A stretch of DNA of 64,000 nucleotides from Fimicolochytrium jonesii. Taxonomy: Eukaryota. The stretch is from NCBI RefSeq assembly GCF_025526975.1, contig NW_026515672.1, positions 1 to 64,000 on the forward strand. Direction: 5' to 3'. Below, one piece after another: positions 1 to 64,000 of the stretch. The translations under genes and the position numbers were made by a program. The notes beneath the pieces were generated by a model. That model was not told the origin of the DNA. It ran no database searches and was given only the letters and a program-made list of their open reading frames with translations. How positions within the stretch are numbered: the stretch's first letter is position 1; the number at the start of each line of letters is the position of its first letter.

Positions 1-635
1 CTCACATGCCACTGCCACGTAACCTTCCTGATCCTCGGCTTCCCACAGCTCTGGCACCCAATCCCGTACAGCAGTTCGAGGTACGCCCATTCGCAGAGCG
101 TGTCGTCGTCCGGGTCGGGCAGTTCCGGTCGGTCGCGGCGACGGCAGCCCGTGAGAACCGTTTCGGCTTGCCGGCCTTGGGTGAGCAGCTGACGGAAGTT
201 CTTGTTGGCGTGGCTGAGGCGGAGGTAAGGGAAGATCTTGAGGAAGCTGGCGATGCGTAGCCACATTTCCCTGGGGAGTTCGATTGAAGGGCGGGGGGTG
301 GGGGCCGTGAGGGCTTGAGCGTGGGAACTTTCGCCATTCTTGCCTGTTTTTCTGCGTTTGGTGGCTTGTTTGGAAGTACCAGGGGTATCAGCTTCGCTGG
401 CGTCCCGGGATCTCTTGGTAGAACGCTTATTGGTGGTGCCAGCGCCTGTAGAAGGAGTGCCTTGTTCATCTGAAATGGCCGTGGGAACATTGGGCGTGGG
501 AAACTCGACATTCTCGGCGTTGGTGGAGACATTCTGGGAGTCGGGCGTTTCGGGGGCAGCAGCCGTTGAGATAGGAGCAGCCTCGATCTCTTCGGCAGCC
601 TTGCGCTTGTCGTGGAGCCTTGCGGATCGTCTCAT
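1..635 (-). CDS. F-box domain protein, 3' end outside window
   Basis: Hand translation from ATG at 635 stays open to the window edge: MRRSARLHDKRK...ELPREMWLRIASFLKIFPYLRLSHANKNFRQLL (F-box-like), then CQSCGKPRIRKVTW. Confidence 0.7.
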   Translation of the reverse strand, partial: MRRSARLHDKRKAAEEIEAAPISTAAAPETPDSQNVSTNAENVEFPTPNVPTAISDEQGTPSTGAGTTNKRSTKRSRDASEADTPGTSKQATKRRKTGKNGESSHAQALTAPTPRPSIELPREMWLRIASFLKIFPYLRLSHANKNFRQLLTQGRQAETVLTGCRRRDRPELPDPDDDTLCEWAYLELLYGIGCQSCGKPRIRKVTWQWHV

Positions 636-874
636 GGTCGTTGCTGCGTTACAATAGGAGGTTGAGTAAATGGCAGGTTGTTAGGTGGTTTTGAGACTTC
701 CAGAGCAGGCGGACGCGTGGGAAGAAGCGGCGCGTCGCTGTCATCGGCGGCTTCGGCTCTCTCGATGCACACACACAGGCACTACGTACGACAGATATCG
801 CTCCCGGGTCATGGTGCCATGCATGCATACGATTGAACACCTTACGCTGAATGCTTCAAATCCTCCACTACGCC

Positions 875-893
875 TATATATATATATATATAT
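875..893. repeat. (TA)n microsatellite
   Basis: tatatatatatatatatat. Confidence 0.9.
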
Positions 894-980
894 TCCTCTG
901 GCACCGCTCCACGCTCTTCCCACTTCTCACTATCTACAATCCGCCGCCCCACACCTCTTCACCTGACCTACACCGAATCC

Positions 981-2541
981 TTACAACTGCCCACACTCAA
1001 CTACCACCACCCTCTTCTTCGTCTTCCCATCCACACTCCCGACCTTCTCCATCTTGCGCACCACATCCATGCCCGTAGTTACTTCGCCGAATACCTATCG
1101 TTGGGGAAATCATGTTTTCGTTACTTATTTTTTTTTGCGGGGAGTGGATTGAACGAGGAAAGGGTATGGAACGCACCACGTGCTTGTTATCCAGCCATGG
1201 CGTCTTCTCTGTCGTGATGAAGAACTGGGAGCCTACATATGCCGGAAAAGCAAGTCATCAATAAACATACCACGAAGCACTCTGCCCCGACTGATGAACT
1301 TTCACAAGTTGGATTACTCACCATTGGTGTGCGGGCCGGAATTCGCCATAGATAGCGTCTAAAAAGCCAAGGGATAGATGGGTTAGGAAGATTGCTCATG
1401 CCAAACGATGGGAAAGGGGGAAGCATCGCACATACCCCCGGCCGCGTATGTTTCAGTATAAAGTTCTCGTCGTTAAATTTGTTGCCGTAGATGCTTTTGC
1501 CGCCCGTTCCGTTGTGTTTTGTGAAGTCACCTACAGATAGTAAGATGGGGTATAAGTGCCTGGTCAACCTTCCCAAAAACGTTGATTGCCCATCGATTTT
1601 ACCTCCTTGGCACATGAATTGTGGGATAATCCGGTGGAATATCGACTTTTTGAACCCGAAACCTTTTTCGTGTGTGCATCTGTGATCATGGGAATCGGGT
1701 GTTAGCCTTCTGTCCGCCGGTCCCCAGACGATTCCAGGAATTTTACAATTGTCGGAAGTTCTCAGCCGTTTCTGCAAGAACGACAGTCAGCCCTACGCAA
1801 GGAGAAAAACCCCCAGCACTTCCATCCCCAAACCTACTTGGCACAACATCCGCCCTTAACAGTATCACAATCCTCCCGGCCATCACCCCTCCGATCTCCA
1901 CATCAAAATATACAAGGGGATTGCCCTCCTGTTTCTCTGCCCGCGCTTTTTTCGCCACCGGCTCCCCATCTACCTCTCCCTCCTTCCCCTCTGCCTCCAC
2001 CTCCTCCTCTGCTTCAACATCCGGTACCCCTGCAACATGTTTCTTCAGATACTCCTCCTCGTTCCATATCGCCTTAGTGGTGAACGATTGTCCGGCTTTG
2101 AGCGGCCGCGCGAGGTTGACTTTGATGACTTTGCCGTAGAGTTCCGAGAGGTGCAGGTTGTCGATGGCGGATTGGGCGTCCGCGGCGGATTCGTATTCTA
2201 TGAAGCCGAAGCCGCGGTGGGGGGCGCCTAGTGGACGTTACGTTGAGTGGCAAGTCCTAGGGACCGTTTGAATACAGTGAATGTGAATGTTGTCGGTACT
2301 TACGGGAGGTTGGATCTGGCGGTATTTGCACCTCGAGGATATCGCCGAAGGGCAGGAAGGCGGCGTGGAGTATTTGTTCGGTGATCTGGTCGTCCAGCCC
2401 GCCTGTGGAGGGAACGGAGTCGTTTGAGCCAACATTGAACGGAGACAAGTGGGAACAAGCGATAGCCCCAGTGGTTGCAGCGGACCTCCGATACGTACCG
2501 ACGTAGACCGTAGTCTTGTTGTTCTTCTTGATCTTGTCCAT
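981..2541 (-). CDS. PPIE: Cyclophilin E (RRM plus cyclophilin PPIase), multi-exon
   Basis: RRM segments [22 protein letters not shown] and HRGFGFIEY; cyclophilin segments [38 protein letters not shown]; ends VVECGQL*. Confidence 0.92.
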
Positions 2542-2804
2542 GTTGCGCTAGTGTTTGCAGCGGAGTGGAAGTCCAAAGTAGTCCAAAAGGCCCCCTGTCC
2601 CAACCTCCAACGCGCTTCTCTTCCCTCTCCGTCCCTCCCGTCCGGACGCTTCCCGTTCCCACAACCAACAACAAACAGCCCGACCGTGATCGCCAACCGC
2701 AATCCTCCCACAATCCACCATCCACACCCAACCTCTCCACCCCCAGCGCACCCGCCACCAACAAATCACACCACTCACCCACACTCACTCCCCTCATCCC
2801 AAAA

Positions 2805-3626
2805 ATGTCCAACGAATACGAAGAGGAAGCCAGCGAATACAGCGAAGAAGCCGCCGACGACTACGAGGAGCGGGCCGCGCAGAAACTTAACGATATCGAG
2901 GAACATGTGCGTTACCAATCACATTCCTTTCATCCCCCGCGATAATCATAGTGAAGCTGATGATTGGATTGTGATTTGTGATTCTTCTAGAGGAATGATA
3001 TTTACTATAGCCCGCGGTACCAGGATGACGAGCATGAGTATAGGCATGTTACGTTGCCGAAGCAGATTGGTGAGTTTTTGAACCACGTGGGAGTGGGAGG
3101 AGGTTGTGATTTCGGAATGGGATTAGGAATCGTGTGCTGATCACCGTTTTTACGCAATTCGCGCGTGTAATCTTGCTTTCTTAGCGGCTTGGATCCCCAA
3201 AGGTGCGTTGTTTTCAGCGTTGCATGCGAAATAGAAGGATCAGACGAGAAGATGCGATAGCTGACGTTTGAAAGTACAGGCCGATTGATGCCCGATGCAG
3301 AATGGCGCAGTTACGGCGTCCAGCAGAGCGCTGGGTGGGAACACTACATGATCCACGGTGCGTACGTCCATCACCCCTTCTCATCCCACCACCCCTCCCT
3401 CTTGCCCCCTCCTTCTCCCACAGCGGCTCGCTAACACCCACCCTATGATTCCCCAGGCCCGGAACCGCACATCCTCCTCTTCCGCCGCGAAAAAGACTAC
3501 CAGATTAAATACCCGAACGGCAAACCCGCTCCGGCACCTAACCCCGTCGCCAAACCACAGAAGAAGCCGGTCAAGGGCGCGCAGGGACAGGGAGGGAGGA
3601 AGGCTGTCGGTGGGCTTGTCGGGTGA
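2805..3626 (+). CDS. CKS1: Cyclin-dependent kinase regulatory subunit Cks1/Suc1, multi-exon
   Basis: Spliced motifs [40 protein letters not shown] and [12 protein letters not shown]. Confidence 0.92.
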
Positions 3627-4079
3627 GAAATATGAAATATGGAGTATGGAATGTGAAGGGATATTTCGTTTTGTGATGAGAGAGGGGTGCCTTTTGCGGA
3701 CCGTTGATGAGATTGGGAGGATGCTCGTAGTCCAACATCCCCCCCGTATATATATATTTTGTTCCCCCTTAGAGTCAGTCATGAACCTCTTATCGGTTCC
3801 GTGAGTGAGTGAGAGTGTTGTTATTCCTCGTATGTGTTTGTTCATAAAGCCCAGATGTACGAAAGTGAAACGCAAATAGAGTCAAAGAAGTTCAGAGATT
3901 CAATGTTTTTCGATAGACGTCTGGTGGAGCGAGGTAGCAGAGAAAATGTGTGATTAAAAGGGGTGATAACTCACGATTACGCATTACGCAGAGAGGAAAG
4001 GGAATAATAAACGGATGAACCCAAAAAAATACACGCAAGGAAACAGTCAGAAGCGCTTCCAGACCGACCGCCGTTCAGC

Positions 4080-6005
4080 CTACGACGGCCCACTGCCACC
4101 CGCTCCCGGGTCCGCACCGCCCAGCTGCCCACCCACCAAACTCCCCCTCCTCCTCCCCCCCCTCCTCTGCCCCGCTCCCCCACCACCAGCATCACTCTCA
4201 ACATCACTCTCCACCGTCCCCTTCCCGCTCCCAAACAACTTATCCTTCGCCGGCAGCGGCGGTGTATGCGCGCCGTTTGTTCGCTGGGCGGTGGAGAGCG
4301 TGAGCGCGGGAAACGAGGCGGACGGGAACGAGGCGGAGTAGGCTGTGGTGGGGATGGATGGCGAGAAGGGCGGTGAAGAGGAGTAGAGGGCGTGTGTGAG
4401 CGTTACGGGGACCGCCGGAGTCGGTGTGGGTGCCGTGCGGTCCGGGGTGACTACCACAGGTGGGGGCCCACCCACCCCCGTCGTCCCTGCATCCCCCGCA
4501 TCCGGCTCCGCAGTGTACCCCTGCGCCCTCCGAGCGGTCTCCCTCTTCTCCTCCTCCTCCAACATCGCGACCAGTTTCCCCAGATACCCCGGCAGATCGC
4601 CGTAATCCTCGCCATACACCACCGGCACGAGCAACTCATGCGCGTGGATCAACCGTCCCAACGAATCCTCGAACGTGAAATCGGTGAGGTAGGTCGCCTC
4701 GTGGGTGGTGAGGAGGACGTAGTGCATCACGCGTTCAAAGTTGTTGGATTCGAGGTAGGTGTTGTGTTCGTAGAGCGAGGCGAAGAGGGCTGTGAAGTGG
4801 ATGTCCTAGAACAATATCACAGCGGTGAGTAAACACCGCGGAGGAGATATGGCGAGGGGGGGGGGGAGGGGGGGGGGGATCGAAAGGCATACCTGGAGCG
4901 TCCCACCCGTCCCGATAAATATCATACTCCGATGAAACGCCATCCCCCCCGTCTTGACCTTACTCCCGACATCCACCAACACCGGTTTGAGGGCCATGAT
5001 GAAATCATCAATCGTAACCGCATACTCCCCGCTCGTCAGCACGAACTTGCGTTCCGGGTCGTCGTAGAATATCCCATGTAGATGGAACACGTAAAGCTCA
5101 TGTTGCGCCAACGGGTGCTGTTCTGATTTCAGCCGGTACGTGCGTTGTGCTTTGAGTAGGTCGTCGATGGACAGCGTGAACCGCCCCGTGGCGTCTTCGA
5201 GGAGCACGTCGTAGTTGGTGGTGAAGATGGGCGCGCGGAGGGAGTGGAGGATATGAGCCAACGGCGCGTTCCGGTCGGCGCGGAGCTTATGTAGGATCTT
5301 GAAGACCAGGTGGTGATACCGCATGAAGGGGTCGGAGCTACCTCCCAGATGGCCAGTGTTAACGTAGTGCTCGATCATCTCGGCCGCTTTGTCGAGCCGG
5401 AGTGCGAATTGGCGCTCGATGGGCCGGCCGAGGGGAGAGGCGGGATGGGTGCCTGCCGCTGCTGCTGCGTCCTTCCCCTTCTCGGGCGGCGGCGGGGGGA
5501 TCTTTGCCGGGTCGTTCTGCAGCATCTCCTGTACCTCCTCGTACCATCCGTCGGGCAACCCGAGCATCTCCTTCACGGTCAACGCCAATCGATCGAGGAA
5601 CCCGCGCCATGTGACTAGTTTTTTGTTCTCTTCCCCGTCAGCGAGGGAGACGGAGACGCCTGCGCCGATGATGAGGCAGCCGCGGCGGTCGGAGAGGGTG
5701 TGGAAAAGGTCTTCGAGGAGATGGGAGGGGTCGGTGTCGGGGGTTTCGAGGTTGATGATGGGTTTGGGGGTTGAGGCGGGTTTGGGCGGGCTGGAAGGGA
5801 TGTAAGGGGGGTAGGTTGGGCCGGCTTTTGTGAGGGGGATTGCGGGGAGTGTGCCGCTGGTTGGGGATATGGTGGCGAGGCGGGGAATAGGGAGTGGTAA
5901 GGTTGGCAGCGCGGGGGTCGGGATGGGGACGGATTGCGTTGGGATTGGAGTGTTCCTTGGAGGCTGCTTGGAGGAGGAAGGACTGGACATCTCTGCTGCT
6001 GGCAT
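4080..6005 (-). CDS. SIR2-like (SIR2_2-type) domain protein, intron 4806-4892
   Basis: Motifs IIGAGVS, IFTTNYDVLLE, FHLHG and MIFIG; GT-AG intron joins the 4806-6005 ORF to the 4080-4730 frame. Confidence 0.8.
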
Positions 6006-6298
6006 ACTAGTTGGAAGCGACAGACGTTGGAGAACAGCAATACATTACGAGGACGACGGCAAGTGGTCGGTAGCAGCAGTGTATGAGCAGTCGCACGCTG
6101 ATACAGTAAATAGGCGGTCCACCAAGTGTGGGGTAGGCGCAACAAAAAAAGCACACTTCCGACGGGGAAACGTGTCACGAGCGCGTCAAGGGGAAGACAT
6201 GAGGGCCGAAAGGGGATTGCGCTCCTCCATCCCCCTTCCAACGCCCCACCTCGTTGTCAAAGTGTCCCTTACGGAGGTCATACAGTCCCATACGAGAG

Positions 6299-7848
6299 AT
6301 GGCAACGACACCGCAACCACGAGCAGCAACGGCAACGGCCCCTTCGCCAGGCTGGGACTTTTCCATCCACAACATCCCCTTCGGAACAGTCTCCACTACC
6401 TCAGACGTAAGTGTGAAACGAGATCACCTCCTCAACAGAAAACCCAATTCATTCCACCCCTCCCACCGTTCAGAGCAAACCACGACCAGCAACCGCCCTT
6501 GGCAAGTATGCCGTCGACTTATCCGTCCTCTCGTCCGCCGGCGCATTTCAGGGCCCACAGCTGGGCAACGGTGTTGCAGAAAAAGTCTTTGCCGAGGTAC
6601 GAAACTTGTCACACTTCCCGTTGCAACACCCTGACAGTCCGCTCACCTCCCACCGTCTCCCCTTAGCTGACGCTAAACGCATTTATGGCCCTCGGCAGGC
6701 CCGCCTGGACCGAAGCGCGCAAAACCCTCCAATCGATCCTCTCCCTCGACGCCGCCACCGGTGAAGTGACCATCACCCTCCCCAACGATCCCACAGAAAA
6801 CGACGTCAAAAGCCGAGCCCTGCACCCACTGGAAACCCTCATCTACCACCTCCCCGCGCATATCGGTGACTACACCGATTTCTACGCGTCGCGAGAACAC
6901 GCAACCAACGTCGGGGTCATGTTTCGCGGGAAGGAGAACGCTCTGATGCCCAACTGGTAAACTCCATATCTGCCCCCACCCATGTCTCCATTCGTGCTCG
7001 GTAACCCCCCCTCCCACCCCAGGCTCCACCTCCCCGTCGGCTACCACGGCCGCTCCTCCTCCATCCTGCCCACCGCCACCCCCCTCACGCGCCCCAGCGG
7101 CCAAATCCTCCACCCCACCCTAAAAACCCCTATGTTCTCCCCCACCAAAAAACTCGACTACGAGCTCGAAATGGCCTACCTGATCGGAACCCCCAACACC
7201 CTCGGCACACCCATCCCGATCGCGGACGCCGCCGACCACGTGTTTGGAATGGTCTTGATGAACGACTGGTCCGCGAGAGATCTCCAGCAGTGGGAGTACG
7301 TGCCCCTGGGCCCGTTTCTGGGCAAGAACTTTGCGACGACCATATCCCCCTGGGTCGTCACCCTCGACGCCCTCGAACACTTCAAAACACCGCAACCCGA
7401 ACAGCACCCGGAGGTGCTACCCTACCTCCGTCCCCCGACGCCCCTTGACGCATACGATGTCGAGTTGTCGGTGGGGTTGATGGTCCCGAACGCAAACGAG
7501 CCGACGGTGCTCGCCCGGAGTAATCTCAGACATCTGTACTGGACACTCCCGCAGATGATCGCGCATCATACGATCAATGGCTGTAACCTGCGGACCGGTG
7601 ACCTCCTCGGCACCGGAACCATCTCCGGGCCGGATACGTCTTCGATGGGATCGATGTTGGAACTGACGAAAAACGGGACAGAGCCGGTGGATATCGGTCA
7701 TGGGGAGAAAAGAGCGTTTGTGGAGGATGGGGATGAGATTGTGATTAGTGGGTACGCTGAGAGGGTGGTTGAGGGGGTTGGGAGGGTTAGGGTTGGGTTT
7801 GGGGAGTGTAGGGGGGTGGTTTTGCGTGCGCGGGAGTTTAAGTTCTAG
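6299..7848 (+). CDS. FAH: Fumarylacetoacetase, multi-exon
   Basis: [81 protein letters not shown]. Confidence 0.95.
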
Positions 7849-8150
7849 GGATTGGGATTGAATATGGGACATCGCCCGTGTCGCCGGTTGTCCACGGGTG
7901 TACATTGCAGATTATTCGACTTGTGATGCCTGGGTAGAGAGTTTTGTAGATAGGCTGATACGATAGATATCTTCACGACCGTATGAGTTACACGCATGTC
8001 CTTCAGATTGTATCCATTGGGTAAAATACACATCCCCACCCATTCCCACCCCTTCACCAAAATCTCATAACTTTCAACATGTACAAAGAACAACGCGGGG
8101 CGCTTCAGAGGGACCTTCCTACGCAAACCCTCGGGGTATCTTGATCGGTT

Positions 8151-11100
8151 TCAGCTGGTATCCATGGCCTGGACATCCCCACCACCCTCGTTGCTGGTGG
8201 CGTTAGTCTTGGCACTCCGTCGTGACCGACGCCATTCCTGGATCTTTTGTTTCAGTTCCGTGTCTGCACGTCCCACGTGAGAAGAAAGGGTAAGAAAGCC
8301 AGGATATTGACGCTGGGAGGTCAGGCCCTCGCCACAGGGTAATCTTCCAGTCACTTTACCTGGAATAACCTGATCGATACTCAACGGTTGTCGATTGAAC
8401 TGTTTTCATATAGGAACCGGTAAGTACACAGGTCAAGGAATATTGCAACAGCAACGGCCCAAGAAACTGACAGGATCAATCTTATCCCCCAACAAATAAC
8501 TCTTAATCGTCGACCGGTCTACGCTCTGCCCGCTGCTCGGCAGCTTGACGGGGTCTTCCATGAGGTGGAACAGCAATGGATCTGTTGGATTCACAGGTAT
8601 CACTGTTAGTATCAGCCTTATCGTTCGTGCAACACACCAACCAGGGAAGGGATAAGACCGCGAGAGTCATGCACATACCCAAAAACTCATCCGGAATCTC
8701 CCCCAACTCCTCCTCTTCCTCATGGCTTGCTACAATCTCGCGTTCCACTTGTTCAATAAACTCATGTAGCGGTTGCAGTTCCCCCTACCGAAAGAAAAAA
8801 AGATCAATTCCCATTAACCCTACCCCTTACCGCATAATATCCCTCGCAATCCACAAAAAAAAGGCTCGCTTCGCCCTCATACCTCATTCTTAATCCCATT
8901 CCTCAACAAAATCCCTCCAGCACGTATAAAATGATCCCTCTTATAACTACGCTCATCGCGCGCAACGGCCGTGACGAACTCGGGGCGGTGCGCGAGGTTG
9001 AGGTAGATCTCGACCAGCTCTTTGAGGAGTTTCTTGGGTTCGAAGCGGTACTTCTCAGGCTTCTTAACCTATCATCAGAATCTCAGTATGTCTTTTGCGA
9101 AAGAGGGGTTATAAGTGATATATGAAGTTTTACCTTCAAGTCGGTACATCGAGGCCCGACCATAGCGGCGATATTGAAATCCAGCATCGCCGCGAGCCTT
9201 TCGACGATTTCAGGCTCCATGAACGGCTGCACAATTTCCGGGTTGGCGGTCATGTATTGCAGCATGTGGACGGTCTCGTTGCCGAGGGACATGTAGGAGA
9301 CGGCTTGGCCTTCGAGTTGTTTGAGGTGCGCGGCGCGTTCGGTGTGGCGGGTTTGTTCTTCTTGGGTTGCGTTGGGCTGGTGAGGCGGTTAGTTTTTGTG
9401 CTGATGATGGAGAGACGGGTTGATGAGACACGTACGTTGAGAGGCGTCTCCAATTCATGTTGGATCTGCTGGATCTGCTTCAACTTCGACAGCGACTCGT
9501 CCAGGAGGTATGTGGCGTCGTTCATCAACAGGGCGGCGAAGCGGGTGAAGAATTGCGTGTTCCTGTCACAATCATTAGAATGATGGTTACCCAGTATGGG
9601 AAGCTTTCAGCATTTTGTTTTTACTCACTGACTCATAAGCACGACCTTCTTCTTGTGCCCCGCATCGGCCCAGATCGATTTCAGGACCTGCGAGATGTTG
9701 TACCGGATGTTGAACTTGTCGTAGAACTGGCTGGACGCGCCCGTGTGCTCCGCATCTGCCCAAATCGCCCCTCACATCAATCCCCAACTCCTCACACACC
9801 CGTCGCAAAGAACCACACACTCACCAACATAAAACCGCATCAAATTCTCCACCAACAACTCCTTCGCCAACGGATGCGTACAAAAAATCCCATCCAAGAA
9901 CCCCCTCCCTTCGCCCGACTCGGTGCGGTACAGCGGCCACGTGAAGGTAAACAGGATCTCGACGAATTTCGATTTCAGGTGCGGGTTCTTAATGTAGTGC
10001 GGGTTGGCGAGGAGGGACATGGTGAAGGTGAGGAAGACGTCACGGGGGACGGTTTCGAAGGTTGGGCCTTCGTATCTGTTTGTGCTGTGTGAGTAACGAA
10101 GGGGGGCTGATTTGAGTGAAGTGGCAAGCTCTACCTGGCCACAAAGAGGTAGTATTCGCAAATATCCTCAATGATCCATTCCGGGAGCGATGCGAACGTG
10201 ACGGGTGGTGGCGCGTCGGTGTGGACAAACGGTGCTGGAGGCGGTGATCCGGTAGCCGTCAAACTAAATTCGCAATGATCAATCAGCCGCAATTGCATTT
10301 AGAAAGCTGAATTAAACAGCGGACATACCTGGAGACTTCACCCCTCGCAACCATAGCCCAATCAACCGCGTCGCCCGTCTTCGCCGCCGGATGATGCACA
10401 TTCGCATTATCGAGCGAGAGGCATCGCAACAGCCACATCATGACTAGGTCATAGAAGCGCAAGGAATGTGCGATGCCGCCGCGATCCCTGAGACCGGTGT
10501 CCATACACAGTTTGAAGGAGATGGCGATGTCTAGTTGTTTCTGTGAAGAACGCGAACATGAAAAGTAAGGTTAGGCGCGGGGACCGGGAACGCATTACAT
10601 CACAGGTTCAACCATACCTGAAACCGCTTCAACAGCCCCTCATTCATCACCCTCGCCCCAGGAGCCCACACCCCCGCGTTCCTATCCTGGACCATCTTAT
10701 CCACATGCTTCCTCAGCTCCTCCGTCTGCTTAATCAGACTCCCATATGTGCGGATCGTGCTCAAAATCCCATAATGGTGCATCGCCAGAGTGACAAAGAA
10801 GATATCCGAGACGAAGTTCGCGGCTGTCTGGTCCGGGTGGCTCGCTTTCCAGTCTGCGACGTGCTGCTCGTACTGTTCCTTGTCGATGTTGATCCGGGTC
10901 TGTTCGGAGAGGTCGATGCGGGTGGAGTAGGTGAAGTAGTCTGGGTCTATGAGGTGGAGCTTGCTGTATTTGGAGTCCATGATTGGGTCGGTGAGGAGGA
11001 GGGATGTTTGGAGGAGGCTGTACATGAAGCCGTCTGAGGAGACTTCGTGTGGGTCGACCTGAGAAGACGAGGAACCGGTGTGTCAATTTTCGAGCCAATC

Positions 11101-12764
11101 CGAGATGCGGGCGCTCAGAAGTCTTCTACCTGCATGCGACCACGCTTTACGTTGCTCTCAATTGCCGTTCCAAAGTACTGTAAAACACCTTCCCGTGCTT
11201 CTGGAGCAGATTTTATGATGGTCATGACGAGACCATGAATACGATGCTGCAGATGTGCCGCGAGGGACGTTGCTTGAGTTTGGGTCCAGCACCTACAGCC
11301 CTAAAGCACAACGATTCCAACAACAAACCTGAACTCCTTGCACAATACTCCTCAGCGAAGTCATCGCCGACTTGACATCCCCCGGATTCCGCGCCCCAAT
11401 GTAGAAGCCATCACTCATCCGCGCCGCCCGGTCCCCAAACGTAGCCCCGCTTCCAAAGTAGTGTTCAGCCAGTGTCGGATCCGCTCCCGGAAACGCGGTC
11501 AGACGGCCAAAAAACGGCCCAAGCACCGTCACGACCTCCATGCTGCCCCCCGTCGCTTTCCATTGCGGAAGGTTCGGTAGCAGCGACGCGACCTTTTTTT
11601 GAGATATCAACGTGTGCAGCGCCCGCAAAGGGGTGTTGTAGTCCTTGAGGAGGTTCTTCTGTCGCATGTCCGCTGATATCGTGCTTATCATGTACTGCAA
11701 CGTGAGGAGCAAGTCCTGGTCGTCCTGGAAGCGCGAGAAGAACTGCTCGAGGAAAGTTGGCGGCAGCTTCTCGTCTGCCTCGTCCTGGTTTGAGAGCAGT
11801 AGATGCTTCGCTAGCAAGGACGGGCCTTCTTCGATAACACTGTGGTCGCGAAAAAGATGAGACGATGGGGTGCGACGGCGAATGCGTTGAGACCTAGTTT
11901 GTACCTCTGTGGTTGCGGGAAGCTCATATTCATGTCCGGATTCACAACCAGCGCGCTATAGTTGAGGATCAGCTCCTGTAACGTCGACAGGGCCTCCGTC
12001 CGCGCCTTGAAAGCGGATAGGACTTGTTCGTTGCCCGGGACCTTTTCCACAACGATCTCGATCCTCCTCCGTGCTTCGTTCGATCGCTTCCACGCACCCA
12101 CAAGGTAGTCGAACAGGGGAATGGCGTTCGGAGCTTCATTGCTCTGTAGGGATAGCCGTGCGTACAAGGCGCGCTCCACCTGCTCCTTCGTGATCTTCAA
12201 TGGAAGCCCTTCACCTTCCATCTCCGCTCTCACATCTGCGAGATCCGTGTATCTCTTTTGACTGCTCCGATCGGTCTATCGGGAACGAAGGTAGGAGGAC
12301 GACATGCAGCTTGTCAGCGACAAGTGGCCAAGATGACCGCAGATGGTCAATCGCAGGTCTATTTACCCTAAGACAGCACTGCAGGATATCCTCGAACACT
12401 TCATTCTCCCAATCCTCCTGGCTGCGCTCCAGAAAGTCCGCTAATATCCTGGCAGTCGCGGCGGACGGTGAGAATTTCGGCGAGGGGCTCGGGACATTCG
12501 TTTGCTGTGCGGGAGAATCAGCAAAGCTTCAGCAGAACAGTATGACGCGGGGGACAGGGTAGCTACCTGCGGGCCCTGCTTCACTGCCGCCTTGGGCTCA
12601 ACTTTCAAAGGCTGCTTCAAGGCTGTGATCGTGGGAGTCACGGCCGGCGTGGGAGTGGCCGGCGAGGAGCCTGCGGGAGTGGGGGATGCTGGACTGGCGG
12701 AGGTAGCGGCGAGCTTTGCCATCCTCTCCAGACGCTTCCGCCGTATCTGCTCTGCGTCCTCCAT
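8151..12764 (-). CDS. UFD2: U-box E4 ubiquitin ligase Ufd2/UBE4, multi-exon
   Basis: MEDAEQIRRKRLERM start, YIKNPHLKSKFVEIL, MNDATYLLDESL, IVERLAAMLDFN, GEIPDEFL U-box, ELKQKIQEW. Confidence 0.93.
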
Positions 12765-12961
12765 TGCTGACTCGTCTATGTTCTGTGTATATTGTGTAAG
12801 GAGTGGTGTTTGCCGCGTGCCTCTGTCGTAGATCACCAGCGGAATGGGTTGGTTCTTGGAAGGTGACAAACCGGGCAAGAAACCAGCCACGACACGGGAA
12901 GCCGACTTGCGCTCACACGAAACTTACTCCAACAGCAGCATTTCCGTAGAGGGAGGGCAAG

Positions 12962-13675
12962 ATGGGTAGCACAATACAACCCCGGAACCCACGGCGACGA
13001 CCTCATATCCCTTCAATATCCCTCCCTCGCCGATTTTTGCTCTCCCTGCTGGTCCTATCCGCCCTCCTCGCCATCGGGAACCACTCCACCCACGCATTAT
13101 CGCCCCTATCCAGCAGCGACATCCCATCAACAAAAGTCTTCGAAATCTCCTCAACCTATTACGTCTACGACTGCAGCCCAACCGGGGACTGCGAGGAATG
13201 CACCGCCGAGGAAATGGTATGAGCGCAAACATGCTTTTCCCAAGGCATCGAGTATACGCTCACTCATCGGTTTACAGAAATCAGCAACCGTCCCGTACTG
13301 CACCGACACCGGCAGCAAACAACGCCTCGAGTGCCAAAAATCCTACGAAGTTCCAGTCAACACCACCGAGGCATTACCCTGGAACCCGAAAGATGTCGTC
13401 AAGCTCGCTCCGGACCAAGAGGTGCCGTACATGGACTGGGTCGAGTGCGATGCGGCGGCGGGGGCGGGGGCGGGGAGTCTGGCGGTCTTCGAGGTAGGTA
13501 TCAAATCATTTTGCGCATTTTGATGAACGAAGAATGTGCTGAATGTGAGGGTGCGATTTTTCTTTAGATGGTGAACATCGTGTTCTTGGTGGCGAGTGGA
13601 TATGTGATCTTGTGGCGGCGAAGGCTGCTGTCGGTTGAACAGTATCGAAGAATTGCGAGTAGGCTTGCTTCATAG
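12962..13675 (+). CDS. JTB-like (jumping translocation breakpoint) small membrane protein, 3 exons
   Basis: Hydrophobic N-terminus, Cys-rich CSPTGDCEEC...YCTDTGSKQRLEC, C-terminal TM FEMVNIVFLVASGYVILWRRRLL. Confidence 0.65.
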
Positions 13676-14566
13676 CACCAAGGGGAGAGCAAATGGCAGG
13701 GTCTATGTGGTTCGTTGTAGACGATTTCCGGAAGGTGTACATATAGTTTATTGGGGTATGTCATCGCACTTTGCCGAGAGCTGTGCATTTGGTGGGATCA
13801 GCTGCGTAGGTTTTTCATTAATCAGCATCTAGTCGGAGGCTTTAACATGGCAAAGGTCCGGCCACAGCGTATCTAGGCAGTGTTTCGATGAGCTCGGAAA
13901 AAGAGAAAAAAAATGGCAGAACTCATCAAGAACGTTGCTCGTACGGTGGTGATAAAGAAGCCGCTGAGAACTCCATTCACACCATCCCTAACCCGAACGC
14001 GTCGCGCGTTGAATCAGCAAAACTCCGCCAGCCAACACAAGACTGGCTCGTTTACCACAAGCTGAAAGGCCACATCGTCGCGGGTCCATTCTTCGAATAC
14101 TGAAAGCAAATCGAAATCTGAACAGCTGTATCTGCCATTGTCACGCAATAGGTCTAGCGAATTTGCGGGGCAAAACGCAACGATCCAGCACCCAATACGT
14201 GTGCACCGGAAGAACCTCGCACTCCTATTTCGCTCAGCGAGTTATGAGACTCGCGCTTGGTATCAAGCCGGTATTTGGGCACGGGTAAGCATGGAGGCAA
14301 GGTGCCGAAAGGTGCCGAACCCTTTGCCCATTCTTATCTTGTTTTTCGGGACCCCCAGGAGTGCACGTTCTATCGTCAATTCCGTCCATAAAATGAGTTA
14401 AGCTTCACCTAGATCAACAAGGAGGCTTCCCCCAACTTTCTGTGGTGTTGCCAAGCCCCTCCTCCTTGCAGACCGCATACTCCACTTCTCCTGTAAAATC
14501 AAGCTTTGAAAACTTCCAGCACAGGCCTTTTGGGTTTCATTTTTTTTTGCCACAAATATACACATC

Positions 14567-16586
14567 ATGGCGATACCATGGGAGGAGCTAACACATTTCG
14601 AGGTTTGGCGATGCCTGCACGGTGCCGATTATCAATCGCACAGGCATTTTCTGATCCTTCCCATGAATTGCAGGATATATCAACGGGGAGTTTCGGGATT
14701 GTGCGGAAGTACGTCCTGCACCACTGAAGCACAAATATTTCTCCAACCACATTTTCATAACCCCGATGATCTATACAGAGCGGACTATCTCGGCACGGAC
14801 GTCGCCGTCAAAGAGTTCCTCGACATCTCCAACCAGCCCGGGTTCGATGTGCAGAAGTACATTGGACGCGAGGTCGATATTCTCAGGTATATCACATCCC
14901 GTTTCCCCAACCCCGCTCCTTCCCCCCCCCCCCCCCCCCCCCCCCCCCGCACCCACACTCGCCTTTATGTCCCCTCCCCACCCATCCGTTAGCTCCGTGC
15001 ACCACCCGAACGTCCTCCAATACATGGGCATCAGCCTGCACGAGCGCAAACTGTACCTCGTCACGGAACTGATTACGGGCGGGCACCTGAAATCGTGGAT
15101 CGAGGCGAGCGCGAATAAAGTAGGGGTGGATCCGGCGTGGAAGTTGAGGATTAGTTTCGCTATTGAGTGAGTTTTGGTGGCGGGTTGGGGGTTGGGGGCT
15201 GGGAGTTATGTGATTATTGAGGTCTTTCGGGTCGGGCATTGACGTTTCAGGGTGTTTTCTTTTTAGCACGGCGCGGGCGTTGGTGTATCTGCATGCGCAT
15301 CGGATCATTCATCGGGATTTGAAGAGCGAGAATTTGCTTCTGACAGGTAAAACGGGAGGAAGCATATTTGAGGTGGGGGATGTGTGGGATGCCATAGAGG
15401 GTGGGGATGCTGAGGATGCGGTTCCCCTTTCTTCTTTGCTGCGAAGAGAATCTCCGTCTTAAGATATGCGATTTCGGGCTATCCAGGTCAGTCAGTACTC
15501 AGACATCTGATATGTATTTAGGGCGAGACGACTGAAGCCGTGACCATCAAACAGAGAAGTAGCAACAACGAAAGAAGAACGGGGCCGCCTCTCCTTCTGC
15601 GGCACGGACGCCTACATGGCGCCTGAAATCATCCTCGGGCAAGCCTTCGACGAACGCGTCGACGTCTTTTCATACGGGATCATCCTCTGCGAGCTGATAA
15701 CCCTCTCGAGCGACGCGTCCCAATCCTTCCGTCGCGAAACGCCGTATTTCGGGATCGACGCCGCCAGCATTGTCGCGGCGCCCAACTGCCCGGGGGATTT
15801 CCTCGAGATTGCGCGGACGTGCACGGACGCGGATCCGGAGAAGCGGCCGCGGTTGAAGGATGTGTTGACGAGGTTGAGGAGGTTGGAGGCGGAGGTGGTG
15901 GCGGAGCGGCCGGGGAATATTGGCGCGTTTATGGAGAGTGAGGCTGGGAGGGGGGCGAGTGTGGCGACGTCGGCGGCTGGGGAGGCGAGGATTGCGGGTT
16001 CGGATGGGAGTTTGACGGGTGCGTGGGAATGTCTTTGTTCGTTTCAGGGTATCGGGTTGTGATATCGGCCGGCCCTGGACTAAAAAAACTCTCTGAATCC
16101 ATGCAGACGGCTCCCCCGACTCCCTCGCCCCACCTAGCAGCTCCAGCAGTCCAACCACCTCCCACGACGCGCTCCCATCCCCCTCTCCCTCCCAATCCGC
16201 CCAAAGCATCGCCGCGCGGATCGCCTCGCAGCCCCCCTCATCAATCCACCAAGGCTCCCCCTCCTCAGCAACGATGCGGCGGCTGGGCCACTACGTCCCG
16301 CACCGCTTCTCGGTAGTCTCGCGGCCGACTATGGCGAAATGTGAGGTGTGTGCGAAGAGGATTGGGATTACGAAGAAGCATTTGCAGTGTGATGGTATGG
16401 TTCATCCGTTGTGGATGGTAGTGGGGGGAGGGGAGTGTGGACGGAATACTGATTTTTGCGGTTTGGGTAGACTGCGACACATCATACCATAAACGCTGCG
16501 GTCAGAAAGCAACGCCGACGTGCGGGCTTTCCGCCGACCTTAAAGTGTCGCTATCCTTGTTCGATCCACAGAAGAGGGCATCCTAG
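14567..16586 (+). CDS. TKL-family (LIMK/TESK-like) protein kinase with C-terminal C1 domain, multi-exon
   Basis: STGSFGIV, DVAVK, HRDLKSEN, DFG, YMAPE, DVFSYG; C1 domain HRF...CEVC...C...C...HKRC...C. Confidence 0.88.
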
Positions 16587-16996
16587 ACCGGGCTGCACAA
16601 CAAACTCCTTCATCAGCGCTTCTCTCTGTATAGATTTATACATTTCTTCCCACTGGGCTAATTACATATATGCATGGCCATGGGAGTCGAGGCGTTGGTG
16701 TCGCTCAAGGATGTGAGTTGTTGTTGTTACGGCGTTGCGAGCACGACGTCCTGCCGATGCTCTACGCCCTCCGTCACGCAGCTTACGAAGTTTCTATGCC
16801 TTTCCGGCATCTCACTCCCCTGTCCTCTACGCGGGCCCATGTCCGCCCAAATCTGAGACTGGGTCGTCTCTCCGAGTCGCCGCTCCTAAGGCCCGCTCAG
16901 CCAGTTGCTCCGTCAGCCGTATGACTGTTGTTGTAGCCACCGGGCTGCTCTTCTGTTGTCAGCCTTTCCTCTTTGGCTATCTCTTATCAAGAACTC

Positions 16997-17970
16997 TCAT
17001 GATTGTGCCGGTGTCTCATCAGTAACCATAGGATCGTCCATGATATCAATATCCTCTTCCGGCTTAATCGCGTCTCCTTCGACCGCAGGCTCCGCACCCC
17101 CTTGCCTCGGCGACGTCTCCGCGACTTCTCCAGTGGTACGAGACTCTGCTGCTGGTTCCGTCACCTCCAACTCTCCCGTTGGGGACACCTCAATCTGCGC
17201 CAGGCCCACATTCACCTTTTGCGGACTAACCGGTAGCAGGGGAGATTTCTTGGGCGAGGCGGCACGGTCGTGTCGAACGTGTGGGCTGCTTTGCATGGGG
17301 TGGGACAGAGCTTCTTCCACGTCCTGGGGGCAGATCAACAAATATCCATCGATCCATGAGCCCCATATATCCATCCGTACATCGATCAGACTTCGTCCAT
17401 CTCACCTTTGCAGTAATGAGATCCCTCCCGGCCCCAGACATCTCAATCGCCTCCTCGACAATCAACTGCGTCGACTCCAACTGCTCCATCTCATCCACAT
17501 TATCCGGCCGCTCCTGCCGCTGCAACTCCTCCACCGTGCCCGTATCCCCATCCGGATCTGCGTCTGCATCCAAGTCTTCTTCGGACGCGTTATCGCCTTC
17601 CAGATCGTGGGTGGCTGGTTGCGCATTATCCTCCTCCTGCTCGAGTTCGGCGTTTGAGGGCTCTGGTGACAGACTGCCCTCGTCGTCGTCGACGAAGGAC
17701 GGGCGCCGCTTTTCGGAGACTTTGACGTATTTGAGGATCCGGGGCTCGTGGGTGAGCCCTTTGGGGAGGATGGAGGGGCCGGTTGCGCCGACGGGGGTTA
17801 CCCACTTCTTTTCCCTGCATTATTGACATGTTTTAGCGGAGGTGAATGAAATCTGAAGATGGAGTTTAGACTAACCAACGGACGACCGGCGTCCACCACG
17901 TCAGCTGTGCTGTTTCGTCTGTTCTGCTGAAGTCGGCTGGCGTGCCTAGTCGGCTTGGTCTCCCGGACAT
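16997..17970 (-). CDS. BCL7-like protein (BCL_N motif plus acidic disordered tail), 3 exons
   Basis: Spliced N-terminus MSGRPSRL...PVVRWEKKWVTP...PRILKYVKV resembles the BCL7 motif VRKWEKKWVT...RIYKWVPV. Confidence 0.55.
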
Positions 17971-18108
17971 GACGGAAAGTTCGCTTCCTTCCGCAAAAGT
18001 GGTATGAGTGCTGAGAAGGGGGTTAGGCGCTATACACCTCAGAGCTCGTATCCAAGCTCACAGCGGATGGGAGTGCGGGGAGAACGGGATAATCGTACTG
18101 TCTACTCT

Positions 18109-19672
18109 ATGCAAATGCAGTGGGTGTGGTTTCTGTGGATGCTGCGAAAGCCTCGACTGAGCCCAACTCACTCTTCCCTCCGCTCGCCGTTCCTCCCGTC
18201 GCCCCTGAATTACTTACTATCAGACTTACTATCTTAACGTTCAGCCCTTTGGAACAACTGGAACGCAGGGAGCAAACATAATCCCTCCCACAATACAACC
18301 CCTTCATCGTCGAAAGTCGTCGATAGTTCAGCGAACATTCTCGGCAGATTCACCCGTGCGCAGCAGCATATTCAGCACATCTTCAGCATCTTGGCTTCAT
18401 TTCTCCCGGCGGCCTTTTGCCCTCTCCTCGGACACACTCGCAGAGAGCCCCATACACGAAGCACCCATACAAATTCTTTGCAGGAAGGGACCGAGGGATA
18501 AAGCAAATCGCTGAGCAGTCCGCAGATACCCTTTTTTTTCTTGGGGAGAGAGTGGGAGAGAGAGAAAGAGAGAGTTTGAACTTTCACATACGGAAGTTGC
18601 AACATGGCCACCCCGAGGCCCGACACGCCCCCTATCGCTACAGCTACAGCGGGCGGGTCTGGGCTGTTGTGGCAGTTTGGTGTTGCTGTGAGTATGCTCA
18701 TAATTCAAGTTGCATATGGGAAGACACCGAGACACGGGCATTTGTTCCGTATGTTGACATAGCACTATCTGACCACCTTTCCCATCTCATTCCATGTAGT
18801 TGATCGGGGGCGTCATCCTCTTCGGCATCCCCTGCACGTGCGTTCTCTCCTGGTGGGCCCGGCGCCGTCTCGCCGCCATCCAACGCGCCATCGACGTCGA
18901 AGCCGCCGGCGGTGCCTTCGACTTCCCCGGGCGTGCAGCCGGCTCAGGCAGCCCGATCCCAGGCGGCGGTAACTCGCCCTCCCGCGCCGGCGGGAACCAC
19001 GTTATTCGCAAGGAGAACATCGACGAGTACTTCCCGGCGCGGCCGTACCGCAAGCAGAAGGAGCGCAGGCAGAACAAGCGCGGGTTGCTGGGACCCAAGG
19101 TTGGGAATAATAAGCTAGAGCCGGAAATGCGGATGGCGAAGCAGGAGGTGGAGGCGAAGGGCGGGGATTTGAGCGAGATGGTTTTGCCGGTTACTGCCGA
19201 ATCAGGTGGTTTTCAGGATGCGCGGGATGTCGCAGCAGCGACACCGCTACGTGACGATTGCCCACAACCACATCACCACCGGCTACCCCTCTCTCAGTGC
19301 ATCTCCACCACCACCCTCATCGAGCCCGACCAACCTCCTCTCCAAATGCAAAACCCACCCCCAACGCGCCGCCTCTCCTCCCTCACCGCAACCTCCTCCA
19401 CAACAACAAGAAGCTCAACCTCCAACTCCTCAACGATGTCATACCCCTACCCAAGCGACACATGCCCAATCTGCATCGAGCCGTTCGTCGAGGGCGAGCC
19501 GATCAGGGAGCTCGTGCCGTGCCGGCATTACTTCCATGGCGCGTGCATTGAGACGTGGTTGACGGAACGTAGAGGCGTGTGTCCAATGTGTAGGGCGGAT
19601 TTGGTGGATGCTGTGAAGGGGGAGGGCCCTGACGAGGAAGGTGAAGGGGGTGATGTGGAGAGGGCGGAGTAG
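18109..19672 (+). CDS. Transmembrane RING-H2 E3 ubiquitin ligase; 5' exons uncertain
   Basis: TM IGGVILFGIPCTCVLSWW and RING-H2 CPIC...CRHYFHGACIETW...CPMC in exon 18800-19672; start position approximate. Confidence 0.75.
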
Positions 19673-20296
19673 GCGATGCGCGATACGCGAACAGTCTCGC
19701 ATTTTCAACGCACATGCACACAATGCCCACGCCCGCAGTATGCCTCCTCACTCTCACAGCTATGCAAGCCGAACGCCTTTGAACGTACTTTCTCAATTCG
19801 CCGCAGAACCCCCACCCTTACAAATCTCTCATTCCTCCACCTGCTGGCCCCTATTTGTCCCAATATTGTCTTTTTGGCTCTTTTTTGGTTTCTATGCATA
19901 CCCCCACTTTTTTGATAGTCTTTTCTCTGTTATTTAGTTTTCTGGTTGCTTTTTGGAGTGCTTTGCGGAAATATGAAGAAGTAGTACTGTATTTGCTGCA
20001 CGCGTCGGGTATTGCTGTTGGACTCGATGATGTCACGACTGTTTACTTTTCGACGCGTTTGGGGACGGCAAGGCAACCCTTTGCATTTGGCCCAGGTGAC
20101 CCGTTTTTTCGTTGCCCTAAGATATTCGCAAGGTTATTCAACGACGATAAATAGCTGCAAGGCATCCTTCTCGCCGCCTGAGCCCATCGCAACCGTCAAA
20201 CCTGAAAGCACTCGGGAACTCAGCAAAAAACTGGAAAGCAGGCAGTCAATCCCAATCCATCCATTCCACCCACAACCCAAATTTCCCGGCACAAAA

Positions 20297-20782
20297 ATGT
20301 CCACGCGAACCGAACAAGTCCTCCAACGCAAAGCCGCGCTCGAAGCGCAAAAGCTCGCGGAAGCCTCCAAACACCTTCACCAGCACTCGCACGCGGTGGC
20401 CAACGCCTCGCAGCACCGCTCTGAACGCTCGCACCACGCCGCGGAAACGCTCTCCCACTCGGCCGAAAACCTCGCCCGCCGCGCATCGCTCGAGGCCGAG
20501 AAGATCGCGTCCACGATCCATGAACTGAACACCAAATCCACCCACGCGTTGGAGGTGCATGAGCAGCATAAAGCCGAGGTTGCGCAGCACGCGGCGGAGA
20601 CGGGGGTGCATCCGGCGAGTCTGGAGGGCGTGCAGAGACGCGAGGCCGAGGAGGAGAAGAGGCGAGGGGCGTTGGAACGCGAGTTGAGGAGGAAGAGTGA
20701 GGTTGCCGAGCAGGTTAGGAGTGAGCGGTTGGAGGAGGTCAGGGAGAAGGCTAGGGCTTTTGAGGCGCCTTTTGAGCATTAG
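20297..20782 (+). CDS. Small Ala/Glu/His-rich coiled-coil hypothetical protein
   Basis: ATG in aaaaATG context; MSTRTEQVLQRK...APFEH*; helical composition. Confidence 0.6.
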   Translation: MSTRTEQVLQRKAALEAQKLAEASKHLHQHSHAVANASQHRSERSHHAAETLSHSAENLARRASLEAEKIASTIHELNTKSTHALEVHEQHKAEVAQHAAETGVHPASLEGVQRREAEEEKRRGALERELRRKSEVAEQVRSERLEEVREKARAFEAPFEH

Positions 20783-22741
20783 CGCCTCCTGCATGAGGGA
20801 TTTCCTTATGCTGCGCGGCTCGCCCCTCCCGCGAGCGATGATGCGCTGTGCCACCTTTTTGGTACGGAATTCGTTCTACCTGGTGGTGTTTTTGTTTGAT
20901 TGTACGCCAGATGCTTTTCGCAGGATGGGATGTGCGCAATGTGCAACGAGATAAATTTTGGGATGTCAAAATATATGAATGATGATTAGCATTATCGAAC
21001 GGGAAGATGTAGAAAAGACGGGAATACTAAATCTAGCCGCTAATGTCTTACTACCTAAACATCTAAGGACAAATACTCGACCCAGAAAGATCCTTCCCCT
21101 TTGTCGTTCGCCTCGCCCATTTGACAAAGGTTCCCACCTCCATCAGCGGCCCGTCTCGCGTCGCCACTTTGAGCATGTCTGGCGCCGCGAATACCTGCGT
21201 CTATGGCGCCATTGCAGAGTTCTTCAAATGTTGCTTCGTATGGCTCTACCCGAGCGTCGGTCGCGTCCTCGGCAAAGCGCCTGCGCTCGTTCCAGTTGTT
21301 CCGTCTGTTCAGTCATGTCACTGTCGTACGGCGCCTTCCAACGCCGCTTGCTTGCGGGTACGCCCTTGTCGCACGCTCAACGTCCCTCTATATCTATGTC
21401 CCACTTTGCCTCAATGCCCCACCTCCCCAAACATCGACCGGACACCCCGACTCCCCTTCAAAGAAGGCATCATAACTCATATGCAGTTTGATTGAATCGA
21501 GCCAACCTTCCCCTCCCCTCCCCTCGATCACCGTCCATCTCTCGGTACGCACGGCCAATGCATGCACCCACCTCTTCCCTCTCCCCCCCCCCCCCCCCCC
21601 CCCCCGCCTCCGCGTTCTTCACGATAAATCCCCAGCCGCCCTTCGTCCATTCCCACTGCGTCCGCGTTACCCTATCCTACACCTCCATGGTACCGTCGCG
21701 CCTTTTGAATCTCACAACCTCCATGCGCAGCTCGGATTTCCTCCACAGGCCGGCGGGCGAGCGGGTCTAGGTGGTCGTGGATACGCGACGACCGAACGGC
21801 GCGGGGGGGTGGTGTTGTGTTGGGCGGGGACGGAACACGGGAGCGTATAAAACCTCACAGCGTCGCATGGCGGGGGCGAGACCTGACCCACGTCCCTGTG
21901 TGTCATCGCACGGGGGGACTCGATGCAACGATGGGTTCGATAACACGGACTCGGAGCCCATGGCGCGATTCCGAACGCACGGGGGATCTATGCAGCGGTG
22001 TTGGGAATGTCGATGGGATTTGCACAGGACGCTATAAAGCATGGTTTGCGTCCCACCGTCTGTCTGTCTCTCCCAACGATCGTTGGCGTTTAGTCTGATG
22101 TAGTCTGGAATCGGTTTCGTCCGCTCCCTTGGTTTCTTCATCGCTGTGGTCTGTGCCTTGACGAAGTGTGACAACCTGCCTGTGCAGGACAGCGGCGTAG
22201 TCAGGCGAGGTGCGGGAGCTGAGAGATGCAGTGTATTCGAGGGCGCTGGGTGTGGGTATGATTGAACATCAAATGTTGGGAGACAGCTCGGTTTCCCAGA
22301 ATAGTGTCTTTTGAGGAGAGAGCCATTTTATCGATTTGTGGTTCGAACTCGTATCGAGGGGTGGCCGGACGCAAGGGTATGATCGAGTGCTGGTTAGAAG
22401 TCACTGGAGAATTTGCTAACCAACGCTCGATCATACGGTACGTTGGTGGCGAACTTCCTCTGTGCTCTCAGGTGAGGCAGAGGTGTCTTGGGCGAGTGCC
22501 TGAAGGACGGAAGCCCTGTCACTCAAGGGAGGGCGCGCTGTCGCTTTTTCTTGGACATGATTACATAATGTGAGTTAGCCAGAAGGTATGGGGCAAATTC
22601 CCAGCGTCCTACACTTCCCGTTCGCATATTCCGCATGCCTATTAAACTTCATTCAGTCTATCATACAAAGAATCCACTCTAAAAAACCATAAAAGTAACA
22701 GCCACTCCGGTTTTTCGAAAAAGCCAAACTGATACGCCGCA

Positions 22742-24218
<1,477 letters not shown>

Positions 24219-26706
24219 TTCGGTCGGACTCTGAGCTGCACACCTGCGTTTGGAGCCGTGCGTTAGGAGACCGCTGACCACACACTGAACGCAACTCTGT
24301 TTCACTGACTTTAGTTGTGACAAAAGACGTCTCAACCTTCTGCAAAAGCTGAGCACTGTTAGTCCCTTTTGTTGTTGGCAAGTTCGAAGTTCCTCCCCAG
24401 GCAAGAGGCGGGCGCCCTTTTGAGGGTGAAGGTCTTTGAGCGCGCTGAGTCATGATTCATGAAGCACGCGTCGGTGGTCGCTGATCATCTTCTCTCTGCA
24501 TCTTTTCCCCATCTCCGCTCGCACTTTTTTTCTGCTTTCGTCCCGGCGGGCGAGTCGACACTCCGTCCTCGGTTATATACGCACCCAGCAGCCAGCAGTC
24601 ACACTAGTACACCAACAAGCCAAGCAACTCCTACGGACCCAGGCTCGAACCCAACAAGGTACGCTGCACTCGCCTCTCCCAGTCGGTCTCTTAAATATTT
24701 GAACCCTACTCACCCCAACTTACCCCCTTGGACGCCTCCAATCCCAAGCTAACCGACCCCTTCACAGCCTTCCGCACAACCGACCAGTCCCCAATCTCGC
24801 ACCTCTACACCCAACCCCGCCTCGAATGCCCACAATGCAACAAAGGCTACAAAATATACTGCCCTCCATTGCCGCGTTTGACGATGTACGAGGTCAGTGT
24901 CTGATCCCACAGCGGACAATACTGCGAAAGAACATGCTCATGCTCCGCAAACCCGATTGTTTGGAAATTGGGGCGCAACGGCCCCGGCCCCGAGGGTAGG
25001 CGAGACATTTCCGAGACATCCCAAGTCCGCACACCAACGTTCGCTGTTGTCCGGGTGATGGATCGCTTGCCGCGCTCATTTGGTGTTCCCCGTCCCTGAT
25101 GCCAGTTGAAGTCATCAACGAGAACCACGGCGGAAGTGTTCGAAAGCGCAAGTCGCAAGGACACGTCCCCTTCGTGAGCGGCAATGGCTGCCTGGGCCCG
25201 GGCGACGTTGTGTTGCGGGACGAGGGAGAGGCCAACCCTGGCGATCTTTGTCTGTTGATCGGTGCTGACACTCGAAAGCTGGAGCTGGATGGACATCCAG
25301 CGCTGAAGGTAGTTTACACGAAGATGTCGGGTGCTGAGATCGAGCAGGATGGAAATGAACACTCTGTGGCAGATTCCATCCCGGTGTTTCTCGCTCCACC
25401 TCAAGCTGCGCTTCAGAGGCACATCGTCGACGACCAGTGCGGCGGACCCTGACGACCTGGCGGACTGACAGGCGCATGCCCAGAAGAGCTGTCCACGTCA
25501 TTGTCCATTGTTTCCCCAGGGGCTCATCCACGGCTTGGTCGCGTGCCCCTCCTTCCTGGGCAGTCTGTGCAGGGGCAGTTGCGTCGTAGGTTCTTCCTTT
25601 CACAGCGTCCCCAAACAGCGCCAAACACTGTTCCATCAAACAATCCTCTAGCTGGTAAGGGCCCACTTCTTTGGAAAGATGGGCTTTGAAAGCCTCGACG
25701 ACTTCCCACGTTGTTCCGGTGGCCCAGAGGGACGTGGAACGAGTCAGCATTGGTTCATTCACGACCTACACAGGGGGATGGGTCGCGTATTCAAGATGCA
25801 ACTCGGTTCAGAGTGCCATCGGGAAGGGAAGGGAAAGGGGTGTGGGCTTTGGGCCTAAGCTAACTATCTACGTACCCAACCACTGTACTGCACCCGTCTC
25901 CTCTCCTTTCTACATATCTACCACAAGGGAGCCGGATTCCGCTCCCACGGCCCCACATTCCACCGGGGTCGATGACCTGATGTCGGGAATATTGATGCTG
26001 AAGGAAGCGCAAATTGGCGCCAGCTTGTATATCTCAGTTAACAATCGGGCGTTGATGGGGGCGTGTGGCATAGATTGGGGGACAGGTGAGTTCAGCGCAG
26101 GTGCGAAGACGCCAACAGTTTGGCCCTCTCATTCGTTTCCTCTCTGGGCACAATGAAGTGCGGATGTGTTGTTTCACTCCTCGAACACCCCAAGATAGCA
26201 ATATTTGCGTAAGGTGTGTCGACCACTGTCCCTCTGCCGCCGAAACCACTCCTTGGGGTGTTCTTCACATTTGTAGTAACGAGTTCGGTGAAGCGTAGTA
26301 GACGTCAGAGATTCTCTCACGGAGCAAAGAGATTGACAGCGAGGTCATTGTGGTTGTTTCCTGGCATTTGCATTGACACTACATGTTTCATAGCATACGT
26401 CTGGCGCTCTGAATGACTATGACCCTATATACTACCGCTTTGACGCCAGCCGGCTACACAAATAAGATCAAAACCCGAGGTTCTCGTCGTTGCCGCCATT
26501 ATACGTTAGCGATATTCACTCCCCACAACTACATACAACATTGTGCTGAATCGAGAAGTGGGTGGTATTGTGATGGTGTTGCGGTCGGCGTTTGCACAGA
26601 CATCTGTCTCCGAACATGGTGATTCCCCATTGAACGTGGTCATTCACGTCTGTCACCATCCATCCGTCGTAACGCTCCCATCGAGCAAGCGTGCGTCTAT
26701 GCCGAG

Positions 26707-27557
26707 TCATTCCTCCGTGTAAAAATAGCTCGCATAAAGCGCCTGCAAAGCTTCCCGCATCGTCGTCGGACCCTCCCCTCGCTTCAGTCGCAGTAGATTC
26801 TTCTCCAGCATCCGCTCCCTCCGAATCCGATCCACGTACCCCTTGAAGATCCGGCGCACATGTACCCTCAGATCCAGCACATCATACGAAAGCCGCTCCA
26901 TGTGTGCATACGATACCCACGCCGCTGGTAAGATGAGAGCCTGGAGGATTGACTGCGATTGCCGTTCACTGTACTTCTTACATTCCAGACAATGCTCGCA
27001 AGCGCATTTTGATGACTCCGCCCGTTGAATGTCTGATACTAGTTGCTCGAGGAGACGGACCATGAGGGGCTCACTGACTACGGGAGATCGCGGGAACTTG
27101 GGCACGTAGGCGTCCTTCAGCGCACGAGCTGCGACCTGGATGAAGATGTCGATCTTGGATACTTGTAGAAAATCCGCCAGCGCGACGTACAGAAGCGCAG
27201 TTTTCACGGTGCAGCCTAGATCCTCGGGTTGATGGGTGTAGAAGAACAACACTAGTCGTTGGAAACATTCGTCGCTGCGTGTGATTTCACCGACGGAGAA
27301 CGTGTATCGACTCGTGCCATCGCCTGCCTTGCTTTCCAGATCATTATTTTGCTGCTGCTGCTGCTGCTGGGATTCTACGAACTGCGCTGAACTCTCGAAG
27401 TATTTTGAGCTTGCTTTCAGGACCCCGGAATGCACTTCCATTTGCTGCCGGTATTGAAGACTAGCGTGGTGTCGGCGGAGCTGCTGTCCTTGAATAGGGT
27501 CAACCCAGGCGGAAGAGACTCTGCTGGCGGTGAGGAGATCTGTGCTGTTTCGGCCAT
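26707..27557 (-). pseudogene. BTB/POZ domain protein with an apparent 1-bp frameshift near 27450
   Basis: MAETAQ...LFKDSSSADTTLVFNTG in one frame continues as QQMEVHSGVLKASSKYFE...FQRLVLFFYT...ALADFLQV in another; may be a sequencing error. Confidence 0.6.
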
Positions 27558-27712
27558 TGGTTTGGCAGTGTGGTTGTGAGAGCCGGCGACGGTTTGAGGG
27601 GAAATGTGGGGGTTGTTGGGAAGGTCTCACGCCTCGTTCTCCGTCCGTCGCCTCCGGGAAACAGCCAGGCAACCACCTCCCAATGCCCGTCCCCATTGCC
27701 CCCAACGAAACA

Positions 27713-28880
27713 ATGTCCGACGAATACACCACACCCTCCCAGTTCCTCATCCTCCTAGACTCCACTGCCTTTCCATGCGCACGCATAGAGCGGATCGGAG
27801 AAGGCAACGCCAACTTCTCCTTCCGCGGCCACTTGAGCGAGCCCACCCCCAGCGGCCTCAAAACGGTGTTCATCAAGCATGCGGAGCCGTACGTCGCGAA
27901 ATTCCGGGCGTTCAAATTTGGGCCGGAACGGAGTGTAGGTACATAAGAATCATACTGCACCTGCTAGCCAAAAGGTCTTGACTTATAATATCATGCAGAA
28001 CTTTGAATACACCGTCCTTGAGCATCTAACCACCCTCGACATCTCAACCGATCGCAACACGGTCTCCACGCCGAGACCGCTCCAGTTCCTCCCAGACTCG
28101 CATACCGCCATCTACGAAGACGTGCAACAGTCCGAAACGCTCAAAACGGCATTATTGGCGGACCGTCTTTCCCGAGAGACCGCTGTGCACGTCGGCGCGG
28201 CGTTGGGGGCCTACATCGCGCGGCTGCACGTCTGGGGCCGGGATGCAGAGCAGGAGGCGCTGAGGCGGCATCTGGCGAGCTATGATGAGGCGACGAGGGT
28301 TATATTCAGCATGACGTATGGATCTTTCCACGGGCTGATCACGGCGTTTCCGGGTCTGCTGGCGGGGAATGAGGATCTTTTCGCTCGAGCGAAGCAGTGG
28401 GCTCAGGATGTGTTTTTTGGCGAGGACGGTGGCCGGAGGACGGTCACACATGGGGACTTTTGGACGGGGAATATCCTCGTTCCTAGCTCACTCTCGCAAA
28501 CGGTGGCTGAGCCCCGTTCTCAGAACCTGCACGTGGTCGACTGGGAAGCCTGCCGCCTCAGCGCCCCAGGCCTCGACATAGGCCAAATGGTTGCGGAAAT
28601 GTATCTCCCCTTCCATTTCCATGCCAACCCCGTCTCCCTAGCCCTCATCGACGCCTTCCTGGACGCGTATGCCCGAGCCGGAGATGTCCCTGTCGAGGAG
28701 GTGTTGACAGCGGTGAAACATTTTGGGATGCACTTGCTGGTGTTCCCGGCCCGGACGGGCTGGCCGAAGGAGGGTGTGGAGGAGTGTGTGAGGCTTGGGT
28801 TGGAGTATTTGGAACATGGGGTTGGGGGGGATGTGGAGTGGGTAAAGGGGAGTGTGTTTAAGAGGTTGGTGCGTATGTAG
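27713..28880 (+). CDS. APH/methylthioribose-kinase-like phosphotransferase, one intron
   Basis: GEGNANFSFRG, VFIKHAEPY, THGDFWTGNIL, VVDWE, DIGQMVAE. Confidence 0.85.
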
Positions 28881-29251
28881 ATGGGACTATTGCTGTAGTT
28901 TTCGTTGCGAGCCCTCGTATATCAGACGCGGACTATGTACTGTGTAGTGCTAGGTCATGGTGGGAGCACAATAGTTCCAAAAGCTCTACGTACCCATGGG
29001 CGATATCCGTTTTGCACGGGAATTGCATTATGATGGAAGGACTACATACATACAGCTTCAGGGCAAAGCGAACGATACCACCACACAGGCAGGTGTGTAG
29101 CAGGGAGGGGCCCTGCAGCTATCTGAGGACAGCCAAGCTGGGATGCATACCTTGCGGAGTAGCCAACCAGCTCACTTGAGGTATTGGGGTCAACTTCCCG
29201 GCAGAGCGGAGGGGTGGATGGGTTGCGAGGGGGGGAAGCTCACCGGCAACC

Positions 29252-31094
29252 TCACGCCACAAACTTCAATTCCTCTATCCGATGCTGAGAAACACCGCCC
29301 GAAAGGGGGGCCCTCGGTCAGTGCCATTCCACCCCGTCAACAGCCCCGCTGCCCCCCTCCTTCAACCCACCTGAGCATACTCCCCCTTGTACCGATCAAA
29401 CATCTCCCTCAACTTCCCCATATACACCTCCCGCAACGCCACCACGTCCTGCTCGGTAGGTTTCGCGACCCGGCGCACGGGGATCGGCGCCCCGACGATG
29501 GTGACGAGCTTGTGCGCGTACGGGATGGGCGTGAACCAGCGGCCGTAGCAGATGGGTCTGTCGGACGGATGTGAGATTTCCGTCGGGGGATGGGATGTGA
29601 GAAGTGGGTTGGGGGGGGAGATGTGAGCGAACAGGGAGCAAGAACGTACATGGTGAAGCCGGTTAGGGCGAGGAAGCGGCGTTGGAGGCGGCAGAGGAGC
29701 GGGTGCCGGATTTGCGTCCAGAGTTGGTTTTCGCCGAAACTGAATGGGTGCGCGGATGTGGGTGGGGGGCGGGAAGTTGAATCCAGCAAGGATGCCATGA
29801 TTGTGAATGTTTGCATAGACGGTGATGTCTCCGTCCCATCACACACGTACCTGTACACGGGGACCAGCGACGCTCTTCAAGGGACGTTTGCGTTAGCAGG
29901 GGAGATAAGGGGACCCACGATCCCCCATTTCGAGCCACCACGCCCACCACCTACCCATTCTCCAGCGCCAACTTAAAGAACCCCCTCCTGCGTCTCAACA
30001 CCACGCGATGACACCCGGGCACGCTCTCCAGACTCTCCGCCGCGCCCCCGACGACGATCCCGACAGCTTTATCCGTCCCGCGCGACAACCAGTGTCGGAT
30101 CGAGTTGCGCTCGACGGAGATGAGCCCGTGGATGAGTGCGATCTCCCGCACGATCGGGAGCTGGAATACGAGGGAGAGGACCGCGACCCGACGGTCGATG
30201 TGCGGGAAGAGCGTCGGGAAGCCGCCGACTGCGTGCATGGAGAGCGGGGGGTCAGGTCCGGGATGGTGGTGATGCATGCGATGCCTTTCTTACCGTCCGT
30301 GATGATGTTCAAAAACCCGGAGTAACCTACGAATGTCCATCCATCAGCGTGGCCCGACCCCTTGTGCACCCCATATACATCGGCGGCTGATTCTTACACA
30401 AGACTCCTGTACAGACCGGAACGCATCAGTCAAAAGAAACACTTCCGATGCGACACACGCGGATCCGGGAGCGCAAACACTAACCATGAGGATGAATGCC
30501 GAGCAGATACCTGTGTTCGGTGTAGCCCCCCCGCATCAGAACCATAACACGTCCGAATTCACAATCACCTCCACACAAACTTACGGCCCCTTCGCCGGAT
30601 CCAGCTCCGCCTCCCTGTGCAGCGTCGCTCCCAGATAACTCCTACGGAAGTCAATCAACCACCCCGTCCCGGCCCATCCCCCGATGCATCCCCCAAACAG
30701 GAGTGGAACCTACAACAGATGCCCCGGCAAGTACATCACATTCCTCCACCGTCTGCTGACCCGCCCGTTCCCGCCCCGCACGGGCGCGTTGTCGAAAAAC
30801 ATATACCATGCCACGTATACCACAAACGGCAGCCTAAACAAGAAAAAAAAAGGGGGCAGTCATGTCAGTTCCGGTGAAAGGGGGCCGGCATTTTTTTGCG
30901 GCGAGCCCAACGTACCGCAAGAAAGTCCACCGTATCAACGCCCACGCCAACGCGACGGGGAAGAGGGTGATCATGAACACGGGGACGAGGGAGGAGACGA
31001 GTTGGAGGGTGAGGTGCAGCGGGCCGGTGCAGTGGGGTGGGTGGTCGTGCATGGTGGTGGAGGAGGACGCGGCGAAGTGGGTTGCTGCGGGCAT
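29252..31094 (-). CDS. Diacylglycerol acyltransferase, DGAT2/DAGAT family, multi-exon
   Basis: N-terminal TMs; IVVGGAAESL, RRRGFFKLALENG, FSFGENQLW, TIVGAPIP, LEEMFDRYK. Confidence 0.85.
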
Positions 31095-31847
31095 GTTGGT
31101 TCAGTCCACAGAGCTTTATAGACGGATGGAGGAAACTCAAGCGATCATCTCTTATGGTTAGAGCGGAAATGGATTGGTGTGCGCAGGATGGGCTCTCCAG
31201 ACATGTTTCTGCATGACCGGTTTCCGCTGGATGCGTCGACAGCGCGTCACGCTGGCGGTAAGTGCTGCAGGAGGGAACAGCCCAAAAAGCAACAGCGCGT
31301 CAAGTGGACTGACAGCGTGTTTTGCTGCGCGGCCCTCACCGTATTTTCAACAGCGGGCGGTTTCAATGAATGGGGTTCACCCGGCCGGGTTAAAGGTTTG
31401 CGAGATGTACATATACTGTAGCGAGATTTTGAAGATGCAGGAGGCCCCGAGAAGCCTTATAGCGATAGGCGGCAGATAGCCCTCGAAGGGTCCAGATCCG
31501 GGGAGGGCCTGAATCCTGCTGTAACTTGTATCGCTCCAACGTGTGATGGAGAACAGGTTAGGTAGGGATGGGGAAAAGGTTTTGCTCATGCCTCTGAGGT
31601 GGGGGATGTACGTTTGCCTGCGTGTCCTTTTGGCATTTGTGTATGAAAAAAAAAACTTACTTCCCAGGGGAAATGCAGCTTGGCAATGATATTAGAAAAA
31701 AGGGGAATGATGCGTGCAGCAGAATACCTCCAACATCGAGACAAAAATCTGCCTTCGGGATTACCCGTTTCCAGAGCCACGACCACCTATTTCCATAAGC
31801 CGTTAAAAAATCTCCATAGCCCCCCTTCCAACCCCACCCCCCCGCCC

Positions 31848-33037
31848 CTAATAGAAAACCGATTCCCTGCCCCCAAACCCGCCCACCACCTTCCCCCGCT
31901 CCTCCTCCTCCTGGCTCCCCACCCTTCTCAAATACGCCTCCAAATCCCCCGCACTCATCCCCACCCCCGCAGCAGCAGCAGCCTGCACAACCCTCCGTCC
32001 CGCCTCCACACCCACAGCCCTCAGCCGTAAATCCCATCGTTCCACCTCGGCCGTCATATCCACATCCGCGGCCAGTTTGGTCTGCATCGTGGGTGAGAGT
32101 GTGACGATGTTGTGGAAAATGAGGTGTGAGAGGAGGGCGGGGTCGGGGGTGAGGGTTAGCGTGTGGGGTGCGGTCGGTGGGAATGGTGAAGACGGGCGGT
32201 GGCAGTGGAGGATGTGGAAGGTGTGTAGGGCGATGAGTTGGGCGCGGCGGAAGAAGTAGATGTCTGTTCAAAATGGATGGTGGGTTAGAAAAAGAGAGCG
32301 GGCGGGGTGTATGTTCCGAGATGAATGGGATAACTCACCAACCCCGCCCCACCGCTCCATATCCCTCAACGACGGGATCGTCGTCACGAGGGCTTCCACC
32401 AGGGCGTCCATGGACCCCTGCCGCGCCGCGTCCAGGATAAAGTGGCCCAGGTTGCGGTATCCTTTTTCTTTGAGGAGTGTGCCGGTCTCGTTGATGACGT
32501 GTAGGAGCTGCTCGGCGTATTTGCGGAGCGGGTGTGGCTCTGTGAGGGTTATTGGCAGCGTGGCGTGGGGGACGTCCCGCGTGAGAGGGATGTTGAAGAG
32601 TTCGGAGACCTGTGAGGTGCAAGAGCCATGGTTCAACATCTGGCGGGAAGGGCGGTGGGTCAAAACAACTTTTGGACTGACCAGCGCTAGCCCCATCTTA
32701 CTCATATACTCCCCATCGATCTTTGTCGCCGAAATATGCATCGACATCACACCTTTAAACACACTCCGATCAATACAATGCCTCTCCCATTGCCCACCTC
32801 ATCCCCAGCCGACTTACCAAAAAGCACAGTCCCCCCCGCATCCCTCTCCCCCAGCATATCATCCCACCCACTCCCAAACCCCAACAACCCAATTAACCCC
32901 ATCACATTGCACTCCTGCTCCACACTCTCGAATTTCAAGGGAAGTCTCACAGTAGGCTGGTTGGCAACATCTTCATAGATACCACGATCCAATCCCTCCA
33001 CAAATGTCGATATCGCATCGCTGTTTATCTGTGCCAT
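31848..33037 (-). CDS. Divergent queuosine-salvage (Q_salvage/QNG1)-like protein, multi-exon
   Basis: LLGFGSGW, LVEALVTTIPSLRD, IYFFRRAQLIA, WDLRLRA and GDLEAYL follow the order of Q_salvage motifs (FRD, YKRAQ, EIR, D..LW). Confidence 0.55.
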
Positions 33038-33908
33038 TTGGAAATTAGATTCAGGGCAACGGAGTCAATCAAGGGGGATGAGAGGGGTCCGAACGAACCG
33101 AGATATCCGGGGCGGCGAGCTGGGCGAGGGTTGTGCAGGATGAAGAGACGGTGGAGAGGAATTGGCCGGGTGATGGGAGGGGACAGGGGGTTGAGGATGG
33201 GGTGGCTATTGAGGGCATTGTTCAGGCGAATGTGGTTGGTTTTGAGGGGTTATTGTATGGGGGTAAGTGAGGGACAGGGAAGGGCACCGGGGGTGTGTGC
33301 GGGTTGGAGGCGGCGAGAGGAAGCGGTTGCTAGAAGGGACTTTGCGCCTGGGGTCGTGATCGTCAGCTTTGTCAATGATTAAATGGGGTTGGCGTGGGCG
33401 TCGGATCGATGTCGATGTCCGCTGGGCTTACTGGACTGACTCGAATGCAGATCGGACAACACGTCGCGCTCACGGCCCAATGCAACGAACATGCAGCTTG
33501 CGGCGACCGCTGTTGCTGCAAGTCGCTCCGGAGAAAGCACATACTGCTTGTACAGTACAGCACTCACTGCCTGCTCCAGATCTAACATACGGGCAGCGGT
33601 TCTTTCTTACTGGGCAAATCGGGTCATCTGGAAAGACGCATCGGATGCAGAAAGGGGGATGGTATGTATCGACTATGAGTAGACATCAAAAAAATGAAAT
33701 GCTCTGCATTACGGTGCCAGAAAGAGACCTAAACTGGACTAACGTGTGGTAGGGGTAACGTCATATGTAGGGACAAGGGAAGGATATAGGAAGTATGACA
33801 CTGTAACTTGAGGCTTTGAAAACGGAGGGGCAAAAGACAAACCTCGTCAAGATAAATGAACGGGGGTAGGCAAAAGGCGAAAGTGTTGCGACTCGTCCCA
33901 CATCACAC

Positions 33909-34759
33909 TCAAGCGGACGCATTCGCCGCCCTCGCACCCTCCCCACCAGCAAGCACATCATCGTCATGCACAGGCAAATAAACCCCTCCGCTGACCCCAT
34001 ACTTTGTCGGGTGGGCCCTCAAATCCACAAAGTAGCTGTAAACGCATGCGGCATAGTAAACCGACAACGCGGTCCCAAACACAAACGAGACGGCGACCGA
34101 CCACGTCTGCATCGCGCATGAGAGCTGCAGCTCTGGGTTTGTTGGGGGGAGGGGGGCCGGGGTAGGGGAGGGTTCACCGTGACCGTGGCCGTGGCCATGT
34201 TTGCCGAACCCGGTGACGACGGCGTCCCCGTCACGGCAGTTGACCGCAAAGACGACCAGACTAACCACGCCCGTCAAGAACTTTACAACGGTCTCAACGA
34301 TGTTGAAGTAAGCAAACAGCCTGACTTTAGCAAGGTCGTTACGGATCGCGCCATAGAGACCCAGGGCGGAAAAGGCGATGGTGGTGAGTGCCCAAGCGGA
34401 GTCAGCGAGGAGGAGGACGGTGAACGCGCGGACTTTTTGGACGGGAGGGAGTGGGTGGGAGGGGTCGATGGGGTCCGGGGAGTTGGGGTCGTCTGGGGTG
34501 AGGAAGCGGCCGCCGGAGCCGATGACGTCCCACTCGAGGAGGAGGGAAAGGATGGAGCCGATCTGTTTGTGGGGATATGATATGGAGATAGTTAGAGAGC
34601 ATGCAGGGCGGTATGCTTTGGCTTTTACCGCTTGGCACGAGAGAGACTTACGAGAGCGAGCGAGGAGAGGATGATTGTGCCCGTCCTGAGCGAGAAGCAG
34701 CCGCAGCAGGTGCGCAGGGACTTGAGACGGCGGGTTGTTGTTGCGATGGGTTCGGCCAT
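33909..34759 (-). CDS. Four-TM membrane protein (LAPTM-like N-terminus), multi-exon
   Basis: MAEPIATTTRRLKSLRTCCGCFSLRTGTIILS, several hydrophobic segments, YYAACVYSYF. Confidence 0.65.
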
Positions 34760-34937
34760 TGTTGCTGGGTGGGTGGCTGGCTGGTTGAGAGGATGAGGAG
34801 GTGTGTGCGTATGAGGATCAGACGAGTTGTTCGGGGGGGGGGGGGGGGGGGGGCGTCCTTTTGAATGGCTTTGTGGAGGCTTTTGGAGGCAGTTTTGGAG
34901 GGGTGGGAACTCGCAGCTGAGAGAGCGACAGACAGAG

Positions 34938-35188
34938 AGAAGTCACCGGCTGGTCGCGCACACCGGACACACCCATTTGGGGGCGCGTGACTTCTACCAC
35001 CAAGAACATCTGTGGGAGAGGATCTGATGACCGATGTGAGGAAGAGGCTTGGGGACGTGAAAAACGCCAAGTCTCTTGCTTCTCTATTCTGCGTACAAGT
35101 TGCCTTCATCGGCGACGCCTCAGGCAGAGGTACAATGATGTGGATGGCAGATAACCACCACGGAAAATGGGATGGGGTGAAATCTAGA
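34938..35188 (-). ncRNA. Candidate Fanzor omegaRNA scaffold; boundaries uncertain
   Basis: Immediately 3' of the Fanzor stop. Hairpin 35042-35077 (11-bp stem, 1 mismatch) nested in a stem pairing 35103-35112 with 35031-35041. Second structure closed by a perfect 9-bp stem, 34938-34946 with 34987-34995. Confidence 0.45.
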
Positions 35189-36100
35189 CTACCGGTTACG
35201 GGAGAATGCGTCTGGTCTGCGGCCATTGCCAAACACCACCGAACGCACAATGAAGAGGAAATTCTTGGTGCTCAGGACGTCCCGATTGTGCACTCTCATC
35301 CGTAGTCGTAGTGGTCGTTGTCTTCCAGGAATCTCAAATGGCGTCCAGTCTTGGTTGATACATTCGGGGTTGGGGCAACCCACCAATCCATGGACGAATT
35401 CCATTCTTCCTTTCTAGCTTGCCACGGCCGAGATGACAGCCGGCGTCGGATGTTTTTCTTCACACGCCCGTGGCAGTCTGGGCACACGGACGACGTTCGA
35501 TACTCATCCAGCAAGTAGCATGGAATGCCGTTTCTCGCAAAGAGTGTGCGGAATCTAAATTCCATGATGAGTTAGCATATTATAGTACATAAAAAACAAT
35601 GATGGTCACTCACCCCTTGGTTTTCGATGACTCCTGAAAGCGCATCGTTTTCCCAGCATCGCTCCAATCACCCAAGATGACCGAAAAATGCTTTCCATAC
35701 CGGCACCGCATGTTCTTAATGAGCTTGCTCTCAGACTTTTGCCGCAGTGAGAACGCCTTGAACCTGCGAGCGACGTGAATCTCATCCTGGTAAAACTCAT
35801 CCAAGGCGGGATCTGGGATATGGATGGATGTCAGCCCATGTATTACTAAATTTGAAGACAGCGCATAATACATCATACCTGCATGTATGTGATCCACAAT
35901 GAACGCTGAGAACGCCTCGATGTTCATGCTCTTGTGCGATGGAATATGTGATTCCATCTCAGCGATGCCGGCATTGATCTTTCGCTCTCTCATGTCTCTT
36001 TGAAAGTACCGAGACTTTGTCTCGACCGCCCGTTGATTGGATGTGTATCTGGTATGGGGTGGTGCATTGTGAGAACGCTGCAACGGAATGTCGCCGCAAT

Positions 36101-36313
36101 GGGGATGGTGGGCGGAGACGGGGGGCTGGGGGGCGGAGACAGGGGGCTGGGGGCGGAGACGGGGGGCTGGGGGGCGGAGACGGGGGGATGGTGGGCGGAG
36201 ACGGGGGGCTGGCGGGCGGAGACGGGGGGATGGTGGGCGGAGATGGGGGGCTGGGGGCGGAGACGGGGGGCTGGGGGGCGGAGACGGGGGGGCTGGGGGG
36301 CGGAGACGGGGGG
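36101..36313. repeat. G-rich minisatellite, about 10 copies of a 20-22 bp unit (GGGGGCGGAGACGGGGGGCT-like), in Fanzor intron 4
   Basis: GGCGGAGA core recurs 10 times. Confidence 0.9.
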
Positions 36314-36335
36314 CAGTAGTAATCAACTGAATCGA

Positions 36336-36434
36336 CGCTGTCGCCGCTGTCGCCGCTGTTGCCGCTGTCGCCGCTGTTGCCGCTATCCCCGCTGTCGCCG
36401 CTGTCGCCTCTGTCGCCGCTATCCCCGCTGTCCC

Positions 36435-36475
<41 letters not shown>

Positions 36476-36515
36476 TCCCCGCTATCCCTGCTGTCCCCGC
36501 AGTCGCCACTGTCGC
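36336..36515. repeat. 9-bp tandem repeat (CGCTGTCGC and variants), about 20 copies, in Fanzor intron 4
   Basis: Direct inspection; followed by about 4 copies of CCCCGT at 36529-36550. Confidence 0.9.
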
Positions 36516-38385
36516 CCTCCTCAACCCTCCCCGTCCCCGTCCCCGTCCCCACGATCCCCTTCGTTCGACATTCTGCAATCAGCTGAAACTTACCTAAATG
36601 GCCGCTCCTTCTTGATGTCTCGGCAGAACAAGAGGTCACGCTTGCCCGGATCAATGCTGACGATGTTTGGAGCCTCCCGTAGTTTGGCGATGTGGTGCTC
36701 AAAATACAGCAGCTTGACTTCCTCCCGCATTTGGGCCTTGCTGCGCTTCCAGGGCCGATGCCCATACTTGAGCCCTGGCTTCTTGAAGTGGATGGTAGCG
36801 GAATACCCGTTTGTGCTGATTGACCCATCAAATTTGAGACCAAGCTTCTTTCGATGCTTGAAGACCTTGTCCTACAATCCGTCATTCAGCAAGGTAATCA
36901 GATTGAAATAAGCGCAGAAGGATACAGACTTACATTGATATTGAGAAACTGCCCCCACAGCTCCCGCTTGCGTTGATCGGTGAGTTTCCCCATGCGATGG
37001 TGGCCCAAGGCCAGGATATGAGTGGTTAGGATCTTCGTGTCGATCCGAACAGATGACTGGATTCAAGATTTGCGCAGCGGGATAGCGGAAAACAGCCGCA
37101 TTCCACGGCGCTCATAGAGGCGTGAGAGCTCACAATAGGCACCTGTGATGAGGCAGGTGCGGACTATGATTAGACAAAAGAAGAAGCAGCGGGGGGGGGG
37201 GGCGTAAATATACAGGATGTAACTCACCTAAATATGGCATTGCGTCCACCGCAAGGCTGTATGCAAGCGGTTCATCCTGGGGAGGAAACAGAGCCCATAA
37301 CTCATCGAGGACGGTCCGCTCAAGTCGTGTGAGGCGCGCAAACTCTTCTTCGGTTGGAAACTCTTCAAACGTCGCATACTTTTTAAACTGACGGACACGC
37401 TGATAATAGTGTTGCCGCTGCGCTCGGTTGACTCCAGCTCTACGGAGATGCAGTACAACTTGCTTCAAACCAAGCCTTTCATTGACGTAGCGCAGAAACA
37501 TTTGCATGAAATGCTCTTGTACGTTAACTTTGAGGTTTGTGAAGATGCTCGTAGCTGTGTACGCTGCGGTCTGTTGGCAATACCGCATGCGGATGGGGGC
37601 GAATCCGTGAACATCACAGTAGTCTTGAACCCATGGATGCAACTCTTGCGCGATGACCGGATTGCCGTTGTAGCCTGGATTGTTTAGCAGCTCAAATATC
37701 ACACTGATGTGCTTGTCGGTGATGTCCGGGAAATCGTGTAGAGGATGATCAGCTGTGGTGGGGGGCAGACGTAGCAGTCAGGACATTGGTTTATGGGAAA
37801 TATACAGTGTACCTCAAAAACTCACCAAGGTAGTACTTGAGAAAAAAGCTGGTGTGGCGCGCAAGGATGTGAACATTGCCGATGAATGTTGTCAGGCGCT
37901 CCCTTTGCTCCCTTTGAACTTGATTATGGATGATTCGGTGAAGCGAAACCTTGGTGCTGGCATGTGTTTGCGGGCGGGGTCGTTGAACTGGTGGTGGTGG
38001 CGGGGGCTCAAGCACCAGGGATCCACCCGGTGTGCTGGGAAAAAGGAAAGGGATGGGAGCGGGGAGGTTCAACGGGCACTGCAGACCCCTGTCCGCGGGT
38101 GAAAGCCCTCGCTGCGGCAGCAGCTGCTGCTGCCCGTCTTCATCGCCGGAGCTCTCGCCGGAACTCTCGCTAACCATGTCTGCAATTGCTTGGGGCAAGT
38201 GGCGTTGGACAGACGGTGGGAATTCGAATCGCGGGGGTGGTTGCAATGGTGTCTGCACAGCGGTTGGCAGACGTATGGGCAACCGCGGGGTAACCGGAGC
38301 AACCTTCCTCCTCTTCCGCCGTGGTGTGGTAGCTCCGGTAAAGATGCCACACCACAGGTGCCCCTGGAGCGCCTGGTGTGACGGC

Positions 38386-39503
38386 ATGATGGCCGTGCTG
38401 TGCCTTAAGTCAGCCGAGACGGGTGGTGATTGCCGTGATAGCTGTGTGTCAAGGAACTCACGTCAGTGCTGTGGTAATGAGGCTGAGAACGGTGAGGAAT
38501 TGCGGTTGTTACCTGGTGGCGGGGTAGGGGTGGCGAGACGGGAATAAGATATCCAGAAATACGTTGTCAGAATCTCAAGGCAGACTACAGTACGATGTGG
38601 TGTGAGGACCACCTGCAGCAGACGCCCAACTGTCCTGCAGGCATTCGTTCATACAAGCGCAAGACGGCGTGTGGGGACCGCGACAACAACGAGGACTTTC
38701 GTGAGATCAGGTGTTCGGAGCTCCCGTACGATATCAACAGCCTGAGCTTGGACGACCTACAACAGGCCAAACCAGAACTGCTACGACGGCAAGACCAGGT
38801 GAGGCGTTGCTTACAAAGGCGCAGAAGTTTTGAAGAGGCCTGCATCCACGGCAGCCAGCGGGACCAGAGGCACGCTAACGTCTTTCTCGATTTGGACGAT
38901 GAGGGGGTACTATGTGAAGAGCTTCGCACTCGACTATTAGATCGCCTTTCACGGTTAGAAAGAGAGTTCTTTCATGAAAGGGAAGCTGCCCAGGCCGATG
39001 TACGAGAGGCCGGGGAGAGGCTGCAGACGGTGAGCAATAAGATAGAGCAGGTAAGCGAGGTTGCTAGCCCGTTTCGCTACAACAGATACTCAAGCACTTC
39101 CCGTCCGCAGGTCCAGGCGCTACGGAGAGGTAAGGGCTCACGAAGAAAGTCCAATGTTCCCGCACATCCTATTAATCCACCTATAGATGAAACACAGCTT
39201 GACAGGGCGTATGAGGATGCCCGGGTAGTGTTGGTGGAGAGTATAGAAGATCTTGCGGACCGGTTTGAAGACGGACCCGACGCCTTCGAGTACCTGCTCT
39301 TTGCGGCGTGGTTGCAGTTGATGGACGATCGAGGGCTTCAGTTCATACCGTTCAGCGGGAATATTTACGTGGCCCTCGTCCGCACCCCATCGATGACCCC
39401 CGAATTGTTGAGCAGGCTCCTGGACATGGTGCGACGGCCCTCTGCAGGTCTTTTGGCGTTGGGTCAGGCATATAGTCGTAGAGGTCTAGAAGATGCTAGT
39501 TAA
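38386..39503 (+). CDS. Hypothetical Cys/His-motif helical protein, divergent from Fanzor
   Basis: ORF 38595-39503 with an in-frame intron at 39051-39110. A putative intron at 38492-38556 extends it to QCCGNEAENEIRCQN...WCEDH. Start uncertain. Confidence 0.5.
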
Positions 39504-39573
39504 TAAGCCGAACGACATGCAAGTTGTAAGTTAACTCCCACTTTTTGTAGCCGACATGTCGATGATCACACTA

Positions 39574-39748
39574 GGGCGTTTCACTAGCCCCCAATAATCG
39601 AAAACAGTAACGGCAGATAATTGCGAGATTAGCGAAACTACGAGCGCGTTTCGCGACGCGTCCAGAGTTCGTGCGCGCAGGCTCCCCCCAATCACGTCCC
39701 GATGATCTGTCGGGCTTCTCCCGATTTTCTGGGGCTAGTGAGGCCCCC
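39574..39748. repeat. Imperfect inverted repeat, possible DNA-transposon terminus or MITE
   Basis: TCACTAGCCCCCAATAATCG (39581-39600) versus CGATTTTCTGGGGCTAGTGA (39722-39741). Confidence 0.6.
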
Positions 39749-39921
39749 GTTCCCCAGTTCCGCTACTTCAGGGTGTAGAAAAACAGGATTTTTGGGGGGA
39801 GAGCAGCAAAAAGGCCTCCAGCGAACCTGGGGTCTTCAGGACCTTGGGGGTGTTCCGCCTCCCCGCCCGCACCAACAACGAACCCCCCTCACCGTACACC
39901 CCCCCCATTGCCCCCGACACC

Positions 39922-41492
39922 ATGTTGTCTGCTGACGCTGGACCCTCTACTGCCGGGGCTCCCGGGGCCCACAAGCCCCGGGCAAAGAAGCCAAGCGCGA
40001 AGTCCGCTGCGGGGAAGCAGCGGGCGGACGGTGAATACGCTTTTTGGGACAACAAAGGAGAGGCGCTCTTGGTGGATTGGCTCTCTACGGGCGAGAACTC
40101 CAAGGCCCTGCAACATCGCGACACCCCGACGCCAACGGGGTCAACCGCTCGAAGAAGGATAGGCGAACGGACGTGATTCGGAAGATAAAAATGTTCATGT
40201 ATGAGAACCGAAAGGACATGACCGAGACTCACATCAAGAACAAGCTTGCACAGTGGGATAAGAAGTTCAAGGAGGCCCAGTGCCGATTCAATCAGACGGG
40301 GGAGGGTCTCACGGAGGAGGAGAAGAGGAATACCCCCAACATACAAACCTGTATTGTCAAGATCTTCCCGTATTTCTTAAAGCTCGAGCCTTATTGGTCC
40401 CACGCTGGCACGACGGCCTTGCACTCGGTAGGGTCTCAGGAGTCAATGGCCGACTCGTCAATCTTGCCCTCGAACCTCGCCGCCGCGCTGGTCCCGGGGG
40501 CCCCACCACAGTCACCTTCGCTTTGTGAGTCGCCGGACGAGGCCGGGACGCCGGAGGACTCGGAAACCGCGGGGTCCCATGAAACGCCGCAGGACACGCA
40601 GTCCGAGACACAGAACCCGTCGGAGACGCCGCCAGAGACGCCGCCAGACACGCAGGAGCAGCTGGGGTCGCAGCTTCACTCCCAACTGGGAGTTTTTGCG
40701 CGTATGGAGTTGCAAATGGCCCAGGAGGACATACTGGAGGGGTCCGCAGCCGGCGATGGGGAGTCCCCAACCTATGGGGGGCCGTCTAGCGGTTGGCAGA
40801 GTCATGATACACCCGCTCCTCCTGTTCCGGTGGTCCCCGCTACCCCTGTCGTGCCTGCCACGGCATCCGGGGAGCAGGTCTCTGGCGCGCAACCCCTCTC
40901 CAGCGCTCGTAAGGCTCTGTACCAGGTGCAAACCAGTCAGTCTACCGCCGCTAGCCCGGCAGCGTCCGCCCTGCACACGCCCACGCAGGCAACTATGAAA
41001 GCCACTAGGAAGCAAAAGAGCTCCGCCGTATCGGATCTCGCGGACCCCGTTACGTCGGATGACAAGGCCGGGAAGAGCGGGGCAGGTAGTAGTCGCAGCG
41101 CCCGGGTGAAATCCGGGATGATGACTGTCATCAGTGCCGTGATGGCGGGCGGGATAGACCGAACTCGCCTCAAAATGGATATGGAGGAGCGCCGCATGGC
41201 AAGGGAATCTGCGCTGGATGAGCAGATACTTGAAGAGAGGCGGTTGGACAGAGAGGAGGCCGGTCAACGCTTTCAGTTGGAGCTTGAGGAGCGCCAAGAG
41301 GCGAGGGAGGCAGAGCTCGAGGAGCAGTGGTTTGCCAGGGAGTCCGCGGAGTGACAATTCCAGCTGGAGCTTGAGGAACGGCGCGCGGACGCCGAGAGAC
41401 GCAGGCTGGACAGCAAGCGCAAATGGGATTTCAAGATGAAGGCCATCGAGATGAAGGCCAGGCTGCGGGACACCAAACCCACCGCGCAGTAG
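39922..41492 (+). pseudogene. Myb/SANT-like (trihelix) DNA-binding protein of PIF/Harbinger accessory type, decayed
   Basis: FWDNKGEALLVDWLSTGEN, frameshift near 40100-40140, IKNKLAQWDKKFKEAQCRFNQTGEGL...FPYFLKLEP, disordered middle, coiled-coil tail; premature TGA at 41352. Confidence 0.6.
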
Positions 41493-41938
41493 GCTGGTTT
41501 GACGAGCGTGTCCCCCCCCCCCCCCCCCTCCCCCCTCCGCACCTCTACCTCTGGCGTCGTGGGCCCTGTACTCCCGTCTATACCATGCATGGATTTAAAG
41601 GTGTTCCGTGGTAACTCGCATATGTCAGAAATATGACGCCTGTTGACTCTATGTCCCCCCGGGACCAGCTCGGCCCGTCCCTCTTACCTGCTCCCCCTGC
41701 CCCTGTGGGCGGGCGTCTGCCACGCGTCCCAGCGGTAGGGCTCGCCGGTCCCCCCACACCCCACTACCCCCACATGTTTCAGCCCGCGCGTGCACCCCAT
41801 ACCGTCCGGTGCTCGCTCCTCCGCTGTCTACATCCACCCATAAAAGTTGGGGTGGGCACGCCTCCCCCCTCGTCTCAGCGCACACAGCTGTCAGTGGCTT
41901 GCGCGTTTTCAAACAACCCTGCGGACCCAGCCCCCTCT

Positions 41939-42835
41939 ATGTCCAAGCAACTCGCCACGACAGGCGGAGACTTGACTCCGCCGCCCCTGTCATACGGAGA
42001 TCCGGGCTTGCGCCATGTGACAGCGCACCTCCTAGCTCTCTTGTAAGTGAAGAGTGAGGGTCCTGCTTGGGGTCCTGCTGGCCGTTCTGATGACGCTTGC
42101 AGATATATCGAACTGCGGGACATGTTCGAATGGGTACCGACGGACGAGATATTCAAGGCCATTGCACGATCCTCGACGACTGACTATCAGGTGAGCCGGG
42201 ACCTGGCGATCGCGCATTTGAAGTCCTTGCCACCTGGTACGTCAGACAGTTCGTTCCTTGTGTTGTTCCTTGTGTGTGGCGGACCCCACTGACCCCGTCT
42301 TCTGATAGCGCGCCTGCTTGTCACCCCGAGGCGCGCGGCGTCACACCACCAAGATGCACCAGCTGGCACGGGGTTGAAACTCCTCGCGGCCATCGAGACT
42401 CGCATGGCAACCGCCGCGAGCAGTGGCAGGATCACGGCGCAGGAAGTGATCAAGTTGGGGAGTAGCGACTCCAAGGATGTTGACCCGAGCTACCGTCCTG
42501 CAGGGGCGATCAAAGTGATCGAGGTGAACTCGGATGAGGAAGAGCCTCAATGAAAGCGACTCAAGAAGGGTAAAGGGCGTGCGACAACCCCTCCCCCGAC
42601 GAGCAAGAAGGGACCCCCCGACTACTACTCGAAAGCGCCGGGTGGGTCGGGCCTGACCCATGCTGAGAGAGACGCTATCCCGGGCGCTCCCGTTGCCCCC
42701 GCCGCCCCGGTTGCATTTGAACCAGGTCCATTTGAGCGGGTCCGCACGCCGTACCATGGCACAGGAGCGGGCAAGAAGGAGGACACGAGAGCGAAAGGCA
42801 AGAAGGAGTACACGGGCGCGAAAGCCAAGAAGTAA
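41939..42835 (+). pseudogene. Decayed hypothetical intron-containing gene
   Basis: MSKQLATT.../YIELRDMFEWVPTDEIF.../...DEEEPQ*KRLKKGKGR...KAKK*; GT-AG introns; internal TGA at 42551. Confidence 0.35.
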
Positions 42836-43169
42836 CGCGCGTAAGTAACATTCCTCTACCATGTGGGTCGTACGCCCGGGCCCCGCAGACAGTTACCCGT
42901 TGACGTCCGAGACAGCTTTAGAATATCGCGGAGGCCGAGCGGTGTGCGCGTGGGCAACCGGTGCAACAAGCGAGCAAGGAGACATCTCCAGCGCTACTAG
43001 CAAGGAGAGAGTCGTAGCAGCTTTGCAAACGGGGTGGGAGAGAGAGGAGACGGGGCGTCACAGGCCCTAACGTGAATATATAGTCAGCAGAAACAGCATT
43101 CTTAGTTATAGCGCTTGCAGGAACAAACACAATACACCTTGCGCACGCGCCCCTATCATCCCACCTCCA

Positions 43170-43699
43170 TGTTATGGACGACGCGTCCATACCATGCGCT
43201 TACCTCATGACAGCATCCCAACAGTCAGTCAATGTCAATTCTCTGTCAAAACCTGACATCTGCCAAACCTCGCAGCCGCACGCAGCCGCGCTACCCCACA
43301 CCTGCCACTGCCTTCATTTCTCCACGCAGCCGCACGTAGCCACACCTCCCAACACTCGGCGCTTACAAACCCTTCTCCATACTTCCCCATGTACCCGCCC
43401 ACAGCCTCAGCGTAGCCACCCCATCCCCAGTCTTCTGTTTCTATGCTTCCCCACCCTTGGCGCTTCTCTTGGCTTCCCTCTCATTCCGTACCCTTCTGCT
43501 TCCCCACGCTTCCCCAGCCTTCCCAGAAAAACATAAATAGCCGCCTCCCCTGAGCTCCCCACTTCCTGATCCCCCAGCAGATCAACACCAGTTCTTCCTA
43601 GTCTTGTTCTAGTTCTTGTTTCGGTCTGAATACCATTACCTGTCAACAACCTGCACCACAAGTCGCCTCTATTTCCATCGGCTCCGCCCATTCATAACA
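43170..43699 (+). repeat. LTR1 (530 bp)
   Basis: TGTTATG...CATAACA termini; preceded by CTCCA (candidate TSD); TATA-like CATAAATA near 43532. Confidence 0.93.
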
Positions 43700-43701
43700 G
43701 T

Positions 43702-43711
43702 TTGATCTGCT
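43702..43711 (+). promoter_or_regulatory. Self-priming primer-binding site (Tf1/sushi type)
   Basis: TTGATCTGCT is complementary to AGCAGATCAA at 43576-43585 inside the LTR. Confidence 0.7.
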
Positions 43712-43750
43712 CAACAACCCCCAGCCGCTGTACCTCCACGCCAAATCACC

Positions 43751-44677
43751 ATGTCCGACGCCCTTCCCCTCACGGCCGAAGCCTGGCAAGCCATGTGCAA
43801 TGCGATTGACGAACTTCGAGCACAGAATACCACCCTACAAGCCGAACTAGCGCAAACCCAGACCACTGCCCCTGCCACCCACGCCCCCGAACCCAAAATC
43901 AGTCTCCCAGACAAATTTGATGGCACCCGAAGCAAGTTCCGTGGGTTCCTCAACCAGATCCGGCTCATGTTCGCCCTCCAACCCAGGCGCTACCCCAACG
44001 ATCAGACCAAGATACGAACTATTGGCACCTACCTCACTGGCACCGCCCAGGCCTGGCTGGCGCCCCTTGTCGAACAAGACCATCATTCCCTTACGAACCT
44101 GGATGATTTCATCCAGCAAATGCAAGCAGTCTTTGGAGACAGCGACAGGATCCGCACGTCCGAAAACAAGCTCCAGAACCTTCGACAAACCCGTGCAGCA
44201 ACAGAGTATGTAGCTGAATTCCGACAGCTGCAATGCGATGTGTTGTGGAATGACCAGGCATTGATTGCCACCTTCCGTCGCGGCCTCAAAGAAGACGTCA
44301 AGGACTTAATGCTCACGATGCCCCCTACCGCCTCAATCGACACCGTGATGGAACAGGCCATCCAATGTGACAACCGATTGTTTGAGCGCCGTCTAGAGCG
44401 AAGCAGGAACCGACAGCCATATGTGCCAGTTACCACTAGCCCCACCCTCATGAGCCCCGACAACCGCCCAGACGACCCTATGATCATTGACGCTGCTCGT
44501 CCGCGAGGACCCCTCACACCGCTAGAGCGCCAACACCGCATCACAAACAAACTTTGCCTCTACTGTGGTAAACCCGGCCACATAGCCAAACTCTGCCCGA
44601 ACAAGATACGCACGGCGAATGTCGCGGTTAAGGAACCTGCACCCATCCAGGATTTTGCCCAAGTCCAGCTGCAGTAA
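43751..44677 (+). CDS. gag: Gag with CCHC zinc knuckle, copy 1
   Basis: PDKFDGTRSKFRGFL, CLYCGKPGHIAKLC. Confidence 0.93.
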   Translation: MSDALPLTAEAWQAMCNAIDELRAQNTTLQAELAQTQTTAPATHAPEPKISLPDKFDGTRSKFRGFLNQIRLMFALQPRRYPNDQTKIRTIGTYLTGTAQAWLAPLVEQDHHSLTNLDDFIQQMQAVFGDSDRIRTSENKLQNLRQTRAATEYVAEFRQLQCDVLWNDQALIATFRRGLKEDVKDLMLTMPPTASIDTVMEQAIQCDNRLFERRLERSRNRQPYVPVTTSPTLMSPDNRPDDPMIIDAARPRGPLTPLERQHRITNKLCLYCGKPGHIAKLCPNKIRTANVAVKEPAPIQDFAQVQLQ

Positions 44678-47600
44678 AGGCCGAGCAGCTGGGCAACACC
44701 TGTCCTGGGCCTTCTCACCACGCAAGTACTGCCAAGGGAGAAGCCACAAAACCTTGCTCCGATCCTGGCATCTCCAGCAACACCCTTCTCCTGACCACCA
44801 ACAATGTCAATCTCCTATCTGAGATACCCTCACCCATGCGGACTTTGGGCCCATCCTCACCATTCGAGTACCCTGTTACCCTGCAGATATCGGCCCAGCG
44901 AGCTCCAGTTCAGCTTTCAGCACTACTCGACACCGGTGCGATGTCGTGCTTCATCGACGAAAGTTATGCCCGCAAGCACCGCATCCCACTGGTCAAGAAG
45001 GAGGACCCCATTGCGCTTGAACTGGTTGACGGACGTCCCAGCCATGCGGGCTCCATTACCCATCACACCCAACCTTTAGGCATGTGGGTCAACGACCATT
45101 TTGAGGAGGTGGTATTCCATGTGACATGTTCCCCGCATGCGCCAATCATCCTGGGGCTTCCCTGGTTTGAGCTCCATGATGTGGAGCTACATTGGAAGAC
45201 TCGCACTCTTTCCATCCGCTGCCATTGCGGTTTTGGACAATACGCCTCCTGGGATGCCCTGCCAACAGAACCTAGCCCGAAGCCCTCAAGAACCCCTGAA
45301 CCTCTGATCCGTATCCATCAAGACGAGATTTCAGTCTCCCTAGCCCAGACACCCAACACACTGGACCCAGCACCCACACCGATCCACGTATCGTTTATCA
45401 GCGCCCCAGCTTTCCGTGTGGCGGCAAGGCATGACCAGGCATTCATTGCCTACGCCAATCCGACCAAGTCAGATTCCCAAGCCCTGGCGACCACTCCTCC
45501 AAAAGATCCGAAGGCCATCATTCCTGAAGAATACCAAGATTTTGCGGACGTCTTTGCCAAGAAGAACGCGGATACCCTCCCAGAGCACTGACCCTACGAC
45601 TGTCCCATCGACTTAGAAGAGGGCAAACAGCCACCGTTCGGCCCGATCTATAGTCTCAGCGAGCCTGAAATGCAGGCACTCTGTGACTACCTTGAAGAGA
45701 ACCTAGCTAAGGGGTTCATCAAGCACTCCAAGTCTCCCGCCGGTGCCCCAGTCCTCTTTGTCAAGAAAAAGGACGGTTCCCTCCGTCTGTGCGTCCACTA
45801 TCGTGGACTCAACAATATCACCATCAAGAATCGCTATCCCTTGCCCTTGATTAACAGCATCATGGATCGTCTTCGAGGGGCACGCCGGCTCACCAAGATT
45901 GACCTCCGGGGAGCCTACAACCTTCTTCGGATCCGGCCAGGGGATGAATGGAAGACAGCGTTCCGATGTCGCTACGGCCTATTCGAGTATAATGTCATGC
46001 CGTTTGGGCTCACCAATGCCCCTGGAGTATTCCAACACCTCATGAACGACATATTCCGTGACATTCTCGACGTTTTTGTTGTGGTCCACCTTGACGACAT
46101 TCTGATCTTCTCAAAAAACCCAGAAGACCACCCCACCCACGTCCGAGAGGTGCTCTCACGACTCCGCCAGCACGGGCTGTATGCGAAACCGGAAAAATGC
46201 GAATTCAACCGTGACTCTGTTGAGTTCCTGGGGTTTATCATCTCCCAGCAAGGCATTTCCATGGACCCAAAGAAGACGGCTGCCATTACCGAATGGGAAC
46301 CCCCGACGAATGTCAAAGGCATCCAGCGCTTCCTTGGTTTTGCCAACTTCTACCGGCGATTCATCAAAGGGTACTCTGCGATCGTTGCACCCCTGACCAC
46401 GCTCACTTGCAAAGACTTGCCATTCAAATGGACCCACGCTGCACACCTAGCTTTTGAAACCCTCAAGAACGCCTTCACCTCCGCACCTATCCTGACTCAC
46501 CCCGACCCTGACAAGCCCTTCATTGTCGAATCCGATGCCTCCGACTTTGCCCTTGGCGCCGTCCTCCTTCAACCCGATGACACAGATCAACTCCACCCCG
46601 TGGCCTTTCACTCCCGCAAATTTACTCCTGAGGAAATCAACTATGAGATCTACGACAAGGAACTCCTGGCTATCCAAGACTCATTTGCTCAATGGCGACA
46701 CCACCTCATTGGTGCCCGCCACAAGGTTATCGTTTACTGTGACCACAAGAACCTCCAGTACTTCATGACTACCCGTACCCTCAACCGCCGCCAATCCCGC
46801 TGGTCAATCTTCTTTGCTGATTTCGACTTTGTCATCACATACCGCCCTGGTACCCAGCAACACCAAGCTGACGCCCTCTCTCGTCGCTCTGAATACGAGC
46901 TAAGGGAGGGGGAAGAAGCATTCCGCTCCCAGGAAACCACGATCCTCACCCCTGACCATCTCCGCCTGGCCGCCACTTATCTGACCCCACTGGACTCCTC
47001 GCTCCTTGACCAAATCAAAGCTGCCCTGGCATCCGATGTGTTTGCGCAAACCATCCGGCGACAGCTTAGGGCCCCCATTGCCCAGCAATCTCAAGAAGAC
47101 CAAGAACGGATAAAGCGATTCTCCGAGGAAAATGGGGTTCTGCTATACGACAACCTTGTCTACGTCCCCACCAACAAGCTCCGTGCTGAGATCTGCCGGG
47201 ACATGCATGACACGCGTTTGGCAGGACACTACGGCATGTCAAAGACCCTGGAGCTCATCTCACGCAACTACTGGTGGCCTAGCCAGTGGCGTTTTGTCAA
47301 GTCCTACATCAGGTCCTGCGACGTATGTGCTCAAGCCAAGACCAGCAGACAAAAGCCCTACGGTCTCCTCCAACCCCTGCAGATCCCTGACCGCCCCTGG
47401 GGGTCAATTTCCATGGACTTCATCACGGATCTACCCGCCAGTGATGGGGTTGATTCTGTGCTCGTTGTCATCTGCCGGTTCACCAAGATGGCGCACTTTG
47501 TACCGTGCAGGAAAACTGCCACCGCTGAGTCAACTGCAGATCTGATCTGGCACCATGTCATCCGGGTCCATGGACTCCCCGACGATATTGTATCTGACCG

Positions 47601-48504
47601 TGGCCCACAGTTCAACTCCCACTTCTGGAAACGTCTCTTCGCTCTCCTGGGAACCAAGGTCAACCTCTCATCGGCGTTCCATCCCCAGAGCGATGGACAA
47701 ACCGAGCGGACCAATCAGATTCTTGAGCAATACCTTCGCTGCTTTTGCAACTATCAACAAGATAACTGGAAGGAACTCTTGTCTTCTGCTGAGTTCTCTT
47801 ACAATAACACCATCCACTCCGCCACCCAGACAACCCCCTTCTACGCCAACTATGGGTTCCATCCTCGATTCAGTCTGGCTTCCGCCACCACAACCGAATC
47901 CCTTAATCCTGCAGCCGAAGCTCGTGCCAACCTTCTCAAGGAAATCCATGAACAGCTTGCCACTGAGCTCAAGGAGGCCCAAGGACGCATGAAGCGCTTT
48001 GCCGATGCTAAGAGGGCACCTGGCCCAGACATGAAACCCGGGGACAGTGTCTGGCTCTTACAGCGGAATCTCAAGACTCTCCGACCTTCCCAGAAACTTG
48101 ATCACTGTCAGATTGGCCCCTTCACAATCACGGAGAAGATCAACTCGGTCACATATCGCCTCAAGCTTCCCCCATCCTACAAAATTCACAACGTCTTCCA
48201 TGTCTCCCTTCTTGAACCACGTTTCACCATTCTGGAGCGAACTGAGCCAGAACCCACCCCACCAGAAGAAGTCGAAGGACAGGAGGAATGGATTGTGGAA
48301 GACATTCTTGACTCCCGTATTCGACGCACGCACCTTCAGTACCTCATCAAGTGGCAGGGTTGGCCAAGCTCGGAGAACACATGGGAGCCAGTGGAACACC
48401 TTGCCCGATGTCAAGAGCTTGTTGCCCAGTTCCACCAAAAGTACCCCGACAAACCCCGACCAAAGCCTGCCAACATCAAAACAACATCCGGACGCCGTGG
48501 CTAA
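44632..48504 (+). pseudogene. pol: Pol (PR-RT-RNaseH-IN-chromodomain), copy 1, defective
   Basis: LLDTGA protease, RT, ESDASD RNase H, HHCC and DDE integrase, chromodomain [20 protein letters not shown] at 45589, YLDD changed to HLDD, CVDY changed to CVHY. Confidence 0.93.
44650..44713 (+). promoter_or_regulatory. -1 programmed ribosomal frameshift signal for gag-pol
   Basis: G_GAT_TTT at 44650-44656, 6-nt spacer, stem 44663-44672 with 44685-44694, loop AAGGCC pairing with GGCCTT at 44708-44713; pol is in the -1 frame. Confidence 0.7.
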
Positions 48505-48516
48505 AGGAGGGGGTGA

Positions 48517-49110
48517 TGTTATGGACGACGCGTCCATACCATGCGCTTACCTCATGACAGCATCCCAACAGTCAGTCAATGTCAATTCCCTGTCAAAACC
48601 TGACATCTGCCAAACCTCGCAGCCGCACGCAGCCGCGCTACCCCACACCTGCCACTGCCTTCATTTCTCCACGCAGCCGCACGTAGCCACACCTCCCAAC
48701 ACTCGGCGCTTACAAACCCTTCTCCATACTTCCCCACGTACCCGCCCACAGCCTCAGCGTAGCCACCCCATCCCCAGTCTTCTGTTTCCATACTTCCCCA
48801 CGTACCCGCCCACAGCCTCAGCGTAGCCACCCCATCCCCAGTCTTCTGTTTCTATGCTTCCCCACCCTTGGCGCTTCTCTTGGCTTCCCTCTCATTCCGT
48901 ACCCTTCTGCTTGCCCACGCTTCCCCAGCCTTCCCAGAAAAACATAAATAGCCGCCTCCCCTGAGCTCCCCACTTCCTGATCCCCCAGCAGATCAACACC
49001 AGTTCTTCCTAGTCTTGTTCTAGTTCTTGTTTCGGTCTGAATACCATTACCTGTCAACAACCTGCACCACAAGTCGCCTCTATTTCCGTCGGCTCCGCCC
49101 ATTCTTAACA
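48517..49110 (+). repeat. LTR2 (594 bp, with 64-bp internal tandem duplication)
   Basis: Preceded by PPT AAAGGAGGGGGTGA; TGTTATG...TTAACA termini. Confidence 0.93.
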
Positions 49111-52100
49111 TACGCCTCCTGGGATGCCCTGCCAACAGAACCTAGCCCGAAGCCCTCAAAAACCCCTGAACCTCTGATCCGTATCCATCAAGACGAGATT
49201 TCAGTCTCCCTAGCCCAGACACCCAACACACTGGACCCAGCACCCACACCAATCCACGTATCGTTTATCAGCGCCCCAGCTTTCCGTGTGGCGGCAAGGC
49301 ATGACCAGGCATTCATTGCCTACGCCAATCCGACCAAGTCAGATTCCCAAGCCCTGGCGACCACTCCTCCAAAAGATCCGAAGGCCATCATTCCTGAAGA
49401 ATACCAAGATTTTGCGGACGTCTTCGCCAAGAAGAACGCGGATACCCTCCCAGAGCACCGACCCTACGACTGTCCCATCGACGTAGAAGAGGGCAAACAG
49501 CCACCGTTCGGCCCGATCTATAGTCTCAGCGAGCCTGAAATGAAGGCGCTCTGTGACTACCTTGAAGAGAACCTAGCTAAGGGGTTCATCAAGCACTCCA
49601 AGTCTCCCGCCGGTGCCCCAGTCCTCTTTGTCAAGAAAAAGGACGGTTCCCTCCGTCTGTGCGTAGACTATCGTGGACTCAACAATATCACCATCAAGAA
49701 TCGCTATCCCTTGCCCTTGATTAACAGCATCATGGATCGTCTTCGAGGGGCACGCCGGCTCACCAAGATTGACCTCCCGGGAGCCTACAACCTTCTTCAG
49801 GATCCGGCCAGGGGATGAATGGAAGACAGCGTTCCGATGTCGCTACGGCCTATTCGAGTATAATGTCATGCCGTTTGGGCTCACCAATGCCCCTGGAGTA
49901 TTCCAACACCTCATGAACGACATATTCCGTGACATTCTTGACGTTTTTGTTGTGGTCTACCTTGACGACATTCTGATCTTCTCAAAAAACCCAGAAGACC
50001 ACCCCAAGCACGTCCGAGAGGTGCTCTCACGACTCCGCCAGCACGGGCTGTATGCGAAACCAGGAAAAATGCGAATTCAACCGTGACTCTGTTGAGTTCC
50101 TGGGGTTTATCATCTCCCAGCAAGGCATTTCCATGGACCCAAAGAAGACGGCTGCCATTACCGAATGGGAACCCCCGACGAATGTCAAAGGCATCCAGCG
50201 CTTCCTTGGTTTTGCCAACTTCTACCGGCGATTCATCAAAGGGTACTCTGCGATCGTTGCACCCCTGACCACGCTCACTCGCAAAGACTTGCCATTCAAA
50301 TGGACCCACGCTGCACACCTAGCTTTTGAAACCCTCAAGAACGCCTTCACCTCCGCACCTATCCTGACTCACCCCGACCCTGACAAGCCCTTCATTGTCG
50401 AATCCGATGCCTCCGACTTTGCCCTTGGCGCCGTCCTCCTTCAACCCGATGACACAGATCAACTCCACCCCGTGGCCTTTCACTCCCGCAAATTTACTCC
50501 TGAGGAAATCAACTATGAGATCTACGACAAGGAACTCCTGGCTATCCAAGACTCATTTGCTCAATGGCGACACCACCTCATTGGTGCCCGCCACAAGGTT
50601 ATCGTTTACTGTGACCACAAGAACCTCCAGTACTTCATGACTACCCGTACCCTCAACCGCCGCCAATCCCGCTGGTCAATCTTCTTTGCTGATTTCGACT
50701 TTGTCATCACATACCGCCCTGGTACCCAGCAACACCAAGCTGACGCCCTCTCTCGTCGCTCTGAATACGAGCTAAGGGAGGGGGAAGAAGCATTCCGCTC
50801 CCAGGAAACCACGATCCTCACCCCTGACCATCTCCGCCTGGCCGCCACTTATCTGACCCCACTGGACTCCTCGCTCCTTGACCAAATCAAAGCTGCCCTG
50901 GCATCCGATGTGTTTGCGCAAACCATCCGGCGACAGCTTAGGGCCCCCATTGCCCAGCAATCTCAAGAAGACCAAGAACGGATAAAGCGATTCTCCGAGG
51001 AAAATGGGGTTCTGCTATACGACAACCTTGTCTACGTCCCCACCAACAAGCTCCGTGCTGGAGATCTGCCGGGACATGCATGACACGCGTTTGGCAGGAC
51101 ACTACGGCATGTCAAAGACCCTGGAGCTCATCTCACGCAACTACTGGTGGCCTAGCCAGTGGCGTTTTGTCAAGTCCTACATCAGGTCCTGCGACGTATG
51201 TGCTCAAGCCAAGACCAGCAGACACAAGCCCTACGGTCTCCTCCAACCCCTGCAGATCCCTGACCGCCCCTGGGGGTCAATTTCCATGGACTTCATCACG
51301 GATCTACCCGCCAGTGATGGGGTTGATTCTGTGCTCGTTGTCATCTGCCGGTTCACCAAGATGGCGCACTTTGTACCGTGCAGGAAAACTGCCACCGCTG
51401 AGTCAACTGCAGATCTGATCTGGCACCATGTCATCCGGGTCCATGGACTCCCCGACGATATTGTATCTGACCGTGGCCCACAGTTCAACTCCCACTTCTG
51501 GAAACGTCTCTTCGCTCTCCTGGGAACCAAGGTCAACCTCTCATCGGCGTTCCATCCCCAGAGCGATGGACAAACCGAGCGGACCAATCAGATTCTTGAG
51601 CAATACCTTCGCTGCTTTTGCAACTATCAACAAGATAACTGGAAGGAACTCTTGTCTTCTGCTGAGTTCTCTTACAATAACACCATCCACTCCGCCACCC
51701 AGACAACCCCCTTCTACGCCAACTATGGGTTCCATCCTCGATTCAGTCTGGCTTCCGCCACCACAACCGAATCCCTTAATCCTGCAGCCGAAGCTCGTGC
51801 CAACCATCTCAAGGAAATCCATGAACAGCTTGCCACTGAGCTCAAGGAGGCCCAAGGACGCATGAAGCGCTTTGCCGATGCTAAGAGGGCACCTGGCCCA
51901 GACATGAAACCCGGGGACAGTGTCTGGCTCTTACAGCGGAATCTCAAGACTCTCCGACCTTCCCAGAAACTTGATCACTGTAAGATTGGCCCCTTCACAA
52001 TCACGGAGAAGATCAACTCGGTCACATATCGCCTCAAGCTTCCCCCATCCTACAAAATTCACAACGTCTTCCATGTCTCCCTTCTTGAACCACGTTTCAC

Positions 52101-52377
52101 CATTCCGGAGCGAACTGAGCCAGAACCCACCCCACCAGAAGAAGTCGAAGGACAGGAGGAATGGATTGTGGAAGACATTCTTGACTCCCGTATTCGACGC
52201 ACGCACCTTCAGTACCTCATCAAGTGGCAGGGTTGGCCAAGCTCGGAGAACACATGGGAGCCAGTGGAACACCTTGCCCGATGTCAAGAGCTTGTTGCCC
52301 AGTTCCACCAAAAGTACCCCGACAAACCCCGACCAAAGCCTGCCAACATCAAAACAACATCCGGACGCCGTGGCTAA
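49111..52377 (+). pseudogene. pol: Truncated pol unit A (no PBS, gag or protease), frameshifted
   Basis: Starts at TACGCC, equivalent to 45241 of copy 1. Confidence 0.9.
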
Positions 52378-52389
52378 AGGAGGGGGTGA

Positions 52390-52983
52390 TGTTATGGACG
52401 ACGCGTCCATACCATGCGCTTACCTCATGACAGCATCCCAACAGTCAGTCAATGTCAATTCCCTGTCAAAACCTGACATCTGCCAAACCTCGCAGCCGCA
52501 CGCAGCCGCGCTACCCCACACCTGCCACTGCCTTCATTTCTCCACGCAGCCGCACGTAGCCACACCTCCCAACACTCGGCGCTTACAAACCCTTCTCCAT
52601 ACTTCCCCACGTACCCGCCCACAGCCTCAGCGTAGCCACCCCATCCCCAGTCTTCTGTTTCCATACTTCCCCACGTACCCGCCCACAGCCTCAGCGTAGC
52701 CACCCCATCCCCAGTCTTCTGTTTCTATGCTTCCCCACCCTTGGCGCTTCTCTTGGCTTCCCTCTCATTCCGTACCCTTCTGCTTGCCCACGCTTCCCCA
52801 GCCTTCCCAGAAAAACATAAATAGCCGCCTCCCCTGAGCTCCCCACTTCCTGATCCCCCAGCAGATCAACACCAGTTCTTCCTAGTCTTGTTCTAGTTCT
52901 TGTTTCGGTCTGAATACCATTACCTGTCAACAACCTGCACCACAAGTCGCCTCTATTTCCGTCGGCTCCGCCCATTCTTAACA
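52390..52983 (+). repeat. LTR3 (594 bp)
   Basis: Near-identical to LTR2. Confidence 0.93.
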
Positions 52984-55900
52984 TACGCCTCCTGGGATGC
53001 CCTGCCAACAGAACCTAGCCCGAAGCCCTCAAAAACCCCTGAACCTCTGATCCGTATCCATCAAGACGAGATTTCAGTCTCCCTAGCCCAGACACCCAAC
53101 ACACTGGACCCAGCACCCACACCAATCCACGTATCGTTTATCAGCGCCCCAGCTTTCCGTGTGGCGGCAAGGCATGACCAGGCATTCATTGCCTACGCCA
53201 ATCCGACCAAGTCAGATTCCCAAGCCCTGGCGACCACTCCTCCAAAAGATCCGAAGGCCATCATTCCTGAAGAATACCAAGATTTTGCGGACGTCTTCGC
53301 CAAGAAGAACGCGGATACCCTCCCAGAGCACCGACCCTACGACTGTCCCATCGACGTGAGAAGAGGGCAAACAGCCACCGTTCGGCCCGATCTATAGTCT
53401 CAGCGAGCCTGAAATGAAGGCAGCTCTGTGACTACCTTGAAGAGAACCTAGCTAAGGGGTTCATCAAGCACTCCAAGTCTCCCGCCGGTGCCCCAGTCCT
53501 CTTTGTCAAGAAAAAGGACGGTTCCCTCCGTCTGTGCGTAGACTATCGTGGACTCAACAATATCACCATCAAGAATCGCTATCCCTTGCCCTTGATTAAC
53601 AGCATCATGGATCGTCTTCGAGGGGCACGCCAGCTCACCAAGATTGACCTCCGGGGAGCCTACAACCTTCTTCGGATCCGGCCAGGGGATGAATGGAAGA
53701 CAGCGTTCCGATGTCGCTACGGCCTATTCGAAGTATAATGTCATGCCGTTTGGGCTCACCAATGCCCCTGGAGTATTCCAACACCTCATGAACGACATAT
53801 TCCGTGACATTCTCGACGTTTTTGTTGTGGTCTACCTTGACGACATTCTGATCTTCTCAAAAAACCCAGAAGACCACCCCAACCACGTCCGAGAGGTGCT
53901 CTCACGACTCCGCCAGCACGGGCTGTATGCGAAACCGGAAAGATGCGAATTCAACCGTGACTCTGTTGAGTTCCTGGGGTTTATCATCTCCCAGCAAGGC
54001 ATTTCCATGGACCCAAAGAAGACGGCTGCCATTACCTGAATGGGAACCCCCGACGAATGTCAAAGGCATCCAGCGCTTCCTTGGTTTTGCCAACTTCTAC
54101 CGGCGATTCATCAAAGGGTACTCTGCGATCGTTGCACCCCTGACCACGCTCACTCGCAAAGACTTGCCATTCAAATGGACCCACGCTGCACACCTAGCTT
54201 TTGAAACCCTCAAGAACGCCTTCACCTCCGCACCTATCCTGACTCACCCCGACCCTGACAAGCCCTTCATTGTCGAATCCGATGCCTCCGACTTTGCCCT
54301 TGGCGCCGTCCTCCTTCAACCTGATGACACAGATCAACTCCACCCCGTGGCCTTTCACTCCCGCAAATTTACTCCTGAGGAAATCAACTATGAGATCTAC
54401 GACAAGGAACTCCTGGCTATCCAAGACTCATTTGCTCAATGGCGACACCACCTCATTGGTGCCCGCCACAAGGTTATCGTTTACTGTGACCACAAGAACC
54501 TCCAGTACTTCATGACTACCCGTACCCTCAACCGCCCGCCAATCCCGCTGGTCAATCTTCTTTGCTGATTTCGACTTTGTCATCACATACCGCCCTGGTA
54601 CCCAGCAACACCAAGCTGATGCCCTCTCTCGTCGCTCTGAATACGAGCTAAGGGAGGGGGAAGAAGCATTCCGCTCCCAGGAAACCACGATCCTCACCCC
54701 TGACCATCTCCGCCTGGCCGCCACTTATCTGACCCCACTGGACTCCTCGCTCCTTGACCAAATCAAAGCTGCCCTGGCATCCGATGTGTTTGCGCAAACC
54801 ATCCGGCGACAGCTTAGGGCCCCCATTGCCCAGCAATCTCAAGAAGACCAAGAACGGATAAAGCGATTCTCCGAGGAAAATGGGGTTCTGCTATACGACA
54901 ACCTTGTCTACGTCCCCACCAACAAGCTCCGTGCTGAGATCTGCCGGGACATGCATGACACGCGTTTGGCAGGACACTACGGCATGTCAAAGACCCTGGA
55001 GCTCATCTCACGCAACTACTGGTGGCCTAGCCAGTGGCGTTTTGTCAAGTCCTACATCAGGTCCTGCGACGTATGTGCTCAAGCCAAGACCAGCAGACAC
55101 AAGCCCTACGGTCTCCTCCAACCCCTGCAGATCCCTGACCGCCCCTGGGGGTCAATTTCCATGGACTTCATCACGGATCTACCCGCCAGTGATGGGGTTG
55201 ATTCTGTGCTCGTTGTCATCTGCCGGTTCACCAAGATGGCGCACTTTGTACCGTGCAGGAAAACTGCCACCGCTGAGTCAACTGCAGATCTGATCTGGCA
55301 CCATGTCATCCGGGTCCATGGACTCCCCGACGATATTGTATCTGACCGTGGCCCACAGTTCAACTCCCACTTCTGGAAACGTCTCTTCGCTCTCCTGGGA
55401 ACTAAGGTCAACCTCTCATCGGCGTTCCATCCCCAGAGCTGATGGACAAACCGAGCGGACCAATCAGATTCTTGAGCAATACCTTCGCTGCTTTTGCAAC
55501 TATCAACAAGATAACTGGAAGGAACTCTTGTCTTCTGCTGAGTTCTCTTACAATAACACCATCCACTCCGCCACCCAGACAACCCCCTTCTACGCCAACT
55601 ATGGGTTCCATCCTCGATTCAGTCTGGCTTCCGCCACCACAACCGAATCCCTTAATCCTGCAGCCGAAGCTCGTGCCAACCATCTCAAGGAAATCCATGA
55701 ACAGCTTGCCACTGAGCTCAAGGAGGCCCAAGGACGCATGAAGCGCTTTGCCGATGCTAAGAGGGCACCTGGCCCAGACATGAAACCCGGGGACAGTGTC
55801 TGGCTCTTACAGCGGAATCTCAAGACTCTCCGACCTTCCCAGAAACTTGATCACCGTAAGATTGGCCCCTTCACAATCACGGAGAAGATCAACTCGGTCA

Positions 55901-56253
55901 CATATCGCCTCAAGCTTCCCCCATCCTACAAAATTCACAACGTCTTCCATGTCTCCCTTCTTGAACCACGTTTCACCATTCTGGAGCGAACTGAGCCAGA
56001 ACCCACCCCACCAGAAGAAGTCGAAGGACAGGAGGAATGGATTGTGGAAGACATTCTTGACTCCCGTATTCGACGCACGCACCTTCAGTACCTCATCAAG
56101 TGGCAGGGTTGGCCAAGCTCGGAGAACACATGGGAGCCAGTGGAACACCTTGCCCGATGTCAAGAGCTTGTTGCCCAGTTCCACCAAAAGTACCCCGACA
56201 AACCCCGACCAAAGCCTGCCAACATCAAAACAACATCCGGACGCCGTGGCTAA
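52984..56253 (+). pseudogene. pol: Truncated pol unit B, frameshifted
   Basis: Same LTR-TACGCC junction as unit A. Confidence 0.9.
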
Positions 56254-56265
56254 AGGAGGGGGTGA

Positions 56266-56859
56266 TGTTATGGACGACGCGTCCATACCATGCGCTTACC
56301 TCATGACAGCATCCCAACAGTCAGTCAATGTCAATTCCCTGTCAAAACCTGACATCTGCCAAACCTCGCAGCCGCACGCAGCCGCGCTACCCCACACCTG
56401 CCACTGCCTTCATTTCTCCACGCAGCCGCACGTAGCCACACCTCCCAACACTCGGCGCTTACAAACCCTTCTCCATACTTCCCCACGTACCCGCCCACAG
56501 CCTCAGCGTAGCCACCCCATCCCCAGTCTTCTGTTTCCATACTTCCCCACGTACCCGCCCACAGCCTCAGCGTAGCCACCCCATCCCCAGTCTTCTGTTT
56601 CTATGCTTCCCCACCCTTGGCGCTTCTCTTGGCTTCCCTCTCATTCCGTACCCTTCTGCTTGCCCACGCTTCCCCAGCCTTCCCAGAAAAACATAAATAG
56701 CCGCCTCCCCTGAGCTCCCCACTTCCTGATCCCCCAGCAGATCAACACCAGTTCTTCCTAGTCTTGTTCTAGTTCTTGTTTCGGTCTGAATACCATTACC
56801 TGTCAACAACCTGCACCACAAGTCGCCTCTATTTCCGTCGGCTCCGCCCATTCTTAACA
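56266..56859 (+). repeat. LTR4 (594 bp)
   Basis: Near-identical to LTR2. Confidence 0.93.
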
Positions 56860-59800
56860 TACGCCTCCTGGGATGCCCTGCCAACAGAACCTAGCCCGAA
56901 GCCCTCAAAAACCCCTGAACCTCTGATCCGTATCCATCAAGACGAGATTTCAGTCTCCCTAGCCCAGACACCCAACACACTGGACCCAGCACCCACACCA
57001 ATCCACGTATCGTTTATCAGCGCCCCAGCTTTCCGTGTGGCGGCAAGGCATGACCAGGCATTCATTGCCTACGCCAATCCGACCAAGTCAGATTCCCAAG
57101 CCCTGGCGACCACTCCTCCAAAAGATCCGAAGGCCATCATTCCTGAAGAATACCAAGATTTTGCGGACGTCTTCGCCAAGAAGAACGCGGATACCCTCCC
57201 AGAGCACCGACCCTACGACTGTCCCATCGACGTAGAAGAGGGCAAACAGCCACCGTTCGGCCCGATCTATAGTCTCAGCGAGCCTGAAATGAAGGCGCTC
57301 TGTGACTACCTTGAAGAGAACCTAGCTAAGGGGTTCATCAAGCACTCCAAGTCTCCCGCCGGTGCCCCAGTCCTCTTTGTCAAGAAAAAGGACAGTTCCC
57401 TCCGTCTGTGCGTAGACTATCGTGGACTCAACAATATCACCATCAAGAATCGCTATCCCTTGCCCTTGATTAACAGCATCATGGATCGTCTTCGAGGGGC
57501 ACGCCGGCTCACCAAGATTGACCTCCCGGGAGCCTACAACCTTCTTCGGATCCGGCCAGGGGATGAATGGAAGACAGCGTTCCGATGTCGCTACGGCCTA
57601 TTCGAGTATAATGTCATGCCGTTTGGGCTCACCAATGCCCCTGGAGTATTCCAACACCTCATGAACGACATATTCCGTGACATTCTCGACGTTTTTGTTG
57701 TGGTCTACCTTGACGACATTCTGATCTTCTCAAAAAACCCAGAAGACCACCCCAACCACGTCCGAGAGGTGCTCTCACGACTCCGCCAGCACGGGCTGTA
57801 TGCGAAACCGGAAAAATGCGAATTCAACCGTGACTCTGTTGAGTTCCTGGGGTTTATCATCTCCAGCAAGGCATTTCCATGGACCCAAAGAAGACGGCTG
57901 CCATTACCGAATGGGAACCCCCAACGAATGTCAAAGGCATCCAGCGCTTCCTTGGTTTCGCCAACTTCTACCGGCGATTCATCAAAGGGTACTCTGCGAT
58001 CGTTGCACCCCTGACCACGCTCACTCGCAAAGACTTGCCCTTCAAATGGACCCACGCTGCACACCTAGCTTTTGAAACCCTCAAGAAAGCCTTCACCTCT
58101 GCACCTATCCTGACTCACCCCGACCCTGACAAGCCCTTCATTGTCGAATCCGATGCCTCCGACTTTGCCCTTGGCGCCGTCCTCCTTCAACCCGATGACA
58201 CAGATCAACTCCACCCCGTGGCCTTTCACTCCCGCAAATTTACTCCTGAGGAAATCAACTATGAGATCTACGACAAGGAACTCCTGGCTATCCAAGACTC
58301 ATTTGCTCAATGGCGACACCACCTCATTGGTGCCCGCCACAAGGTTATCGTTTACTGTGACCACAAGAACCTCCAGTACTTCATGACTACCCGTACCCTC
58401 AACCGCCGCCAATCCCGCTGGTCAATCTTCTTTGCTGATTTCGACTTTGTCATCACATACCGCCCTGGTACCCAGCAACACCAAGCTGACGCCCTCTCTC
58501 GTCGCTCTGAATACGAGCTAAGGGAGGGGGAAGAAGCATTCCGCTCCCAGGAAACCACGATCCTCACCCCTGACCATCTCCGCCTGGCCGCCACTTATCT
58601 GACCCCACTGGACTCCTCGCTCCTTGACCAAATCAAAGCTGCCCTGGCATCCGATGTGTTTGCGCAAACCATCCGGCGACAGCTTAGGGCCCCCATTGCC
58701 CAGCAATCTCAAGAAGACCAAGAACGGATAAAGCGATTCTCCGAGGAAAATGGGGTTCTGCTATACGACAACCTTGTCTACGTCCCCACCAACAAGCTCC
58801 GTGCTGAGATCTGCCGGGACATGCATGACACGTGTTTGGCAGGACACTACGGCATGTCAAAGACCCTGGAGCTCATCTCACGCAACTACTGGTGGCCTAG
58901 CCAGTGGCGTTTTGTCAAGTCCTACATCAGGTCCTGCGACGTATGTGCTCAAGCCAAGACCAGCAGACACAAGCCCTACGGTCTCCTCCAACCCCTGCAG
59001 ATCCCTGACCGCCCCTGGGGGTCAATTTCCATGGACTTCATCACGGATCTACCCGCCAGTGATGGGGTTGATTCTGTGCTCGTTGTCATCTGCCGGTTCA
59101 CCAAGATGGCGCACTTTGTACCGTGCAGGAAAACTGCCACCGCTGAGTCAACTGCAGATCTGATCTGGCACCATGTCATCCGGGTCCATGGACTCCCCGA
59201 CGATATTGTATCTGACCGTGGCCCACAGTTCAACTCCCACTTCTGGAAACGTCTCTTCGCTCTCCTGGGAACTAAGGTCAACCTCTCATCGGCGTTCCAT
59301 CCCCAGAGCTGATGGACAAACCGAGCGGACCAATCAGATTCTTGAGCAATACCTTCGCTGCTTTTGCAACTATCAACAAGATAACTGGAAGGAACTCTTG
59401 TCTTCTGCTGAGTTCTCTTACAATAACACCATCCACTCCGCCACCCAGACAACCCCCTTCTACGCCAACTATGGGTTCCATCCTCGATTCAGTCTGGCTT
59501 CCGCCACCACAACCGAATCCCTTAATCCTGCAGCCGAAGCTCGTGCCAACCATCTCAAGGAAATCCATGAACAGCTTGCCACTGAGCTCAAGGAGGCCCA
59601 AGGACGCATGAAGCGCTTTGCCGATGCTAAGAGGGCACCTGGCCCAGACATGAAACCCGGGGACAGTGTCTGGCTCTTACAGCGGAATCTCAAGACTCTC
59701 CGACCTTCCCAGAAACTTGATCACCGTAAGATTGGCCCCTTCACAATCACGGAGAAGATCAACTCGGTCACATATCGCCTCAAGCTTCCCCCATCCTACA

Positions 59801-60123
59801 AAATTCACAACGTCTTCCATGTCTCCCTTCTTGAACCACGTTTCACCATTCTGGAGCGAACTGAGCCAGAACCCACCCCACCAGAAGAAGTCGAAGGACA
59901 GGAGGAATGGATTGTGGAAGACATTCTTGACTCCCGTATTCGACGCACGCACCTTCAGTACCTCATCAAGTGGCAGGGTTGGCCAAGCTCGGAGAACACA
60001 TGGGAGCCAGTGGAACACCTTGCCCGATGTCAAGAGCTTGTTGCCCAGTTCCACCAAAAGTACCCCGACAAACCCCGACCAAAGCCTGCCAACATCAAAA
60101 CAACATCCGGACGCCGTGGCTAA
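56860..60123 (+). pseudogene. pol: Truncated pol unit C, frameshifted
   Basis: Same LTR-TACGCC junction as unit A. Confidence 0.9.
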
Positions 60124-60135
60124 AGGAGGGGGTGA

Positions 60136-60730
60136 TGTTATGGACGACGCGTCCATACCATGCGCTTACCTCATGACAGCATCCCAACAGTCAGTCAATG
60201 TCAATTCCCTGTCAAAACCTGACATCTGCCAAACCTCGCAGCCGCACGCAGCCGCGCTACCCCACACCTGCCACTGCCTTCATTTCTCCACGCAGCCGCA
60301 CGTAGCCACACCTCCCAACACTCGGCGCTTACAAACCCTTCTCCATACTTCCCCACGTACCCGCCCACAGCCTCAGCGTAGCCACCCCATCCCCAGTCTT
60401 CTGTTTCCATACTTCCCCACGTACCCGCCCACAGCCTCAGCGTAGCCACCCCATCCCCAGTCTTCTGTTTCTATGCTTCCCCACCCTTGGCGCTTCTCTT
60501 GGCTTCCCTCTCATTCCGTACCCTTCCTGCTTGCCCACGCTTCCCCAGCCTTCCCAGAAAAACATAAATAGCCGCCTCCCCTGAGCTCCCCACTTCCTGA
60601 TCCCCCAGCAGATCAACACCAGTTCTTCCTAGTCTTGTTCTAGTTCTTGTTTCGGTCTGAATACCATTACCTGTCAACAACCTGCACCACAAGTCGCCTC
60701 TATTTCCGTCGGCTCCGCCCATTCTTAACA
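60136..60730 (+). repeat. LTR5 (595 bp)
   Basis: LTR2 type; followed by PBS and gag. Confidence 0.93.
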
Positions 60731-60781
60731 GTTTGATCTGCTCAACAACCCCCAGCCGCTGTACCTCCACGCCAAATCACC

Positions 60782-61708
60782 ATGTCCGACGCCCTTCCCC
60801 TCACGGCCGAAGCCTGGCAAGCCATGTGCAATGCGATTGACGAACTTCGAGCGCAGAATACCACCCTACAAGCCGAACTAGCGCAAACCCAGACCACTGC
60901 CCCTGCCACCCACGCCCCCGAACCCAAAATCAGTCTCCCAGACAAATTTGATGGCACCCAAAGCAAGTTCCGTGGGTTCCTCAACCAGATCCGGCTCATG
61001 TTCGCCCTCCAACCCAGGCGCTACCCCAACGATCAGACCAAGATACGAACTATTGGCACCTACCTCACTGGCACCGCCCAGGCCTGGCTGGCGCCCCTTG
61101 TCGAACAAGACCATCATTCCCTTACGAACCTGGATGATTTCATCCAGCAAATGCAAGCAGTCTTTGGAGACAGCGACAGGATCCGCACGTCCGAAAACAA
61201 GCTCCAGAACCTTCGACAAACCCGTGCAGCAACAGAGTATGTAGCTGAATTCCGACAGCTGCAATGCGATGTGTTGTGGAATGACCAGGCATTGATTGCC
61301 ACCTTCCGTCGCGGCCTCAAAGAAGACGTCAAGGACTTAATGCTCACGATGCCCCCTACCGCCTCAATCGACACCGTGATGGAACAGGCCATCCAATGTG
61401 ACAACCGATTGTTTGAGCGCCGTCTAGAGCGAAGCAGGAACCGACAGCCATATGTGCCAGTTACCACTAGCCCCACCCTCATGAGCCCCGACAACCGCCC
61501 AGACGACCCTATGATCATTGACGCTGCTCGTCCGCGAGGACCCCTCACACCGCTAGAGCGCCAACACCGCATCACAAACAAACTTTGCCTCTACTGTGGT
61601 AAACCCGGCCACATAGCCAAACTCTGCCCGAACAAGATACGCACGGCGAATGTCGCGGTTAAGGAACCTGCACCCATCCAGGATTTTGCCCAAGTCCAGC
61701 TGCAGTAA
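60782..61708 (+). CDS. gag: Gag, last copy
   Basis: Nearly identical to 43751-44677. Confidence 0.93.
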   Translation: MSDALPLTAEAWQAMCNAIDELRAQNTTLQAELAQTQTTAPATHAPEPKISLPDKFDGTQSKFRGFLNQIRLMFALQPRRYPNDQTKIRTIGTYLTGTAQAWLAPLVEQDHHSLTNLDDFIQQMQAVFGDSDRIRTSENKLQNLRQTRAATEYVAEFRQLQCDVLWNDQALIATFRRGLKEDVKDLMLTMPPTASIDTVMEQAIQCDNRLFERRLERSRNRQPYVPVTTSPTLMSPDNRPDDPMIIDAARPRGPLTPLERQHRITNKLCLYCGKPGHIAKLCPNKIRTANVAVKEPAPIQDFAQVQLQ

Positions 61709-64000
61709 AGGCCGAGCAGCTGGGCAACACCTGTCCTGGGCCTTCTCACCACGCAAGTACTGCCAAGGGAGAAGCCACAAAACCTTGCTCCGATCCTGGC
61801 ATCTCCAGCAACACCCTTCTCCTGACCACCAACAATGTCAATCTCCTATCTGAGATACCCTCACCCATGCGGACTTTGGGCCCATCCTCACCATTCGAGT
61901 ACCCTGTTACCCTGCAGATATCGGCCCAGCGAGCTCCAGTTCAGCTTTCAGCACTACTCGACACCGGTGCGATGTCGTGCTTCATCGACGAAAGTTATGC
62001 CCGCAAGCACCGCATCCCACTGGTCAAGAAGGAGGACCCCATTGCGCTTGAACTGGTTGACGGACGTCCCAGCCATGCGGGCTCCATTACCCATCACACC
62101 CAACCTTTGGGCATGTGGGTCAACGACCATTTTGAGGAGGTGGTATTCCATGTGACATGTTCCCCGCATGCGCCAATCATCCTGGGGCTTCCCTGGTTTG
62201 AGCTCCATGATGTGGAGCTACATTGGAAGACTCGCACTCTTTCCGTCCGCTGCCATTGCGGTTTTAGGACAATACGCCTCCTGGGATGCCCTGCCAACAG
62301 AACCTAGCCCGAAGCCCTCAAGAACCCCTGAACCTCTGATCCGTATCCATCAAGACGAGATTTCAGTCTCCCTAGCCCAGACACCCAACACACTGGACCC
62401 AGCACCCACACCGATCCACGTATCGTTTATCAGCGCCCCAGCTTTCCGTGTGGCGGCAAGGCATGACCAGGCATTCATTGCCTACGCCAATCCGACCAAG
62501 TCAGATTCCCAAGCCCTGGCGACCACTCCTCCAAAAGATCCGAAGGCCATCATTCCTGAAGAATACCAGGATTTTGCGGACGTCTTCGCCAAGAAGAACG
62601 CGGATACCCTCCCAGAGCACCGACCCTACGACTGTCCCATCGACTTAGAAGAGGGCAAACAGCCACCGTTCGGCCCGATCTATAGTCTCAGCGAGCCTGA
62701 AATGCAGGCACTCTGTGACTACCTTGAAGAGAACCTAGCTAAGGGGTTCATCAAGCACTCCAAGTCTCCCGCCGGTGCCCCAGTCCTCTTTGTCAAGAAA
62801 AAGGACGGTTCCCTCCGTCTGTGCGTCGACTATCGTGGACTCAACAATATCACCATCAAGAATCGCTATCCCTTGCCCTTGATTAACAGCATCATGGATC
62901 GTCTTCGAGGGGCACGCCGGCTCACCAAGATTGACCTCCGGGGAGCCTACAACCTTCTTCGGATCCGGCCAGGGGATGAATGGAAGACAGCGTTCCGATG
63001 TCGCTACGGCCTATTCGAGTATAATGTCATGCCGTTTGGGCTCACCAATGCCCCTGGAGTATTCCAACACCTCATGAACGACATATTCCGTGACATTCTC
63101 GACGTTTTTGTTGTGGTCTACCTTGACGACATTCTGATCTTCTCAAAAAACCCAGAAGACCACCCCACCCACGTCCGAGAGGTGCTCTCACGACTCCGCC
63201 AGCACGGGCTGTATGCGAAACCGGAAAAATGCGACTTCAACCGTGACTCTGTTGAGTTCCTGGGGTTTATCATCTCCCAGCAAGGCATTTCCATGGACCC
63301 AAAGAAGACGGCTGCCACTACCGAATGGGAATCCCCCGACGAATGTCAAAGGCATCCAGCGCTTCCTTGGTTTTGCCAACTTCTACCGGCGATTCATCAA
63401 AGGGTACTCTGCGATCGTTGCACCCCTGACCACGCTCACTCGCAAAGACTTGCCATTCAAATGGACCCACGCTGCACACCTAGCTTTTGAAACCCTCAAG
63501 AAAGCCTTCACCTCCGCACCTATCCTGACTCACCCCGACCCTGACAAGCCCTTCATTGTCGAATCCGATGCCTCCGACTTTGCCCTTGGCGCCGTCCTCC
63601 TTCAACCCGATGACACAGATCAACTCCACCCCGTGGCCTTTCACTCCCGCAAATTTACTCCTGAGGAAATCAACTATGAGATCTACGACAAGGAACTCCT
63701 GGCTATCCAAGACTCATTTGCTCAATGGCGACACCACCTCATTGGTGCCCGCCACAAGGTCATCGTTTACTGTGACCACAAGAACCTCCAGTACTTCATG
63801 ACTACCCGTACCCTCAACCGCCGCCAATCCCGCTGGTCAATCTTCTTTGCTGATTTCGACTTTGTCATCACATACCGCCCTGGTACCCAGCAACACCAAG
63901 CTGACGCCCTCTCTCGTCGCTCTGAATACGAGCTAAGGGAGGGGGAAGAAGCATTCCGCTCCCAGGAAACCACGATCCTCACCCCTGACCATCTCCGCCT
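61663..64000 (+). pseudogene. pol: Pol, last copy, partial, with single-base insertions near 62265 and 63331
   Basis: PR, RT (YLDD intact) and RNase H; runs off the window. Confidence 0.88.

Follow-up and report, generated by a model that had tools for sequence, protein, structure and literature searches.

A predicted omegaRNA gene of the known Fanzor1 type behind a broken Fanzor1 copy in Fimicolochytrium jonesii

Does the DNA that follows the stop codon of a Fanzor1 gene in Fimicolochytrium jonesii encode an omegaRNA, where would such an RNA begin and end, and could it act beside a gene that is itself broken? The locus lies in a 64-kb stretch of DNA (hereafter the window), in which the first-pass annotation had placed a candidate omegaRNA within 251 nt of the minus strand. 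We find it probable that a broken Fanzor1 copy has its omegaRNA gene at the start of these 251 nt, with a predicted 76-84-nt scaffold (35168 to 35093/35085) and a guide of ~15 nt. This omegaRNA is likely of the known Fanzor1 type and is placed more narrowly than was first proposed. Fanzor1 omegaRNAs, ghost loci and intron-bearing Fanzors have already been published, according to accessible parts of PMC10432273, PMC10530073, PMC3627910, PMC10711439 and PMC13434818. At the level of titles and listings, our literature search found no description of the omegaRNA of the F. jonesii Fanzor1 family. The species is absent from the text-searchable supplements of PMC10432273 and PMC10530073 (two PDFs of the former fall outside this scope), and in the part of PMC12247965 that was accessible it is named only for a viral capsid gene, though Fanzor is also mentioned there.

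The gene upstream was modelled with six GT-AG introns of 59-545 nt and has the following features:
35189-38387, minus strand: Fanzor1 (SpuFz1-like) pseudogene, with its TAG stop at 35191-35189
38387-37826, 37752-37228, 37142-36934, 36871-36594, 36048-35879, 35812-35614 and 35554-35189, minus strand: its seven exons
37063-37065, minus strand: in-frame premature TGA in exon 3
35400-35413 (near 35405), minus strand: frameshift in the last exon, before the third catalytic Asp

Three exons match SpuFz1 in the PDB by protein search (E 7.5e-24, 6.7e-16 and 4.6e-10) and the F. jonesii public model P0002 agrees with the exons; a Pfam search of the gene returned no Fanzor1 model passing the cut-off. The RuvC D-E-D residues, the DPG/DPN motif with the rearranged glutamate and homology to solved Fz1 are all present in the family. 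An uninterrupted reading frame is absent from this copy, a point missing from the first-pass annotation. The TGA (37065-37063) occupies a site that is Arg in 18 of 20 proteins matching the surrounding pattern, and at the frameshift the frame continues in 43 of the 44 proteins with this context, the exception being the model of this very locus; the third catalytic Asp of this copy sits behind the frameshift. The WED-domain site reads TNG here (among 28 matching proteins: TNG in 22, TDG in 5, other in 1). The Fanzor1 gene and its two lesions are firmly established, as are the TTTTCC-SL1 motif and its position described below; judged from its sequence, the copy is a pseudogene, barring an assembly error at both lesion sites. 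Its fourth intron (36593-36049, 545 nt) contains 9-nt and longer GC-rich tandem repeats, and since the model of paralog P0016 continues into related but shorter sequence, this intron seems to grow via repeats.

F. jonesii has more than 40 annotated copies of SpuFz1-like Fanzor1. A first protein search returned 15 F. jonesii models besides P0002 (56-98% identity), and protein searches together with cluster look-ups gathered ~64, some of them pieces of one locus; a pattern selected 65 models, one of them from Spizellomyces. The C-terminal motif is found in 42 of the ~64 F. jonesii models, and REC together with all three catalytic residues in 4. The intact paralog P0010 matches SpuFz1 with E 3.5e-139. 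In alignment with SpuFz1, the paralog P0071 retains D383, E541 and D606 as well as W570, R414 and R387, the three residues gripping the 5' UCC; its SL1-contact residues are identical at 9 of 17 positions, close to the overall 46%, and its linker contacts at 0 of 4. Within the window, blastn found neither a second Fanzor copy nor a ghost element. The viral contigs searched contained no relative, and the bacterial genomes searched yielded one contig, without a 3' flank. Table S2 of PMC10711439, as far as it was accessible, has 33 F. jonesii Fanzor rows of this gene family, which give protein sequences only and do not include the model of this locus. One further model, P0053, has a Fanzor piece fused to an N-terminus that resembles a tyrosine recombinase (PF00589 at E 0.00056, below cut-off); this fusion is likely a nested insertion, and possibly involves a Crypton-type partner.

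Directly 3' of the Fanzor ORF and on the same strand, we delineated the following elements, all on the minus strand:
35162-35168, minus strand: likely omegaRNA 5' end, ATTTTCC, starting 21 nt past the Fanzor stop, by motif likeness
35140-35161, minus strand: stem-loop 1 (SL1), GTGGTGG / CCATCCAC, with one bulge and the loop TTATCTG, by fold and motif
35134-35139, minus strand: 6-nt linker, of the same length as in SpuFz1 (sequence; accessible part of PMC10432273)
35093-35133, minus strand: predicted stem 2, with GTAC/GTAC closing and TGCCT/AGGCA inside, in the lowest-energy fold
35085-35092, minus strand: putative alternative 3' arm of stem 2, GCAGA with TCTGC, ending in TA (pair probability 0.21)
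35078-35092, minus strand: predicted 15-nt guide for a scaffold ending at 35093, after the 14-15-nt extension of SpuFz1
35084-35070, minus strand: predicted guide for a scaffold ending at 35085

The start is the best supported part. According to the accessible parts of the sources, the SpuFz1 omegaRNA combines a scaffold of 75 nt, including a linker of 6 nt, with a guide of 14-15 nt, and is contacted at U5, C6 and C7 (PMC10432273), and SL1 has 7 bp in three Fz1 structures, the region past SL1 being variable and the Fz1 scaffold ranging from 75 to 150 nt (PMC11423790). The motif WWTCC-N6-GTTRTC, as compared by eye, opens 7 of 7 published omegaRNAs of Spizellomyces (five) and Parasitella (two) in a supplement table of PMC10432273. 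The 64-kb window, for which 0.29 matches are expected, has a single one: it occupies minus-strand positions 35166-35150 and lies 23 nt after the Fanzor stop on the same strand. A 5' UCC followed by a 7-bp SL1 is present here, with a loop of 7 nt versus 6 nt in relatives. SL1 has a z-score of -3.7, with 0 of 200 shuffles as stable and a pair probability of 0.97, but a hairpin as stable occurs in 21 of 40 random 251-nt stretches. The weight of SL1 lies in its sequence motif and its position, its energy being unremarkable. The TTTTCCG segment, which had been taken as a mark of the RNA, does open SL1, a hairpin not described in the first-pass annotation; alone it is not specific, as it occurs 10 times in the window.

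Distant loci gave further, weaker support. A metagenome scan collected 44 Fanzor1 loci, of which 31 extend to the C-terminus, 27 of them with sufficient 3' flank. A TCC-stem-loop descriptor, widened after the 7-nt loop of the window had been seen so as to admit it, matches 17 of the 27 versus 66 of 2000 random segments, including 5 of 5 loci at 48-59% identity; among the 17 matches, the two at L036 and L037 resemble chance hits, and one family supplies several of the loci as copies. In the window the descriptor matches at SL1 and nowhere in 35130-34760, and the strict motif WWTCC-N6-GTTRTC is found at none of the metagenomic SL1 sites. In seven loci whose SL1 sequences were picked by eye, 5 of the 7 stem pairs vary on both sides, with 10 two-sided changes in all; 0 of 500 shuffles gave as many, and slid controls gave fewer. 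Covariance models built without the window find their best match within 34760-35250 at 35168-35134. The correctly paired one (R2) scores SL1 at 7.6 bits, a weak score (E 0.12 in 491 nt), and SL1 is absent from its 18 whole-window matches; R1, whose pairing is apparently shifted by one column, ranked SL1 4th of 19 window matches. An Rfam scan of the stretch gave two chance matches only (SNORD123, E 0.38; mir-290, E 3.3). These weak scores, the lack of an Rfam match of note and the frequency of hairpins this strong are what might be expected if the stretch were a 3' UTR plus host promoter with no guide-RNA gene. Such a coincidence is extremely improbable in view of a sole 64-kb match of the published motif lying 23 nt past a Fanzor1 stop, on the right strand and with a paired stem. 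It is very likely that SL1 marks the start of an omegaRNA, a placement that is well supported by likeness to the Spizellomyces and Parasitella sequences and by position, and less so by the distant loci.

The 3' end is harder to place. Stem 2 closes at 35133/35093 with a probability of 0.63, giving a 76-nt scaffold, and is weak (z -1.75); ending at 35085 instead gives 84 nt, compared with 75 nt in SpuFz1. The TA found at Spu-1 ends does not follow 35093. No inverted repeat was found for any end between 35140 and 34881, and none of those between candidate ends and the 4.8 kb upstream is significant, as 10 of 100 shuffles equalled the best score; terminal repeats of the Spu-1 type (inverted, 30-33 bp, with a TA duplication) were likewise not found within these 4.8 kb. 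A gapped likeness to the stem-2 arms near 38597-38575, noticed by eye, is not the best local match and was discounted.

Among the metagenomic loci, SL1 and the element end are ~87 nt apart in L008, 104 nt in the L009 family (four copies), 84 nt in the L019 family and ~205 nt in L012, and since these control distances vary from ~84 to ~205 nt, scaffold length alone cannot fix the 3' end. Where inverted repeat or copy divergence sets the element end, as for L008 and the L009 family, the stem that follows SL1 closes at that end; L002 and L005 have an additional hairpin ahead of the terminal stem. The inverted-repeat test is positive in L012 and L023 and weakly so in L008. At the F. jonesii locus the scaffold would end with stem 2, and the element end probably lies at 35093-35085. 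Some of these loci merit mention in their own right. The Fanzor1 element L012:1135-5102, whose inverted repeat is clear (matched in 0 of 100 shuffles), has its right end ~205 nt past SL1 and is a candidate for a long fungal-type omegaRNA. Five AT-rich loci (L009, L010, L011, L013, L015) with a distant Fanzor1 gene have a common 104-nt right end and differing flanks, from which a clean multi-copy omegaRNA is predicted. The 3' flanks of L019, L020 and L024 belong to a Fanzor1 family with a bulged SL1 and end in a GC-rich hairpin plus CTAGT; we take these ends to be Helitron-like.

The weakness of stem 2, the lack of an inverted repeat and of a TA end at 35093, the two lesions of the gene and the extra SL1 loop base, which lies beside the G whose partner in SpuFz1 is C6, would also fit a right end in decay, in which SL1 is a true relic, the element end is lost or mutated, stem 2 owes part of its pairing to chance and the copy makes no usable omegaRNA. 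We consider this quite unlikely: SL1 pairs fully, the stem stands at the expected spacing and the length is SpuFz1-like. Moreover, identity to the paralogs over exon 2 is 83-98%, so any decay is recent.

The scaffold had originally been sought in structures further downstream. All seven motifs proposed at that time occur on the minus strand where they had been placed:
35167-35161, minus strand: TTTTCCG
35112-35103, minus strand: CCGATGAAGG, 5' arm of the enclosing stem
35077-35067, minus strand: AAGAGACTTGG
35052-35042, minus strand: CCAAGCCTCTT
35041-35031, minus strand: CCTCACATCGG, other arm of the enclosing stem
34995-34987, minus strand: AGAAGTCAC
34946-34938, minus strand: GTGACTTCT
35042-35077, minus strand: 36-nt hairpin, probably flank outside the scaffold, by fold and junction peptides
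34938-34995, minus strand: branched structure, probably DNA upstream of the host gene, whose ATG follows at a distance of 180-235 nt

As a whole, the 251 nt fold no better than chance (z -1.65; 15 of 200 shuffles and 156 of 400 GC-matched window segments are as good). The 36-nt hairpin alone has a z-score of -2.9, and one as stable is found in 32 of 40 random 251-nt stretches. The enclosing stem 35112/35031 (CCGATGAAGG/CCTCACATCGG, z -0.93) has a pair probability of only 0.06 because its 5' arm is taken by another stem; it competes with stem 2 (0.63) and is probably not part of the scaffold. The branched structure (z -2.85) is mildly unusual, with an equal one in 4 of 40 random stretches.

A longer RNA that starts at 35168, uses these hairpins as extra helices, ends with the element at ~34990-34938 and takes its guide from ~34937 would agree with that mildly unusual structure, with the varying length of Fz1 scaffolds (75-150 nt in the accessible part of the source cited above), with the ~205-nt distance in L012 and with the extra hairpin of L002/L005. 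We regard it as unlikely, given that the whole region folds like chance, that the enclosing stem is so improbable and that no inverted repeat was found for any end between 35140 and 34881; the flanks of other copies also speak against it. Three F. jonesii models (P0076, P0083 and P0050) splice the last Fanzor exon into the flank, and their back-translated junction peptides each align best at 35134-35107, a coincidence met in 1 of 300 random regions, although singly they are non-significant (13/290, 126/289 and 203/287) and the bases before the matched part disagree. Beyond the predicted end, the P0083 and P0076 peptides show no likeness to 35092-34760 (scores 19.0 and 13.5). Copies simulated there with 10-20% divergence score 35-130 on average and 17.2 at the lowest, so likeness could have been detected, unless unseen introns in P0076, P0083 or P0050 skip the hairpins and hide it. 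A match of P0076 to the poly-C run 34862-34821 was rejected, being mid-protein and of low complexity, and P0015 and P0016, models with N-terminal fusions, gave no position for the left element end.

With the shorter scaffold ending at 35093/35085 that we prefer, the hairpins between 35077 and 34938 lie beyond the end suggested by homology and probably belong to DNA upstream of the host gene. The proposal of an omegaRNA scaffold after the Fanzor stop is upheld by the published motif and its position, and a guide drawn from the DNA upstream of the neighbouring membrane-protein gene fits the predicted 35092-35078 or 35084-35070.

33909-34759, minus strand: host membrane-protein gene, two exons, outside the element

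This gene has eukaryotic membrane-protein look-alikes at 0.91-0.92, and Kei1/LAPTM-like leads fall under 0.9. It is taken as a host neighbour because the neighbours of other copies differ: the downstream parts of the fused models are a CHZ-domain protein and a CUE-domain protein. In three cases (P0076, P0083 and this window) a Fanzor copy ends shortly upstream of a same-strand host gene, which could reflect an insertion preference; fused models, however, can only reveal this orientation.

Other elements surround the locus. A 302-aa ORF at 38595-39503 (plus strand) is divergent from the Fanzor ATG, 208 nt apart; it has no Pfam family and is not in the protein collection as such. A short inverted repeat at 39574-39748, beginning GGGCG, adjoins a 436-aa ORF (40044-41354) without a Pfam match, which we presume to be Myb/SANT-like; the repeat may mark one end of an element of Harbinger type that is oriented away from the Fanzor. 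Finally, near-identical copies of a Ty3/gypsy-type LTR retrotransposon stand head to tail across 43169-64000, repeating every ~3.87 kb except at two junctions, where the spacing is 5.4 kb. This array may be real or an assembly artefact; the ORFs of the first copy (43751-48504) are, presumably and by their motifs, gag-, protease- and RT/RNaseH/integrase-like.

The closest known system is Spu-1 of Spizellomyces punctatus with its SpuFz1 omegaRNA (accessible parts of PMC10432273 and PMC3627910). The proteins are ~46% identical (paralog P0071), and both RNAs share the TTTTCC 5' end, an SL1 with GTT(A/G)TC, the 6-nt linker, a second stem (a predicted one in F. jonesii), a length of ~75 nt and a place directly past the stop. 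In contrast, Spu-1 is a single intronless ORF, whereas the F. jonesii copy has six introns and a proline-rich N-terminal extension of ~140 aa; the 30-33-bp inverted repeat and CATA flank of Spu-1 were not found at this copy, its SL1 loop is one base longer, its stem 2 is unrelated in sequence, the TAM residues R96 and N133 differ and the copy is broken. The PpFz1 omegaRNA of Parasitella parasitica (PMC11423790, PMC10432273 supplement) shares the TCC, the stem, the GTTATC loop opening, a 7-bp SL1 and one further stem, but its protein is more distant (E 1e-40 vs 3.5e-139, paralog P0010) and its scaffold shorter. Ghost Spu-1 loci likewise have a guide-RNA gene without a working nuclease in cis and could act in trans, the nuclease being deleted there but present and broken here.

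By analogy with SpuFz1, a transcript running through the element end would be trimmed to the scaffold plus ~15 flanking bases, SL1 would dock on the RuvC/TNB surface, and stem 2, ending at the transposon right end, would position the bases that follow it as the guide, on the WED domain. The ribonucleoprotein may then cut the empty insertion site beside the TAM, which would favour retention of the element. As this copy cannot encode a whole nuclease, its RNA would have to be loaded in trans by an intact paralog, as Spizellomyces ghost loci can. Whether the omegaRNA of this locus is still expressed and loaded is a nearly balanced question, on which we lean slightly towards no.

A wider reading holds that, in an intron-rich F. 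jonesii Fanzor1 family without terminal inverted repeats, dozens of broken copies supply omegaRNAs to a few intact nucleases, with guides from host promoter DNA and an RNA here of up to ~250 nt that includes the helices first proposed. It appeals to several broken F. jonesii copies that sit just upstream of host genes and, if true, would amount to a natural library of many guides directed at sequences upstream of host genes; we hold it to be very unlikely. Under the reading we prefer, the biology here is what Spu-1 already shows. The predicted guide-RNA coordinates concern a Fanzor1 family that is close to SpuFz1, the Fz1 most used in genome editing, that likely has a different TAM, and that includes intact paralogs to pair with the guide RNA. 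The covarying TCC-SL1 motif with its TxxxCG-type loop, found behind many Fanzor1 genes, may serve as a single-copy locator of Fz1 omegaRNA starts.
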